Shown here: positions 1 through 64,000 of the stretch, piece after piece
How the letters are laid out: the number at the start of each line of letters is the position of its first letter
Numbering within the stretch: the stretch's first letter is position 1
Virus record (IMG/VR): IMGVR_UViG_3300014204_000165
Location: 1 to 64,000 of that record
DNA: 64,000 nucleotides
Strand: one strand, 5' to 3'
Source: a virus
Lineage: Duplodnaviria > Caudoviricetes
Notes under the pieces: generated by a model
What the model was told of the DNA's origin: nothing
What the model saw: only the letters and a program-made list of their open reading frames with translations
Database searches by the model: none
Position numbers and translations under genes: made by a program

Positions 1-338
1 AGGCTGTCATATCTGTTCTTTCCTTTGAACCTCGGATAACCAGGTTCTTCTTCGCCTGATTGAACTCTTCGGAAGAATGCACTGAAGGCAAGGTTTACCC
101 TGAGAACAACATCTTGCAATACCTGAGAATGGACCGATCGTAGTTCAGGTTTGGATTCTTTCCAGATAGGCAGCATCTTCTTAGATGCAAAGTAACTTAT
201 TGATTTACCTTCTTGTTCAAAGGAGTTCTTTCGCATCGCAAGAGTTTCGTTATAGACCCACCGGCAAAGCTCTAGCTGCTCATTCAGCTTGGTTACTTGA
301 GCCTTTGTTGGCTTGAGTCTATATCGAAACACTCTCAT
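1..338 (-). CDS. tnpB: IS200/IS605-family TnpB (RNA-guided endonuclease), 5' part; runs off the left edge
   Basis: Not in the ORF track. Manual translation from ATG 338 (SD AAGGTGA upstream): MRVFRYRLKPTKAQVTKLNEQLELCRWVYNETLAMRK...ELRSVHSQVLQDVVLRVNLAFSAFFRRVQSGEEEPGYPRFKGKNRYDS, the classic TnpB N-terminus (HTH, then SQVLQ, then GYPRFK). Confidence 0.93.
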   Translation of the reverse strand, partial: MRVFRYRLKPTKAQVTKLNEQLELCRWVYNETLAMRKNSFEQEGKSISYFASKKMLPIWKESKPELRSVHSQVLQDVVLRVNLAFSAFFRRVQSGEEEPGYPRFKGKNRYDS

Positions 339-531
339 TTGTTTATTTCACCTTTTGTATTGTGATATTAAATTACATCTTTCGTTTGTATAACTTAAGA
401 TGAGTGATCATTTACATCGACACGTTTGTCAATGGACATTTGTAATTTAAAATCACTGGTATGTGATCCCAAACCATTATTAGTTATCTAGTCACCATTA
501 GTTAATATACCTTTTGGTAGGTACGGGCTGT

Positions 532-556
532 ATCCCGCCTCTGAAGAAGCAGGGAT
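532..556. mobile_element. IS200/IS605-type subterminal hairpin (probable left end of the tnpB element)
   Basis: Imperfect palindrome ATCCCGCCTCTGAAGAAGCAGGGAT about 200 bp upstream of tnpB, abutting the stop codon of the HNH ORF; no tnpA is present between them. Confidence 0.6.
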
Positions 557-765
557 TAGACCTGATTTCGTCCTAACCTTTTCCAATAGAATTTTTCTGG
601 GCAGAACCTCCTATGAAACTTTTCATGGCACTTTTGGCATAAGAACATTTCATTTGAGATGGTGTGGACAAATTCATATTTCATGAGTCTTATTAATCCA
701 ATCGGAATAATATGGTGTTTCTGAACATCTTTTGTTGAATGACACTTCTCACAAAAGCGGAACAT
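556..765 (-). CDS. small HNH endonuclease-like protein
   Basis: CEKC...HHIIP...LCQKCHEKFH is a Zn-binding HNH signature. Confidence 0.7.
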   Translation of the reverse strand: MFRFCEKCHSTKDVQKHHIIPIGLIRLMKYEFVHTISNEMFLCQKCHEKFHRRFCPEKFYWKRLGRNQV

Positions 766-774
766 TCTAACACC

Positions 775-1098
775 TCAAAAGATTGCTATGAGGTCGTCTT
801 CTAAGTTTAGCCTAAAGTAATTCTTATTGGATAATATGTTATTAAATTCTTTTATACTTAATTCATTATATCTTGGATTCTGGATTATCGCGGTTGTTCT
901 CATGATAAGTTCTTCCAAAAATAATCCTCTTAAAGTGTTTAGGATATCTGGAACCTCATCTACGGATTGTGCATGCAATTCCTGATAAAGGATGCATGGC
1001 TTCGGACACATATCACAATCACATTCTGAAAGACTAAAACAATCTCTAAGCAAAGGTAAAATTAAATTATCAAAACGACCTTGATCAATACGATTCAC
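775..1098 (-). CDS. hypothetical protein
   Basis: 107-aa ORF downstream of a consensus promoter at about 1132-1148. Confidence 0.55.
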   Translation of the reverse strand: MNRIDQGRFDNLILPLLRDCFSLSECDCDMCPKPCILYQELHAQSVDEVPDILNTLRGLFLEELIMRTTAIIQNPRYNELSIKEFNNILSNKNYFRLNLEDDLIAIF

Positions 1099-1150
1099 TT
1101 AATCAACTCCTTGTTAAAAAGATATTTTTAAGTATAAAAAGGTTTTGGTT

Positions 1151-1513
1151 TTAAGTGGCGGCATTCGCAGCAGCACTCAGAATTTTATCAATTACGACAT
1201 ACTCCGGAGCACCAATGCTCATAATAGGACCATGTAACAACAGGAAAGATATACCATAAGCAACTATCAATGTTACTATGATTCCAAAGCCGACTATTGC
1301 ATATGCACCATCATCATGCTGTTCTTTCGCCCAACCAAACATCTTCTTAGCGATAATAACCGTAGCAACAATTGCAATTATACTAATTAGGAGACTTGCC
1401 GCGCCCTCAATTACCGTGCCTTTTACAGCAACTTCATAACTATAGGTCGATACATTTCCTGCTGTATTGATAAGCCCATGCAGGACATTCATTTCTTCTG
1501 TTGACAATACCAC
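1151..1513 (-). CDS. membrane protein (2 predicted TM segments)
   Basis: Two long hydrophobic stretches; promoter-like CCAAAAACTATTTAAA upstream. Confidence 0.6.
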   Translation of the reverse strand: MVLSTEEMNVLHGLINTAGNVSTYSYEVAVKGTVIEGAASLLISIIAIVATVIIAKKMFGWAKEQHDDGAYAIVGFGIIVTLIVAYGISFLLLHGPIMSIGAPEYVVIDKILSAAANAAT

Positions 1514-1800
1514 AACTTTTCACCAAACTTACTATAGGTTTTCTTGTTTAAATAGTTTTTGGTATATGTGCATACATATTATGAATAGAATGCCAACCTA
1601 CAGAACCATCTCCAAATACAATGAGTGCTTGAGTGGCACGGATATCTTTAACTATACCATGAATTCGACTATCAAAATCAATTGCTTGACCAATGGAAGG
1701 AGGAGTAAGCATAATACTAGGTTATACTGGATATTTATATAGTTTTTGGTTCCAATCTTAAACCAAAACATATAAATATAGAAAGCATTAATTTGGTATT

Positions 1801-1971
1801 ATGAAAAAAGAAGTAATCCTAACGGCTACAGTCACAGCAGTTGCCACTATTTTTGTGGATGCCAAGTCCACTGAGGACGCCGAGGAAATTGCCCAGGCAA
1901 TTGTGAATCAAGACGACTTTGAAGTTGTCTATGTTAACCATATTGACAATTGTGAGGTTAAACATGTTTGA
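1801..1971 (+). CDS. small acidic hypothetical protein (56 aa)
   Basis: Manual translation MKKEVILTATVTAVATIFVDAKSTEDAEEIAQAIVNQDDFEVVYVNHIDNCEVKHV; promoter CCAAAACATATAAATA at 1763; its stop overlaps the ligase start. Confidence 0.6.
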   Translation: MKKEVILTATVTAVATIFVDAKSTEDAEEIAQAIVNQDDFEVVYVNHIDNCEVKHV

Positions 1972-2542
1972 TAAAATTAACTCAATGACCAAATATCCAA
2001 GTATCTTGACGTATCATGTGATGGGTGATAAAGGTAGACTCCAAGATAAAGTACAAGTTGTTTTTAATGATTATGTCATCAAAAGGGAGAAAATTGATGG
2101 TGTTAATAGTCGCGTAATTATGTTTCCTTACGGATTTTACATAATTGGTTCTCGGGAAGAATTACTATACGCTAAGGGAGACCTTATCGAAAATCCAACA
2201 CTTGGTATCGTGAAGACTTTGAAGCCAATAGCTGAAAAACTAATAGGAGGCACAGTACCCCTTGTCTATTACTTTGAAGTTTTTGGTGGTAATGCTAGCA
2301 AGAACAGCAAGCAATATACCAGTATAAAAATATTGAGTTGCCGATTATTTGATATTGCCAAGATATCAAATTACGAGGAACTCCTTGAAATGTCTGTAGA
2401 ACAGATTGTACATTGGCGGGATAATGGTGGTCAATTATTCTATAATGAGGAAGAATTATCACCTAGTTTTCTTATTATAACTATCTATTTAAATACTTTT
2501 TGGTTAGTTATTATTTTTGTAAGCAAGTCTTTGAAAATTTAA
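1964..2542 (+). pseudogene. RNA ligase-family nucleotidyltransferase, apparently C-terminally truncated
   Basis: Start ATG 1964 with SD TGAGGT. Motif I EKIDG, motif III YFEVFG and motif IIIa LFDI are present; no EGxV (IV) or terminal Lys (V) motif; low-complexity AT-rich tail after about 2460. Confidence 0.65.
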
Positions 2543-3776
2543 GCATATCCTTAATAACTTTATCTGTATATAAAAATTTACTGCCAACATTTTCGATATC
2601 AAATGAAATACCTATATCAATACAACGTTCCATGTATATAATATCAGGTAACCATATTATATTAAGATTTATATTTTTATAAGAATTGAAGAATGTTATC
2701 ATTTTTAATTCATTCTTTAAATCAAGCCATCCTTTAACCTCCCAATAGATATCATAATCTAATAAATAAAAATCTGGATGATATGATGTTTGAATATCTG
2801 GTAAATAAAAAGTCATGCATTCATAATTCCAATTAATTCCTAACTTATCAAGAATTATTGCAACTCGAACTTCATATGATGATCGTAAATATATATCATT
2901 TCCATGTAATGGTGTATAATAACTACCATTATATCCATTTGAACCACAAGGAGCAACTCTACCATACATAGGGCTATTAATACCAGTCATTCTTTTCCTA
3001 TATTTTTCATTTTCCCATTGTAAAGTTGTTGATCTTACATGAATATCTCTAAACTCTTTGTTTTTCCATAATTCAGTTGCAATAATAGAATGTTTTTCTT
3101 TTGTTTCCGGAGTATTGTTAGCAATCCGTATTTTTTCTATTTGTTGTTCACGCCAGTTAATATTTAACCAACGCTCCTTAGATGCTTTTCCTATTCTTGA
3201 TAAAACTTCTGGTTTGTTATGTGATTCAATTGATTTTCTTCTCCATTCAGGATCTTGCCATAATAATATATGACTTTCTGAATTCTTGCGTATTATTTCA
3301 GGATCTTTTGCAAGTTCTTTTCCTCTTTTGGACTTTGCCATTATAACTTCCGGTCTGTTATTTGCTATTGTTATACTTTTTGTTACTTTATCCCGCCAGA
3401 CCGGATCACGCCATAATTCTTTTGTTTTTTCTGAATTCTTGCGTATTATTTCAGGAGAATTCATTATTTCATGATGTCTTTCTCGAAACCCGGGTCGTTG
3501 CCACATTTTCTTGCTGTTAACGGATCTTGATTCTGATAATGCCGCTATCCTTTCATCGATTTCTTTTGTTAATCCTTTATTCCAGGGTATGCATCCCTTT
3601 CTACCAAATCCATTTGATGGTATTCCAAACCTCTTAACATATACACTAACCGTGCCACTATAAATACCGTTTTCCTTAGCAATTCTTGCATATGACTTTT
3701 GTTTTACAACATATTCCTCATACAAAAATTCGTATGTTAGTAATTTTTCAATTTCATTGTGAGTTAATAATCTCAT
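2511..3776 (-). CDS. putative homing endonuclease: HTH + NUMOD3-like repeats + C-terminal PD-(D/E)xK domain
   Basis: N-terminal HTH (KSYARIAKENGIYSGTV), PWNKG motif, repeated W-x-D/N-P/E-x-x-R units, C-terminal RSSYE...YHPDFYL...WEVKG. Confidence 0.75.
   Translation of the reverse strand: MRLLTHNEIEKLLTYEFLYEEYVVKQKSYARIAKENGIYSGTVSVYVKRFGIPSNGFGRKGCIPWNKGLTKEIDERIAALSESRSVNSKKMWQRPGFRERHHEIMNSPEIIRKNSEKTKELWRDPVWRDKVTKSITIANNRPEVIMAKSKRGKELAKDPEIIRKNSESHILLWQDPEWRRKSIESHNKPEVLSRIGKASKERWLNINWREQQIEKIRIANNTPETKEKHSIIATELWKNKEFRDIHVRSTTLQWENEKYRKRMTGINSPMYGRVAPCGSNGYNGSYYTPLHGNDIYLRSSYEVRVAIILDKLGINWNYECMTFYLPDIQTSYHPDFYLLDYDIYWEVKGWLDLKNELKMITFFNSYKNINLNIIWLPDIIYMERCIDIGISFDIENVGSKFLYTDKVIKDMLKFSKTCLQK
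3276..3457. repeat. 29-bp exact direct repeat (two copies) inside the endonuclease gene
   Basis: TTTCTGAATTCTTGCGTATTATTTCAGGA at about 3276 and about 3428, encoding PEIIRKNSE twice. Confidence 0.85.
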
Positions 3777-3806
3777 ATTACATTCATCCTGTAAAAAATA
3801 TTAAAT

Positions 3807-5423
3807 CTATATTATAATTAATGCTTGTTTAAACCAATCTTGGAATAAATGTTTGTTTCTATTATATAAATAATAAAATGAAGAATCCAGAATATACGTG
3901 AGCGAGAAATCATCAGGACTTCTAGTCGTTCTACCACATGCCTGTTGTACTGATACTATAGTACTTTTGAGGTACCATTGTTGGCTGTCTAAGGCATTCC
4001 TTTTGGTTACCCATGTGTCACCAAAATTAGGAAACGGAATTTTTCCAATCAAATTCAATGGATATTCCGGACCGTCACAAGAAATTCCCTTTTCGTAATT
4101 TACACTAAGAAATATACAATCATCTGATTTTTGCCAGTCGGTTAGTGCCTTTTCTCGATAACCTTGTTCTTGGCAGATTACATTATTGTGTAGGTTACAA
4201 AGATGTTCATCTAGTAATCTAGCAACAAGGTAAGATCCACAGTGTACTAGAGTATGTTTACTAAAGGTTTTATGGAGTTCTGCGATTCTTTGTGCCATTG
4301 GACGGGCCGTAACCTCCCGGCTAGCCAAGTTCATCGAACCAACTGGCTCATAATAAATAAGACGTCGATCAACTGGAATAGGATGCTCAACTTTAACTTC
4401 AGAGGATTTACTTGTGACCAATTCTGTTGTTGGTGTACCACTTGCTAATACAATACAGTCCAAGTTGGCTATGAGATCTCCAAAACAAACATGCGAATCC
4501 AAGAGTTTGAAATAAGGAATTGGCTTTGGTACTTTCTTCATGAGCATAGGCTCATAGGTTTCCTCGATGTCTACAGTTAGGACATAAGGTACCTCAAGTT
4601 TGAGGTATCTCAGAGCATGTCCACATGCCGTTTCCATTCGATGATAGTGATTATATTCGTGTTGGATATTTTTTAGGTGTTTTATTTCTGAACTTGTTGG
4701 TCGTCTACCCGACTTAAAGCATTCACTTCGATATTCCTTGCACTGTTTAGAAAGGTGGCCAACAGTAAGTTGAAGTTCGTCACTGCGCTTTTGTAAGTGA
4801 GACTTAACATCAAAATTAGAAAGGTATTTTTGTAAATCAGTGACTTGATCCTTGATATTTCGCTGTTTGGTAATTGATTTTAAATCTAAATTTAACTCAA
4901 TAGTTGCTTTTTTAAGGAGTTCGCCTTCCAAATCAGATGATTCATCCACAAGAAGGACAGAAGTTTCCATGAAAATGGAAGGATCTGTGCTATAACGGGA
5001 AAATGTTGTTGCGCCAAATTTCGCTTGTTTATATCTAGCCTTCGCTAACCTATGTGGACAGTCTTTACATATAGAGAAGCCTTCCTCTTTGCTAGTAAAC
5101 GGACATTCATCCGCACAGATATCCTTTATGGCTAAACATGGATAATTACCTTTACCAACAAGTTTCGGAAGATCGAAGAGGTTCCCCTCAGAAATCAATG
5201 CTACTTGGGGAGAAGTAAAAGTTATATTTTCCAAATTATACTCCTTTTCAAATATTCTACCAAGGACATATAGCATTGTTCCTTTTCCACTTGCCGTGGG
5301 CGAATTTAGCGTTATAATTTTTTTATCATTATCGTATAATTTAAGCATGTCCAGGATTGCTTTTTCCTGACCTTGCCGGAATTGTTTATTTTTATGTGGA
5401 TTATATTTAAAAAGATTTAACAA
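3807..5423 (-). CDS. XPD/Rad3/DinG-family SF2 DNA helicase
   Basis: Walker A SPTASGKG, Cys cluster (C..C...C...C.H), LLVDES, LASGT, motif VI QQACGRTTRSPDD. Confidence 0.88.
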   Translation of the reverse strand: MLNLFKYNPHKNKQFRQGQEKAILDMLKLYDNDKKIITLNSPTASGKGTMLYVLGRIFEKEYNLENITFTSPQVALISEGNLFDLPKLVGKGNYPCLAIKDICADECPFTSKEEGFSICKDCPHRLAKARYKQAKFGATTFSRYSTDPSIFMETSVLLVDESSDLEGELLKKATIELNLDLKSITKQRNIKDQVTDLQKYLSNFDVKSHLQKRSDELQLTVGHLSKQCKEYRSECFKSGRRPTSSEIKHLKNIQHEYNHYHRMETACGHALRYLKLEVPYVLTVDIEETYEPMLMKKVPKPIPYFKLLDSHVCFGDLIANLDCIVLASGTPTTELVTSKSSEVKVEHPIPVDRRLIYYEPVGSMNLASREVTARPMAQRIAELHKTFSKHTLVHCGSYLVARLLDEHLCNLHNNVICQEQGYREKALTDWQKSDDCIFLSVNYEKGISCDGPEYPLNLIGKIPFPNFGDTWVTKRNALDSQQWYLKSTIVSVQQACGRTTRSPDDFSLTYILDSSFYYLYNRNKHLFQDWFKQALIII

Positions 5424-5432
5424 AATGTCACC

Positions 5433-5834
5433 TCAATAAAGCATACCATTTTCTTTTCGTATGATTCTAATAGTGTTAACTATTCCTTTTGCCTTATTCT
5501 CTAATTCAACTTTACAACAATAAGAAAGACATAAGCAACTGCGATTTTTCCTTGGCAATTTACAACAATGTTTCTTGATATCAAAGAATCCATATTTTTT
5601 ACTAAACCCATATGATTTCTTAAGTTTAATAAGTTGTTCTTGTGCAACCGGATTATCATATAATGAAAAACCATCGAAGTATCCATCAGTATGTGCACAG
5701 TTCAAACAACACCCTACCTCCTTTTGTTTAGGACAACTGGAACATGTAGTTTTATTAAATTCTTTAAACATAATTTCATTTATTTCATATGCTAGTTTTA
5801 ACATTTCGTTATCTTCTTTTGATATTTCTTTCAT
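5433..5834 (-). CDS. Cys-rich hypothetical protein
   Basis: CSSC, CCLNC, CCKL...CLCLSYCC. Confidence 0.6.
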   Translation of the reverse strand: MKEISKEDNEMLKLAYEINEIMFKEFNKTTCSSCPKQKEVGCCLNCAHTDGYFDGFSLYDNPVAQEQLIKLKKSYGFSKKYGFFDIKKHCCKLPRKNRSCLCLSYCCKVELENKAKGIVNTIRIIRKENGMLY

Positions 5835-5843
5835 AATATCACC

Positions 5844-6272
5844 TCATTGATTTATATATTTATTCCAATACTTCTTGAACTCACTATCGGATAGTGTTTC
5901 CAACCACTTTCTGATACCTAATGGCTTCTTACAAGTCGCTCTATAATCCAGATAGATTTGAGCAAGTCCCGATTCAATCTGTTCGCGACCCGGCATGCAG
6001 CCATGCGTCTCGATACAGATAGGTCCTACTCCTCTTATCCTACTTAGGCTATTGTCCAGTTTCTTTCCACACCAATAACATCGAACTAAACCATCTCCTT
6101 TTGGCTTGTGAATTACACTGAGTGGACGTCCCTGTGTCTTTAATGCAAGATACTGGTTGTTCTGCCAGCGGCTCGTCTTAAAGTCATGCAAGATTAGCGC
6201 CTTATGTTGCTCACTGGGTGCCTTCACCAAGGCATCATGAAGATTCACTAAGGAAATAGGTACTTCTAACAT
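5844..6272 (-). CDS. DUF6011-like Zn-finger protein
   Basis: CYWCGKKLDNSLSRIRGVGPIC matches the CxxCG+xLxxxxSxxRGxGPxC pattern. Confidence 0.7.
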   Translation of the reverse strand: MLEVPISLVNLHDALVKAPSEQHKALILHDFKTSRWQNNQYLALKTQGRPLSVIHKPKGDGLVRCYWCGKKLDNSLSRIRGVGPICIETHGCMPGREQIESGLAQIYLDYRATCKKPLGIRKWLETLSDSEFKKYWNKYINQ

Positions 6273-6320
6273 ACTAAGTACTATGTGCTTTTAGAATAAA
6301 TAAGTTTTGGTCCAAAATAT

Positions 6321-6551
6321 TTATAAATCCGTGTCCCATTTTTTATCTAGTGGATGTAATATAATTACTGATATAATAAATCCAATTACAATTACAAATA
6401 TTGCAAAAGGAACATTCAATCCAGGATAATTATCAAGTATTTCACCAATGGGTTTTATACTATACAAACATGCACCTAATGAGAATATTATAAATATTAT
6501 AATAAAACCAAATACAGATACTTTTAGTGTTTCACTTCTCATGATCGACAT
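6321..6551 (-). CDS. small membrane protein
   Basis: Two hydrophobic segments. Confidence 0.55.
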   Translation of the reverse strand: MSIMRSETLKVSVFGFIIIFIIFSLGACLYSIKPIGEILDNYPGLNVPFAIFVIVIGFIISVIILHPLDKKWDTDL

Positions 6552-6580
6552 TATGTTTCTCCTTGTAAAAAGGAAGAATA

Positions 6581-6967
6581 CTAGAGGTCTTCTAGCATCT
6601 TGGTCAGTTCGTCTAAGGACTTCGCCTTCAGGTCCATGTCCTGCTTCTCGGACATTATGGCTAGGATCTTTTGCTTTTTACCAGCCCGCTCGACTTCTGC
6701 TTTTCTGATAGCCATCTCATTGAGTTTGACGTCTACAATATGTCGAATGATGGCTACTTGAAGTTCGAGATCTGTGGCAGATTTCTCTTTGGGACCAAGA
6801 AGGCTATCTTCTTTTTCGGCCTTGAGTTTGGCATTTACTCCTTTGTATAGTCTATCCAGTTCCTGAACAGACAAGTCCCAAAGATCTTCAACAGATACTA
6901 CACCTTTATATGGAAACCGGAGTTTCATACGGCTTGCTAATTCAAACATATTCATATTAATATTCAT
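6581..6967 (-). CDS. conserved phage coiled-coil hypothetical protein
   Basis: MFELASRMKLRFP.KG.VSVEDLWDL N-terminus, recognised from memory of large-phage proteins; coupled to the upstream 682-aa gene. Confidence 0.6.
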   Translation of the reverse strand: MNINMNMFELASRMKLRFPYKGVVSVEDLWDLSVQELDRLYKGVNAKLKAEKEDSLLGPKEKSATDLELQVAIIRHIVDVKLNEMAIRKAEVERAGKKQKILAIMSEKQDMDLKAKSLDELTKMLEDL

Positions 6968-6980
6968 TGATATACCTCGT

Positions 6981-9029
6981 TTAGAATGTTACCTTTAGTA
7001 CTCGCGATATGCTACCCCTAACTTTAACTATGATCGAATTCCTCTGAGTGGAACTAAATCCCAATCCAGACAACTGATCTTCAGATTGTTCTACTTTCAT
7101 TTTACTACCCAGCGCCTCAAAGACTCGTTTGTGCTCAATTAACTCATTCTTTATATACTCATTAAAGAAGCCATTTGGGCTTTCCGAGTTCTGGCATCCT
7201 TTCAGCATGAAGAAGAAATGTCTGTTCCCGATGCCGTCTTGGCCGTCCCAATAATTCGGGCTCATCATTACGACCTGCACTGGATGGAACTGGTTAGTGT
7301 CAAGTTCCCAGAGTTTTCGTGAGGACATGCTTCCCGAGATTTTTTCAACTATCGAGAAGCCATTCTTTCTACTATAAGTGACTTCAGCAACTTGGACCCT
7401 TTCACTTTGCCTGAGTTCCTTGTTGTAAGCAAAGGAATGAATTTGGCCATTAAATTCTACTTCTGCTGAGAATCCAGATCTTCCTCCATTATGACGGAAG
7501 TTATGGATAAACATCTTGTAGATGCCTTCCGGCATTCTGGACAGATCACTCCATGTAATATTCTCAACGGCTACTCCGTCCTTAGTTTGGCGCGACGGTT
7601 GAACAATATCCACATCAAGGATGCCAGAAGAACGGTGCACTCTTGCTTTATTCATGAAGAAGATTTCATTTCCAGTAGGTTCAATGCAGTGAGCATCAAA
7701 GTCGTTTTCGTTGTCGTGGTTGTCATTCCACTGGATGCTAAACCGTAGGACACCATCTACTGAGCCACCTGCGGCTTTGACTCGCTGTTTCATGCTATCT
7801 GTAATGTTTCCAGTGTATGCCCACGAGAATGCGTTATTCCACTTAAATATGCTCGGGGCAGCACTGTCCTTGGGAGCAATTAGACTGACCAGATTCGGAA
7901 CATGTTTATTCTCAAGCAGAACTTCAATCTCGCTGGCCATTGGTAGGATGTCTGAGACAAATTTTCCGATTGGGACTTCTTCAATCTTACTAAAGTTCTT
8001 GGGCGAGATGTTCTGTTCACGTGCAAGTTCCGTGAAGACATTACCAGTTAGTTTTTGGACAGTATCACGATTAGCAAACAGAATATTATTCACGGTAATA
8101 TCGTCTAACTTGGCATATCTCCTGCCAAGTGACTCCATATAGCCAAGTTTTGTAATGGTTTGTTCGGCGTCCTTAAGCATCTTCGCGGTGAAGATGGCTT
8201 TGGGCCGTTTATAACTACTTGGTGCAACTATTTTCTCATAGCGCCTAACTGCTTCATCTAAGTCCATCCCTTTGGAAATATCAACCAAGAGCACTCCAAT
8301 AGAGTGATTCCTGATTTTTCCAATGACTGGACCTGCTACTATAGATTGCTCCCATATGTAATTTTCTTGATCAGTAGGGGATAACTTGGAATAAACCTTT
8401 TGATGCCGTTGGAACGTTTCAAGGACAGTCTTCCACTCTTCTCCCTTATAAAGACTGTTCTGTGCAATTAGTTCTAATACCGAGGATACAGCCTCGCTGG
8501 ATATCTCTTCAAGGGATCTCTTAAATACGTTCCTAAGATCTCTGGCTCTACCACGTACCGTGTCAAGCGTTCCCTTTGTTGTTTTGAATTGGTTAGGAAG
8601 TGTTACATGGAAGTGTTCCCAGGTGACCACGCTACCGGATTCCACTTGCTCGAAGTTCTTTTCGACTCCAATTTGGACAGTATCTGTTACAAAGACATTA
8701 CAAACCTTATGGGACTTAACAAACTCAGACATTGCCTTTATGACAGAATCATATCGGGAGCCTGGCATATCAAAGTCCCAGATAGAAGTCACTACATTGT
8801 TTTTGACTGTGACTACGTTACCGAAGGCTTTGATAAAGTGTCTACAAGCCGAGCAATCATGCTCCGTTCTTATCCGGAACATTGGATTTGAGCCTATAGG
8901 AAAACTCTTGAGATATGTTTCCCAGAGCTTATCTTTGTCAAGATCTACTACAAATAAGGTCGTGGTGTCCTTGAGCATACTGGATACTTGTTTTTCCAGT
9001 CCTTTTTGAAGATCTATAAAGTTGTTCAT
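6981..9029 (-). CDS. large conserved phage hypothetical protein with a central beta-rich domain (LRFSIQW...DFDAHC...LDVD...VENI)
   Basis: 682-aa ORF with SD AGGTGA; the LDVD/ENI segment resembles YfaP/DUF2135-like domains. Confidence 0.6.
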   Translation of the reverse strand: MNNFIDLQKGLEKQVSSMLKDTTTLFVVDLDKDKLWETYLKSFPIGSNPMFRIRTEHDCSACRHFIKAFGNVVTVKNNVVTSIWDFDMPGSRYDSVIKAMSEFVKSHKVCNVFVTDTVQIGVEKNFEQVESGSVVTWEHFHVTLPNQFKTTKGTLDTVRGRARDLRNVFKRSLEEISSEAVSSVLELIAQNSLYKGEEWKTVLETFQRHQKVYSKLSPTDQENYIWEQSIVAGPVIGKIRNHSIGVLLVDISKGMDLDEAVRRYEKIVAPSSYKRPKAIFTAKMLKDAEQTITKLGYMESLGRRYAKLDDITVNNILFANRDTVQKLTGNVFTELAREQNISPKNFSKIEEVPIGKFVSDILPMASEIEVLLENKHVPNLVSLIAPKDSAAPSIFKWNNAFSWAYTGNITDSMKQRVKAAGGSVDGVLRFSIQWNDNHDNENDFDAHCIEPTGNEIFFMNKARVHRSSGILDVDIVQPSRQTKDGVAVENITWSDLSRMPEGIYKMFIHNFRHNGGRSGFSAEVEFNGQIHSFAYNKELRQSERVQVAEVTYSRKNGFSIVEKISGSMSSRKLWELDTNQFHPVQVVMMSPNYWDGQDGIGNRHFFFMLKGCQNSESPNGFFNEYIKNELIEHKRVFEALGSKMKVEQSEDQLSGLGFSSTQRNSIIVKVRGSISRVLKVTF

Positions 9030-9077
9030 TTTATCACCTACTTTACTTGTTCACTTGTCCTTATAAATACATTTTGG

Positions 9078-9398
9078 TCATCTAGTTTCTCGATACATCC
9101 AGTCAACTGCTTCCTGGAAGGTATCGAATTGGTAAATATCGGCACCGCTATTAATTACCTTTTCTATTAAGGTTAACGGATTTTGGTACGCTCCTCCGAA
9201 GTCATTGCACCATAAAGTTGGATATATTTCCACTTCTGATAAACAATACATATAATATCTATTATCAGAATATCTTTCTAATCTTCCAAAACATCCAGAA
9301 TGTTTTATAAAAATAAACTTATTATGGACATCTACGTCCCGGAAATTGATCATCCGTTCTCCACTTAGGTTAGTAGTACCTGTTATGATACGTTGCAT
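9078..9398 (-). CDS. hypothetical protein
   Basis: 106 aa; C-terminal YQFDTFQE resembles the tail of the LNPDG paralog family. Confidence 0.55.
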   Translation of the reverse strand: MQRIITGTTNLSGERMINFRDVDVHNKFIFIKHSGCFGRLERYSDNRYYMYCLSEVEIYPTLWCNDFGGAYQNPLTLIEKVINSGADIYQFDTFQEAVDWMYRETR

Positions 9399-10001
9399 TT
9401 AGATAGACCTCCAGACCTTGACTAAATTTTTCGGCGACCAAATACCACTATCTCGAAACTCCTTTGGCTTTAATTCATGATTATAAGACACACAGCATGG
9501 AATTGCTACCATGCTCCTGACTTCTCCACGGATATGTTGCAAAGTGCTATGTAAATCAGCATGGGAATGTACAGCAACTATGACACACTTCTTAAAGCAA
9601 AGATCAAGATCTTCGACTTTATTTGGGTAGCATTTCAATCTTTCTACGTTTTGCTCCCAATAAGGTATCTTTTCTTGCTTGAGTTGTGGATCCACGCTTA
9701 TGCATTGCCACTTGGTTCGGAAGGCAAACAACGCAGCAGTCCTTGGTGTTCTGCCATCTCCCACTGAAACTAGGGTCACATTTGGGTCTGCTCGATCATA
9801 AAACTTGAGTTTACTTAGGACGGCATTTAGAGCCGAGGAACTCTCTGTGATCTCTTTGGCATTTGGGAATAACCCGAGTGCCAGCATGTCTCGGGCCGAC
9901 TTATCATATTTGATGAATTCATTAATATATCTATACTGTCCCTGATTATATGAACAAAGTACGTTATTTAATGCTTCAGATAACCCTTTACTTTCAGACA
10001 T
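9399..10001 (-). CDS. class I SAM-dependent methyltransferase-like protein
   Basis: Rossmann-like LVSVGDG.TPRTA, CISVDP, VAVHSH, AIPCC. Confidence 0.55.
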   Translation of the reverse strand: MSESKGLSEALNNVLCSYNQGQYRYINEFIKYDKSARDMLALGLFPNAKEITESSSALNAVLSKLKFYDRADPNVTLVSVGDGRTPRTAALFAFRTKWQCISVDPQLKQEKIPYWEQNVERLKCYPNKVEDLDLCFKKCVIVAVHSHADLHSTLQHIRGEVRSMVAIPCCVSYNHELKPKEFRDSGIWSPKNLVKVWRSI

Positions 10002-10022
10002 AATTACAAGTAATACTTCTCA

Positions 10023-10856
10023 CTATTTATAACTTTGCTTTAATTGTTTCCATTCTTCTTTAGTGTAATAGGATTTACCATTATAAATTTCATCTATGAT
10101 TCTATGAATAATTTCTTGCCAACGTTCTTTATTATAACCCGTTTTACCATGACAACTCAAACAAAGAGCCGCGAAACGCGCTACTAAATCATTATCACAA
10201 CATACTTGTTTATTATAATCTACGTGATGACAAGAAAGATTCCAAACTTTGCCATTTTTATCAATATTTTCACTTTGAGGTTTTCCACATAAAACGCACT
10301 CATAATCAAAAAATGCTCTTATTCGTTCTTGTAATTTACTATTCCATTTTTCACAATATGGTAATTTAGAAACACCGCCTTGCCAACGACCGTTTCTACA
10401 TCCACTATTATCATAATGATTTTCGGACATTTTCTTCCGAACTTCTGGACGTTTAGAAGAGTGATTTTCTCCAGCTCGTTTTCGTGATTGTTCGATACTA
10501 AGACAACCACAACTTTTTGTATTGCCGGAAATTAAACTATACCTCAATACAAATACAATATTCCCACAATCACACAGGCATTTCCATAAGATACCATATT
10601 TTTCAGAACGTTTCATTTCTTTTACAACAAGACGTCCAAAACGCATATTTAATATATTCTTTATACGCGAACATCCACAACTTTTTGAATATCCTCCAAC
10701 TAAAGAACCTCCAACAATAACTTTTTCTTTACCACAATCGCATTTACATAACCAACAATGTTGTTTATGCTTATTTTTCCCTGCAAATGCAACTACTAAT
10801 AATTTACCATATTTTAATCCTATCAGGTTTTTAGTTTTTAGTGACATATAAATCAA
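10023..10856 (-). CDS. HNH homing endonuclease with repeated W-x-C-x-C-D-C-G domains
   Basis: Two GxKyGRLxV...WLCKCDCG units; C-terminal CVLCG...LSCHHVDYNK...LCLSCH. Confidence 0.85.
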   Translation of the reverse strand: MIYMSLKTKNLIGLKYGKLLVVAFAGKNKHKQHCWLCKCDCGKEKVIVGGSLVGGYSKSCGCSRIKNILNMRFGRLVVKEMKRSEKYGILWKCLCDCGNIVFVLRYSLISGNTKSCGCLSIEQSRKRAGENHSSKRPEVRKKMSENHYDNSGCRNGRWQGGVSKLPYCEKWNSKLQERIRAFFDYECVLCGKPQSENIDKNGKVWNLSCHHVDYNKQVCCDNDLVARFAALCLSCHGKTGYNKERWQEIIHRIIDEIYNGKSYYTKEEWKQLKQSYK

Positions 10857-10935
10857 CCATTGTATAATAGTATTTAATTTAAAATTTAATTATATATTAA
10901 AAAATTAGTATTTTTATTATAATTTAACTTTTGTT

Positions 10936-11652
10936 TTACTCATTATTTATTTTCCAAGGCAATCCTTTCCTGAACTTCTTAATATCAACATTCCAAATCT
11001 CTTTATCACCAAGGTATCGTCCAATTGTTTCTGGACTTCTTCTTAAAAACTTGGTCAAGAAATCTACTTCTCCTTTTCTTTCCACCCTCCATACAGCACC
11101 TTCAACTTGTTCGAGCCCACCATGATAACCCAAGTCTCCTAACTTAAGCATGGCTTCTTCTATCGAGCAGGGACCGCCTTGATGAAGTAGGTAAGGCATA
11201 ACAAAGTCCTTTGGTAATCTTTCCACAAACTTATCATATGGTAGTCTGTAATCACCTTTCATGATGTCAAAGACAATGTAAGGACTGATTATCTTGTATT
11301 TGGTGCCATGCGCTTGGATTAACCATTCACCACATAATCTTTCACCATCTTTTAGGAAGTCGAATTTTTCGTAGTGCTGCATGACCCATTGATGAAAGAT
11401 TCGGTGCTGAAGGTGAGGAGAATCTTCGCAGAAGTGGCCATTTCTACCAATAGGAATAAGATGATCATATTTCCTTAGGATAGCACACATTGAACCATCT
11501 GGCTTTTCTTGAACGATTATTTTGTCATGGTTGTCCCTGGGTTTCTTAGTAGCAATGTTATGCTGGCCAATGGAAACAAATTTGTCCCCGTTTGCTTGGC
11601 TACCAATTAGGTGTGGTATGCTACCATAGGCTTTACGCGGGTCTGGTTTCAA
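10936..11652 (-). CDS. RNA ligase-family nucleotidyltransferase (complete)
   Basis: Motif I QEKPDGS, III CGEWL, IIIa VFDI, IV EGAVWR, V LTKF. Confidence 0.75.
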   Translation of the reverse strand: MKPDPRKAYGSIPHLIGSQANGDKFVSIGQHNIATKKPRDNHDKIIVQEKPDGSMCAILRKYDHLIPIGRNGHFCEDSPHLQHRIFHQWVMQHYEKFDFLKDGERLCGEWLIQAHGTKYKIISPYIVFDIMKGDYRLPYDKFVERLPKDFVMPYLLHQGGPCSIEEAMLKLGDLGYHGGLEQVEGAVWRVERKGEVDFLTKFLRRSPETIGRYLGDKEIWNVDIKKFRKGLPWKINNE

Positions 11653-11894
11653 GAAGATCTCTCCATAATAAAACTATTCAACATGACACTATATAGGAAA
11701 AATATTGGATATAATGCATTGCTTATGTGGAATTCTGTTACAAGAAGGTCTGCTAAAACTAAGCCTAACGTAATTGCAAGAAATGTACAGCCAAATAGTA
11801 GGAGTAACTCTTTTAGTATTCCTAAAAAGATGTAAATCATGTTACCTCTTTTTACATAACTTAATATTATATTTGTTAAACACATCTTCGCCAA
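11649..11894 (-). CDS. small membrane protein
   Basis: Hydrophobic ORF; the true start is probably the internal MIYIF. Confidence 0.45.
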   Translation of the reverse strand: MAKMCLTNIILSYVKRGNMIYIFLGILKELLLLFGCTFLAITLGLVLADLLVTEFHISNALYPIFFLYSVMLNSFIMERSS

Positions 11895-12486
11895 TGAAAT
11901 ATGATAACATTAATATAAGTACGATTACAATTATGACTACGATATAAGCAATTGCATATTGAATCAATCCTGGTAATACACTGAATAACCATGCTCCACC
12001 AAATCCAATACATCCTATTAGTCCAAAATATGCTACTAGAAACAACGCTAATACAAATATTCCTGTTATGCATTTTCCGAGCAGGCATGCTGCTTTTATT
12101 GATAGGTATTTAATTTTCATTTTGTTCCTCACAACTGCTAATAAACTGTAACCGAGAATGTCCTGAAAGGCATTTTCTTGGCCCTGATTTCCATGGGATA
12201 TTCTAAATAATTTATCTATGATCCTTACGATAACCAGAGCATCCTTTATTTGGTCAAAGGAAATTCCATTTGGATATAAAACTTTCATTATTTTATCAGC
12301 GTTTCCGAATGAATTTCCATATTCTTTTTGCTTTTGGGTTACTAATTGTGCTATTTCTTGAGCTGCTTGTTCGTATTGGTTGCTGGATTTGTCCTGGCAA
12401 TTTTCAACCATGCAATCTTCACATAAGATTTGTGAATGTCCCTGCTTGGAACATCCAGTGACCTTTCCATTGAGTAGGTGTAACAT
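11842..12486 (-). CDS. nucleotide modification associated domain (Nmad1/DUF1599-like) in frame with a C-terminal membrane segment
   Basis: KQKEYGNSF...VRIIDKLFRI...ENAFQDILGYSLL pattern, followed by 3 hydrophobic helices. Confidence 0.65.
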   Translation of the reverse strand: MLHLLNGKVTGCSKQGHSQILCEDCMVENCQDKSSNQYEQAAQEIAQLVTQKQKEYGNSFGNADKIMKVLYPNGISFDQIKDALVIVRIIDKLFRISHGNQGQENAFQDILGYSLLAVVRNKMKIKYLSIKAACLLGKCITGIFVLALFLVAYFGLIGCIGFGGAWLFSVLPGLIQYAIAYIVVIIVIVLILMLSYFIGEDVFNKYNIKLCKKR

Positions 12487-12487
12487 T

Positions 12488-12790
12488 TTACCTCTTTACC
12501 TTAAAGTATTTTCCTTCTGGTAAGCACTTATCCTTATAACCTAGTAACTTATCTAGCCAAGATATCCAAGATACTGGACTGCGCTCTGACTCACAATTCC
12601 GTAAGGTCTTATAAACCCAACTTATCGTCCCGTAAATTGGATCACATTGTTTGCTGGCTGTTCGGGTACATTTATGATCAACAGTTTCACCGTGAGATGC
12701 ATAATAATGTTCACAAAGTGTACACCGTCTTTTACTGCAATCTTTTAAAGTACCCATCCAAGTCCCCCAATTACAAGTGCAATTATCCAT
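12488..12790 (-). CDS. Cys-rich hypothetical protein
   Basis: Multiple Cys including CTLCEH. Confidence 0.5.
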   Translation of the reverse strand: MDNCTCNWGTWMGTLKDCSKRRCTLCEHYYASHGETVDHKCTRTASKQCDPIYGTISWVYKTLRNCESERSPVSWISWLDKLLGYKDKCLPEGKYFKVKR

Positions 12791-12929
12791 AATATTATTG
12801 ATATGTATATTAAAACACCAGATATAATACTACCTTTATCAGGACCGACTGCAAGTAATATTAATCCAGAAAGTGATAGAATTCCCAATGCTATCAGGAA
12901 ACCATAAGATAAGGCTATTAAATCTTGTA

Positions 12930-13283
12930 TCATACTTTCACCCACTTATTACCAATCTTGATTTCTTTATAACTTGTCTCCTTATTTACTCCTGCAAGAA
13001 ATTCCTCATAACTTGAATAGGTAAATTCTGGTTGCCATGTTCCATTTGGGACCGTACCCCAATAAATATCCACTTGCTGGTAGTCAACTAATAACCAGAC
13101 ATGATCTTGGCGGGGGCTATATAAATAAGTTACGGTGTGGCCCTTGTCTTCATAAAAACTCCCCAAACTTTGCACTGAGTCGTAACAAGATCCTAACTGA
13201 CCATAGGGAAATTGAACGCCAAGATAATCCTCGGCACTCACTTGGGAAACAAATAGCAAGATAAGTATAAGTAGGAATTTCAT
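12930..13283 (-). CDS. secreted protein, possible transglutaminase/papain-like fold
   Basis: Signal peptide MKFLLILILLFVSQVSA; C(YD)...HVWLLV...D(IYW) order fits a Cys-His-Asp triad. Confidence 0.45.
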   Translation of the reverse strand: MKFLLILILLFVSQVSAEDYLGVQFPYGQLGSCYDSVQSLGSFYEDKGHTVTYLYSPRQDHVWLLVDYQQVDIYWGTVPNGTWQPEFTYSSYEEFLAGVNKETSYKEIKIGNKWVKV

Positions 13284-13324
13284 TATAGATAGTTATGTCC
13301 TGATTGTATAAATACCTTTTGGTC

Positions 13325-13620
13325 TGGAAGTATATTAATTACTATAAATTTATACAATTATTTTTATTATTTTTCTACTTATTGATTTTAACTAAAATTA
13401 TTAGTATTTATTATTATTATTTATACCTTTTATATATAGTAAAAAGTAAGTAAGTAATAGTACAGTATATAATAAATAGTTATTAGTAGACTAATTTATA
13501 GATAAAATATATACTAGATATAGTAAAAGTAGTAAATTGAATTAGAAATAAAAAAGTACGCTATACTACTATAAGTAGGAATTATTTTGAAGGTAGGTCA
13601 ATCAGGTCTACTAATAATGA
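13325..13620. other. extremely AT-rich intergenic region at a divergent strand switch (candidate origin or control region)
   Basis: About 300 bp nearly devoid of G/C, T-rich on the left and A-rich on the right, with many TAGTA/AAGTA units. Confidence 0.4.
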
Positions 13621-13712
13621 TTTTAATGAATTTGGTATATAGTAAGGTACCCTATTATTCTTTAGGCAAAACATTTAAATACTATCAACTCCAATTAATC
13701 CTTATGCCTAAC

Positions 13713-13922
13713 ATGATTAAGGTTTGGCCGTGGCTATCAGCACCACGAAAATATAAGAAACTTAGTAAGAGTGGATATGAAGACTGGCTAGCTTATGTCC
13801 CTGCAGAATACTATGAAGAAGTCTATCTGTCCAGATGGCTACCTGCTCTGGATAGTTGCGAGGATCCACAAGAATTTCGATTGCCAAATGGTGATTATGT
13901 CTTTATTGGAGGGCATGCTTAG
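13713..13922 (+). CDS. small phage hypothetical protein
   Basis: MIKVWPWLSAP...EDWLAYVP...VFIGGHA; the upstream extension in the ORF track is probably spurious. Confidence 0.6.
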   Translation: MIKVWPWLSAPRKYKKLSKSGYEDWLAYVPAEYYEEVYLSRWLPALDSCEDPQEFRLPNGDYVFIGGHA

Positions 13923-14027
13923 ACCAAAATGTTTATATACTAGTTCGTCTTTGTAGTAAGTGCACCCAACCATGAGGAAGAAGGGCTAAAAATCTTGGTT
14001 CTTTTTCTTCATAATAGTTATTAGGAG

Positions 14028-14489
14028 ATGATCCCTTTGTTAAACCTAATTGATATTATTTCCAAGAAACCCGTTGATGATATGTCTTGCCAGGATCTGT
14101 ACAAATCCAAGCAGGTAATTGAGTCTGAAATTGCCAAAAGGAAGGCAGTCAAAACCAAACAAATTAATCAAGAATACAAAGACATCAAGACAATGATCAC
14201 AAATAAGTATGATAGATTTGCTTCAGAATTAGGCACTACAATCCCACATAATGAAGAAGATATCTTATGTAATATGAATTGCGTATCACCTATTGATATC
14301 TCTACATATCTGGATGATGGTTATCAAATCAGCAATAGTTATGAGTATGCACAACACAGGACTATTATGGAAATTATTAGAATGTTAACAAGAAATAACA
14401 TACCGACTGGTACATTTCTATACTTTATGAGAGAAAATGAACTTAACCAAGTGGAAATGAACAGAAGTAACAAGATAAGTAGGCTTTAG
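14028..14489 (+). CDS. hypothetical protein
   Basis: SD AGGAG before ATG; ends at CTT-TAG, in frame with the next ORF. Confidence 0.6.
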   Translation: MIPLLNLIDIISKKPVDDMSCQDLYKSKQVIESEIAKRKAVKTKQINQEYKDIKTMITNKYDRFASELGTTIPHNEEDILCNMNCVSPIDISTYLDDGYQISNSYEYAQHRTIMEIIRMLTRNNIPTGTFLYFMRENELNQVEMNRSNKISRL

Positions 14490-14492
14490 GAG

Positions 14493-14735
14493 TTGTTTGC
14501 ATTGTGGACTATTAAATTAGAAGCAATTAAACCAATTAATGTAAATCTTACACTAACAAATGTAGAAATTTATCAATGTATTTCTGCGCTTAATAATTAC
14601 GCCTTAGACGAACGCATACTTGGAAATAATGAACAAGCAAGGAAAATTATAAAAATAGCCATGAATTTAGAAGATCAAATAAAAGGATATCCTGTTAAGG
14701 TGAACAATGACATCCTGGACCTCAATAAAAGATAG
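14493..14735 (+). CDS. hypothetical protein
   Basis: 80-aa ORF; start uncertain. Confidence 0.4.
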   Translation: MFALWTIKLEAIKPINVNLTLTNVEIYQCISALNNYALDERILGNNEQARKIIKIAMNLEDQIKGYPVKVNNDILDLNKR

Positions 14736-14931
14736 TTTACCACCTGATAGGACCCTAGTATTCATCTACGGGATTTTTCACGGTTATTATGGTGACAGTC
14801 CGCACAAATCCATAGGAACCTATTGTTCAGAAGGCGACGTTTGGCAAGACTTGCTTGATCCGTTTCCTGCAAGTAGAGATACCGAAGTAAGGTTTTGGGC
14901 TCCGTTTGAGTGGCCAGAGAATCCAGAATAA
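14707..14931 (+). CDS. small phage protein (DUF551-like W..(I/V)KDxLP...V..W pattern)
   Basis: WTSIKDSLPPDRTLVF...VRFWAP. Confidence 0.55.
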   Translation: MTSWTSIKDSLPPDRTLVFIYGIFHGYYGDSPHKSIGTYCSEGDVWQDLLDPFPASRDTEVRFWAPFEWPENPE

Positions 14932-15150
14932 GAGGTGTTGAATATAACAAGTATCAATTATTTTAATGATTATATTAAAGCACTTGTTATATTTGTTTTG
15001 GTATTATTAGCGTATAGTTTATATGCAATACTTAATACATTGAATAATGATATAATTTATATAATAATATGGCTTTTGTTATTACTAAGTTTTGCTAATC
15101 TAACCAACAGTATTTCCAATTATTTTAAATACAATAGGAGGTAATTATAT

Positions 15151-15393
15151 ATGAATAATGGCCCATTGAAAAGTTATAGTTTTCCATATAATAATTTAAA
15201 GAACCAGCCAAATTTCGTTTGGCCAGAAGGTCTTGAACTAACAGTAGATTGTAGAAATTGTAATGGTGAATGGAAAATAAAATTTTATACCCACAATAAC
15301 GACCCTTGTATTACAATTGAACCAGTGCAACACGTTGAGGATATGAAAGTGGACTTAGAATGTGGAGTTATAAGTGAAAGTGCGACGGTATAA
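15151..15393 (+). CDS. hypothetical protein with CxxC
   Basis: SD AGGAGGT upstream; CRNC. Confidence 0.55.
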   Translation: MNNGPLKSYSFPYNNLKNQPNFVWPEGLELTVDCRNCNGEWKIKFYTHNNDPCITIEPVQHVEDMKVDLECGVISESATV

Positions 15394-15567
15394 TATGAGT
15401 CACAATTATACACTTGTATATGGCCATTATGTTAAGGATCACAAACCTGTTGTGGATGATGAGATTATTGTATTAAGAGATGCTTTACCAGAAGGATATT
15501 GGACAATACTTGATTTTCTACACCTAGGAGGTCTCCTAAGAATATGGAACTTATGGAGTCATGATGA

Positions 15568-15933
15568 ATGAAGATGCTCTCTGTTCACCTAATTGAACTT
15601 GCTCACAAACTGTCACTACGCAGCGACATGCGGCACAAGATCGGGGCAGTTATCTTCAATAATAAGGGACATACCATCTCGGTCGGTTACAATAAGTGGC
15701 TGGCAATTGGTCAACCTCACATAAATGGTAGTCATAACAAATTTTCAATACACGCCGAAGTAGATGCCTTAACAGGATGCTCCCGAAAGGAACTCTGGGG
15801 TGCCTCACTCCTGGTTATTCGAAGTACCTGGGGTCTTGCTAAACCATGTTCGGCTTGTCAGGCCATAATCTTGAATAGTGGGATAAAGAATGTGTACTTT
15901 TCTAATGGAAAGAATAAAATAGAAAAATTATAA
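15568..15933 (+). CDS. CMP/dCMP deaminase-family zinc-dependent deaminase
   Basis: HKIGAVI, HAEVDAL, PCSAC, GIKNVYFS. Confidence 0.88.
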   Translation: MKMLSVHLIELAHKLSLRSDMRHKIGAVIFNNKGHTISVGYNKWLAIGQPHINGSHNKFSIHAEVDALTGCSRKELWGASLLVIRSTWGLAKPCSACQAIILNSGIKNVYFSNGKNKIEKL

Positions 15934-15982
15934 AAATTTCCTTTCTATAAACTTTTCAGAAAGGACATTCTGATATAAATTA

Positions 15983-16303
15983 TCACCTACAAGTATCAAC
16001 TTTCCAATATCTATACAATTCCCAGAATATTCCGGATTCCTGACAGCCGCCTTTTTTGGATCTTTCCGTTAGACAATCAAGAAATTCCCCTGTTTCTGTG
16101 TAAGTTGTTCCTACTACCAGATTTGTTGTTGATACTGTTTTCCTGAGTCTAGTACATAAGTGGTGTGTTTTATTACTATCACTATACGCCTGAAAATGCG
16201 ATGGTGTAACATGAAGGTAATAATCGCAGTCTTTACATAACCGTGATTGTTCTTTTTTTTTCTGTAGTGAATCTATTTCTAGTGTCTTTTTAAATGGCCA
16301 CAT
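15983..16303 (-). CDS. Cys-rich hypothetical protein
   Basis: CKDCDY...HLC...C..ER...C...G.FWE. Confidence 0.55.
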   Translation of the reverse strand: MWPFKKTLEIDSLQKKKEQSRLCKDCDYYLHVTPSHFQAYSDSNKTHHLCTRLRKTVSTTNLVVGTTYTETGEFLDCLTERSKKGGCQESGIFWELYRYWKVDTCR

Positions 16304-16306
16304 ATA

Positions 16307-16603
16307 TTACTCCTGTAAAGTTATTATTATCTTTTCTTTCTTCTGGAAATAACCTTTTCGAAGGCTTTCCAATGTTACTTTACCACCAGTTGGTTTTGCG
16401 TTTTGCCAGCCAGCTTGGTAGGTGTAACCATCGAATTTGTTTTCATCCCACCATCTATAATACTCGTCTTTGTCATCTTGTACACAATATGTTTCATAAT
16501 ATTCGAAGAATGAAAATAATTCTTCTAACTTGTCCGTGACGGTTTCGGCGTCGTGGCTGAGTTTCGCTAGGATCTCTAGGACCTGTTCATCTGACTCAAT
16601 CAT
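16307..16603 (-). CDS. hypothetical protein
   Basis: Tightly packed ORF in the minus-strand operon. Confidence 0.55.
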   Translation of the reverse strand: MIESDEQVLEILAKLSHDAETVTDKLEELFSFFEYYETYCVQDDKDEYYRWWDENKFDGYTYQAGWQNAKPTGGKVTLESLRKGYFQKKEKIIITLQE

Positions 16604-16604
16604 G

Positions 16605-16889
16605 CTACTCGTGCCTCCTAGCAGGCCCCAGACGAAAGCTAGGAAAATATTTTTTTATGGTTAAGATACAACCAATTTTATCTTTGTTAAAGAGCAAATT
16701 AAACATTGTGTTATCCAACTCCTTTCTTATTTCACTTTCTGGTAAATCTTTTCGGGAATATCCCGCGGTTACACAATATAGTTTGGCAAATTTTCTTAAT
16801 GACTGTTCCTTGTGGCTACTAGCCAACATAAAGGTACCCAGTGCTTCTTTTGTATGATCAGGGAGCATGCTGGCACTCCCTATAGCCAA
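16605..16889 (-). CDS. hypothetical protein
   Basis: Packed ORF; start probably at MLPDH. Confidence 0.5.
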   Translation of the reverse strand: MAIGSASMLPDHTKEALGTFMLASSHKEQSLRKFAKLYCVTAGYSRKDLPESEIRKELDNTMFNLLFNKDKIGCILTIKKYFPSFRLGPARRHE

Positions 16890-17127
16890 AATCGAAGAAA
16901 GGCACTAACATTTTGATATCAATGTCTTCCCAACAGAACTTGTCCGGTAATTTTATCCTTTCGGCGAATAGGTCTAGTGTTTTGTCGCTAGATTTACACC
17001 CACTTAATGCCTGATGTGCACCTAGCGTAAAGTTAAGTGCAGAAAATCGCCTTATCCTGATTGGTCCTTGAGCATGACTAAACTCGATAAGTCTTTGCAT
17101 GCTGTCTTCTAGGTCTCTAGTTAACAT
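16858..17127 (-). CDS. hypothetical protein
   Basis: SD AGGAGGA, downstream of a promoter at about 17160. Confidence 0.55.
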   Translation of the reverse strand: MLTRDLEDSMQRLIEFSHAQGPIRIRRFSALNFTLGAHQALSGCKSSDKTLDLFAERIKLPDKFCWEDIDIKMLVPFFDFGYRECQHAP

Positions 17128-17176
17128 TATATCCTCCTATAAAGTGAATCAGTCTTTGTATTTAAATAGTTTTTGG

Positions 17177-18086
17177 TTAGTCGCAAATCATGACATGAAT
17201 TGTATTAGTGTCTCGTAATTTTCCTAGGTAGAAACACTTTTGATGAATAATAGTTCGATTATCGTCCGATAATATAGCGAACATTGCTAGGAGCAGGACC
17301 CGACTTCTATTTAATATTGTATAGAATAAATTTAATTGATCTTGTGTTAGCGAAATATAACATTCATCATGATCAAAGTTATCCTCTTGTAGATTGAAAC
17401 ATTCTATAGAGGTTACGTCATGTTCGAATACTATTTTCATGCATGCTCCTACAAGCGACTTCTACAATCGAAACTAAATCATATGATTCAGTGGTTGGTA
17501 TCGTGAAAACAAGGCCATTCCGTGGTGCAAATCCGTCAACAGTACAATTATAATACATTGTATCTCGGTGATTATTATCAAGCCTGAATCTTAGTGAATA
17601 TGGAAACGGACATCGACTTATTATGTCATGGCATAAATCATAATTTTCCTTATCCAAGATTACTTGACCTTGGCTATAGGAATATCGTGCAAAGTTAGTG
17701 CAAGCAATCTCATGGATGTCGTGATCAAAGAGGATGTACATTTAATCAGTCCTGTATACATTTATTCTTGTCGTGCCCCACTCAGTATAACTTCTTGGTT
17801 CATTATTGCTACGAACACCAATAACTGGAGATACTTCAAAATAAACATTCCTCAGGAATCTATCTATTCTTGTTACCACACAGTACTTTATCTCTTTATT
17901 ATCATCAACCAACATGAATTTATTTGGTTCTTGTTCGTTACGCACAAATTTTCTAAAGTTTATTCTAGTGAAGTTTAGTATTCCACCAGGTGGTCTTGGA
18001 TCAAAACTATGATGATAACATCCATCTAATAGTTCGATAAGATTACAAGGAATTTCTTGGATATTATGCTCAAAGATAAGTTTCAT
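17177..18086 (-). CDS. three tandem paralogous small proteins (17177-17440, 17418-17741, 17742-18086)
   Basis: Shared N-termini MKIVFEHDVTSIEC / MYILFDHDIHEIAC / MKLIFEHNIQEIPC. Confidence 0.7.
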
Positions 18087-18741
18087 ATAGCACCTACTGC
18101 GTGGCATGCCTGGAATTCCTCAATTGAGCCAAATTGATATAACTCGTCTCTATATTCATCTGGTGATATGGGGCCAGTTAGTAATTTATCCAAGAGATAC
18201 TGTAAATATGGATATGCACCAGATACTATCAAATAAGTCTCTCCCAAAGCAAATGGTAGTATCTTTTCTATTTTTAAGAATGTCCAACCAAGTGCATGCG
18301 GGCTAGGGGTCGAATATGTTATTAGGCCGTCACGAATGTTAACAGACTTCGCGATGTATGTTTTTCTTGGGTCCTGAATATCTAGGATGCCTTGGGAATT
18401 TAATGTAATTCTTTTCATTAAATTTCACCTCGCGCATGACAATGGGCAAATTCGTCCTTGGACTCGAATTGATAAAGGTGTCCGATATAACTATCTTGAT
18501 TACGTTGGCAAAATTTTAGACCAGCTTCGCATGAATATTGTAAGTATGGTTCATCAAATAGTAACCAAGATGTTTGTCCAAGTATTTCAAGTATTTTAAA
18601 TCCGTGAATATTTGGTCCATTGTTCATATTAATCCAATAATTTGTACTATTACTATGGATTATATATATTTTAAATATAAAGCATTTTGTTGGATTAATT
18701 ATATTAAAGGTACCATCTGGGTTCAAGGTTAGTTCTTTCAT
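18083..18741 (-). CDS. two tandem LNPDG-family paralogs (18083-18418, 18418-18741)
   Basis: MKRITLNSQGILDIQDPRKTY / MKELTLNPDGTFNIINPTK; YLQY and YQFxSxxEF motifs. Confidence 0.75.
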
Positions 18742-19106
18742 AACTGATGCTTCCTAACGGTATGCTTACACCGTTTATTTCTTATAACTTGGTGAGACTT
18801 TACTTGTTCGGTGCCGTCTGGCAAGATCTCGACTTTCTCCTTGGTAATCTTTCTATTGGATAGTTCTATCTGCTTGTTATGGGCAATGCCATCTACTGGG
18901 ATAAGTTCGGTTTCAAAACGACCCCTATTCGTGACGGACTGCGTAGTTACAAGATTAGTTTCCTGAAGTTCTTTAAGGGCATTTATTGTCTGGGTACTCT
19001 CGGTATAAGTCAGTGCTTCTATTAGATTGTCCACAGTTACGATCCTGTTTTTATTCCTGCGCTGGATCTTGGCCAGTAGTTGTTGGGCGTTTTCGGATAA
19101 TGTCAT
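18738..19106 (-). CDS. putative winged-helix DNA-binding protein
   Basis: Helix-turn-helix-like core TVDNLIEAL...TINALKELQETNLV. Confidence 0.45.
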   Translation of the reverse strand: MTLSENAQQLLAKIQRRNKNRIVTVDNLIEALTYTESTQTINALKELQETNLVTTQSVTNRGRFETELIPVDGIAHNKQIELSNRKITKEKVEILPDGTEQVKSHQVIRNKRCKHTVRKHQL

Positions 19107-19261
19107 TTAATTCAATCCCGTCCACATACCTATCAATACTGCTACGATCCCTGTTAGTATGAACCACTTAGAATCTGGATCATTTTGAGTATATTTATTT
19201 ATTCCAATACATAAAACTAGACATCCTAATAATACAAATGCTATAACGTCAGGATAAAAAG

Positions 19262-19654
19262 TCATCTCGGCCACCACTTTGGTTCGCCATCATAAAGGTA
19301 TTGATAGACACCACCACGAGATATTTGGGTTATGATTTTACCAGTGGGTGTTATGAACTCGCGCTCATATCCATCTTCTCGTTCGTAAGGTGAATTATCA
19401 TTTGGATCTAAATTCCAGCAAGGACAATGACCATGATAATCTTGCCAACATGTAGTATCTATATCACATGTTCCTATTGGACGTTCCTCTGACTTACCTT
19501 GGAAATGCCAATTTCGACAAGTTTCACACCGCTCTTGCCAGATAAAATGATGTATTCTCCAGGAAATGTGGTCATACCAAAAGTCAGGTAACACTATATA
19601 TCGCCAATTTTCGTAAAGAATTTGGACATGCTTGTACAGGTTATTAACTATTTT
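19262..19654 (-). CDS. Cys/Trp-rich hypothetical protein
   Basis: CETCRNW...C...C..W; probable start at MKIVN. Confidence 0.5.
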   Translation of the reverse strand, partial: KIVNNLYKHVQILYENWRYIVLPDFWYDHISWRIHHFIWQERCETCRNWHFQGKSEERPIGTCDIDTTCWQDYHGHCPCWNLDPNDNSPYEREDGYEREFITPTGKIITQISRGGVYQYLYDGEPKWWPR

Positions 19655-20041
19655 CATCTTATCACCTCGATCCAAAGTGATTTCACAAGGTTAGTGTTGC
19701 CTTTATTAATGAGATCTGTACATTCTTGTAGTGAAGACATAAAGTTGGATCGTGCTACTTTATTTTCGAAGAGCATGGCTATGCGATATTTTAGAGTCAT
19801 AAAAAGTAGTTAAATTGCTAAGTATAAAAAGGTTTTGGATAAAAAAGTTAATCGCTATTATATTGTATCGTTAGCAATATTGCTAATATGCCATTAAAAA
19901 TAATAGTATTTGTATCTTGTATAAAATAATAATTATATGCACAAGTAAGTAATGTCAATATCGATACGATTCCAACTATAGTTTTCCAAGTGTTATTCGT
20001 CATAATATCTCCTTATACTTGATTATATAAATACTTATTGG

Positions 20042-21409
20042 TTAAAGTCTCTTCAGTCTTGTATTACAAAGACATGTATGTCTCTCGCCTCCGAAATCCC
20101 GAATCCCATGCTGATACCAAGGAATGCATTGCTTAAGGATTTTACCATATGGGACTTCGTGTAGGGGATCAATACGATTTAACTTGCAAAACCTCTTATA
20201 TTCTGCATAAATAACGGATTTTGCAACACACTCATCTGCAACTTCTTCTAAGCATTGTTCCACAAAGGACATGATGGGATCTGATTGGCGCTTATATTCA
20301 TCTTTGGCTTCTGCGACCTCAAAGCTATTGTCGAATTGGCCGTTTTCCAGCAAGGGATCTAAATAAGGCAGGACCATATTAAGGAGTCCACTTAATTCGT
20401 AAGGGTCCAAGATTTGCTTGAGATCATCTGAACTTTCGGCTCGTTCTTGTTCAGAAAATACATGATCAAATGGCAATATTTCAATGCGTCTGTAAAATCC
20501 AGACGTATCATCCTTGACTCTGGGCAAGCGATTCGCAGCAAATATTATTTTGGCAAAGTTAATAAAATCAAAAGCCTGCTCACCTTTCTTTTGGGCCCTA
20601 ATTACGTCCTTATTACTCGTAATCATCTTAAGGATGTTGACATTGGGCAAGGTTTGTTGGGAAAGGTCGCCATTTTCATTCAAGAGTTTGTTCCTTAGGT
20701 CACTTGTCGCGAATCTGTCTTCTTCTAGGTCATGCATACTGGTTGAACATACATTTTCTGAACCAAGCATCGCCCTAATAATATCAATGAAGTGGGACTT
20801 ACCTGTACCACCTGGTCCCAATAAGATAAATGCCTTCTGGATGGGGTAATTTCTATATAGACAATATGCTATAAATTCCATAGCCTTTCGGAAGTCTTCC
20901 TTGCGTAAGATTTTCTCAAAGACTCTCAGAATAGTTGGACAAGTTGCCTTAGGATCATAAACAACATCTAACTGGATGCGGGAAAAGTCGGTACCATCTG
21001 GTGAGTGTGGTCGGAATTCTCCAGTGCGCCAATTCAAAATGCCATTTTTACAGTTTATGAGGTCAAGGTTAGCGTCAAATTTACTAGATTCCTGATAAGT
21101 TAGGCCCTTAATGATACCAAGGACTTCCTTGAGGAGGGTTGAGTTGTAAATTGTTTGACCAGTTGTTTTATGATAACCTGACAAGATTGTGACCAGGATC
21201 TTTTGCACGAGTTCCTTACCATTTGGATGATATCGGCCAGCAGCATATATGACCATTTCGTTAGATTCGATTAATGTAGCTATGGGAGCATGTCTTATGA
21301 TCATGTGGGCAAGTTTAGCATGATTGACAGCTACAATTTCATCCCGCATTTTGGGATGGTATTCAAAGCAGGATTGGACTTCTTCATTTCCGAAATCTTG
21401 AAAAGACAT
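20042..21409 (-). CDS. D5/P4-family SF3 replicative helicase (D5_N + AAA), without a primase domain
   Basis: LINCKNGILNWRTGEFRPHSP (D5_N); Walker A LLGPGGTGKS; ENGD; motif C FAANRLP; FYRRIEILPF. Confidence 0.9.
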   Translation of the reverse strand: MSFQDFGNEEVQSCFEYHPKMRDEIVAVNHAKLAHMIIRHAPIATLIESNEMVIYAAGRYHPNGKELVQKILVTILSGYHKTTGQTIYNSTLLKEVLGIIKGLTYQESSKFDANLDLINCKNGILNWRTGEFRPHSPDGTDFSRIQLDVVYDPKATCPTILRVFEKILRKEDFRKAMEFIAYCLYRNYPIQKAFILLGPGGTGKSHFIDIIRAMLGSENVCSTSMHDLEEDRFATSDLRNKLLNENGDLSQQTLPNVNILKMITSNKDVIRAQKKGEQAFDFINFAKIIFAANRLPRVKDDTSGFYRRIEILPFDHVFSEQERAESSDDLKQILDPYELSGLLNMVLPYLDPLLENGQFDNSFEVAEAKDEYKRQSDPIMSFVEQCLEEVADECVAKSVIYAEYKRFCKLNRIDPLHEVPYGKILKQCIPWYQHGIRDFGGERHTCLCNTRLKRL

Positions 21410-21441
21410 TATTAAAACTCCTATATGATTTTAAAAAAATA

Positions 21442-21627
21442 TTATAATATAAATTCACATTTTTCAGTACAATACACACAACAATCTTTACATATACCAT
21501 ATCTTATATATTTAGCGCATAAAAAAGGTGACAACTCAATTGGATGTGGTTCACGTTGGGTTATTTTAATTACAACGCAACCATCACATTGTTTTGGAAT
21601 TAGTGACTTCATGCATCCAGCCACCAC
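21442..21627 (-). CDS. small Cys-rich protein
   Basis: CDGC...C...CKDCCVYCTEKC. Confidence 0.45.
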   Translation of the reverse strand: MVAGCMKSLIPKQCDGCVVIKITQREPHPIELSPFLCAKYIRYGICKDCCVYCTEKCEFIL

Positions 21628-21646
21628 TTGGTCACTGGATCCATTT

Positions 21647-21895
21647 TCATTGTTCTTCCTCTTGCATGGCTAGTTTTTCCAATGCATTATACATTCGCTT
21701 GTATAAAAGACGGGCCTGAAACTTCATAGCATCTTCTTGATCGGCTACAATAGAGATGTCGAAGCCATGCTCATTTAAGACGGTCCTTAATTCTTGGAAC
21801 ATCTCGTTGATTGTTTCTTGGCTGCGCTCGTCTGCGGATTGGTCGTCAACAATCAATGTAAAGCCAGATCCTCGAATTTGGTCACTTGTTAGCAA
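21647..21895 (-). CDS. hypothetical protein
   Basis: SD AGGAG; acidic. Confidence 0.55.
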   Translation of the reverse strand: MLTSDQIRGSGFTLIVDDQSADERSQETINEMFQELRTVLNEHGFDISIVADQEDAMKFQARLLYKRMYNALEKLAMQEEEQ

Positions 21896-21910
21896 TTAAT
21901 TTATCTCCTG

Positions 21911-22870
21911 CTATCTACAAATAGAAATCACAAAATATGGAAAGTACCAACCACCTTGAAACGTCGGATAATTAGTGTCATCATCTTTTCGCAAGCAGAT
22001 TCCATTTTCATTTATTTTTATAATTCTTGCCTGTTGATTAATATATTCGTCCATGTGCGGCGAGGCCCAAGGAGCTTGCCAACCAGCTTCGAAGTTTTTT
22101 GCTCGGCATAATACAGTTACGGTATCTCCGATATGGCCCTTGAAACTTTTCTGAGCGTTTGCATACCTTTCGGTATCATTAAGGGGCAATTTAATCACCG
22201 TCTTAACATTATTCTAAATCCGAACCTACATTTGTGTAGGGCTACGGGCATTTTCTTACCAACTAAAGGCTGTCCACATTTTGTACAATTTTGGGGAGGT
22301 CCTTGTCCCAATTCAGTATATCTTCGGCCACACGAGCAAATTATCATTAAGTCACCTCATAATTTGTAATACGAAATACGGATAATAAAAATAATCCTTG
22401 ATTACGGGTACTTCTACTTTTATACCGCCTGTTTTACTCGATCCTAAAATAATTCCTGTATGACCAACTGTTCTTGTTATTGTTCCTGTCCATATGTTTT
22501 GCCAGCCTGCTTCACCATCATGTGCTTCACATAATATTTTGACATGGTCTCCCAATTCTGCTTTGAATTTTTCTTGAAATCGGATATATCGCTCTTGCTC
22601 GGTTTCTTCTGGCATTTATCTCACCAAGGACAAACAACTATACGGATATCGATACCATCCTCTTGGATGTCTGCAAGGAACACCTGGTACTTGAACAGCA
22701 ATTCCTTGTGTCTTGCTGATATTAACTATCACACCAGTATGGCCAATAAATCTGTCCATGCCTTCAGTCCATTCGTTGCACCATGGATCGTTATCACTTG
22801 CCTTACATAGGATTTTAACCCAGTCACCGATTTTGGCTTGGAACTTTTCTTGATCTTCTGAGTAGGACAT
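21911..22870 (-). CDS. three tandem paralogous SH3/KOW-like small proteins (21911-22198, 22352-22615, 22616-22870)
   Basis: Shared FKxxIGDxVxILC-x-A...W...MD..IG..G.I...YxPYxxL. Confidence 0.7.
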
Positions 22871-22929
22871 TCTTTCACCTCGTTCTAACTTAGCACTTGG
22901 TATATAAAAAGGTTTTGGACAAAGAAGAG

Positions 22930-24810
22930 TTAAGAAAATACTCTCCTTGGGAATTCATATTCGCGACGGGTTTTACTCCAAGAGTCCGTGGGTACAAAAT
23001 AGCCGACTATACGTGTGACATGTGTTAGTATTTTCTTTCCGCAAAGCGGACAGGTTTCTGAGGTACCACACACGGTAACGTGACCATCTTCGCATTGCCC
23101 AAAAGAATAGTTGATGCTAAGGTGGCTAATTTTCTTTTCCACTGAATATTTTATAAGATGTTTCATAATATTAGAATCTGTTATTTTATCCTTTAGATTA
23201 AGATGTAGAATACCTCCACCGCTTATTAGATCTTGAAATTGCCCTGTTAATTCTATTCTTTCTGGCAGAGATGCATCTAAAATCAAAGGAATGTATTGAT
23301 TGGAGTATAGTTCAAAGGGTATTTTATCATTACCATAAAGCACTTTATCTTTTTGAACAAACTTGGATGCTACACTTTCTCCCGGAATTTCTTCCGTATT
23401 CATTGGATAACCTAACTGCCTACTCGTTTCTTTTGCAAAGTTTTCAATAAACATTAACATTTCTTTTGTAAAAGTGATACCTTCTACAGATTTAATATCC
23501 AAGTTCATAAATATATTTGTTTCAAATACACCAATGATACCAAATGTACTAAAGTATCGTTTAATGTTAAGCCAATTAAGTGGAGAAAAGAACTTCAGGA
23601 ATCCTGCATTTATTCTTTTCTGAATTATATCCTCGCGGTGTACTTGCAACAAATCACGAGCATTTTCTAATTGTCTTTGAAGTTCTATAAAGAATTTTTC
23701 TTTATTTCCATTCGATTTTAGTGCAATTCTCGGTAAATTTAGTGTAACGACGCGAACACTACCAATTGATCCAATTGATCCATTTCCAAATGAATCAATA
23801 CGTGGCATATCATCTAAATTATTTAATAATCGACAACAACTACTAATTTTATTACCACTATTTATATATAAATTGAAACATCCTGAATTGCAATTAACGT
23901 TTGATACAAAATTAAGAAAATCATCATCTATTATTTTTCTATCTTTGTCAATACACAAATTAAGCGTCGCAACTGGAAAGCGATAAGGTAGACCACTTTC
24001 GGGGTCTCCTCGCGAAAACCAAGTACAGAAGACCTTCTGGAGATACATTATGTATTCAAAGTCTGGTTTTGATCCATCTGGAAATATATAAGATGAAAAC
24101 AATTTCTCTAAATTTGGTCTATCAAATATTGATATGTTAGAAAAGGGTGATTGTGATGCGATGCGGAATTTATTATTCACAATATGGACAAGTCGCTGAT
24201 AGTCGTCGCGAATATCATTTTCACTTCGATTCTCTTTCTTGGCATAATACGAATAATTTACGAAAAGATCACCAATTGCTACCGCACCCGAAAATTCTTG
24301 GCTTGCATCCATAATTAGTTCCGTTACCATCCCGATGAAAGAAGCCGCTCGCTTTGGAGGTAGACTTTTTAACTGTCCATACGGTCGTCCACTATTCATC
24401 AATTCTGTTGTGCTCATGCTAGTACAATATGGAACTTGAATACCAAATGAGGAACTATCATGAAAATAAATATTGCCTTTTATAATTGCTGATAATAGTG
24501 TATTTGCGTGTTCCAATCCAAATCTACGTTCTGCATACCGATGAAGTAGATACATGCCCTCTAATTTTTGTACCCCTTTAACAATTTCTGCCCCGTACGC
24601 ATTCGGATTTTTACTCTCACCAGAGTTTGCATTTGCATCTATTGTTACATCTACAAAGTTTTCTGTAAAGTATGAATGCGACATTTGCCCCACATCCAAA
24701 CATCGACGCGATATTCCCTCCAAATCGAGCAATCTTCTCCCATTTTCTGTTTGATTAAAAGAATTGTACCAATTGTCAAAATTTTCACTGAATGTTGTCT
24801 CTAGTCTCAT
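22930..24810 (-). CDS. nrdD: anaerobic (class III) ribonucleoside-triphosphate reductase, no ATP cone
   Basis: IYFHD, SCCRL finger loop, TEEIPGES, C-terminal Zn site and glycyl-radical loop TRIVGYF; start at MRLETTF (ATG 24810, SD AGAGGA). Confidence 0.95.
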   Translation of the reverse strand: MRLETTFSENFDNWYNSFNQTENGRRLLDLEGISRRCLDVGQMSHSYFTENFVDVTIDANANSGESKNPNAYGAEIVKGVQKLEGMYLLHRYAERRFGLEHANTLLSAIIKGNIYFHDSSSFGIQVPYCTSMSTTELMNSGRPYGQLKSLPPKRAASFIGMVTELIMDASQEFSGAVAIGDLFVNYSYYAKKENRSENDIRDDYQRLVHIVNNKFRIASQSPFSNISIFDRPNLEKLFSSYIFPDGSKPDFEYIMYLQKVFCTWFSRGDPESGLPYRFPVATLNLCIDKDRKIIDDDFLNFVSNVNCNSGCFNLYINSGNKISSCCRLLNNLDDMPRIDSFGNGSIGSIGSVRVVTLNLPRIALKSNGNKEKFFIELQRQLENARDLLQVHREDIIQKRINAGFLKFFSPLNWLNIKRYFSTFGIIGVFETNIFMNLDIKSVEGITFTKEMLMFIENFAKETSRQLGYPMNTEEIPGESVASKFVQKDKVLYGNDKIPFELYSNQYIPLILDASLPERIELTGQFQDLISGGGILHLNLKDKITDSNIMKHLIKYSVEKKISHLSINYSFGQCEDGHVTVCGTSETCPLCGKKILTHVTRIVGYFVPTDSWSKTRREYEFPRRVFS

Positions 24811-25798
24811 GTTTATTCCTCTGTTTAAGTATATTATATTCTTCCTTTGTAAAATAAGATCGACCATTATATATCTCATCAATTATCCTATGGATAATAG
24901 TTTCCCACTCTTCTCGATTATAATTAGTTTTATTATGACAGGTCATACATAACGCCGCAAAATAGACTGGTAATCCATCGCAACAAGCGGATTTATTATA
25001 GTGAACATGATGACATGATAATTGTCTACCATTTTCTTCAGTTGTTTTATTACAAATAAGACATTCATAATTGAAGAAAGCTCTTATTCTCCGTCTCAAA
25101 TCTGGATTCCATTTTGGACAATACGGTTCAAAAGAAATACCACCTTTCCAAGCAGGAGATTTGTCTCCAAAATTTTTTGATGCCATTTCAGACATCATAT
25201 CTCGTTTTAGACAACCACAACTCCTAGTCGAACCGTCTATAAGAGCAGATCCAATTACACTTGTTTCTTGACCACACTCACAAATACATTTCCATTTGAC
25301 ATTACCACTTTTAGCAGTATTTTCATCTTTTTCCAAAACAAGTAATCTTGAGAATTTTATACCAATTAAATTTTTGGTATTACATTCTCTTGCTCTTTCC
25401 GTAGCATAACATCCACAACTTTTGGTTGATCCGCGTATTAACGAACTTCCAGTGACATTAACTATATTACCACAAGAACATTTACATTTCCAAAGAATAC
25501 TTCCCCATTTATTTATTCCGTATCTTTCTAATACTGTAAGTCGTCCGAACGTATTACCTAATAAATTTTTACTAGTAGCCTTGCTAGTCATTTCTTTTTG
25601 TAGACATCCACAACTTTGTTTATGACCACTAGTTAAGTACCATCCAACTGTAACTATTTCTTTACCGCAGTCGCATAAACATACCCAAGAAGATTGTTCA
25701 TTATTGTTTTCTGAATCACGAATTGCTGTTAGTCTACCAAATTTCTTTCCGACTAGATTTAATCTATTATGAGCAATATTTCCTTTCTTAAAAACCAT
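24785..25798 (-). CDS. free-standing HNH homing endonuclease between nrdG and nrdD
   Basis: Three GRLT...WxCxCxCG...SCGC repeats; C-terminal HNH closely similar to 10023-10856. Confidence 0.88.
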   Translation of the reverse strand: MVFKKGNIAHNRLNLVGKKFGRLTAIRDSENNNEQSSWVCLCDCGKEIVTVGWYLTSGHKQSCGCLQKEMTSKATSKNLLGNTFGRLTVLERYGINKWGSILWKCKCSCGNIVNVTGSSLIRGSTKSCGCYATERARECNTKNLIGIKFSRLLVLEKDENTAKSGNVKWKCICECGQETSVIGSALIDGSTRSCGCLKRDMMSEMASKNFGDKSPAWKGGISFEPYCPKWNPDLRRRIRAFFNYECLICNKTTEENGRQLSCHHVHYNKSACCDGLPVYFAALCMTCHNKTNYNREEWETIIHRIIDEIYNGRSYFTKEEYNILKQRNKHETRDNIQ

Positions 25799-25802
25799 TA
25801 CA

Positions 25803-26282
25803 CTACTTCCTAAAATCCCTATTAGTTAAAATACATTTCTCAAAGATTCTCTGGTTCGCTGAAGCAGGGAATGACCCAGTAGCTTGCTCCTCGATATAAG
25901 GACCGTCCACCACAATATCAACATTGCTTTTAATACCTTCAGGAAGGTCTTCAAATAGAAGTCCTGTATAGAGAATCTTAGGTAAAGTAATGTTAGTAAG
26001 TAAGGTATATAAAGGTTTTGGCTGGAGAGTGGGTTCTCCTCCCAAAAAGCAGATGGAATTATAAAAATTGTTGAATTTATTTAAGTGATCTAAAACAAGG
26101 TCAGTTTCATAATCGAAGCCTCCGTCTAATGGCTGAAGATTCGGATTTTGGCAATGAGCACAATTTATTTGGCATCCTTGAAACCAGATTTCCAGTGACA
26201 TTCCTTGTCCATTTAGGGTTCCAGAAGAAATACCAGCACATCGAAATAAAATAATGATCACCTTATAAAAATATTTGAACAA
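25803..26282 (-). CDS. nrdG: anaerobic RNR activase (radical SAM)
   Basis: FQGCQINCAHCQNP (CxxxCxxC), FLGGEPTLQ, DIVVDGPY, SANQRI. Confidence 0.92.
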   Translation of the reverse strand: MFKYFYKVIIILFRCAGISSGTLNGQGMSLEIWFQGCQINCAHCQNPNLQPLDGGFDYETDLVLDHLNKFNNFYNSICFLGGEPTLQPKPLYTLLTNITLPKILYTGLLFEDLPEGIKSNVDIVVDGPYIEEQATGSFPASANQRIFEKCILTNRDFRK

Positions 26283-26290
26283 AAAATTCT

Positions 26291-26782
26291 TTAGATTCCT
26301 TCATTCATATATTGTCCACTATATCCTTTTTCTACTTCACCGTCCAAAGGCATAAAGACAATTTGAGCAAGTCGGGCATTTGGATGTATAGTTGCACCGT
26401 TTTTATTATAAATAATCAGCACGCATTTTGGCTTTCCTGAGTAACCTGCGTCAAATACGGCGGTTTGCATAGAGGCGCCTATCCGGAGCAAGGTTGATCT
26501 TGGCCAAGCAAAACCTACCAAGTCCTTCGGGATGGTTAAAGTCTCGTTAAATGAGACTAGGTAAGCCCCAGCGGGTAGTTTCCAAACATCTCCTAATTTA
26601 CCAGCATCTTGCATACGGGGAAGTACTCTCTTAGAATTATCAAAATCTACAGAACCTTCTCCGGAATAGGTTTCTATTTTTGAAACGGTTAAGTCTACTC
26701 CACAAGGTTGGACTTGTTTTTCTGCGTTTATCATATCTGAAATGATATGACGATCTTGAATTTGTTTACCGATAAGTGTCAT
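26291..26782 (-). CDS. trimeric dUTPase / dCTP deaminase
   Basis: QPCGVDL, PRSTLLR, DAGYSG, RLAQIVF, YSGQY. Confidence 0.9.
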   Translation of the reverse strand: MTLIGKQIQDRHIISDMINAEKQVQPCGVDLTVSKIETYSGEGSVDFDNSKRVLPRMQDAGKLGDVWKLPAGAYLVSFNETLTIPKDLVGFAWPRSTLLRIGASMQTAVFDAGYSGKPKCVLIIYNKNGATIHPNARLAQIVFMPLDGEVEKGYSGQYMNEGI

Positions 26783-27049
26783 TTATTTTCTTCCTATAAA
26801 TCTATCGCAAGTATGTTTCATTCCATCTATATAATCCTGATTTTCGTGATCAATAAATCTTTGCTTCATATCTTCATGTTGGTCTTTACTAGTGAAGATT
26901 TCATTAGGTGATATATTTATATCTCGAATAATATTTAGTAAATCCTTAGTGGTGCTTGCGACATACTTTTTGCTCACATAAGTTCTGATAGTAATTCCTG
27001 GACGAAGAAGAGGAGAACCAACCTCAATTTCATATGTTTCATTTGGCAA
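26783..27049 (-). CDS. hypothetical protein
   Basis: Packed ORF. Confidence 0.5.
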   Translation of the reverse strand: MPNETYEIEVGSPLLRPGITIRTYVSKKYVASTTKDLLNIIRDINISPNEIFTSKDQHEDMKQRFIDHENQDYIDGMKHTCDRFIGRK

Positions 27050-27367
27050 CTAAACCATCACCCTGAGATCTATCAAAAATGCTAAACCTGTCAAGAAAAG
27101 GATATTCATAAAACCACTTTCCCAAAAATTTCCATTAGGTTTGTAGTTTCTTAGTCCGACTAATATACCTATCATACATAATATATTTAATATATAATAT
27201 ATACACCATTCCATTTAAATCGTCTCCCAAAGATTATCGTTGAGTGAATGCACAATACCTATCAATTCTTGCGCAGAATATTTATCAATAATTGCTTTGA
27301 TTACGATACCGTCTCTTATTACAGGATGCCTTATTTCTATTTCGTATATATTTTGTTCAGTATTCAT

Positions 27368-27784
27368 TTAAATCATCAACTTGTGTATTTTATCATGTAG
27401 TTTCTTTGCTTTGTCATTCACCGCATCTATTAGGCTGATTGGTAGTGCACCAAATATTTTATCAAGGACGTCATCACGCTGACCTTGCCAATCTTTTGGA
27501 TCTGTAAGGGACGGCCAGCCAAAGACAGACCATGTTGCTCGATATTCAACCTTTCTGAAGCCGTGTTCCGAGAGGAGTTTTTCAATAACTTGATCATGAA
27601 TGTGTTGATAAGACGGACCACTTTCTACAAAATATTCATCTGTTTGGATTACGTCGGCCAGAACTGCTTTAATTGCCTGCACCACGATTTCATGGAGTTG
27701 ATCGTTGCTGTATTCATTTTCGTGCTGGAGTTCTACGAATTCGCTTTCCTCATAGGACCCATAACCAATTTTGTAAGTAAACAT
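27368..27784 (-). CDS. hypothetical protein
   Basis: 138 aa, SD GGCGAGG. Confidence 0.55.
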   Translation of the reverse strand: MFTYKIGYGSYEESEFVELQHENEYSNDQLHEIVVQAIKAVLADVIQTDEYFVESGPSYQHIHDQVIEKLLSEHGFRKVEYRATWSVFGWPSLTDPKDWQGQRDDVLDKIFGALPISLIDAVNDKAKKLHDKIHKLMI

Positions 27785-27971
27785 TTAATAAGCCTCGCCG
27801 TGTAGTATAACGGTTCTGATAATTACATCTAATAATGCTCCTATAAGTGTTACTCCGCCTGCCAATGCTAACAATGCAAATGGCGGATATATCCCGGAAT
27901 TATGTATACTAGGAACTAAATAAAATCCAGCAATAAAAAGAATACCATAACATAATAATCGTATAATCATT

Positions 27972-28586
27972 TTACCACTTCTCCAAGATTTGTTTTGCTT
28001 TTTTTGGTAAATTTATAATGGCTTCCAATGGCGAAGCATATTGTTCTTGTAACTTTTTGACACCACTTGCACCTAAATAGGGTAGTTCTACAAGCCATTC
28101 TGCTGGTGAGCCTGCCTTGATGCTGGGTGTAGGTTCATCCAGCCTTGGTAAATAATTGTGAATGTGTACCAATCGCCAAATTGTCTCTTCTAAACACATG
28201 GTAAAGTAAAATTTTGTACCTAATTCTTGCTGATGGGTGAGAAAATTTGACATTGTCTTATAGTTCATGCGAGGTGTTAGTTTATCGCCAGAGTAAATCC
28301 AAACAGAACCTTGACTCACTTGATAAGGACCTTCTATAAGGAGGGCTGTCTTTTCACAAACCTTGCGCATTTTTGCTAAACGTGGCTTAAGTTCACGATA
28401 GGATCCACAAAAATCTCCTATGGCCTTGCGCTCTATTAAAATATTATTAATATTATTTAATTTATAATCTCCCAACGGGAGACAACGGAACTCCCACTGG
28501 GGAATATCTGGGCCGACTATAGATGTTGCCAGAAGATCCTTAATGGCATCAATATGTTTTTCTCTGCTATCACAAATAATAGACAA
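27972..28586 (-). CDS. ERCC4/XPF-domain structure-specific nuclease
   Basis: IICDSRE, LPLGDY, ILIERKAIGDFCGS, LLIEG, C-terminal HhH-like PYLGASG. Confidence 0.85.
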   Translation of the reverse strand: MSIICDSREKHIDAIKDLLATSIVGPDIPQWEFRCLPLGDYKLNNINNILIERKAIGDFCGSYRELKPRLAKMRKVCEKTALLIEGPYQVSQGSVWIYSGDKLTPRMNYKTMSNFLTHQQELGTKFYFTMCLEETIWRLVHIHNYLPRLDEPTPSIKAGSPAEWLVELPYLGASGVKKLQEQYASPLEAIINLPKKAKQILEKW

Positions 28587-28611
28587 ATTTTCCTCACCTC
28601 AAAAAAGTTAG

Positions 28612-29418
28612 TTACCAAAGTGGTCTTGGTACCTTAGCAGCAGCCAACACACTAATCGGATCAGGATCCACGACCTCGGTTTGATAATCAGGATTCATTG
28701 GAGCAAAGTCATGGCCGGTTGAGTGTATCCTGGCAACCTGGTGTAGTTTACCGTCGCGAACTTCATGAATGAGTTCTACCGAAATGTCGCTATTGAAATC
28801 AGCCGAGGTTGGGTAAACTAAAGGAACTTTCAAATTAGTATCAAAATCTTTGGCAGTCCTATGAATCAAGAGGACGTTAGCAAAGTTTTGAATAGCAGTA
28901 ATCTGGCTAGACATTGCTTGTGTTATGAGTCCGAATTCTTGTTGAGATGGCCACTTCCTTTTATTTTTTGTAATGTAATTCAGGATTTCCATGGCGCGCC
29001 ATCTATAGGTATCGTCCAAGACGACCCAAACTTTACCAGCATTTGGAATAAGGGCAACATCCTCGGCGTAGTACTTAGCCTTTTCTAGAGCAACCTGAAA
29101 CTCTTCCCAAGATTTTGGGAAATGATATTGGTTCTTATAATCAAAGTTGTCTATTTTTGGCTTCCAGGCAAGAACACCGTCTGGTTTTTTGAAGGGTGCA
29201 AATATACTTCGGAAACCTTCTCCCACTGTTCTTTTTAAAGCCAACTGATCAATCTCAACTTTACCAAAGGATAGTTTAGCAGGTGGGAAGTCAATAATGA
29301 CGGCGTTTGGCATGTTTGCCCCGAACCAAGTTTTACCAATCTTAGTGTCAGCATAAAGACTAACCAAAAGAGGATAAATGACCTCCCCTTCTGGTATTTC
29401 GACTAGTTCACTGGTCAT
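28612..29418 (-). CDS. AAA_24/Sak4-like ATPase (recombination)
   Basis: Degenerate Walker A LYADTKIGKT, VVLDDT Walker B, VLLIHR. Confidence 0.65.
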   Translation of the reverse strand: MTSELVEIPEGEVIYPLLVSLYADTKIGKTWFGANMPNAVIIDFPPAKLSFGKVEIDQLALKRTVGEGFRSIFAPFKKPDGVLAWKPKIDNFDYKNQYHFPKSWEEFQVALEKAKYYAEDVALIPNAGKVWVVLDDTYRWRAMEILNYITKNKRKWPSQQEFGLITQAMSSQITAIQNFANVLLIHRTAKDFDTNLKVPLVYPTSADFNSDISVELIHEVRDGKLHQVARIHSTGHDFAPMNPDYQTEVVDPDPISVLAAAKVPRPLW

Positions 29419-29600
29419 GCTTTACCCTCAGGTCATTGTCAAGTTTCTTTGCTTTAACTTCACACTGGATTACTCTATTTATTGCATCGTGTATTGATTC
29501 TCCCTCTCTACAAATAAATGTCCGGATATCACTATCTTGCGCTTCATTGAACTCTAGAACAACTCTGGACAGAAGTAACCCTCCTAAAAGTGAAGCTGTT

Positions 29601-30338
29601 CTAAGCCTCACTAAAGTCGAGTGTCTTTCCATCTGAGGTATACTTGACATTCCTCATGATTTCTTGCCACGCGCTAGTGGTCTCTTGGTACGACCCGAAC
29701 TGACCAGTACCATACAGATCCACGATGTCACGCTTGGGCTTACCCTGATAATTTGCCTTGAGGTAGTCTAGCAAAGCAATGGCCTTTTCGCTTAGGGCAG
29801 CCGTTCCCTTCACTGTTGGTGTTGCAAGTTCCTTTTTCATGACAGATGCTACGTCAAGGTCCATGTAACCAGTTTTCTCGTTCCTCCTGACGTAGCCCAC
29901 GAACTTGTCAGCTGGCTTGAACAATTTGTTGAATTTGATGTCCTCGCCGGGCGTGATCGTGGCTGCTGTTGCCCGTGTGATAAATTCAGACAGGTTCTTG
30001 CTGGGCATATCAAACTGGGCGGCGTACTTAAACTCATACCCAGTATTGGGCTCCTTGAAAACGAACCTAATCCTGTCCACAAACGCTTTCTTTTCCTGAG
30101 GCGGTTTGCCATCGCGAGCCGGCCAAAATTCCACTGGAGTTGAGTCAACCAAGGCCTTTTGTTCGGCTGTCAGACTGTCATATTCCTTGCCCGTGATACC
30201 CTTGACTCCTCTGAATGCCTCTCGGAATGTTACGACTTTATTTTCCTTTACAATATCGGTTAGTTCCAATTCGTACTGACCCTCTGCTAGTCCAGCACCC
30301 TGGACTACAATGGGCTCATCCCATGCGCTATTGCTCAT
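29601..30338 (-). CDS. putative ssDNA-binding protein
   Basis: Position next to the AAA_24 and ERCC4 genes; beta-rich OB-like pattern; strong SD GGAGAAGG and multiple promoters upstream. Confidence 0.45.
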   Translation of the reverse strand: MSNSAWDEPIVVQGAGLAEGQYELELTDIVKENKVVTFREAFRGVKGITGKEYDSLTAEQKALVDSTPVEFWPARDGKPPQEKKAFVDRIRFVFKEPNTGYEFKYAAQFDMPSKNLSEFITRATAATITPGEDIKFNKLFKPADKFVGYVRRNEKTGYMDLDVASVMKKELATPTVKGTAALSEKAIALLDYLKANYQGKPKRDIVDLYGTGQFGSYQETTSAWQEIMRNVKYTSDGKTLDFSEA

Positions 30339-30639
30339 ATTATTTCCTTCTCCAAATTTTTCTTTTCGGTATAATGAACGGCTCTACTTTTAGGGAATTA
30401 CACCCAAGGATCGCCGACAAATCCAGTTAATGCGGTTGATTTTAGTACACGCACATTACTAACAGTTAATTTTCTAGTATTTAAGTGTTTTGGTTTGCTC
30501 TATTTTAAACTTTTTGGTGATAGGATCCGTGAATGTTCTGGAAACCAGTTACAGTTAATTGGTTTTCGTAACAAACACAAAATAAACTAAGTTTTAGTTA
30601 TATATAAAGGTTTTGGTATAGGTTATTTTATTGCTTTCA

Positions 30640-30963
30640 TTATTCTTCGATATCTTCTAGTCCAGAACAATTTGGTAATCCTTTCTCGTATGTTATTTTA
30701 ATCAACCTATATCCTTGTTCTTTTAGAAGTTTATATAAAGACCACTTACTTTCATAACTAATGCTAAATATATATTGATCATTATTAAATTCTTTTATAA
30801 TCACGCCTAAATCCAGGTTCTTATTCAGACCATCTCGAATTTCCTTATGACTATAATCGGGAAGTGCTTCTTGGATCTCTTTTAGTGTCGGTTTATGACC
30901 AATAACTTCCTCAAATTTAAAGACACATAGGGCAACATCAAGTAAAATGTATATGGTTATCAC
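30640..30963 (-). CDS. putative winged-helix regulator
   Basis: PTLKEIQEAL...EIRDGLNKNLDLGVI. Confidence 0.5.
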   Translation of the reverse strand: MITIYILLDVALCVFKFEEVIGHKPTLKEIQEALPDYSHKEIRDGLNKNLDLGVIIKEFNNDQYIFSISYESKWSLYKLLKEQGYRLIKITYEKGLPNCSGLEDIEE

Positions 30964-31030
30964 TCCTCTTGGGTATCAAGTGGTTCATATAATCAGCCTC
31001 TATCTACTCCATTCTTGTTCTACCAACCAA

Positions 31031-31300
31031 TCATGAATTATTTCGAATATGCGGATTGAAGCATATCCTGCCAGCATGAATCCTAATGCGATTCCTATAA
31101 TAATCAGGATAACTGAGATCATTCTTTACCTTTTTTATTAAGTATTCTGTTCTCTGTCTATTCACAAAATCAACTGTGAAATTTCCACTGACTGAGTTAT
31201 GACAATTTGGACAACCTTCCTTGAAGGCGATCCTTGCTTCAGAATATGTCCAAAGTTTTCGATTGCAATGTGGACAAATAGCGTAATGAATGTCGGTCAT
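31031..31300 (-). CDS. Zn-ribbon protein
   Basis: CPHC...CPNC; promoter at 31322-31338. Confidence 0.6.
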   Translation of the reverse strand: MTDIHYAICPHCNRKLWTYSEARIAFKEGCPNCHNSVSGNFTVDFVNRQRTEYLIKKVKNDLSYPDYYRNRIRIHAGRICFNPHIRNNS

Positions 31301-31352
31301 GTTAATAAAAGAGAGTTTGAAGTATATAAAGGTTTTGGTATAAAATAGATCT

Positions 31353-31409
31353 GGCTAGAGTCTGTCCTACGTCTCCTAAATGGATCGGGCCGTCCTCTTG
31401 ACTCTAGCC
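31353..31409. other. stem-loop with a perfect 10-bp stem in the 3' UTR of aRF1
   Basis: GGCTAGAGTC (31353-62) and GACTCTAGCC (31400-09), enclosing 37 nt with a TCC/GGA inner hairpin. Confidence 0.6.
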
Positions 31410-31436
31410 GACTGGTTGATAAAGCTATACAAAATC

Positions 31437-32463
31437 TTAATATCGAAGAATAGCAGCTATACCACCAAACACCTTACGAAGTTGTTCGCCTTCTTCGAAT
31501 TCTGTTGATATTATGTTAACTTTGGTACTAAATTTAGATGTCAATTCTTCTAGTGCTTTTTCATGGGATGAAAGTAACAACGTTTTAACTCTTCCGGTTA
31601 GAAGGGCATCTTCCACGGATTTTCTTCCATATAATATTGCACCGTCTTTGCTAAGCAGTGTAAAGAAACTTCTCATTATGTTACGTTGCTTCACTAGTTC
31701 GGTTTCTTTTAAGAGTTCCTCGGCATTTTGTATTGTTTCCTTTATACCTTGGAATCCAGTATAACCAACATCCACAACACCGGTAATCTTTTTTCGAAGT
31801 TCGTGATGCAAATATTCACTATCATTGAAATCATTTTTCGTGAGTCCTGGGCCACTTATTATAATTCCGGAAAGGTCTTTTAAATCAAGTAATTCTTTTG
31901 AGATATTATCCGCACTTGATTTAAACCAATCAATGATTGCAAGTTGTCGGTTTTTCTCAAATCGCTTCGCAGACTGTCCGCCTCTACTCATTTTCTGAGG
32001 AACATTACTTTCGTCTTCAAAAAGGACATTAATAGAAGTTCCTTGTAAGGTAACTAAGGTAACTTCATGCAGGTCCAGGCAAATAATCGCATGTTTTGGA
32101 CCTTTATCTTGCATGCTTTCAAGAGGGTCCAAAAAGAATTCTGATCCACATCGATAGATAATACCTTTAAGTGGCTTAGGAACTGCTATAGCCTCACTTA
32201 TCCAACCAGTTGATGTTTCACCGACAAAGATAGCATAATGCCCATCAGATAAGGTTTTTAACTTTTCCAGACAACTCTTGATTGCAGATATAACTGCTTG
32301 TCGAGTCACACGAGATTTGATATTCTCAGCTTTTCCTGCTTCGTCGCGCAAAAGACCGGCAGCATCTGGTACTTTTCCTTCAGGAACATATAACGTGATT
32401 AGTTCTGTTCCTTTGCCTCTTAGTTCACACAGTGTGCTAAAGACAGTAGTTGTTAATGGTCAT
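31437..32463 (-). CDS. prf1: archaeal-type class I peptide chain release factor aRF1, predicted to need a +1 frameshift at codon 8-9
   Basis: GKGTELITLYVP, ENIKS, YRCGSEF, RGGQSAKRF and the C-terminal FGGIAAILRY are all conserved. The homologous frame extends 87 nt 5' of the first canonical start (TTG 32351). SD-backed ATG 32463 is in a different frame and stops at CTT-TAG (32442-32437). Confidence 0.9.
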
Positions 32464-32482
32464 TTAATTCACCTATTTTATA

Positions 32483-32538
32483 TGGAGCATAGTGGAATCG
32501 AACCACCCCGAATAACCTTTCGTAAGCCATTTTGCTCC
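32483..32538 (-). ncRNA. tRNA-like element lacking a D-arm (56 nt)
   Basis: GGAGCA...TGCTCC-A acceptor stem; T-arm GGTGG-TTCGATT-CCACT; a single intervening hairpin AATGGC..C-GAAA-G..GTTATT. Confidence 0.5.
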
Positions 32539-32569
32539 TAATCAAGAAAAGAAAGGTGTTGATTTGCAC

Positions 32570-32635
32570 CTCTCCTTCCCTGAGTTGTGTGGGCACCTAC
32601 TACAAAGACGGACTAGTATAAATACCTTTTGGTCC
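32570..32635 (-). promoter_or_regulatory. promoter + leader driving the tRNA-like element and aRF1; near-duplicate of 13921-13985
   Basis: GACCAAAAGGTATTTATACTAGTCCGTCTTTGTAGTAGGTGC versus GACCAAAATGTTTATATACTAGTTCGTCTTTGTAGTAAGTGC. Confidence 0.7.
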
Positions 32636-34065
32636 TAAACAACACTAACAGTGACCGTACCTGCTCGTATCCTTTCATCCTCATCGATATTGATAAGACC
32701 TCCGGTTGTTGAAATACTTGTACCATCTCCGGTGATTATGCAAGACTCCACCGTGTCAATGCCTTCAAACATTCTGGAGGTTGCATAATCCATGTAAATG
32801 TATAGAAAGAGATCTGACCATTCTAAGTCTTTACCAATTGTATAAGCATTTAGGAAGGCTTCAACACTCGCCTGAATACTATCTGCTAAGTCCGTTTCTG
32901 GTGTTGTTGTTTGACTAATCGAGATAGTAACATCCACAGAAACTGTCCTGGGCAACACATACAAATATGGATAGGTTCCCATGCCGATAAGAATATCATA
33001 GGAGCCAATACCAGCATAACTAATGTCATCTATGGAAACTGCGCGGTCCGTGGTTGCTTCCAAAACAGTCTCAATGGTATCTCCTCGGACTGTATTAATA
33101 GGAATCGTTGCGATTGCTGTTCTAGTCCTTCCCAAAATATCAGTATAAGTTAGTGTAAGGCTGTCGCCTGCTAATGCATGGTTTGTAGCCCTAACCCAGA
33201 TTCGACCACCCGAAGATTCTGCTAGGTTGGTAGTAATTACGCCACTCACTACGGTAGATCCTAAAATACCTCGGCATATAACACCTGCAGCAACATCTGC
33301 TACAAGAACATCATAAATGTCTGTGGAGTCTGCACCAGTTCCACTATCGTAGTCAGCTATAACTTCAATATCTCCGTAGCTGCGAGGATAGACATGAGCT
33401 TCGCTTACGTCTTCTAAATCTGTAAGATGCTCTTCAATGATTTCAGTGGTTGCCTTGCCTGGGACTAGGACAGCATAATAATAGCGATTTCTTAATTCAT
33501 CATCGGTTTCTTCATCGGTGCCATCAGCAAAGGCGGAAGCATTTTCAACTCGATCCACGCCTTCAATAGCATATGGTAACTGAGTTATGGAATATGCTGC
33601 TACGTTACCATTGGTTCCGGGTTCCACGGCTTGGGCTTCAATTATGATAGAGTAAGATCCAATTTCGATTTGGCCATAGGAAGTTGTCTGGAAATATTGT
33701 TTGGAGCCATCTGAACCGAGAGCGAGTGCCTTGGAACCAAGAGGAATCGGGATAACTTCAGTTGCCGCATAAGTACACTTGAAGGTTAGATTGCCGGTGG
33801 CTTGGGTGCCTGCTTGACGACCATTGGGTAATCGATCGACAACGAGAGCATCCAAATCACTCCCAGTAGCCGTTAGGATCGAGACACTCTCAGTGGATTC
33901 TGACGTTCTTAAATACTGTAAGTAAATTTGAGTAGCAAAAACTTCGCCAATTATATCAAGCATGCTGCCGGCTGCGAAATTTCGGATCAAAGGGTGCCGA
34001 GATATTATACCATTTTTAATCTGTAATTTAATGGTTTCAATTGTAGGAATGTCCAAATTAATCAC
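32635..34065 (-). CDS. baseplate wedge protein J-like
   Basis: ILTATGSDLDALV, R..GTQATGNLTF, AVEPGTNGNV, GTDEETDDELRNRY. Confidence 0.92.
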   Translation of the reverse strand: MINLDIPTIETIKLQIKNGIISRHPLIRNFAAGSMLDIIGEVFATQIYLQYLRTSESTESVSILTATGSDLDALVVDRLPNGRQAGTQATGNLTFKCTYAATEVIPIPLGSKALALGSDGSKQYFQTTSYGQIEIGSYSIIIEAQAVEPGTNGNVAAYSITQLPYAIEGVDRVENASAFADGTDEETDDELRNRYYYAVLVPGKATTEIIEEHLTDLEDVSEAHVYPRSYGDIEVIADYDSGTGADSTDIYDVLVADVAAGVICRGILGSTVVSGVITTNLAESSGGRIWVRATNHALAGDSLTLTYTDILGRTRTAIATIPINTVRGDTIETVLEATTDRAVSIDDISYAGIGSYDILIGMGTYPYLYVLPRTVSVDVTISISQTTTPETDLADSIQASVEAFLNAYTIGKDLEWSDLFLYIYMDYATSRMFEGIDTVESCIITGDGTSISTTGGLINIDEDERIRAGTVTVSVV

Positions 34066-34067
34066 CG

Positions 34068-34505
34068 TTATTGTCCTATACTTGCTATATCACTTGTAAG
34101 CCTGAGCAACTCCTCAGGGGTGTAGAGAAAATTCATGTCGCCATCAGAAAGCCTCACACTAAGGTTGAATTGAAATGGATCTGTTAGGCCTTGGGTACAT
34201 GCAACTGATTGCACCGGGAGGTCACTAAATTGATATTTCATGTCGCCCAGGATGTCCTGTTCTAATCTGCGCATATTATTGTTGGTATTTTTTTCATGAA
34301 GATAATTTAGGGCAGAACTTCCGATGTGTGTATCTTGACGTTCTCCGCGCGGGATTCCTAGGTAAAGTAAAAGTCTTTGCTTGATTTCATCGGTCCCTGA
34401 GATAATCGCGAGATCTCCTTGTGCGGTGAGTCTGAGATCAAGGGATGTATGGCAATGGCTATAGCCCGGTCCGATGTCCATATTGGTCGCGAGGTCGTAG
34501 TACAT
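34068..34505 (-). CDS. baseplate wedge gp25/W-like protein
   Basis: DLRLTAQGDLAIISGTDEIKQRLLLYLGIPRGER...GS; start at MYYDL (34505) or MDIG (34481). Confidence 0.75.
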   Translation of the reverse strand: MYYDLATNMDIGPGYSHCHTSLDLRLTAQGDLAIISGTDEIKQRLLLYLGIPRGERQDTHIGSSALNYLHEKNTNNNMRRLEQDILGDMKYQFSDLPVQSVACTQGLTDPFQFNLSVRLSDGDMNFLYTPEELLRLTSDIASIGQ

Positions 34506-34600
34506 TTTATAAAACCTATTATTAAAATCTATATCAAGAGTTCTTAAATGCTGTCGGAGTAGAGCTTGGCGGTGCCTATCTGGATCAGGGTGTATGGCAT

Positions 34601-36682
34601 CTACAGCTCCGCAATCGCAACCCAATGCATGAATATGAAATGTCCAGCTGCGGAATTTCCGCCAGCACTCCACGTAAATCCAGTTTGCCCAGGAACAGTA
34701 TAGCCCACCGTTGTCGATGGTGTTATATCGCCAGTTGTTGTATCCGCGACTTTATCCGCCGCACCAGTCGTCGGGGAGTATAGATGGACAACTGGATTTG
34801 AACGCATTTGTATCCCAAATGTAACATGATTGGTATAAACGTCATATGTATTGTATGCTTGCGTGTACATAGCCCCGTGATAATCACTTGTTGTGGGTGT
34901 AATATTATAATTATGACTTTTTTGGTAGTATTCACAACATCGTAATAATTCTTCGTTGAATTTCATCGGCATGAATGGTAGGCAGACTGGGCCTTCGTTG
35001 AGTTGTACATCTCCTAGATAGAGAAGGTCATCAACTGCCGCATCTGCATCATCACACCAGATGAAGACGGCCAAATTGGCCATGCTCGCGGTGTCGATGG
35101 CTATATTCTCTATTTTGTATGTAGTCCAAGTGTCGGCAATCAGAGCGAGATTAGCTGCCACGTTCTCGGCGGTCCAATTGGCGACAAGCGTTGGATTGTT
35201 GCCTTCCGCCCCCCAAGCATCCACGACATCGCTTGTTAGCGTATCGGCGGTAGAGGACCAGGAGAGAACTGCTGCCCGGATATTCCGGATAGCCTTTCCG
35301 GTCGTGGTCCGAGCTTTGAACTGGAGAGAGACGGCCTTCCCCGCAAATTTCAATGCATCCTTGTTTTCGAGGAAAAATATCTTTCCGAACTTCTTGTTAG
35401 CGGTTTCGACCTCTAATTTCAGCGCAGTGGCCGCGCCTGATGGCACAATGGCAGTCTCTTGGCTGACATCCACAATATCATTGCCATCCGAGAGCAAGAC
35501 CCATTGATCCAGCAGATAGGTGTCGTCAGAATTAGCCGGATCGGTGGCTGAAGTATAGACCGCTAACGCTCGCTGATTGACTTGGAATTGCGGATTGATT
35601 ATTGCATTATAGTACAACCCCGGCGTCTTGTCCAGCCAAACTGGATTCGCTGAAGCACCTTGGGTAGCAAGAACTTGTCCTTTTGTGCCCACTGCTAAAT
35701 ATGTCGGATCATCTGCACCAGCATATAGAATAGTACCTTGATCGCCTTTTGGAAATTGTTCCCAGGTGGACGCTCCTCTTCGAATTAATTCACCACGTGC
35801 CGGTGAACCCACAAAATCTAGAACTTCGGACAGAGTGCACTCTTCTCCCGCACCGCCACTTGTTGTTTTCCTACCAAGAATTCGCGAAGTTGCAGAAAAT
35901 GTAGTAGAAGTAGTCGGAATAGATGCACCATCGCCGCCAGAATGGTCATGACTGTCGCCATTAGTGACACCGTTAGCAGTAGGGGCATAAGTTCCTGATA
36001 AATCGGGTATCCAGCCAGTTGCCAATGTTCCGCTTACACCATTTGCAATAGGAATTTTATTTTGTGTTGGAGTAGACGTTGCATTCGCAGGGTCCTGAAC
36101 AACCTTGGAACTTGAATTAAGGGATGCTAATCCATTTACTTGTGCTTTGGATGCAATAAACGAATCTATAACGGTATGCAAATTAGTACCAATATCACTT
36201 AGGTTAGTATGGCTCAGGGTGGCACCGTCTCCTCCTACGTGGTTGTGAGAATCCCCATTTGTAACACCTTCACTGACAGGGGCAAAATCTGAAATATCAT
36301 AACCACTATCTTCTAATGCATTTCCAGTTATACTAGAGAAAATAGGAATGTTTCCAATAACAGAAGTTTCCGGACCAATAACAATGGAACCGAGTGCTTC
36401 GCTTGTGGCTGATATTGTAATGTTATTTAAAGCAATTTTTGAAGATCCAGTTCTATTTACAATAGCATATACGGTTCCTGTTATTTGAATGGCTTCTGTA
36501 CTGGTTGACACCGTGAATATTATATCTTCGCCAATAATTGCATCTGATATTATAGCCTCAGCAAAAATTCCAGATATTAACATTTCGGCTGTCGAATTCG
36601 TTAAATTTTCCCATTGAACATTTACCACTGGATTAACAGTCGGAGATATTAAAATATCATTAATGTAATATGATGTAGACAT
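34601..36682 (-). CDS. tail fiber / receptor-binding protein
   Basis: TNGDSH(N/D)HxGGDG repeats, NAIINPQFQVNQR, GDVQLNEG...PF...EELLRCCEYYQK C-terminal module typical of tail fibers. Confidence 0.8.
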   Translation of the reverse strand: MSTSYYINDILISPTVNPVVNVQWENLTNSTAEMLISGIFAEAIISDAIIGEDIIFTVSTSTEAIQITGTVYAIVNRTGSSKIALNNITISATSEALGSIVIGPETSVIGNIPIFSSITGNALEDSGYDISDFAPVSEGVTNGDSHNHVGGDGATLSHTNLSDIGTNLHTVIDSFIASKAQVNGLASLNSSSKVVQDPANATSTPTQNKIPIANGVSGTLATGWIPDLSGTYAPTANGVTNGDSHDHSGGDGASIPTTSTTFSATSRILGRKTTSGGAGEECTLSEVLDFVGSPARGELIRRGASTWEQFPKGDQGTILYAGADDPTYLAVGTKGQVLATQGASANPVWLDKTPGLYYNAIINPQFQVNQRALAVYTSATDPANSDDTYLLDQWVLLSDGNDIVDVSQETAIVPSGAATALKLEVETANKKFGKIFFLENKDALKFAGKAVSLQFKARTTTGKAIRNIRAAVLSWSSTADTLTSDVVDAWGAEGNNPTLVANWTAENVAANLALIADTWTTYKIENIAIDTASMANLAVFIWCDDADAAVDDLLYLGDVQLNEGPVCLPFMPMKFNEELLRCCEYYQKSHNYNITPTTSDYHGAMYTQAYNTYDVYTNHVTFGIQMRSNPVVHLYSPTTGAADKVADTTTGDITPSTTVGYTVPGQTGFTWSAGGNSAAGHFIFMHWVAIAEL

Positions 36683-36684
36683 TT

Positions 36685-37983
36685 TTAGGTTTCCTCGCCA
36701 TGAATTAAAGATGTGCCCATATAAATTTTTGGTGTATTAAATTGGACTTTATCAGAGCATGTTGCTTCTAGAATAGGTGCTGTTACCTCAACTTTAACGG
36801 ATGATACTAACTTAACATTACCCTGGGCTGCATTTACTTTTATGTCACCGTTTGTAAGTGTTTCTATGTAAGAATCGTGGATTTTGTCCCATAAGTGACA
36901 GGTGCCATCTACATCGAGAAGAACTTCAGAAGAACCATATTCTGTGTTGTTATTTGCCGTTAATCTTATCGATCCATCTCTATATATTCTAATAATAGCA
37001 TTTAATGGTAGATAAGCAGATTCATATGCAATTATCCCGTAGGAGTCAGACCATTCCATAAGGGAGCCGGTAACTAATGTTCTGGCACCTAAAACTTCAT
37101 GATCAATTGATGTTTCTTCATGTTCGGAATGTACATCTATTGTACCAGTTGGGTGATAATTTATATGACCACGTTTTTTTTGCTCAGAAACAGCATTGCC
37201 TAGTCGGATGTGGCCCCTACCTTCACTGTATTCATTGGAAAATCCGGTTTCACTTTCCAAGCGCAAGTATGATCCGCATTTAGTATGATGTTCCCAGCGG
37301 GATGGTGGTGCCTCAGTGCTTTCTGTCTGAGAGGAATATATCTTTTCCCATTGACCTTGTTCCCGCGGAACAGAATCAATATCCTCACAATATTTACAAG
37401 TTGGGTCACAGTCACCTAGCCAGCAGTCCCATACAGTTTGGTAATCTCTCCCAGGACCAGAAATTCCTTTTGGTGGTCCATGAAATAATTTTTTGCATAT
37501 TGGCATTTTGCCAGGTGGATGGTCATAATAGTCTTTGTTTTCGTCTTCGCTGGGTTTTAGCCACTGGCACCACTTGTCTACGAGATCATATTTTGCGTCC
37601 CACTCAGTTGGCGCGCGATATACAGGTTCTTGCTGGATAGTCGCAACTGGCCCCAAAACCAACGGCATATTATTATACATGAAGAGGACGGCTACTAAAT
37701 CTCCGACCCGAGGTGTATAAGGTTGGCCAAATAAATTTCCTGTGAAGTGTTGAAGAACAAGTGCGTTCAGGTGTTGGATAGCATTAGGATCTGTGTTGTT
37801 TGCCTTGGTACTGCGAATCTTAAGGGAAACCGTATTATAATATTCTGTATGGTCTGGTGAGTGGCACTTAACTCCAGGTGATCCCAATTTGTCAATTTCG
37901 ACTATGGTACAATAGTCTATATACATTTGGCGTGAGATAAGGCGCTCACTTGAATTGGTAAACGACTGCATGATTGAGGTCAT
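36685..37983 (-). CDS. baseplate spike (gpV/gp5-like)
   Basis: OB-like PRVGDLVAVLF...PLVLG N-terminus; beta-repeat C-terminus; position in the baseplate module. Confidence 0.65.
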   Translation of the reverse strand: MTSIMQSFTNSSERLISRQMYIDYCTIVEIDKLGSPGVKCHSPDHTEYYNTVSLKIRSTKANNTDPNAIQHLNALVLQHFTGNLFGQPYTPRVGDLVAVLFMYNNMPLVLGPVATIQQEPVYRAPTEWDAKYDLVDKWCQWLKPSEDENKDYYDHPPGKMPICKKLFHGPPKGISGPGRDYQTVWDCWLGDCDPTCKYCEDIDSVPREQGQWEKIYSSQTESTEAPPSRWEHHTKCGSYLRLESETGFSNEYSEGRGHIRLGNAVSEQKKRGHINYHPTGTIDVHSEHEETSIDHEVLGARTLVTGSLMEWSDSYGIIAYESAYLPLNAIIRIYRDGSIRLTANNNTEYGSSEVLLDVDGTCHLWDKIHDSYIETLTNGDIKVNAAQGNVKLVSSVKVEVTAPILEATCSDKVQFNTPKIYMGTSLIHGEET

Positions 37984-38430
37984 TTAAGGACCTCCTGGCA
38001 AAATACCATAATAGTTGTAACCTTTTGCGAGTTTCCTGAGCAAGGTTCTATCAAAGTTGATTAAGATTTGGTTGCCAGAACTGTCATAGGTTACAGAATA
38101 CAACCTATTGGTTGTTTCGTTCCATTGTATCCAGGAAGAATATATCCTGATTAGGTGGGATATGAACTCATCTAATGTTATGCCTTCATCTTGGTCATTT
38201 TCTGTTATGGCAGTCTCTGATGTAGTTGTTGAGGTTGTCGTCGTTGGCCATCTCTGCTCAACTGTATTTTCTAATCTGGTTAAAATACTCTCTGGAATAT
38301 CTATTGATTCTACTGTTTCATATGTTTTACCATAATCGCTGGAAATACTGTAAGTAGACTCGCTATCAGATCTATATAGGTAAATACCTTCCCTTGGATT
38401 ACCATATGCTATGTAAATATAATCGTCCAT
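37984..38430 (-). CDS. hypothetical virion-associated protein
   Basis: Asp-box-like SSDYGKTYE; Thr-rich linker. Confidence 0.5.
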   Translation of the reverse strand: MDDYIYIAYGNPREGIYLYRSDSESTYSISSDYGKTYETVESIDIPESILTRLENTVEQRWPTTTTSTTTSETAITENDQDEGITLDEFISHLIRIYSSWIQWNETTNRLYSVTYDSSGNQILINFDRTLLRKLAKGYNYYGILPGGP

Positions 38431-38435
38431 TTAGA

Positions 38436-39830
38436 TCATTTCCAGGTCCAAGTATTTCCCCAAGTTGATTTTGCTTGGCTAATTAGTTCATCCTTAATGT
38501 TGTCAGTGAGTAGATTATCAACTATTAACTTTTGTGTACCTGTAGCATCGGAAACTTTCTTTAACCCAGAATCACTATCACCTTGTGACTTGTACCACAA
38601 CGTTCCTTCTTTGTCAAAAGCAAATGTTACTCCGGTGAAGGCGTCATTTACAACTGTTCTGTAAACGTATTGAGGAGTTTCTGGTTTCTTTGGTGTTGCT
38701 GGTTGTTCTGGAGCAGGTACTCTTTCTACTAATCTGCATTCTAAATTTGTTATTATACCGTTTGAAGAATATTCAACTCGTTTTCGGTTTACGCCAGCTG
38801 TTATTTGAATATTTCCAGAACCAGATTTGACGTCAGGTATTGTATATGTAACAACAGACCTCACCAATGGAATTATATCACAAATTGTTACCTTAACATC
38901 ACGATCCTTGAAGGTGATATACCAGTCTTTGAGGGCAGTTGCACGATTTTGTGCTTCTTCTATGGTATAAATTGTTGGGTCGTAACATATAGGAGCTTCT
39001 ATTAATCCATAAGTTTCTATACCATCATCGTCTTGGTCAGTTGCTTGAACAGATTTCTTTTGTTGATCTGGAATGTTAGATTTTTCAAAAACACCGGCAG
39101 AGTTTTCTGCAACTACTGTAACCTTATTTGCATATCCAATGAGTGAAGTGCTGTCACCTGGATCAATTACAAATCCATCAAGATCGCGCTTCTCATAATA
39201 CGATTTTTCATCGGCTACAACTAGGATGGGCTGCAAATCCTCATCTGTGCAGAAATAAAAATCTTTGGATTGTCCAGTTGTCACGGATCGAATTGCCTCG
39301 TTATAAGATAACTTAGATGGAACATATGATGCTTTTTTGGGACCGTTACTAGACGTTCTGTCGACAACGATTATACTTGCACCTGTTTGACTTTCTAAAT
39401 CACTTACAATATCGTTCACTTTTGTGATGAGTAGTGTATCAGCAGTCCATGCTCGATCCTTTGTTGATTGTGAACCAAAACCACTTATACAAACACATTC
39501 TACCGTTGCTGTTTGATTATTATAAGAAGAGTTGTTTATAACCCCTGTAAATAAAATATAAGGTTGCGTATCAGTTGTGAAAGAGTTACCTGAAATAATA
39601 TTACGCTCGACTGTAACAAAAGATTGAATAAATGTTTTTCCTGGAATAAAAGCACCTGACACGATAGCATGTCCATAAACTTGGCCACTATTATCCAGGG
39701 TAACTTTGCATGTGGATGGTTCTACTGCCTCAGATTCACTAGAAACATGGTCGGTTGTTATGGAAATAACATCCGAGGAGACGTCATAACCACCAATAAA
39801 TGTAAAGTTTTTAATGCCGCCAGAATTGCT
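38436..39830 (-). CDS. baseplate hub / late control D-like protein
   Basis: CKVTLDN, LFTGVINN, ANKVTVVA, EEAQNRA; located after the tape measure gene. Confidence 0.65.
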   Translation of the reverse strand, partial: SNSGGIKNFTFIGGYDVSSDVISITTDHVSSESEAVEPSTCKVTLDNSGQVYGHAIVSGAFIPGKTFIQSFVTVERNIISGNSFTTDTQPYILFTGVINNSSYNNQTATVECVCISGFGSQSTKDRAWTADTLLITKVNDIVSDLESQTGASIIVVDRTSSNGPKKASYVPSKLSYNEAIRSVTTGQSKDFYFCTDEDLQPILVVADEKSYYEKRDLDGFVIDPGDSTSLIGYANKVTVVAENSAGVFEKSNIPDQQKKSVQATDQDDDGIETYGLIEAPICYDPTIYTIEEAQNRATALKDWYITFKDRDVKVTICDIIPLVRSVVTYTIPDVKSGSGNIQITAGVNRKRVEYSSNGIITNLECRLVERVPAPEQPATPKKPETPQYVYRTVVNDAFTGVTFAFDKEGTLWYKSQGDSDSGLKKVSDATGTQKLIVDNLLTDNIKDELISQAKSTWGNTWTWK

Positions 39831-39844
39831 CATTACATTGCCTC

Positions 39845-40294
39845 TCAATCGTTAATTTCTGTTAATTTTAGTGAGCAATGCCAACGGGAATCTGAATAGC
39901 CAGCATCTGCTGTTGCATTTAGGGAATTAACATACATGTACATGGATTTAAAGTATGTTCGGACGTAATGTGGACCAACATCATCCACTAAGGTTTGGAC
40001 TTGTTCCATATATTTTTTGTCAAGAACTGTAAAACTTATGTCTAGTGTCCATAAGGTTTCTTTTGATGTGCGCATTGTTTTCCATTTAGGGTTAGGGATC
40101 TTGTGGGTAGCAATTTCATTGTTTTTAGACCATGATATGCTGGTTGGATTTGGTTGGCCCATGCCTAAATGTTCATTGTTTTCGTCTGGGTAGACACCAG
40201 CAACTTTGTTCATGACAAAGTCACCAATCTCTACAGTAAATGCAGATGTTGTTGAATTAGGTGTTGCATTACCACCCGATGCCGCATAATCCAT
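39845..40294 (-). CDS. tail tube initiator / baseplate protein
   Basis: Position directly after the TMP; PTSISWS...HKIP pattern. Confidence 0.5.
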   Translation of the reverse strand: MDYAASGGNATPNSTTSAFTVEIGDFVMNKVAGVYPDENNEHLGMGQPNPTSISWSKNNEIATHKIPNPKWKTMRTSKETLWTLDISFTVLDKKYMEQVQTLVDDVGPHYVRTYFKSMYMYVNSLNATADAGYSDSRWHCSLKLTEIND

Positions 40295-40316
40295 TTAATA
40301 TTCTCCATTCCTTTTT

Positions 40317-42770
40317 TTAACATCCATTGAGTTGGCGTAACTTTTGCGCAACTACATCTGCTACTAGCTTTTCAAAGGACCACTTGTCCATGACAATCAT
40401 TCCAGAAGAGTTACCAGATGGGGCAGTATAATTAATATTTACTTTGATGTCGCCCTGATTTGTGGTTGTATTATTACCAGAAGCAATTGATTCTAGGACA
40501 TTCTGCAATCGAGAACTAGATGCGACTTCGGCTGGTATAATTGGCTCACCTGAATGAACCATTGCTAAACCACTTCTTGAAATAAGACCACCAGATGCAA
40601 ATGACCCAAATAAGTTCCAGATGCTTGGCCGATTCTCTCCTTGATCATTTTGCATGGCAACAGATCTATCAACGTTTTGGGAGTATTCTCCACCGGTTTC
40701 GATACCAGGAGCAAATTGTTGCATGTTTGTTGGTGTACCAGCATTTGGATTTGCCCCGGCTTTGACCTCATTAGGAGTTGGTGTATGACCTGATAATTTT
40801 GATAACAAACGATCAATTGTTTTTTGGTCGTTGCCATAGTCTCTCATATATTTTAAATAATTATATATATCACCACTGATACCACCAAGATCTTTTTCTT
40901 CGTAACCCGGATATAATTCTAATGCCTTTGTTTTTGACATGTCAGAAAGTTGTTGATCGGTGGTATCCTTGGTTACATCTTTACTAAGTTCTTTTGCTGC
41001 ATCTGCTATTTGTGGAGTTGTTCCAGATGTCTCTCCGTAACCAGCAAGATTCTTAATAGCATTTGCTATATCTCCTGGGAGTGCCTTCATCTTTTCGACA
41101 AAGTCTGTTAACTTGCTATAGATTCCAGTTATGGTTTTCCAACCTTCATCCAAGAGGTTTTTAATATATGTTATAGCGTCACTTATAATCTTGGTTTCGG
41201 ACTGAATGATGGGCATTGAATTTCTTAAGATAGGTACAAGTAGGCCAAAGGGTCCTAGTATGACACCTAAACCAATGGTCAAAGTATTGCTAATGTTAGT
41301 GCCAGTACCCGATTTCAGTCCTTTATATAATTCATTGACTTGCGTTATACTGTCACCTAGGAAACTACCTAGTCCTTTGGCACCTTCATCGATCCAATAG
41401 CCTACGTCCTTGAACCATTGGATAAGGTCCTGACCCATCTCGGTCTCACCAAGTTGTTTCAGGGCTTTACTGAATACTCCAGTACGAGATTCCAGAAGGT
41501 AGAGCAAACCACCAATTATGATGAAAATACCGGCTGCAATTAGTAACGGAGATAAAACAAGACCTTCTGATATTGCTAGGCCACGATTAGCAGTAGTTGC
41601 TGTTCTTGCTGCACCTGCCTGCACTGTCTTTGCTTCTGCATTTGCCAAAGTCGCCACAGTATCTTTTTGGGTCCAAGCAAACAATTCTTTTATTAATTTC
41701 CATCCGGGCGATAATACACCATTTAATAACGTTATAGTGGAAACCAAGGTAAGTCCCGCTGCTGCTAATCCAATTAACGTTGGAATACCAGGAATTGATG
41801 TTATTAGTTGTATGAGGGTAGTAAATCCTTTAATAAGTGGTGTCATTACTGGAATAAGTCCAACACCAATTGCTTTCTTAAGGTCATCTATAGCTTTTGA
41901 AGCTTGGTCCCATGGTCTATCATCAATTTGTTTTGCAAAACCACCTGGTTGTTCCGCTAATTTTCGCTGGGCTTCTAAAATTAATTCATATTTCTTTTTT
42001 GTGCTATCAAGACGACTATCTGTAATAGATAGATTCTCTACACCAGCTGCTGTTAATGCATCCACAAACTGAGACCGTTGCTCTTTACCACGACGACTAG
42101 ATGCTGCTTGGAACTTCTGAGAAGCAAGATTAACAAGTCCTTCTCCTCCACCACTATATGACTCCTGAACAGAAAATCCGACTTGTAATGCAGCTTCGGT
42201 TAAAGCAAGCATTTTTTTATCGGCCCCGGTGCCTTTGTATGTTTCGCTTGCCTTTATCATGGTATTTTTGATAGCACCTAATACTTCAGATGATGATCCT
42301 ACATATCCAGTTCCGGTTGCAGATGCTACTAATTCCTCTACTTCTTTACGACTATTTTTAAACTGTTTAGTCGCATCAATTGCCTTGTAAGTTTGTTCAG
42401 TATAAAGCTTAGAAGCAGCAGCATCCTTATAGGACAATCCGGCTATTGAGCCTCCTATCGCGATGCCTGCCATGCTAGCAATTAAATTCTGAATACCGCC
42501 ATGAACCTCATCAATAGATCCTTTAATTTTGCTAAAAGAGGAGGTAAGCGACGATTCGACTTGTTTACCAGCATTAGATATATTGTTAACTGAGTTACCA
42601 GCTTCCTTGGCCTTACCAGACAATTGCTGGATAGAGTTATCTGAACCGACCGAGAATTTCTTACCAGAAAGTTGATCAAGTTTTTGGTTGATAGTATCCA
42701 GACGTTCTTCGGGATTACCTACTAATGAAATTAGAACCTGGACACTACGAGCATATGAATCGTCTGCCAT
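40317..42770 (-). CDS. tape measure protein
   Basis: 817 aa, Ala/Gly/Leu-rich amphipathic repeats, FASGGLISRSGLAMVHSGEPIIP near the C-terminus, follows the chaperone genes. Confidence 0.9.
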   Translation of the reverse strand: MADDSYARSVQVLISLVGNPEERLDTINQKLDQLSGKKFSVGSDNSIQQLSGKAKEAGNSVNNISNAGKQVESSLTSSFSKIKGSIDEVHGGIQNLIASMAGIAIGGSIAGLSYKDAAASKLYTEQTYKAIDATKQFKNSRKEVEELVASATGTGYVGSSSEVLGAIKNTMIKASETYKGTGADKKMLALTEAALQVGFSVQESYSGGGEGLVNLASQKFQAASSRRGKEQRSQFVDALTAAGVENLSITDSRLDSTKKKYELILEAQRKLAEQPGGFAKQIDDRPWDQASKAIDDLKKAIGVGLIPVMTPLIKGFTTLIQLITSIPGIPTLIGLAAAGLTLVSTITLLNGVLSPGWKLIKELFAWTQKDTVATLANAEAKTVQAGAARTATTANRGLAISEGLVLSPLLIAAGIFIIIGGLLYLLESRTGVFSKALKQLGETEMGQDLIQWFKDVGYWIDEGAKGLGSFLGDSITQVNELYKGLKSGTGTNISNTLTIGLGVILGPFGLLVPILRNSMPIIQSETKIISDAITYIKNLLDEGWKTITGIYSKLTDFVEKMKALPGDIANAIKNLAGYGETSGTTPQIADAAKELSKDVTKDTTDQQLSDMSKTKALELYPGYEEKDLGGISGDIYNYLKYMRDYGNDQKTIDRLLSKLSGHTPTPNEVKAGANPNAGTPTNMQQFAPGIETGGEYSQNVDRSVAMQNDQGENRPSIWNLFGSFASGGLISRSGLAMVHSGEPIIPAEVASSSRLQNVLESIASGNNTTTNQGDIKVNINYTAPSGNSSGMIVMDKWSFEKLVADVVAQKLRQLNGC

Positions 42771-43419
42771 TAAACCTTACCTTTCTTGTTCTTATTCACT
42801 ATGGATAGCCAGCGTTGTTTCTGTTCTTCATTGCACTTGTCGTAGTGGGCTTGGTCTCGCTTACCTTTCATCGAGGCTACGAATTCCTTGTGGGTCATCC
42901 TGCGTTTGGCAGATTTTCCGGCCTTGGCAAGTTCAATGAGTTCCTGCATCTTGCAAATGGAATCAGTCTGGAGACGGGTAAGCCTATCTAACCTTCCTGG
43001 GATTCTGTACCCAGCATAGTGGAGCCACATAAGTTTTTGGCCTTCAGGTTCTTGAAAAAATCTGATAGCTCCTCGCTGCCTACTGTCGAAATTGAAATTA
43101 TAGCGCGTCCAATTTCAGACAGGGCATTACCGATCATGAGTTCATATACTTCTTTTTGATCTTCTATGGGATCTTCTGGGTTGACTATCTCATGAAGTTT
43201 AGGATCAACTATACCAAACCGGCAAGCTTCTAACTGTAGCAAATAGTTATCTGAAAGTTTTGGATCTGTAGTGTCGAACCCAGCGTCCTCGACCTTCTTG
43301 AAAACTTTGGCAATTTCTAACTCAGTCAATGGTTTTACCGTGATTGATTCCTGGTAAATAGTCACAGGAACTTCCTTACGAAATTTAGCACCTTCTAGGA
43401 TTAGTTCTTTTGATATCAT
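42770..43419 (-). CDS. tail assembly chaperones G (42988-43419) and G-T fusion via -1 frameshift
   Basis: Slippery T-TTT-TTC (43060-43054) in ...SDFF; the -1 frame reads FFQEPEGQKLMWLHYAGY... through to 42770. Confidence 0.8.
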
Positions 43420-43494
43420 ATGTGATATACTCCTTGCTTTGAACTTTAACTATTTATTTTGGTAAATTAAAAAATAATATTTTAAAAAAAAGTT

Positions 43495-43992
43495 TTAAGG
43501 TGGTGTCCTTGACATGCAAGTCCAAGAATACTTAGTGGATACTGTGCTTCCTGGTTCACCAACACTAAGGCTATCTTGCTTAAGCAAGCACCTATTAAAT
43601 GTTACGATCGCAGCGCCACCTGGTGTTCCTGCTGTCTTCAAGGAACGATCATATGCGGCTCCATTATCAGCGATCATAATGGTAAATTCGCGGGAGAGAC
43701 CTTGTACACCATTCCAAGTGAGATGCTCCTTGATTAGGTCCATCCAAGTTTCTGGATTTTCTGCGTCAGAAACCCACCAAGAGCCTATTTCAAAATCTCC
43801 TTGGTAATCTATTTTGCCTTGGACGTGTGCGTATTTTTGATGGTTTCCGGTACCATATTCACTAGAAACGTCTGTACTCTTCTGGGCAGAAATCGACTTC
43901 AGCGGGATTGTCTGTAACGTACCATCAGCCGATGAAGTAAACGTTACCACAATATCACCTGGAGATTCTGCTACAATTGTATATTCAGCCAT
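43495..43992 (-). CDS. tail tube protein
   Basis: 165 aa, between sheath and chaperone; GKIDYQGDFEI, VTFNRCLL. Confidence 0.8.
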   Translation of the reverse strand: MAEYTIVAESPGDIVVTFTSSADGTLQTIPLKSISAQKSTDVSSEYGTGNHQKYAHVQGKIDYQGDFEIGSWWVSDAENPETWMDLIKEHLTWNGVQGLSREFTIMIADNGAAYDRSLKTAGTPGGAAIVTFNRCLLKQDSLSVGEPGSTVSTKYSWTCMSRTPP

Positions 43993-44021
43993 ATAATTAT
44001 AACTCCTTTATAAAAAAGTAA

Positions 44022-45704
44022 TTACTGGTCAATCACTGACGTAATTACTCCAGTATCGTTGTCATTTAGGATACCAACAGCAATTGTCTCATCAATACGC
44101 TCGATGTGACCGATATTTTCCATGCTTATCTTAACAATGACTTTGCCAGTGTCCGTATCGTCGCCATAAACATCTAAGGTATATGCTCGAATATTTTCAT
44201 CACGTAATAGATCATTCAGGACAGACGCAATTGATGCCTTCATACTAGCCATGACAGCCGTTGTTCTCTTCTCATGGAAGTACTGGCGAGCAATTTGGTC
44301 GGAACAAACAATGACCCAATTGATTGTCCTGTTATCCACTGTCCTAAGGAACTGCCAAGTTTGGTCTGTGGTAATTCCCACATAAGGTCGGATACCTCTG
44401 CTCTTGATTATAGCATCGGCTCTAGCATCGGTGTCTTGGGTTAAGAGATCGACATCGGTTTGTTCAAAGGTAGTCAGGAGACCATTTAGACCATTCATTG
44501 CATTACGTGGTAGTGCAGCACTTTCTCCCAGGGCGACAGCTGCTTCCTTGCCAGCCCTTGCAACTGCAATGTTTTGGAGTGTAGTAGAATTGTCCCAAGG
44601 ATTAGCGACGATTGTGAGCAACCTATTAGAATAGCCAGCTGCTATGTCCAGGACTTGCTCGGCAGTTAGATTTGGAGCAACTCCAATGAAGCCCTGACAC
44701 GGATGGAACTTATTTGCGTATTCTGATAGAATGCCATCCAGAACTGGAATCAGGTCATGAGTACCTTCATCAACTTCGTATTCGGTTAGTGCACATGTTT
44801 GCGGGGCACCTATCAGTTCCGAAGCCGCATCAAAGCCAACACGTAAGGCATCTTCCCAATTGTCAGTGTCGATTGTATCGCCATCTAAGCCACCTGACAG
44901 GGAATAAGTAACGGCGGCATCAATGTAGGGAAGGTGAGTCTCGCCAGTAACTTGCGTTGCAGTTACGAAACCAGTGCCATTAATACGAGCAACCAATTTA
45001 ACCAAACTGGAAATATTGTCATAAGTGTATGTGGTTTCATTGTCACTAATGACAACTTTCACGGTGTAATGTTTCAGGCTATAAGTAATCAGGGAAGTTG
45101 CAGGTACAGATGTTCCGAATGTTAGGGAGCCATTTACCGTATCAATATAAACCTGATTCGAGCTTGGTGGGCTTGTATACACGATAGTTTTTGTAACACC
45201 ATCAACTTTCACCCAATTGTTAGTAAGATCCTGATAAATATTACAATAGTCGGTGTAATAAGGTCCGACACTGCCAGCACCTGGTATTGCATAGGGAGTG
45301 GTTTCTGGTGCCTTTGTACTGCCTTGCAGAACTTTAACTGTAACAGCATTTCCCCAAATTCCTGGCGAGGCTGCGCTCAGGGTTACGACGTCATTTGGGA
45401 CGGAGAGACCATCGTCTAAGGTAATGGAAGCAGTGGCATGCGATGTTCCTAGGACCCGGACTGCATATACGACAGGTGCGCCTTGCGCGAACACAAGTTC
45501 AACTGCGTCCTTTAACCCTCCAGAATAGAAGTAAGACTTTGCACTTGAACTGGATGTCATTGCAACGGCTTCATCTACGGGGCCACGAACAGATCGGCCA
45601 ACTACCAGAACAGTGCCCTTGCCCACAATAACAGGGACAGGTCCAACTGTCTCTAGTTTAATTATAAGTCTTACAAATTGGCTACTATTGCCGTACTCTA
45701 CCAT
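44022..45704 (-). CDS. tail sheath protein (contractile tail)
   Basis: VGRSVRGPVDEA, PGIWGNAVTVKV, LSGGLDG, FLRTVDNRT..WV, sheath C-terminal pattern. Confidence 0.93.
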   Translation of the reverse strand: MVEYGNSSQFVRLIIKLETVGPVPVIVGKGTVLVVGRSVRGPVDEAVAMTSSSSAKSYFYSGGLKDAVELVFAQGAPVVYAVRVLGTSHATASITLDDGLSVPNDVVTLSAASPGIWGNAVTVKVLQGSTKAPETTPYAIPGAGSVGPYYTDYCNIYQDLTNNWVKVDGVTKTIVYTSPPSSNQVYIDTVNGSLTFGTSVPATSLITYSLKHYTVKVVISDNETTYTYDNISSLVKLVARINGTGFVTATQVTGETHLPYIDAAVTYSLSGGLDGDTIDTDNWEDALRVGFDAASELIGAPQTCALTEYEVDEGTHDLIPVLDGILSEYANKFHPCQGFIGVAPNLTAEQVLDIAAGYSNRLLTIVANPWDNSTTLQNIAVARAGKEAAVALGESAALPRNAMNGLNGLLTTFEQTDVDLLTQDTDARADAIIKSRGIRPYVGITTDQTWQFLRTVDNRTINWVIVCSDQIARQYFHEKRTTAVMASMKASIASVLNDLLRDENIRAYTLDVYGDDTDTGKVIVKISMENIGHIERIDETIAVGILNDNDTGVITSVIDQ

Positions 45705-45752
45705 AAGTAGTCACCTTTTGGAATTATAATTGTCATTTATTTAATCACCAAA

Positions 45753-45923
45753 TTATTTTATATCAATTATCTGAGTCTTTGGATAGCCATCTTTTAGGTA
45801 ATCCAAGTAAACTTTCTTAGAAATTTTATTCTGTCTCCACGCATCATAAATGGTTAGTTTAAGAATCGTGGAGGTGAGAATAGGATCTTCTTGAACGTCA
45901 TTTTCAATTTTCTTTATTTTCAT
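45753..45923 (-). CDS. small protein (56 aa), similar to the N-terminus of 56414-56752
   Basis: Manual translation ...TIYDAWRQNKISKKVYLDYLKDGYPKTQIIDIK; SD GAAGG; immediately downstream of the bipartite repeat. Confidence 0.5.
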   Translation of the reverse strand: MKIKKIENDVQEDPILTSTILKLTIYDAWRQNKISKKVYLDYLKDGYPKTQIIDIK

Positions 45924-45941
45924 AAGGAACCTTCAAAACAA

Positions 45942-45992
45942 TTAATCATATTGGAAGGTAAAAGAGAGTGTTTTACGATCTGCTTGGCGTAA
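45942..45992. repeat. bipartite repeat copy 1: TTAATCATATTGGAAGG-N11-GTTTTACGATCTGCTTGGCGTAA
   Basis: Boxes identical to the copies at 56774 and 60586. Confidence 0.9.
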
Positions 45993-46004
45993 GTTATAAA
46001 TATA

Positions 46005-46613
46005 ATGAAAATAGTTTATGTCTTGGTGATAACAACGAAAACATTCTTGATGTGCATAACAATATTCCTACTTATTAGTGTAAGCACATGTATAGACATA
46101 AATACGTCAGCAAAGACCAATTCATTCTACGCTGACTTTGGACCGTATAACGCAACGTTCAACTACAACAGCACAAATTATCTGTTACTTCCTGAATACA
46201 ATGAAGTTGATCGTCCACTAAGTGAATACCTTGAAGATCCGATTGTAGGATGGGAAAAATCAGGAATTTATGGTATCTGGATATTGAATGTGTCTACCAT
46301 GGACAACATTGGATATATTGATATGTATACCGAGAGTGATATTTATCGCGAGACCCAAAAAGAATATCTAGAATCACATAGACATAAAACAAGCAAAATA
46401 TATGTCAGTGACAATTACACTTGGATAGTGGATAAAGTACCTATGATTAATTACTATGCAAGAGCATGGTATTCAGAAAATCAAGAAATATCAGTGGGCA
46501 CAAACCTAGAATATCCAGAATTGTTTATAGAAATATTAAAGAGTCTAAATGTAACTCAACAATATCAATCAGATATAATAATTGTGTCAAAACCACAAGA
46601 AGACTCTTTATAA
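46005..46613 (+). CDS. secreted/membrane protein inserted in the opposite orientation within the tail operon
   Basis: Probable start ATG 46050 (MCITIFLLISVSTC signal-like); own TATA at about 45995. Confidence 0.6.
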   Translation: MKIVYVLVITTKTFLMCITIFLLISVSTCIDINTSAKTNSFYADFGPYNATFNYNSTNYLLLPEYNEVDRPLSEYLEDPIVGWEKSGIYGIWILNVSTMDNIGYIDMYTESDIYRETQKEYLESHRHKTSKIYVSDNYTWIVDKVPMINYYARAWYSENQEISVGTNLEYPELFIEILKSLNVTQQYQSDIIIVSKPQEDSL

Positions 46614-47287
46614 CTACCTTGCAAAACCATATCGATTAGGAGGTCTGACTTCCAACCTCTTATGTTGACACCCATTTCGTACCAAGGTGGGTGAACGTCC
46701 GTTAGGATAATATGGTCAATGGCAGTTACAGGTAATCCCCAATCAAATTCAATGGCATGAATATTGGAAGTTGGGTCCAAGGCACTAAATTCATACTCAA
46801 TTTGGAAATCCAAATTTGCAAGATAAATCCAGTGTTCATCTGCACCTTTGGCCATATAACTGGGTAAATAAGTTACCTTGGAACTTCCTGGCACTACTTT
46901 CATATAATCAGTGGGCCAATAAATACCAAGTCTCCAGATTTCTATTTCTTGTTCTAGGTCGTACATCAAGGTGTCAAGAATTTCAGGAGTTTCTTGGTCG
47001 GTTCCAGGCGTCTCGCTTTCACACATCACGGTCACACTTATAGTAGCTTTCTGATGATGACCTAGCCATTCTTGTGCATCGCCTTGATAACCATCATAGT
47101 TCTTGCGGATTGGGCCTCCTGTAGATGGACGGGCTCTAATACCTTGGGAAATTATCGCGATCCGCATCGAGGGGAAGGTATTGTCGTCGTTCAAAAGACG
47201 GTCACGACGAAGTTTTTTGACAGTATAACCACCCAAATCAGTAGGCACAGCCGCCAGAATTCGGACTCTTTGGCCAACCGAAAGCAT
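46565..47287 (-). CDS. tail completion/terminator-like protein
   Basis: TFPSMRIAI, ATISVTV, LDFQIEY; upstream of the sheath gene. Confidence 0.55.
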   Translation of the reverse strand: MLSVGQRVRILAAVPTDLGGYTVKKLRRDRLLNDDNTFPSMRIAIISQGIRARPSTGGPIRKNYDGYQGDAQEWLGHHQKATISVTVMCESETPGTDQETPEILDTLMYDLEQEIEIWRLGIYWPTDYMKVVPGSSKVTYLPSYMAKGADEHWIYLANLDFQIEYEFSALDPTSNIHAIEFDWGLPVTAIDHIILTDVHPPWYEMGVNIRGWKSDLLIDMVLQGSYKESSCGFDTIIISD

Positions 47288-48949
47288 TTAAAGCACCACC
47301 ATGTCGGTATTATAGTCCACAGGCTTATATGGAATATTTGGATATCTAACGTCCGGAAGTTGGGGTCCCCACTTCTCGAAATTGTTCATGATTTGGTCCG
47401 TATGACTATCAACTAATTTCATTTCAAATGAGCAGGAATTTTCAGCGATATTTGATAAGTTCATGCGCATAGTGGCATATTTTATCAATGCCTTTTGGGA
47501 TAAAATGTCCTGGGACAATGTTTTAATTAAGCGTGAGGCATTAACTACATCATAATTACAGGATGTTATAAAAGTATCCCTAAGGTTATTACTAATTATA
47601 TATGATTTTATATCGGTTTTCTTTTCAACGACATCAAATAAGCATGATTTTATATTTGCATTTTTATTTAATAAATCAAAAGAATATGTTTTATAAAGTG
47701 TTGGTATCTTTAGTCTCATATCAAAAGGCATTGTCCTTTCATTTCGGAATGTCGTCAACAAGTCAATGTCATTAGAAATATTCCTGATAGTTTTATTATA
47801 TTCCACGAGATATTTACCAGCATTGTGACAAGGCGCACCTACCCAAGTATATGTCGTCCAATATTCTTCGTCGAAGACCTGCTGACCAATACCAGATACA
47901 ATCTCTTGGGACGGATCTCCTTCATAAACAGTAACATTGCTGTTATCCGAGATAGTCCAAGTAAGACCACCATCCACTGAGTAATGTATAATAGGAGAAT
48001 TATTAACATCATATGTTGAAAATGTAGCGAATATGTCCTTCGTGGGAGAGCCCGCTCTTAATACATCATATGCGGTTATTGAACCATTATCATCTCCTTT
48101 ATAGGGCAGGACCATTATTTCTGAGAACCACTTTTCACCGCCATATGCACTGTGCAAGTAGTGAACTGCGTTTTGGTCAACAGAATGAATCCTGAACAAC
48201 ATTGAAGAATCTTCGGGTCCTTGCCCACGAACATCCGTGACAATTATTTGGAGCACACGAATTGTATTGTAGATTGTCCAGTGAGCAAAGGCACCTGTCG
48301 ATAATTCATAAGTAAAGGACCAATTTATGCCAAGATCATCAGAAAAGACAACATGAGGCCCACATCCAGCAACTATCCTGGATTGAAATCCGGCTAATGC
48401 TGGTGGAGCATAACCAGTATACTTAGTTGTGATATGACTAAGAGATTCTCCAAGATATGTTACAATATTATGACAGTCTAGGACTTTAGACCATGTCCTG
48501 GCATAATCTTCTGACCGCCAGACGTAATTTGTATCATGGGCAAACAGAACATCATCACTAACGTTAATTACGGTTCGACAACCTGGAGCAAATGACGATA
48601 TCTCAGTCCATGTATATCCAGAATCTAGCCTAGATTCAATCCATCCAGTTGAAGTCGAGCCAATTAACCAGCCATAGTCTATGGCAGTTAAAGTATAAAT
48701 AATGTCAACTGTATTATAAACAGATTCCCATGTTTTGCCCATGTCTTTGGTACGGTAAATTGAATAAGTACCGTCAAGCATCTTCACAACGCAGACATGA
48801 TATTGGCCATAGACGTGTATAGGCTTTTGAATGATATCTATGGCACCAGGAAATGGCTTAGACTTCCACCAAGATTGGAAGGTAGTTGTGTCGAACGTAC
48901 CCAAGATAAAGTTCTTGCCATCTATAACACTAAGGACAACTGGTCTCAT
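47288..48949 (-). CDS. virion protein with BNR/Asp-box beta-propeller
   Basis: RTKDMGKTW, RSEDYARTW, FSDDLGINW, YSVDGGLTW. Confidence 0.75.
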   Translation of the reverse strand: MRPVVLSVIDGKNFILGTFDTTTFQSWWKSKPFPGAIDIIQKPIHVYGQYHVCVVKMLDGTYSIYRTKDMGKTWESVYNTVDIIYTLTAIDYGWLIGSTSTGWIESRLDSGYTWTEISSFAPGCRTVINVSDDVLFAHDTNYVWRSEDYARTWSKVLDCHNIVTYLGESLSHITTKYTGYAPPALAGFQSRIVAGCGPHVVFSDDLGINWSFTYELSTGAFAHWTIYNTIRVLQIIVTDVRGQGPEDSSMLFRIHSVDQNAVHYLHSAYGGEKWFSEIMVLPYKGDDNGSITAYDVLRAGSPTKDIFATFSTYDVNNSPIIHYSVDGGLTWTISDNSNVTVYEGDPSQEIVSGIGQQVFDEEYWTTYTWVGAPCHNAGKYLVEYNKTIRNISNDIDLLTTFRNERTMPFDMRLKIPTLYKTYSFDLLNKNANIKSCLFDVVEKKTDIKSYIISNNLRDTFITSCNYDVVNASRLIKTLSQDILSQKALIKYATMRMNLSNIAENSCSFEMKLVDSHTDQIMNNFEKWGPQLPDVRYPNIPYKPVDYNTDMVVL

Positions 48950-50257
48950 TTAAGCACCCACCAATTTGATTGTCATGCCTTGTCTCTTTGGGAAAGTTCG
49001 TTTTGTTAAAATATCAATATCCAAATCAACAGCAAACAACCTGGTTACAATGTCTGTCGCGTAGGTCTGAGTATTTTGGAACACAAGATTATTTTCCATG
49101 CGCAAGAACCTTCGCTTGGTACCTTTCAGAACAGAGTCTATTTGTAGTTCTTTATTAATATCCGATAAACTATTGTAAAAGTCCATTGAAAGTTGTCTGA
49201 TTATATTATGTTTTTTACTCAACACATCAAAAGTGGGTTGGTTAAAGACGGTTTTCTTGAATAAGCCATCACATAGGATGGACTTGTCTTTAGTAAGCCG
49301 CACTGAATTATACATGCCAAAATAAGCAAATCTTTGTATCATAATTGCTAGGTCAAAATCATATGGCAGTACCGTCTGGAGTACACTTATTAGGTCAAAA
49401 TCATAAGTCTTATCTATGTCCCACTGAGCAACAGCACAATAAGCATTATAAGGCAGGGTGATAGGCCCTTTCATATACAAATCCATATAATAATCAATAT
49501 AAGGCAGGAACATATTATAAGATATGCCAGAGGCCAACATTTGAGGAATAAGCATATCTAGGACAGTCTTCTTGGCAAAAGCAGATCGCATTGCACTGAC
49601 TGTGTCAAAAGTAATGTCAACACTAGCGGGGTATCTTGGCGTAACATTAGTCGAGGTTTCTCCAATTATACTATCTATAATGGTCTCACAATTAGCTTTG
49701 GTACCTGAAGATGTTAAAACTAGGGTTCTTGTTTTAAGTCTATCTCTATAATCCGTGTCACTTTCTTGATAAATTCTGGGCATGTCATATATTTGACCCC
49801 AAGCAATATCCAAGTAGGTCCCTTCAGCAGAGTCTATTTTTAGAGCTGTAGCCATTGTATCCATTTGGCGCCAAACAGAATCTAGGGCCTCTGCCCAAGA
49901 CCAAACCAACGCATTCAGGACACTCGTGGACGGCACCGTTAATTCATAAGAAGGTACTAATGTTAGGGACACTCCAAGGGCTCTTAGTGTATCCTTAAGG
50001 CCCGTGCTCAATTGATAGGTTTTATAATTATAAGTATTGGAGATAGCATAACCCATGTCCCAGGTCTTGTTCACACCCTTTAGAAGCAAGGTATCCGACT
50101 GTCTACTATGAGAATATCGAATTGCACCAGGCGGATCTTCAATTGGTTCCGATCCTACAAAAACAGTCCACTGATCCATGCTATAAGATATTGTATTGAC
50201 TGAGAAAGAGTCTCCAATTCCTGGAAGTTCGCCAAGGGGTGTTTCTCCTATAAGCAT
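48950..50257 (-). CDS. baseplate wedge protein I-like (P2 gpI/DUF2313-like) with a repetitive C-terminus
   Basis: IDSAEGTYLD.AWG...PRIYQESDTDYRDRLK...GTK..CE.II. Confidence 0.7.
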   Translation of the reverse strand: MLIGETPLGELPGIGDSFSVNTISYSMDQWTVFVGSEPIEDPPGAIRYSHSRQSDTLLLKGVNKTWDMGYAISNTYNYKTYQLSTGLKDTLRALGVSLTLVPSYELTVPSTSVLNALVWSWAEALDSVWRQMDTMATALKIDSAEGTYLDIAWGQIYDMPRIYQESDTDYRDRLKTRTLVLTSSGTKANCETIIDSIIGETSTNVTPRYPASVDITFDTVSAMRSAFAKKTVLDMLIPQMLASGISYNMFLPYIDYYMDLYMKGPITLPYNAYCAVAQWDIDKTYDFDLISVLQTVLPYDFDLAIMIQRFAYFGMYNSVRLTKDKSILCDGLFKKTVFNQPTFDVLSKKHNIIRQLSMDFYNSLSDINKELQIDSVLKGTKRRFLRMENNLVFQNTQTYATDIVTRLFAVDLDIDILTKRTFPKRQGMTIKLVGA

Positions 50258-50844
50258 GATGCCTCGATTGTATAACCATATGTTATAAAAATAGATTCAA
50301 ACCAATTCTGCCATAAGGACCTTTTATATGTAGTCTTACCATGGCATACATCACAAAGCGGAACCAAATTTATTATAGCAGAATTTTCTTTATTATAATC
50401 AATATGATGTACGTGCAACTTACGATCTAAATTATTTTCTTTTACACCACATAAAAAACATGTATTATAAAATATATTTCTTATATACATTTTATAATTA
50501 TTTGAAAAGTTTTTATAATTATTTTTCTTTTTAGACCTCCCATCGATCCATTGAGAATTTCTCTCATCGCTTTGACTTATAGACATTTTTTCTTTAGTTT
50601 TATTAGAATGATGCTTTCCTAGATGAGATATTGAAAGTTTTTGTATATATCTATCAGTCATTTTTACTATTTTTATGTCAAGTTTTTTGAATGCACGAAG
50701 AATGGTACTATGACTTACTCCAAATTCTGCCGCTATTTCGTCTATTGTAAATTTATCTATTTCATATAATTTTTGTAAATATTCTTTATGTTGAATACCA
50801 AATTGCATCTTGTTCACCTCAAAAAAAAGTTTATAAAGATTCAA
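50248..50844 (-). CDS. HNH homing endonuclease (HTH + NUMOD3 + HNH)
   Basis: IAAEFGVSHSTI, HLGKHHSNKTKEKMS, CFLCG...LHVHHIDYNK...LCDVCHGK. Confidence 0.85.
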   Translation of the reverse strand: MNLYKLFFEVNKMQFGIQHKEYLQKLYEIDKFTIDEIAAEFGVSHSTILRAFKKLDIKIVKMTDRYIQKLSISHLGKHHSNKTKEKMSISQSDERNSQWIDGRSKKKNNYKNFSNNYKMYIRNIFYNTCFLCGVKENNLDRKLHVHHIDYNKENSAIINLVPLCDVCHGKTTYKRSLWQNWFESIFITYGYTIEASCL

Positions 50845-51646
50845 CTACAACTTCATCCTGTTTAATGGTAAGTTTAAACTTACCTTCTACAAGAATAACA
50901 TAATCTGTATTCTCGATTACGTCATGTACACGATATAACAAATTCTTGCGATTGAGTCCATAAGGTATTTCACAATTTGGGCAGTTGATTTCTCCACGCT
51001 TACCTTTACCTGCTTTCTCATCCTTAACAGAGTTTCTATGAACTCTGCTTTGGTCAACTATTTTGACAACTTGGTTTGCGATTTCCCAGTCGTCGAGGGC
51101 TTTCCGGGCATTAACTTGCTTCTCGCGAATGCTATTCTTGTCTTGATCACTTGCTGTTACAAATTGTACTGCTAATTTTTGGGAATAAGATTCATACTCG
51201 ATTTCGCGACGCTCCTTTTCTAATAGGAGGTCTTTACTAGCATCCACGGGACACCTTCTACAAAACCAAATGTCTGTTGCCATGCATTGGGGACACTGCG
51301 AAAACTTAGTAGAATCTAAGTGCATCCAAGTATGTCCACAAACCGAGCACTCATAATGGGAATTAATTTCTATCTCATTGTCCCAGTAGGCTCTAACTTG
51401 GTCATCTGGCTGTAAGAAAAAAGTATATTTTGGAAGAGGTACTGAAATGGCTGGGATCTTGTTGGCGACAAGCTTGTCAGCAAGTTCATGACCAATCGGC
51501 GTTATAACAAGTTTATAGGGATTGGTATCCTGAGTATCCGTCCAAAATTGCTGAGTACCATCGTCTCGAAATTGTGGAATAAAGCGATCATTGCCTTGCG
51601 CATCCTTATAAACCTTTATCCACATTAACTCGATTATCGAGGACAT
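50831..51646 (-). CDS. Zn-finger + coiled-coil hypothetical protein
   Basis: CSVC, CPQC, CRRC, CPNC. Confidence 0.6.
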   Translation of the reverse strand: MSSIIELMWIKVYKDAQGNDRFIPQFRDDGTQQFWTDTQDTNPYKLVITPIGHELADKLVANKIPAISVPLPKYTFFLQPDDQVRAYWDNEIEINSHYECSVCGHTWMHLDSTKFSQCPQCMATDIWFCRRCPVDASKDLLLEKERREIEYESYSQKLAVQFVTASDQDKNSIREKQVNARKALDDWEIANQVVKIVDQSRVHRNSVKDEKAGKGKRGEINCPNCEIPYGLNRKNLLYRVHDVIENTDYVILVEGKFKLTIKQDEVVVESL

Positions 51647-52246
51647 TTACTCACCAGAACGAACAATCTTCACATATTCACTGGCTGTAACTTGCTTGTT
51701 TTCTTGTTTCTGTTCGTTCCAAATATCCTTTATACTGTATTGTAAATTTTTAATCGCCTTACTTACAGCATAATCATACATATATTGATTGGGCATGCGC
51801 AGAGCTTCGATCTTCTCCGTGGAAATTTCCCATGGCTTGTCGCTGTTGCTAAAGTGGTACCTGTAAAAGGTTATTAAGCCAGTCTCTGGTATGCAAAGTT
51901 CCTGACGATAGAATTTACAATTTCGGTATTCTTGTAGGACTTTAGGACCTGATTGTTCCTCAGACTTTACTTGCCGGATAAAAATATCAAATTGTACATT
52001 ATCCCGGTATAACTCATCCAGGATGTCCCGGCGAATATTTTCATTAAAGAAGACTGTACCAATTTCAAAGACTCCACAAAATTCTTTATTAAAGGAGTCT
52101 GTTAAGAAAAGCTTTAACGGGATAATATAACCAAGATCTTCCTCGGGAATATTAATTTTATTATTAGTTTCGTTTAAAAATTTCGGTACAACTTGGATAT
52201 TGATGCATCCTGGGGTCAGTGCTATAATATGGGTTCCTTGCTTCAT
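51647..52246 (-). CDS. hypothetical protein
   Basis: 199-aa ORF, SD GAGG. Confidence 0.55.
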   Translation of the reverse strand: MKQGTHIIALTPGCINIQVVPKFLNETNNKINIPEEDLGYIIPLKLFLTDSFNKEFCGVFEIGTVFFNENIRRDILDELYRDNVQFDIFIRQVKSEEQSGPKVLQEYRNCKFYRQELCIPETGLITFYRYHFSNSDKPWEISTEKIEALRMPNQYMYDYAVSKAIKNLQYSIKDIWNEQKQENKQVTASEYVKIVRSGE

Positions 52247-52345
52247 TTTGACTTGCCTCGTGGTTTGCTTTAAATTTGGTTTTATGTTTATTATAAAAAT
52301 AAAAAGAAAAGTTAAAAAATTGTTTAAAATTTTAACTTTTCCGTG

Positions 52346-52918
52346 CTAAATTTCATCGTAGCGCCAAGAAATTGTTTCATTTGCTTTGTCGCCCTGGGTT
52401 GCGTCAGTATCGATTATAACCTGAGTTACGACACACTTAGAACTTCCCGCAGTTGTATACGGTCCACTATCCACTAGGAGTGTGCTGCCTGCAACATAAG
52501 TATCGGCATTCGCGGGCACGGCATGATTGGAAGTGCCCGACTTGTAATAGGTATGCCCATTGGTTACGTCATCCATGTCGTAGCCAGATGTTCCCAGGAC
52601 ACCATCTGCTTGGTCATAGCTGCCAGTTGGCATGCCATTATCTCCAGTCGACTTGACGCCAACGAAGAGACCACCATCAGTGCCTAGCGCCCAGTTAGTT
52701 CGTACCGCTCCAGAAGTGTACCATCTAATGTTGCTGATCTGGGTAAAGTCACCAGAAAATGCAATATTATGGGTCTTCCAGTAGGAATAGTTTAAGCCAG
52801 TGGCAGGTACAACACAAGGATTACTCAATCCAGGGTTATAGCTGTCCATTGTGCAATATCGGCCCTGTGTAATGACTGTAGCGGTTGGGCCAGAACCATT
52901 CAGTTCCGTGACATTCAT
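52346..52918 (-). CDS. virion structural protein (beta-rich)
   Basis: Gly/Thr-rich, ends WRYDEI; located in the structural operon. Confidence 0.6.
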   Translation of the reverse strand: MNVTELNGSGPTATVITQGRYCTMDSYNPGLSNPCVVPATGLNYSYWKTHNIAFSGDFTQISNIRWYTSGAVRTNWALGTDGGLFVGVKSTGDNGMPTGSYDQADGVLGTSGYDMDDVTNGHTYYKSGTSNHAVPANADTYVAGSTLLVDSGPYTTAGSSKCVVTQVIIDTDATQGDKANETISWRYDEI

Positions 52919-53023
52919 CGTAGCGACAATAAAGATTCCTCATATTTTACTTTTGTAGTATTCATTTTTATTTTTTTCCTAATTTTGTTAAAAAATCATT
53001 ATAAATTTTTAATAACTTCTTCT

Positions 53024-53464
53024 TTACTTACTTAACTTCTTAAAAACATAATTGTAAAGCTGTTCCTGGGCGTTATCAAGGACCTCTTCGATATTCTCAT
53101 CGTAAGTGCTGCGAATAAAAGATCTGGGCGGAATAAACCAAGGGCCATGTTCCTTTTCAGACGTACCTTTCCTTGGCCTATTTTCCCAAATGACTCCGTA
53201 TTCGTTTGGCGCTGCTTTTTTGGCAATCTCTTCGTTAAGAACTCCAGATGTTATTGTTAAGCCTGTGGGACTTTGTTCCACTAGGTGGGTGATGCTTGAT
53301 AGAAGTTCTCCTGTGTCAATTAAGGTATGTGAAGATCCTTTCGCAGCGATAGTGCTTGGAGCATTCTCAGGTGGAACGTTAGACAAGATCTTTTCCCTGA
53401 TCTTGTTTTCAAAATCCATGCCAATACTTTCAGCGATATCTTCCAGGGTCATGATCATCCACAA
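53024..53464 (-). CDS. neck / virion morphogenesis protein (HK97 gp10-like)
   Basis: PPENAPSTIAAKGSSHTLIDTGELLSSI, IPPRSFIR. Confidence 0.75.
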   Translation of the reverse strand: MWMIMTLEDIAESIGMDFENKIREKILSNVPPENAPSTIAAKGSSHTLIDTGELLSSITHLVEQSPTGLTITSGVLNEEIAKKAAPNEYGVIWENRPRKGTSEKEHGPWFIPPRSFIRSTYDENIEEVLDNAQEQLYNYVFKKLSK

Positions 53465-54783
53465 ATTATGGTGGTTGTCCCGCCGATTGCCTTAACGTAG
53501 ACTGTCAAAGTACTTGACCAAGACGAAACTGCACCCAAGGAATCAGTTGCCTTTGCTCTCACAGAATAGGTTCCAGGTGTAGACCATGTGTGTGATAAAC
53601 CAGCAGATGTTCCAGAGGATACCCAGCCACTATCCGTTGTAGTAGTGTCTCCCCAATCAACGGTGTAATAGATATTGTCACTTTCTGGATCAGTTGTCGA
53701 TGTTGAATACGAATAGGAATTTAGTGGTCTTATATTGCTTGTCCCAGAGGGAGTCGATGGTACAGAAGGTGCTTGATCAACTGTATAAGAAACAATAACA
53801 GTTACTTGCGTGCAATATGTAATAAATCCACCAGATCTTGATCTTAATGTAACACCTGCTTCTAGTGCGTCAACTTCGGCTCTGGTCCATGCAACACCAG
53901 TAATTGGATTAATAGTCCAGACCTCGCCCCATGTTGTATAGGAATAACTCAGTGAAATATCTGGATTACCATTTAAGTCGCGTTCTATTCCGTACGCCAA
54001 GCCACCATTTGTATATACAGTCGCTTTTCCGAATCCAGAATTTGGTCCTGATGTCCAAGCGTTCCTGCCTCGGAATATCACAGCAACCGCATTAATTCTT
54101 AACACCGAACCAGATGAAAGGTTGCTAAGAGCATACGTATCCACTAAGGCAGATGTGCTTGATGTACTAACTGTTGTGCTATCTCCATCAGGCGAGTCAA
54201 TACTATCATCTACTTTGTCATAATGATTCGTAGAACTTGGTGTTTGCGATGTTATTTGTGTATATGATCCATTACCAGTTGGGTAAATAATTTCAGATGC
54301 TGCCCCAAATGGTGTATAAGTCACCGTTACGTACTGTTCTGTGCACCAAGTTTGATTTCCAAATTCTGCTTGAAGCTTTAATAAAAGCAAGCAACTTGCC
54401 AATTCAGGTATAGTCCAAGCAGCACCAGTTGCGGGATTTGTGTTCCAAGTATCAGTATATGTTTGCCAAGAAGATGAAGTGGCCGTATGCGAACTGATAT
54501 AATCAGTGATACCACTTGCACTAGGAATCCTAAGACCGTTCCAACAAACTCCTCCAGTAGCACCATAGGTAATTTGTGTAACGGATACTGATTGAATGGT
54601 ACCCAGTGCAAAAATTGGAAGCCAGTATACATCTAATCCGGAAACAGCAGCCCAACTACTCACTATTCTGTTGTTGGTTGTAAAACTATCATTAGACTGA
54701 AGATTTGCATAGTTAGTACCACCAGTTGGTGTAAGAACTTCAGTATTGATATTAGCTATTGGATGTAATACTATTGTGGCCAT
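53455..54783 (-). CDS. adhesin-like virion protein with duplicated beta domain and C-terminal PKD domain
   Basis: Two W.TNP.TG.AWT.AE repeats; YTVDWGD...HTWSTPGTYSVRAKATD PKD signature. Confidence 0.75.
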   Translation of the reverse strand: MATIVLHPIANINTEVLTPTGGTNYANLQSNDSFTTNNRIVSSWAAVSGLDVYWLPIFALGTIQSVSVTQITYGATGGVCWNGLRIPSASGITDYISSHTATSSSWQTYTDTWNTNPATGAAWTIPELASCLLLLKLQAEFGNQTWCTEQYVTVTYTPFGAASEIIYPTGNGSYTQITSQTPSSTNHYDKVDDSIDSPDGDSTTVSTSSTSALVDTYALSNLSSGSVLRINAVAVIFRGRNAWTSGPNSGFGKATVYTNGGLAYGIERDLNGNPDISLSYSYTTWGEVWTINPITGVAWTRAEVDALEAGVTLRSRSGGFITYCTQVTVIVSYTVDQAPSVPSTPSGTSNIRPLNSYSYSTSTTDPESDNIYYTVDWGDTTTTDSGWVSSGTSAGLSHTWSTPGTYSVRAKATDSLGAVSSWSSTLTVYVKAIGGTTTIICG

Positions 54784-54784
54784 T

Positions 54785-55780
54785 TTAAGTCGTCACGACC
54801 GTTAGGTTAATTGTGAGTCGTGTAATAGTTGTGCAAGAATCTACATTGAAGTATAAAGAATCACCAGATGTGATTGCAGTTGTCCAGCCCGTTAAGGTAC
54901 TATTTTGATACTTAATTGCAGAAGAAATTGTAGGGGTTGCACTTGCTGTTATACTGTTTCCATCTGCTGCGGGCAGGTTAGCATAAGCAGCTTTCCAGAT
55001 GTCTACGACGCATGAGCCAGTGGTATCCGCTATCAGGGTACACTTTGTGATAGTACAATTAAAATCAACAGGAACAATAGATTTAATTCCGGTTCCAATT
55101 GCGAAGCCGCCGCCATCGATTGTCGTAATGATTTGTTTGGTTTGTCCAGTAACTAATGCCGCACTTACTGCTGGTATCTGGGCACTTGCATTTAATTGAA
55201 TCAGGTTATTTGCACTAGTGCCCACTGCCAAGCCAGTCCCTAATGTCTTCGCAGTTGCAGACCACTGAGGGACATATCCCGAGGTTGTTGTACCTGTTGG
55301 AGCCTCAACACAATATGGCCCGTAGGACGCAATATCCAAAATCGCGGCATTCAAAATAGTTGTGGCATTTGCTTCTACGTAAACCAAGGCCAGAATAACA
55401 CCATTTGGAATACTGCTTCCAGGTGCCGGCGTTGCCATTTGTCTAAAGTCGGTCTTACTTGAGGGAGAAATAGCTGTAGGCGTACCAGCATAAATCGAGA
55501 TAGTTCCGGCTGTATTCACATAAATTACGTCAATTCTTGGATAAGTTGCATCTGCAGTTGCGACGGTTAAGGTACCGCCAGTTACAGTTTTTCTTTCCGT
55601 AGAATAGGCAACCTGCACATAACCACTGTCAACTACCACGGACATTCCAGGAGTTCCGGATTGATTACAATCGCAACCGCTGATGACAAAATATCCTTGG
55701 TCCGCCCTAGCAAAAGATGCAACATGTGCTGATGTGAATTGCTCGCCCTTGGCTGTGCTTATAACACCTACGTTTGCCAT
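54785..55780 (-). CDS. fiber-like virion protein
   Basis: PGMSVVVDSG, PRIDVIYV, GTSANNLIQLN, GWTTAITSGD.L.FNVDS. Confidence 0.65.
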   Translation of the reverse strand: MANVGVISTAKGEQFTSAHVASFARADQGYFVISGCDCNQSGTPGMSVVVDSGYVQVAYSTERKTVTGGTLTVATADATYPRIDVIYVNTAGTISIYAGTPTAISPSSKTDFRQMATPAPGSSIPNGVILALVYVEANATTILNAAILDIASYGPYCVEAPTGTTTSGYVPQWSATAKTLGTGLAVGTSANNLIQLNASAQIPAVSAALVTGQTKQIITTIDGGGFAIGTGIKSIVPVDFNCTITKCTLIADTTGSCVVDIWKAAYANLPAADGNSITASATPTISSAIKYQNSTLTGWTTAITSGDSLYFNVDSCTTITRLTINLTVVTT

Positions 55781-55814
55781 TTTCCTGAATACTCCTTGAA
55801 AAATTTAATAAAAT

Positions 55815-56393
55815 TTACAAATAGTTTACATCAAATTGCGCAGTGCAACCTTCTAATACGCAAGTCAAATCAGCATTGCCGTTATCTTTAACCTTGATCT
55901 TGACATAGTATTGTTCACCGGCAGTTGCATAAGCCTGCTCATCACTTGGTATCGTCACGACAAATGTATGATCATCCACGACAAGTCTTTCGGCTTTAGT
56001 ATCATATGCAGCGGCCCAATCTTCTGCTTCATCTCCTGCAAGAACAGATCCTACTGGTGCAGAGCCCTCTGTCGGAGTTGTAACTTTCAAAATGTTGATT
56101 TCAAAATCGTCATTGGTCGTATCCAGAGTTCCGCCCAAGGCTACGACAACAGTCACAGATTTTAGCTTGGCGCCCTTCAGAGCAGTTGTCCTACATGGGA
56201 ATATTATAGGCATCTGGTAATATTCCGTGGTGTTTGCAGGTGTCCTTGTTACCAAGAGGACATTTGAGCTCAGGCTTGCTGTCCATGTTCCTGTAGAATA
56301 TACAGCTGGTGCAAGTAGAACCTGTACCTGAAAATCTGTTTTTGCTACATCTGATGTTAGGCTTCCGCCATCCATTATTAGAGTTCCTGTCAA
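55815..56393 (-). CDS. virion structural protein
   Basis: Beta-rich, within the structural operon. Confidence 0.55.
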   Translation of the reverse strand: MTGTLIMDGGSLTSDVAKTDFQVQVLLAPAVYSTGTWTASLSSNVLLVTRTPANTTEYYQMPIIFPCRTTALKGAKLKSVTVVVALGGTLDTTNDDFEINILKVTTPTEGSAPVGSVLAGDEAEDWAAAYDTKAERLVVDDHTFVVTIPSDEQAYATAGEQYYVKIKVKDNGNADLTCVLEGCTAQFDVNYL

Positions 56394-56413
56394 GAATAAT
56401 CACCAAAGTTTGT

Positions 56414-56752
56414 TTATAATGATTTTAATGTAAAGTTACCTATGTTTGTTATAGTTCCAGTATTAATTATTGTACCTTGGTTATATTGGAAAAGAATATC
56501 ACCAGAATTTGTTATAGAACCAGCATTTGTGAGGTCGGTACTTGGTCCAATATAGCCCATCAGGGTCTCGCCAGCCTTAACAGTCCAAGACCTTCCAGCC
56601 CCTAAGTCCATATAAGATAAGGTTACTAATTCAGCACTGCGTCCTGAATTTAACTGAACGCTTTCACTTGGTTGAAAGCCCAAATCCAAATAGGTCTGGT
56701 ACTCGCTCAGGGAGAGTTGGCCATCCCGGAATAAATCAATAAGTCTTGTCAA
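56414..56752 (-). CDS. small virion-associated protein
   Basis: TTG start with SD AAGGTGA; C-terminal G-T/S-I-T-N repeats. Confidence 0.55.
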   Translation of the reverse strand: MTRLIDLFRDGQLSLSEYQTYLDLGFQPSESVQLNSGRSAELVTLSYMDLGAGRSWTVKAGETLMGYIGPSTDLTNAGSITNSGDILFQYNQGTIINTGTITNIGNFTLKSL

Positions 56753-56773
56753 AGAAAGTCACCTTGGAAAACT

Positions 56774-56811
56774 TTAATCATATTGGAAGGCAAAAGAACG
56801 TGTTTTACGAT
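56774..56811. repeat. bipartite repeat copy 2
   Basis: TTAATCATATTGGAAGG-N11-GTTTTACGAT. Confidence 0.9.
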
Positions 56812-56850
56812 GCAAAAAGTATAAATAGGTATAGCAAAATATTGTCTTGT

Positions 56851-58164
56851 ATGAAAGAGTTAAAATTGAATCCAGATGGCGTTCTCAACATATTGGACCC
56901 TAGAAAAACCTATGTTCTGGAAGTGAATTGGACATATGAGGAACCAGAGTATCACGGCAAAAAGTATTATCTTCCTGTGGAAAGTCGGGGCGGCTTAGAA
57001 TTTCGGCGTATTGGTGCCACGTCAAATTTTATATGGGTACTTGGTAAATACATTCAATACTTAGTAGAAGCCGTATTAAAATATCTACAAAATTGCCAAG
57101 ATCCGCATTGGTCTGAGTATCATGTATATGAGTTTAACTCCCTTGAAGAATTTAATAATTGGAGAGAAAATCAATGAGAAAAATAGAACTTAATCCTGAT
57201 GGCACTCTGAATATTTTGGATCCTCATAAAGTTTATGTCCTGCGAGTTGACTGGGGAAATGCTAGTTATGGTATAGAAGGAATTAAATATTATTTCCCTA
57301 AAAAGAAATCAACCAACTATTGGATATTTGAAAGAGAAGGTGGACATACTTTCAGAAGTTTTCAAGTAAAAGACCTACAATACGTAATTGAGCAGTGTTT
57401 GATATTCTTGAAAAGAGATTACCAAGAAACTGCTTTTTTTATTGCAGAGTTCAAGGATATGTCTGAATTCGAAACCTGGAAGGCATCTCAATGAAAGAAA
57501 TCACCCTAAATCCTGATGGTACCCTAAACATAATCGATCCTAGAAAAATATATTGTCTAATAATTAATTGGGATCAGGTACCAGAAGAAACATGGATGAG
57601 AGGAATAAAATATTACCTTCCAAAAGAATTATCACTAGGCTTATGGAGATACGAACGTCAAAATGGCGGAACTTATGGCTATTTCGGAGAATATAATGAA
57701 AAGCACCTGCAATATGTTGTAGAAGGTTGCCTAAAGAAATGCAAAAGACCAAGATTCATTAATGCAAGTCAGCTGTTGGAATTTAACGATCAAGAAGAAT
57801 ATAACCAATGGAGAGATACACTATGAAAGAAATCAAACTTAACCAAGATGGTATCTTGAATATCCTTAATTTAGATAAACTTTACGTAATGAGATTCAAT
57901 TGGATCCTAGTAGGCGAACCCGAACTAGGAATAAAATATTATATAGCAACAAAAATACGTAATAAACTCTGGTCGTTTAGAAGAGACAGAGACAAGTGGT
58001 TTAATAGTGAACTTGATTCTGACTGTTTACAATATTGTATTGATAATATGATACGGCATAATAATAAATATCATTACACAAGATTTAATATATTTGAATT
58101 TAAAGACCACCGAGAATTCACTGAATATCTGGAACAGGAAAATAATATTCAACATCCATTGTGA
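56851..58164 (+). CDS. four tandem LNPDG-family paralogs (56851-57177, 57174-57494, 57491-57826, 57823-58164)
   Basis: MKE(L/I)xLN(P/Q)DG(V/T/I)LNIxDP; G.KYY; LQY..E; EF...EF..W; linked by ATGA overlaps. Confidence 0.85.
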
Positions 58165-58576
58165 TGGTACCCACCCAATGGGCTTGCTCAGTGGATTCTA
58201 TTTTAGTACTTATTTTGTTTATATAAATTTTATAATCTTCTGTGACCTTCTTTCGATGGAGTGAAAACAAATTTGCAATAGTGTCCACAACTTTTCGACA
58301 ATGATTATCGTTTTCTCCTAAGCCACAGACCACATTTATGACTATGTTAATGTCAAGCTTGTCAAAATCTCGGACTTGGGTAAAGAAGCAGCCATCTCCA
58401 CTATCACTAGTGTAAAGAATACCAACTCTTGTATAGTGAGGTGCAACTAGTGTAACTGGGGTTCTGAGCAGCCCTGTATAGAATTGATTGTCACAGAGGG
58501 TAACGAGTTCACTGTCTTGGTGTAATTCATCTAAAATAAATTGTATAGTGGGCTCAATTTGAGAAGTCAAAATCAT
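58118..58576 (-). CDS. tail terminator-like protein
   Basis: Neck module position; PHYTRVGILY, GTITMDV.Y. Confidence 0.5.
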   Translation of the reverse strand: MILTSQIEPTIQFILDELHQDSELVTLCDNQFYTGLLRTPVTLVAPHYTRVGILYTSDSGDGCFFTQVRDFDKLDINIVINVVCGLGENDNHCRKVVDTIANLFSLHRKKVTEDYKIYINKISTKIESTEQAHWVGTITMDVEYYFPVPDIQ

Positions 58577-59190
58577 TCACCAACATACTTAGCAACCGCA
58601 CGAAACGCAAATTCCTGTGGAACGTATGAAGGCGGCGCTGATATATTCTCAAAATCACTTACTGGAACGAACACCTGATCTGGATAATTTGGACTAATCG
58701 TAAATGTCATATCTCGACTAACTGGGGCAGCTCGCTCCACTCGGCAATAATGAATAATCTTGCTTCCCAAGCCTAGTTCATTGGCTTGGATTTGGGCGCT
58801 CATTCCACCCATCTGACCAAATTCCGCGCCATACGGACCAAAAGTTTGTTTCCAGACTAGGGGCATTCCAACAGAGTCCACGGCCTGTACCTGTAAAGTG
58901 GTCCCTGCTACAAAATAATTAGAAGTCAGTGTCGAAATTGTATCAAAAGTGTTAAGAGAATACTGGGTACCTGCTTCACCAAATGAAATACGCTCTGTAA
59001 CAGATACACCATCCAATAAGCCAGTAACCTTTACCCGACAAATTCCTGACGAGGTTAGTGCTAATTTGAAATCCTCGGTTGGATAAGATAGGCCTGTCAT
59101 TGTTGAGGCTATTGGACCATTAAAGATGTCACTGATGTTTTTGTAAAGGGTCAACCGATGTGTATAACGGACGCGTTTAGGATAAGGCAA
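58573..59190 (-). CDS. head closure / head-tail adaptor-like protein
   Basis: Neck module position; beta-rich. Confidence 0.45.
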   Translation of the reverse strand: MPYPKRVRYTHRLTLYKNISDIFNGPIASTMTGLSYPTEDFKLALTSSGICRVKVTGLLDGVSVTERISFGEAGTQYSLNTFDTISTLTSNYFVAGTTLQVQAVDSVGMPLVWKQTFGPYGAEFGQMGGMSAQIQANELGLGSKIIHYCRVERAAPVSRDMTFTISPNYPDQVFVPVSDFENISAPPSYVPQEFAFRAVAKYVGE

Positions 59191-59191
59191 A

Positions 59192-59947
59192 TTAATCCAC
59201 TCCCTTTACGACCTTTACTTTTATAATATTAAATCTATCTTTCTTATAACTATCTACAACTTCAAAAGAAATTCCTCTATCTAATAAAACTTCTTGCTCC
59301 TTTTCTTTATACGAGTTAGGCTCTGCGTAAGGTGTCATGTTAATTGCATGAATACCACTGGGTGCCTGGATTTCTAATATTGTTTTAGGCACTAATTTTA
59401 TACCAGATCCCCATCCACCTACAGCAAAATTAGCAGCCTGATCAAGTTTTTTAGAAGTCGAACTAAATCTCTTAAATTTTATAAGTTCCCCTGGTATTGT
59501 TGTTTCATATAGTTCTGCTCTTTTTAAATCGAGTCCCATATATAAGGTCTGATCTTTGTCTAGAACAGAATTTCTCATTGCATTATCTACATTTTTTAAC
59601 ATTCTAGCATCAAAATCATTTGGTTCTAATGTATATTCTTTTCCTTTTTCTAATATATCATTAACAGATTTTGATCCCATATCAGTAAATTCACGTAAAT
59701 AATGGGCTTGTCTTTCTGTTATTAAAGGATTAGACTTTTCTTTAAATTCCTTTGACTTAAAATATTCTGCACCAGAACTGAAGTTATGAACATAAGTTCC
59801 ATCTGGTAATTTTGCGTCTAAATCTACTTCACCATTCGGTAATTTTGGAACATCATATTTGTCTTTTTTACTGGAAGTTATTTCATTATCACACTTGTTA
59901 TCCTGGCCATTAAATTCGCATTTATAGTTCAATTTCATCTCGTACAT
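59192..59947 (-). CDS. ADP-ribosyltransferase (VIP2/C3-like, R-S-E clade)
   Basis: NAMRNSVLDKDQTLYMG, FSSTS, LEIQAP.G..A, EKEQEVLLDRG..FEVV. Confidence 0.85.
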   Translation of the reverse strand: MYEMKLNYKCEFNGQDNKCDNEITSSKKDKYDVPKLPNGEVDLDAKLPDGTYVHNFSSGAEYFKSKEFKEKSNPLITERQAHYLREFTDMGSKSVNDILEKGKEYTLEPNDFDARMLKNVDNAMRNSVLDKDQTLYMGLDLKRAELYETTIPGELIKFKRFSSTSKKLDQAANFAVGGWGSGIKLVPKTILEIQAPSGIHAINMTPYAEPNSYKEKEQEVLLDRGISFEVVDSYKKDRFNIIKVKVVKGVD

Positions 59948-59982
59948 TTTACCAGGTTTACCTAAAAAAGTGTAAATAAGAA

Positions 59983-60567
59983 TCACCAAGCAGAATTCTC
60001 ATTTGGGCTATTGTAATCAACTCCCATATCCTCAACGTCTTCAGAGTCATACCCATCTTCCGACGCATTATATGCAGGAATTCCAGAACGTTTCCAGCGT
60101 TTTGGATATTTCCTAGCATCCTCAATACGATTAATTATAATTGCTGCTCCTCGACCACCACTTACCACAGATCTTCTATAAGCATTTTCAATTGTATCCA
60201 GCATGGCTTTTAATGCAAGTCTTGGTCCTGTATCCTCGCCTCTGCTAAAACTAACACCGGGGGCTTGGGATTGTGAACGAAACGACCAATCTGGGTTCCC
60301 TTTTTCAAAGGTGTCAGCTACCAAATGGCAAATAAGTGCGCTGATTTGATTGTCTGTTAGGGTCTCATAAGGGATGCTCCGAGAAGCCAACAGACTGCTT
60401 AATTCATCTGCAGCCAGATCGGCATATATGCCAAAACTATCATATAGGATGTCAGCGTCTGTGTGGATAGGTACTGCTTCGTGAGCTTCGTCGTAGTCCT
60501 GAACCGATAGGAACCTATAATATGTTCCAAAGGAACTAATTAACTCGCCATAAGGATCGTCAGCCAT
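59983..60567 (-). CDS. head-tail connector-like protein
   Basis: Helical N-terminus, ALICHLVA, SQSQAPGVSFSR; first gene after repeat copy 3. Confidence 0.55.
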   Translation of the reverse strand: MADDPYGELISSFGTYYRFLSVQDYDEAHEAVPIHTDADILYDSFGIYADLAADELSSLLASRSIPYETLTDNQISALICHLVADTFEKGNPDWSFRSQSQAPGVSFSRGEDTGPRLALKAMLDTIENAYRRSVVSGGRGAAIIINRIEDARKYPKRWKRSGIPAYNASEDGYDSEDVEDMGVDYNSPNENSAW

Positions 60568-60585
60568 AATGCACCTTGAAGAACT

Positions 60586-60636
60586 TTAATCATATTGGAA
60601 GGTAAAGTTCTGGGTTTTACGATCTGCTTGGCGTAA
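60586..60636. repeat. bipartite repeat copy 3
   Basis: TTAATCATATTGGAAGG-N11-GTTTTACGATCTGCTTGGCGTAA. Confidence 0.9.
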
Positions 60637-60679
60637 AGTATTTATCCTAGTAAAATCATTAAGTAAAAGGCGATGCAAA

Positions 60680-60913
60680 TTGAAATACATTCAACTATAT
60701 CCAAATGCCGATCGTGCAGAAGATTTAGGCAGTTCCTTGATGCACTTCCGGTATATACATGGACCTTGTGATAATTGTGGTCACGATACGCACTTCGTTG
60801 ACCTTGATATTGAGAGATTTGTCTGCTCAGAAGAATGCAGAAAAGCAAGCATAGAAAAAGCGAACCAAAAAGTATTTAATAATGAAAGTCTAACACTAAC
60901 TATAGATTTGTAG
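60680..60913 (+). CDS. small Zn-binding protein
   Basis: CDNC...CSEEC; start uncertain. Confidence 0.5.
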   Translation: MKYIQLYPNADRAEDLGSSLMHFRYIHGPCDNCGHDTHFVDLDIERFVCSEECRKASIEKANQKVFNNESLTLTIDL

Positions 60914-60924
60914 GAGTGAATTAA

Positions 60925-61656
60925 GTGACAGTATTAGGATGCAGAAAAGCCCGACCAACCGGAAGGGCATTAGCTCGCGCATTGCAAACTGACTATAGTG
61001 AGCAAGGTATCAGAGGGGAAGGTATAGTCTTACGTTATGGGAATGCTTCTCTACCCGATCCAGAGGATATGAATATAATTAATAAGTTGGAAGCCGTTAG
61101 GACCTCATCTAACAAGCCCAGGTGCAAGAAACTCCTTATGGAGCATAATATCCCGACGCCTAAACTAATCCCTTGGGACCAGGCCCTACGCGGCGATATA
61201 ACCTTTCCTATAATCGTGCGCAAAAACACCCATTTTCAGGGTAAATTCTTCTATGTTGTGAATAACTTACAGGAACTAAGGAGGTTCGATCCAGCAGGAC
61301 ATTACATCCAAGAAAAGGTTGAAAAAATCGATGAATTTAGGCTCTTCATTCTGAAAGATAGAATTATCGAGGCGTCTCTTAAAGAATGTCCTGCACCAAA
61401 CATTATGATCAGGAATCATCAGGCTGGCTGCTTCTTCAGGTGGGTAAGAGTCGCTGACATAAATTCAGAATTAAAAAGAGCAGCCCGAGATTCCATCGAG
61501 AAGTGTGGCTTGGATTTTGGAGCCATAGATTGTGCAACCGTACGCAAACCAGATGGCAGAACAGGAGTAACAATCTTTGAATTAAATTCGGCTCCCGGAC
61601 TTGTCCCACGCAAAGTAGATCTACTTGTAACAAAAATTCATGAACTTTGTATTTAA
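60925..61656 (+). CDS. ATP-grasp amidoligase (RimK/YheCD-like)
   Basis: NKPRCKKLL, FPIIVRK, YIQEKV, EFRLF, LDFGAID, FELNSAPG. Confidence 0.88.
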   Translation: MTVLGCRKARPTGRALARALQTDYSEQGIRGEGIVLRYGNASLPDPEDMNIINKLEAVRTSSNKPRCKKLLMEHNIPTPKLIPWDQALRGDITFPIIVRKNTHFQGKFFYVVNNLQELRRFDPAGHYIQEKVEKIDEFRLFILKDRIIEASLKECPAPNIMIRNHQAGCFFRWVRVADINSELKRAARDSIEKCGLDFGAIDCATVRKPDGRTGVTIFELNSAPGLVPRKVDLLVTKIHELCI

Positions 61657-61671
61657 GAGGGTAAACTAACC

Positions 61672-62022
61672 ATGATAGAAAAATATAGATACTGGCATTT
61701 AATACCAAAAACAGAATATGGACCATATACAACAGAGTTTGATGCAGGTAAACCTATTTCTAACGTCGAAGCAGTACCTATTCTAAAAAAGAGATATAGA
61801 ATGAGCAGAGTTTCTGAGGTTATTGGACATAATGTTCCAATAAAAGAAATGCCTCAAAAGGAGGCGATTCTAACAGTAACTTTCCAAGTGAAAGTAAAAT
61901 ATCGAGATCCGAGAGGACTAGAAATAGTAAAGGAAAGTCTTAAAGAAGATCCTGGATTCGGAACAGATTGGTGTGAGATGGTTACTGCTCATCCTGTTAA
62001 AAAGAGTATTATTGTAGAATAA
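61672..62022 (+). CDS. hypothetical protein
   Basis: SD AGAGGG; 116 aa. Confidence 0.55.
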   Translation: MIEKYRYWHLIPKTEYGPYTTEFDAGKPISNVEAVPILKKRYRMSRVSEVIGHNVPIKEMPQKEAILTVTFQVKVKYRDPRGLEIVKESLKEDPGFGTDWCEMVTAHPVKKSIIVE

Positions 62023-62232
62023 TTTAACTTTTTTATAAAACCTTTCTTATTTTCAACCGTAAGTTATATATTCTCAAAGGTACTAGTATTGTATTGGAGA
62101 TGAGTTAAAATGACATATCCGATTTGGGTTGGAGCAACAAAGTTCGCTTACACCATAAATCTAACATATACTCTTATTAGTGTTAATACTATATAAAGTC
62201 ATGCTATAAAAAAGTTAAATTCAGTTCTGCTT

Positions 62233-62931
62233 TTATCCACACATCCCTCCTCCTGGCAACGCCCTATTCGGAGTATCCTCATCGTAATACTTGTCCAAGA
62301 AATCATTATAGGCTTTGTGCGTTCCAACACCCCCTTTGCACTTACCTACGTTCTTGTTGTTGTATACGTAACTTACCCTTTTGTACCCGTCATTTGAGAA
62401 TAGGATGCCACGTTCATTCTCAAAGGAACCCCAACGAGTTATAACACCTGTTGGATCCACGACTACGAACTTACCGCTCAGAAGATTCAAGACTTCATCT
62501 CCCAGAGTCGCGACCATTATTGCAGCCATTCTAGTATCGTTCATGGGGCCCTTTGGCATCTCGATTTGTCCGCTGGTCACCATGTTCATGGTTAAGGTCA
62601 TCCAGTCAAAGATCACTCCATTATGGAACAATACTGGTACTTCAACTTGATCATTTACTACTAATTCGCTATGTTCGTCTATGTTAAATGGATGGCAAAG
62701 TTCTTGACTAACTCCTCCGGATGTTGTGGTCCTGAAATGTACTACATGAGGTAAGACATTCATATCGGCATATGCCTCGATAAAGTCTTCCTCGGTCATA
62801 TGACCCTTGTTAATCCTGACCTTATCATGCCAAGCATAAGCAAATCCTGCTCCATCACTATTGTTCGTGAAGCAGTTATGAATTTCCCAATTAGTCAACT
62901 TCCGATCTTTACAAATTGCTATTATACACAT
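62233..62931 (-). CDS. class II (Ntn) glutamine amidotransferase
   Basis: Start MCII (Cys2 nucleophile, SD AGGTGA), NSDGAG, HFRTTTSG, CHPF, FHNG, DTR. Confidence 0.92.
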   Translation of the reverse strand: MCIIAICKDRKLTNWEIHNCFTNNSDGAGFAYAWHDKVRINKGHMTEEDFIEAYADMNVLPHVVHFRTTTSGGVSQELCHPFNIDEHSELVVNDQVEVPVLFHNGVIFDWMTLTMNMVTSGQIEMPKGPMNDTRMAAIMVATLGDEVLNLLSGKFVVVDPTGVITRWGSFENERGILFSNDGYKRVSYVYNNKNVGKCKGGVGTHKAYNDFLDKYYDEDTPNRALPGGGMCG

Positions 62932-62935
62932 ATTT

Positions 62936-64000
62936 TCACCTGCAATATTCATTTATATATGTTGTAATCCCGATTACTAGTTCTTGACCAAACAACGTAC
63001 TGAATCCCTCTGAGGTACGCCTATTGTAAGACAACCCAACTTGAAGGGTCCTACTAGATGCATTCCATACTGGATGTGGAATACTACTCACTACAGTTGT
63101 CTTGCTTGTCGGAATCGTACATAAATTTACGCCTCGTTGATGACCAAGACCATACATTTTTATAGTTATTGGCAAACTAACTTTGACTTTCTCGCTTATA
63201 TACTTTTTGATCCACTGTCTTACGTAAGGACTCCACTTATCGCTGAATATTACAGTGACCAGTGGTGGTTTTACCTCGACTTGCTCAGCAACATGCCAAC
63301 TAGCTTTTATACTTTTGGTTGGCTTATAGCCTGATATAAATTTTACGAAATAATTTGCCTGCTGTTTGGTCAAGCCACCCACATTAATGTAGTCTTGGAT
63401 TGTGGGTCTGCTTTCGTATTCTAAAGTATGCTCCTGGAAGTACTTTTCACAGAGGTTTTGTACCAACCTTAGTGTAATATACGTGATTGCTGGATTCTGG
63501 AAGACTGCACTTGGCGCTGTCCGGTACTCAAACCCATGAGGCTGGGTTCTAATTTGGCCAAGCTTCTTATATTCGTCTCGGGCAGTCCCGCTCAGTTCAA
63601 TTACAGCCCTGCCCACAAAGTCATCCAAGATTTGGATTAGACCAGCATCTGGTCTCCAAGACCTACCAATCCCAACATGAATATGACCACCTAATGGATA
63701 ATCATCACCTTGGTCGGATAGGTCATATTGGCTGTACTTTTGGGAGAATTTTTTAAACAACTTTTTAATGTTGCTTACGACTTTTCTGGGATCACCTGCA
63801 GCTGGTCTTAATTCAACTTGATCGCCTGCTCCATCTACTCCAAGATCACTACCATCAGAATCTTCGTCGTCGTCCTCCCAACAATCCTCTATATGGTCCT
63901 CTGCATAAAGGACCTCATTTCCACTGGTTGGATCTACTAATTCAAACTCTGGATCTGCTCCAATTGTAACTTTGTCAAACTCAATTTTCTTGGTCTTTGT
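62936..64000 (-). CDS. phiEco32-like COOH-NH2 ligase (amidoligase), 5' end off-window
   Basis: The frame is open to the window edge: TIGADPEFEL...LGVDGAGDQVELRP...PLGGHIHVG...HGFEYRT. Confidence 0.88.
   Translation of the reverse strand, partial: TKTKKIEFDKVTIGADPEFELVDPTSGNEVLYAEDHIEDCWEDDDEDSDGSDLGVDGAGDQVELRPAAGDPRKVVSNIKKLFKKFSQKYSQYDLSDQGDDYPLGGHIHVGIGRSWRPDAGLIQILDDFVGRAVIELSGTARDEYKKLGQIRTQPHGFEYRTAPSAVFQNPAITYITLRLVQNLCEKYFQEHTLEYESRPTIQDYINVGGLTKQQANYFVKFISGYKPTKSIKASWHVAEQVEVKPPLVTVIFSDKWSPYVRQWIKKYISEKVKVSLPITIKMYGLGHQRGVNLCTIPTSKTTVVSSIPHPVWNASSRTLQVGLSYNRRTSEGFSTLFGQELVIGITTYINEYCR

Follow-up and report, generated by a model that had tools for sequence, protein, structure and literature searches.

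A virus-encoded archaeal release factor, aRF1, is probably expressed by a programmed +1 ribosomal frameshift with a negative-feedback logic like that of bacterial prfB. The gene lies on the minus strand of the window, by which we mean the whole stretch of 64,000 nucleotides analysed here, taken from a 76.6-kb virus contig in IMG/VR that CheckV rates as 54% complete. It opens with a short ATG frame that ends in a slippery codon followed directly by a stop codon, and the body of the release factor follows in the +1 frame. This anatomy is conserved at the nucleotide level over a clade of viral genes, and the +1 body is under purifying selection. On these comparative grounds, programmed +1 ribosomal frameshifting at the site is a well-supported interpretation.

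Anatomy of the probable frameshift site

The features of the locus are collected in Table 1. From the start codon to the shift site, the minus strand reads ATG ACC ATT AAC AAC TAC TGT CTT TAG C, and frame 0 translates as MTINNYCL*HTV*, so that plain amber readthrough would end at the TGA four codons further on. The +1 frame begins STLCELRGKGTELITLYVP at the site and stays open as far as its TAA, while on the upstream side it is closed by a TGA overlapping the ATG. The earliest ATG, GTG or TTG in this frame is the TTG at 32351, 29 codons past the shift site, which falls 3′ of the conserved G.GTELI..Y.P strand; a product initiated there would be without the strand. Gene callers start the window aRF1 at precisely this TTG and report 304 amino acids, against 341 amino acids for the predicted post-shift product. 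An earlier sequence-only reading of the window had described the Shine–Dalgarno (SD) motif, the ATG, CTT-TAG-C and the +1 body, together with the closed upstream frame, the missing start codons before 32351 and the fate of readthrough, and our re-reading agrees with it to the base. SD-like 4-mers occur within 20 nt upstream of 52 of the 93 ORF starts in the window (56%, compared with 16% of random 20-nt windows), mostly at a spacing of 5–10 nt, and the SD ahead of ATG 32463 is thus typical of the virus.

Table 1. Coordinates of the features of the aRF1 locus in the window
Feature	Position	Strand	Description
Shine–Dalgarno-like AGGTGA	32474-32469	minus	ATTAA (5 nt) between SD and frame-0 ATG 32463-32461
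Frame-0 short ORF MTINNYCL*	32437..32463	minus	ATG + 7 codons + TAG
Shift heptamer CTT-TAG-C	32436..32442	minus	CTT 32442-32440, TAG 32439-32437, C 32436
aRF1 body, +1 frame	31437..32438	minus	333 codons, AGC 32438-32436 to TAA 31439-31437
Frame-0 TGA	32425..32427	minus	four codons past TAG; shuts the readthrough route

As the interpretation depends on a single base, its presence was followed in other assemblies. The contig from the source run is identical to the window and is not independent evidence. Two contigs of another study (X3 record 7 and X4 record 12) cover 32424-32533, and neither their short frame nor their shift site shows an indel; the X3 and X4 contigs are 7% and 3% divergent, respectively, and the former carries 11 substitutions relative to the window. 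Both data sets are labelled RNA-Seq and may be DNA, and are therefore uninformative on expression. A groundwater data set (X2) holds parts of the stretch, with 32308-32511 covered by none of its contigs. Altogether, independent assemblies from at least three studies agree on the base count, and ten further divergent loci from other samples confirm, by comparison and far beyond chance, that the extra base is real. The assembly error that the sequence-only reading had asked to be checked is accordingly not what these contigs and loci point to.

The gene product and its viral context

The +1 product matches all of eRF1_1 (PF03463, 29.3 bits, E 9e-7), eRF1_2 (PF03464, 104.4 bits, E 8e-30) and eRF1_3 (PF03465, 61.6 bits, E 1e-16) above the curated Pfam cut-offs. 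Its domain 1 contains the stop-recognition motifs ENIKS (NIKS) and YRCGSEF (YxCxxxF), and domain 2 holds the catalytic GGQ as RGGQS, with G160, G161 and Q162 invariant in the same alignment (A1). The C-terminal AAILRY corresponds to the ILRY motif, and the product lacks the insert that most cellular aRF1 have in domain 3. Judged by these domains and motifs, the gene encodes a viral class-I release factor, aRF1, with predicted release activity; its original designation as an archaeal release factor carried by a virus is upheld by the same features and by the surrounding viral genes.

These include a baseplate wedge protein encoded directly upstream of the aRF1 locus and, elsewhere in the window, a tail fibre, a tail sheath and a D5-type primase-helicase. 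The window also encodes the anaerobic ribonucleotide reductase NrdD (22930-24882, minus strand, Pfam E 6e-85), which fits an anaerobic host. The sequence is found in landfill, groundwater and wastewater metagenomes. Under the standard code, coding density is 90% and ORFs end in TAA (47), TGA (28) and TAG (18), so that TAG is a genuine stop here; alternative codes with TAG, TGA or TAA as sense were rejected, as density was 0.89–0.91 compared with 0.90 and all three stops are used. ARAGORN found no tRNA genes in the whole window, and Rfam at gathering thresholds gave no match in it.

Conservation of the layout among viral relatives

A protein search placed the window product in a group of short aRF1 proteins of about 330–340 amino acids that are 54–85% identical to it, below which a gap precedes cellular aRF1 at about 40%. 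The nearest cellular relatives at that level, of Methanocellales, Thermoplasmata and Archaeoglobi types, are uninterrupted. The tree recovers the viral aRF1 clade as monophyletic (100/100 support), with long branches between it and cellular aRF1. Scanning genome contigs for clade members returned none (best match 36% identical), a single-protein scan of viral contigs gave no match and an alignment-based scan of viral contigs recovered L082 alone. DNA was compared for 13 distinct clade loci including the window, with P0002, P0004, P0011, P0013 and P0015 outside the count. The neighbourhood of one member, the frameshift-type aRF1 of L002 (931-4261), comprises rubredoxin, PP2C phosphatase, radical-SAM and DUF362 genes, so the clade is not always set within recognisable virion modules.

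Eleven of the 13 loci, which come from unrelated metagenomes, have a short ATG frame followed by YTT, TAG or TGA and Y, with the aRF1 body in +1 (Table 2). The stop is TAG in seven and TGA in four, the P-site codon CTT in four and TTT in seven, and the base after the stop C in eight and T in three. The frame-0 ORF varies from 4 to 21 sense codons and in sequence by lineage; what is kept across lineages is the slippery codon and the stop. The short ORF, a CTT-stop and the +1 offset had been predicted to recur in relatives, and the layout does so in these 11 loci. The exact CTT-TAG of that prediction does not hold throughout, since TAG alternates with TGA and CTT with TTT.

Table 2. Shift sites of the 11 frameshift-type loci
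Locus	Site sequence
window	TGT CTT TAG C
L001	TGT TTT TAG C
L002	CGT TTT TAG C
L008	TGT TTT TAG C
L003	TGT TTT TAG T
L004	AGT TTT TAG C
L095	CGT TTT TGA T
L005 = L006 = L082	TGT CTT TGA C
L046	TGT TTT TGA T
L090 = L091	TAT CTT TGA C
L094	CGC CTT TAG C

An SD stands ahead of the frame-0 ATG in six loci (besides the window, GGTGA-5-ATG in L001 and L008, GAGGTG-6-ATG in L005, GAGGAG-7-ATG in L046 and GGAG-5-ATG in L090), while L003, L004 and L095 have a TATA-like box 25–30 nt 5′ of this ATG in place of an SD. Six loci have an ATGA quadruplet at the start; a shift at the start codon itself was ruled out, L008 and L046 having ATGG. In six of the 11 loci, the body frame has no ATG, GTG or TTG upstream of the conserved strand, and the other five have a possible in-frame start (GTG in L003, ATG in L090, and TTG in L094, L095 and L005). 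In two members of the clade, L009 and L092 (= L093), the gene has no interruption. Uninterrupted relatives had been named in advance as evidence against the interpretation; these two exist, while the other 11 loci keep the site. Together with the five loci that have a possible start, they indicate that the shift is not a requirement throughout the clade. Almost all sub-lineages of the tree include frameshift-type loci, a distribution that fits an ancestral site with subsequent losses on a poorly resolved backbone.

The script used to parse these loci, applied to 41 other aRF1/eRF1 loci, found YTT before the nearest stop in the corresponding frame in none of them, and ordinary in-frame starts in 35. 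A similar site was considered in cellular-type hot-spring loci (L013-L023) and rejected: conserved TTG starts are found there about 28 codons ahead of the motif, and YTT-stop is absent from the appropriate frame.

Two clade members show further irregularities. In L005 (IMGVR_UViG_3300042261_001929, 2480-2510), a second frame break lies between aRF1 domains 1 and 2 (..TTG CAC G GAA ATG GAC..), with no stop, slippery codon or recoding signal there; it is identical in three assemblies (L005, L006 and L082), and the downstream piece begins at ATG. The gene may be decaying, or it may encode two separate proteins, one with domain 1 and the other with domains 2 and 3. L093 contains, at 600-713, a 37-aa ORF with the aRF1 N-terminal strand only (..GRATEIISLYVP..LLRDEYGK), about 800 nt upstream of its intact uninterrupted aRF1, a remnant of a second copy.

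Selection on the site and its displacement in one lineage

Between the window and its nearest relatives, and in the closest pairs, the aRF1 body has a dN/dS of 0.07–0.09 (about 0.08), with synonymous sites at or near saturation (pS 0.63–0.86 between loci). Across the site, the +1 frame encodes Phe and then Ser or Asp, and a frame-0 stop requires Phe to be TTT and Ser to be AGY. The Phe codon is TTT in 11 of 11 loci and the Ser codon AGY in seven of seven, for pooled usages in these genes of 0.47 and 0.41, respectively; the probability of this pattern is roughly 4e-7 if lineages are treated as independent and about 1e-4 with seven deep lineages. That these codons are invariant despite saturation indicates that selection maintains, at positions silent in the +1 protein, the nucleotides that preserve the slippery codon and the stop, and conservation of the site exceeds what coding constraint explains.

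The strongest single argument for the fusion protein as the product comes, in our reading of the alignment, from L094, where the site is displaced. The stop sits eight codons before the GTELI motif in ten loci, and immediately before GRGTELI in L094. The frame-0 peptide of L094 has 21 residues and ends in ..SSFDLSALHRL; in alignment it matches the N-terminal helix (TIFDELRSL in P0014, for example), which other members encode downstream of, or in frame with, their site. Only a fusion of frame 0 to +1 restores the homologous N-terminus in L094, and the product of the gene would therefore be the fusion protein.

Proposed mechanism and stimulatory elements

In the mechanism we propose, ribosomes would start at the SD-led ATG 32463, read eight codons and then pause, tRNA-Leu occupying the P site on CUU while UAG stands in the A site. 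Fast recognition of the stop would release an octapeptide and give no aRF1, while slow recognition would allow the P-site tRNA to slip from CUU (UUU in relatives) onto the overlapping UUU; AGC would then enter the A site, and the 341-aa aRF1 would be made. The slip itself and the tRNA involved we infer. As aRF1 reads the stop, the shift would compete with termination, hence the negative feedback that is to be expected by analogy with prfB: the output of aRF1 should drop as total (host plus viral) termination activity rises. The sequence-only reading had proposed a UAG-specific sensor, a claim that the relatives do not sustain, since four lineages have TGA in place of TAG; the site would instead sense termination in general. 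We regard as evenly balanced the broader proposal that this stop-sensing +1 shift is the ancestral, clade-wide mode of aRF1 expression in archaeal tailed viruses, topping up termination when host aRF1 is limiting.

In the window, no SD-like motif is present in the 20 nt ahead of CTT, as had already been noticed with respect to a prfB-like internal SD. RNAalifold found no consensus structure (-0.1 kcal/mol) for ten loci between -45 and +104 around the site, and single-sequence downstream folds were inconsistent between loci. With no stimulator in the window and no conserved structure, efficiency would rest on the heptamer, and the window site, if the mechanism is correct, would need just YUU-UAG/UGA-Y. 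In L004 (2300-2316) and L095 (978-993) only, GAGGGA lies 4 nt upstream of TTT (ATG AGG GAT NGT TTT); it resembles the stimulatory SD of prfB and is lineage-specific, being absent from the lineage of the window.

Alternative explanations

The sequence evidence for the proposed shift would look the same if the shift were real and exerted no feedback on the viral factor, serving instead to fix expression at a low level or to read out the state of the host, for instance when host aRF1 is depleted or inhibited in infection. None of this evidence bears on feedback, and host aRF1 also reads the stop in the infected cell, so that the sensor cannot separate the two factors. Autoregulation is nevertheless the rule in all well-studied cases of a stop-dependent shift in a release-factor gene (prfB), and any functional aRF1 from the gene would necessarily act on the site, which makes a shift without feedback unlikely. 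It is more doubtful still that the +1 frame is entered by another route, whether by non-canonical initiation, by shifting at another point of the short ORF or by reinitiation once translation has terminated at TAG, the YTT-stop being a by-product of a Val-Phe-Ser/Asp peptide. Such a route would account for the +1 residues upstream of the site (T-T/I-V-F-S/D), which are conserved and resemble the N-termini of relatives, and for several substitutions among the window, L001 and L002 that are synonymous in +1; CTG, moreover, stands two or three codons past the site in most loci, and L003 has GTG directly after ATGA. Once L008 is added, however, the substitutions are mixed between frames, and a constraint on GT-YTT-T can also explain Val-Phe, while protein constraint leaves the invariant TTT and AGY unexplained. 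In the window, the +1 frame is without a near-cognate start between the TGA and the site, the SD motifs point to the frame-0 ATG, and in L094 the homologous coding sequence before the displaced site is in frame 0.

That the gene is a captured aRF1 killed by a 1-nt insertion near its start is very improbable. The second, unsignalled break in L005, L006 and L082 suggests that at least one lineage may be decaying, and the 37-aa remnant in L093 could be read in the same way; against this stand the low dN/dS with saturated synonymous sites, catalytic motifs that are all intact and the persistence of the same break in 11 lineages throughout the clade. An error of assembly or sequencing, or transcriptional slippage on a T run, has almost no likelihood left. 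A T5 run is seen at the site in most relatives (GTTTTTAG), yet the run is no longer than T3 in the window, L005, L090 and L094, and the base count is the same in the independent assemblies and in the ten other loci. A T5 run is also far shorter than the runs known to give efficient transcriptional slippage. Programmed frameshifting with feedback thus remains the reading that we prefer.

The leader region upstream of aRF1

The window contains a pair of promoter-like units, about 45 nt long and almost identical, at 13921-13985 (plus strand) and 32570-32635 (minus strand), each with a TATA-like box (..TTATATACTAG.. and ..TTTATACTAG..) followed by CGTCTTTGTAGTA.GTGC. The aRF1 ATG follows one of them at a distance of about 160 nt. 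Between this unit and the aRF1 SD is a tRNA-like element of 57 nt (32483-32539, minus strand), with a 6-bp acceptor stem, one central hairpin, a canonical T-arm (GGTTCGATTCC) and no D-arm; it scores 21.8 bits with the Rfam tRNA-Sec model, below the 47-bit gathering score, and its MFE is -18.1 kcal/mol (z = -1.6). From the position of the promoter-like unit, the aRF1 mRNA probably has a leader containing the tRNA-like element. An identical stretch of 61 nt is present in unrelated surroundings in a wastewater contig (X3 record 8), and the element may thus be a mobile or host-derived unit.

Comparison with known recoding systems

Autoregulation of a release factor by +1 frameshifting is a textbook case, regarded as bacterial. 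Among viruses, the eRF1-type factor of Mimivirus (R726) and Megavirus (mg280) is likewise a virus-encoded a/eRF1 that needs recoding at internal stops, a recoding that was proposed to be autoregulatory; according to that work, homologues in archaea and eukaryotes lack such mechanisms (Jeudy et al. 2012, PMC3521657). The genes described here differ in that a single +1 shift lies beside the start and that they belong to tailed archaeal viruses. Programmed frameshifting as such is found in archaeal translation systems and archaeal tailed viruses: a 2021 review of archaeal recoding (PMC8211752) covers -1 programmed frameshifting in Saccharolobus fucA and shifts in the tail-assembly chaperones of haloarchaeal tailed viruses, including a +1 case in HSTV-2. 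Unlike the present site, none of those cases concerns a release factor or a stop-codon-dependent shift, and no aRF1 case is given there; a survey of archaeal tailed viruses likewise mentions no viral aRF1. A literature search on aRF1 and frameshifting, archaeal viruses and autoregulation returned only the giant-virus paper and general reviews and no archaeal or archaeal-virus case, in agreement with the initial statement that no archaeal example had been described. For archaeal ribosomes, this would be the first stop-dependent +1 recoding site with good support, seven nucleotides in length, and release-factor self-control by +1 frameshifting would, if the mechanism is correct, extend to archaeal viruses besides bacteria and giant viruses. 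The existence of the site raises two further questions: why an archaeal virus should have a termination factor of its own at all, and what it senses by this means. In practical terms, recorded gene-caller products of 304, 317, 318 and 271 amino acids, compared with the predicted 341, are truncated at an internal TTG or ATG, and annotation pipelines therefore need a rule for the site.

The closest parallel is prfB, the gene of RF2, with its CUU-UGA-C in Escherichia coli. In both, an early in-frame stop is read by the gene's own product and the body follows in +1; the P-site CUU is followed by U, so that the tRNA can re-pair on UUU, and the stop is followed by C, a weak context for termination. 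L005 and L090 have exactly CTT-TGA-C. The differences are equally clear, as the viral sites use TAG or TGA, have TTT more commonly than CTT in the P site and place the shift 4–21 sense codons after the start, compared with the 26th codon in E. coli; the window is without the internal SD 3 nt upstream, and, the gene being viral, the host factor acts on the site too. Above all, aRF1 is omnipotent and its fold is unrelated to that of RF2, so that the viral genes would show the same regulatory solution arising on a non-homologous release factor.
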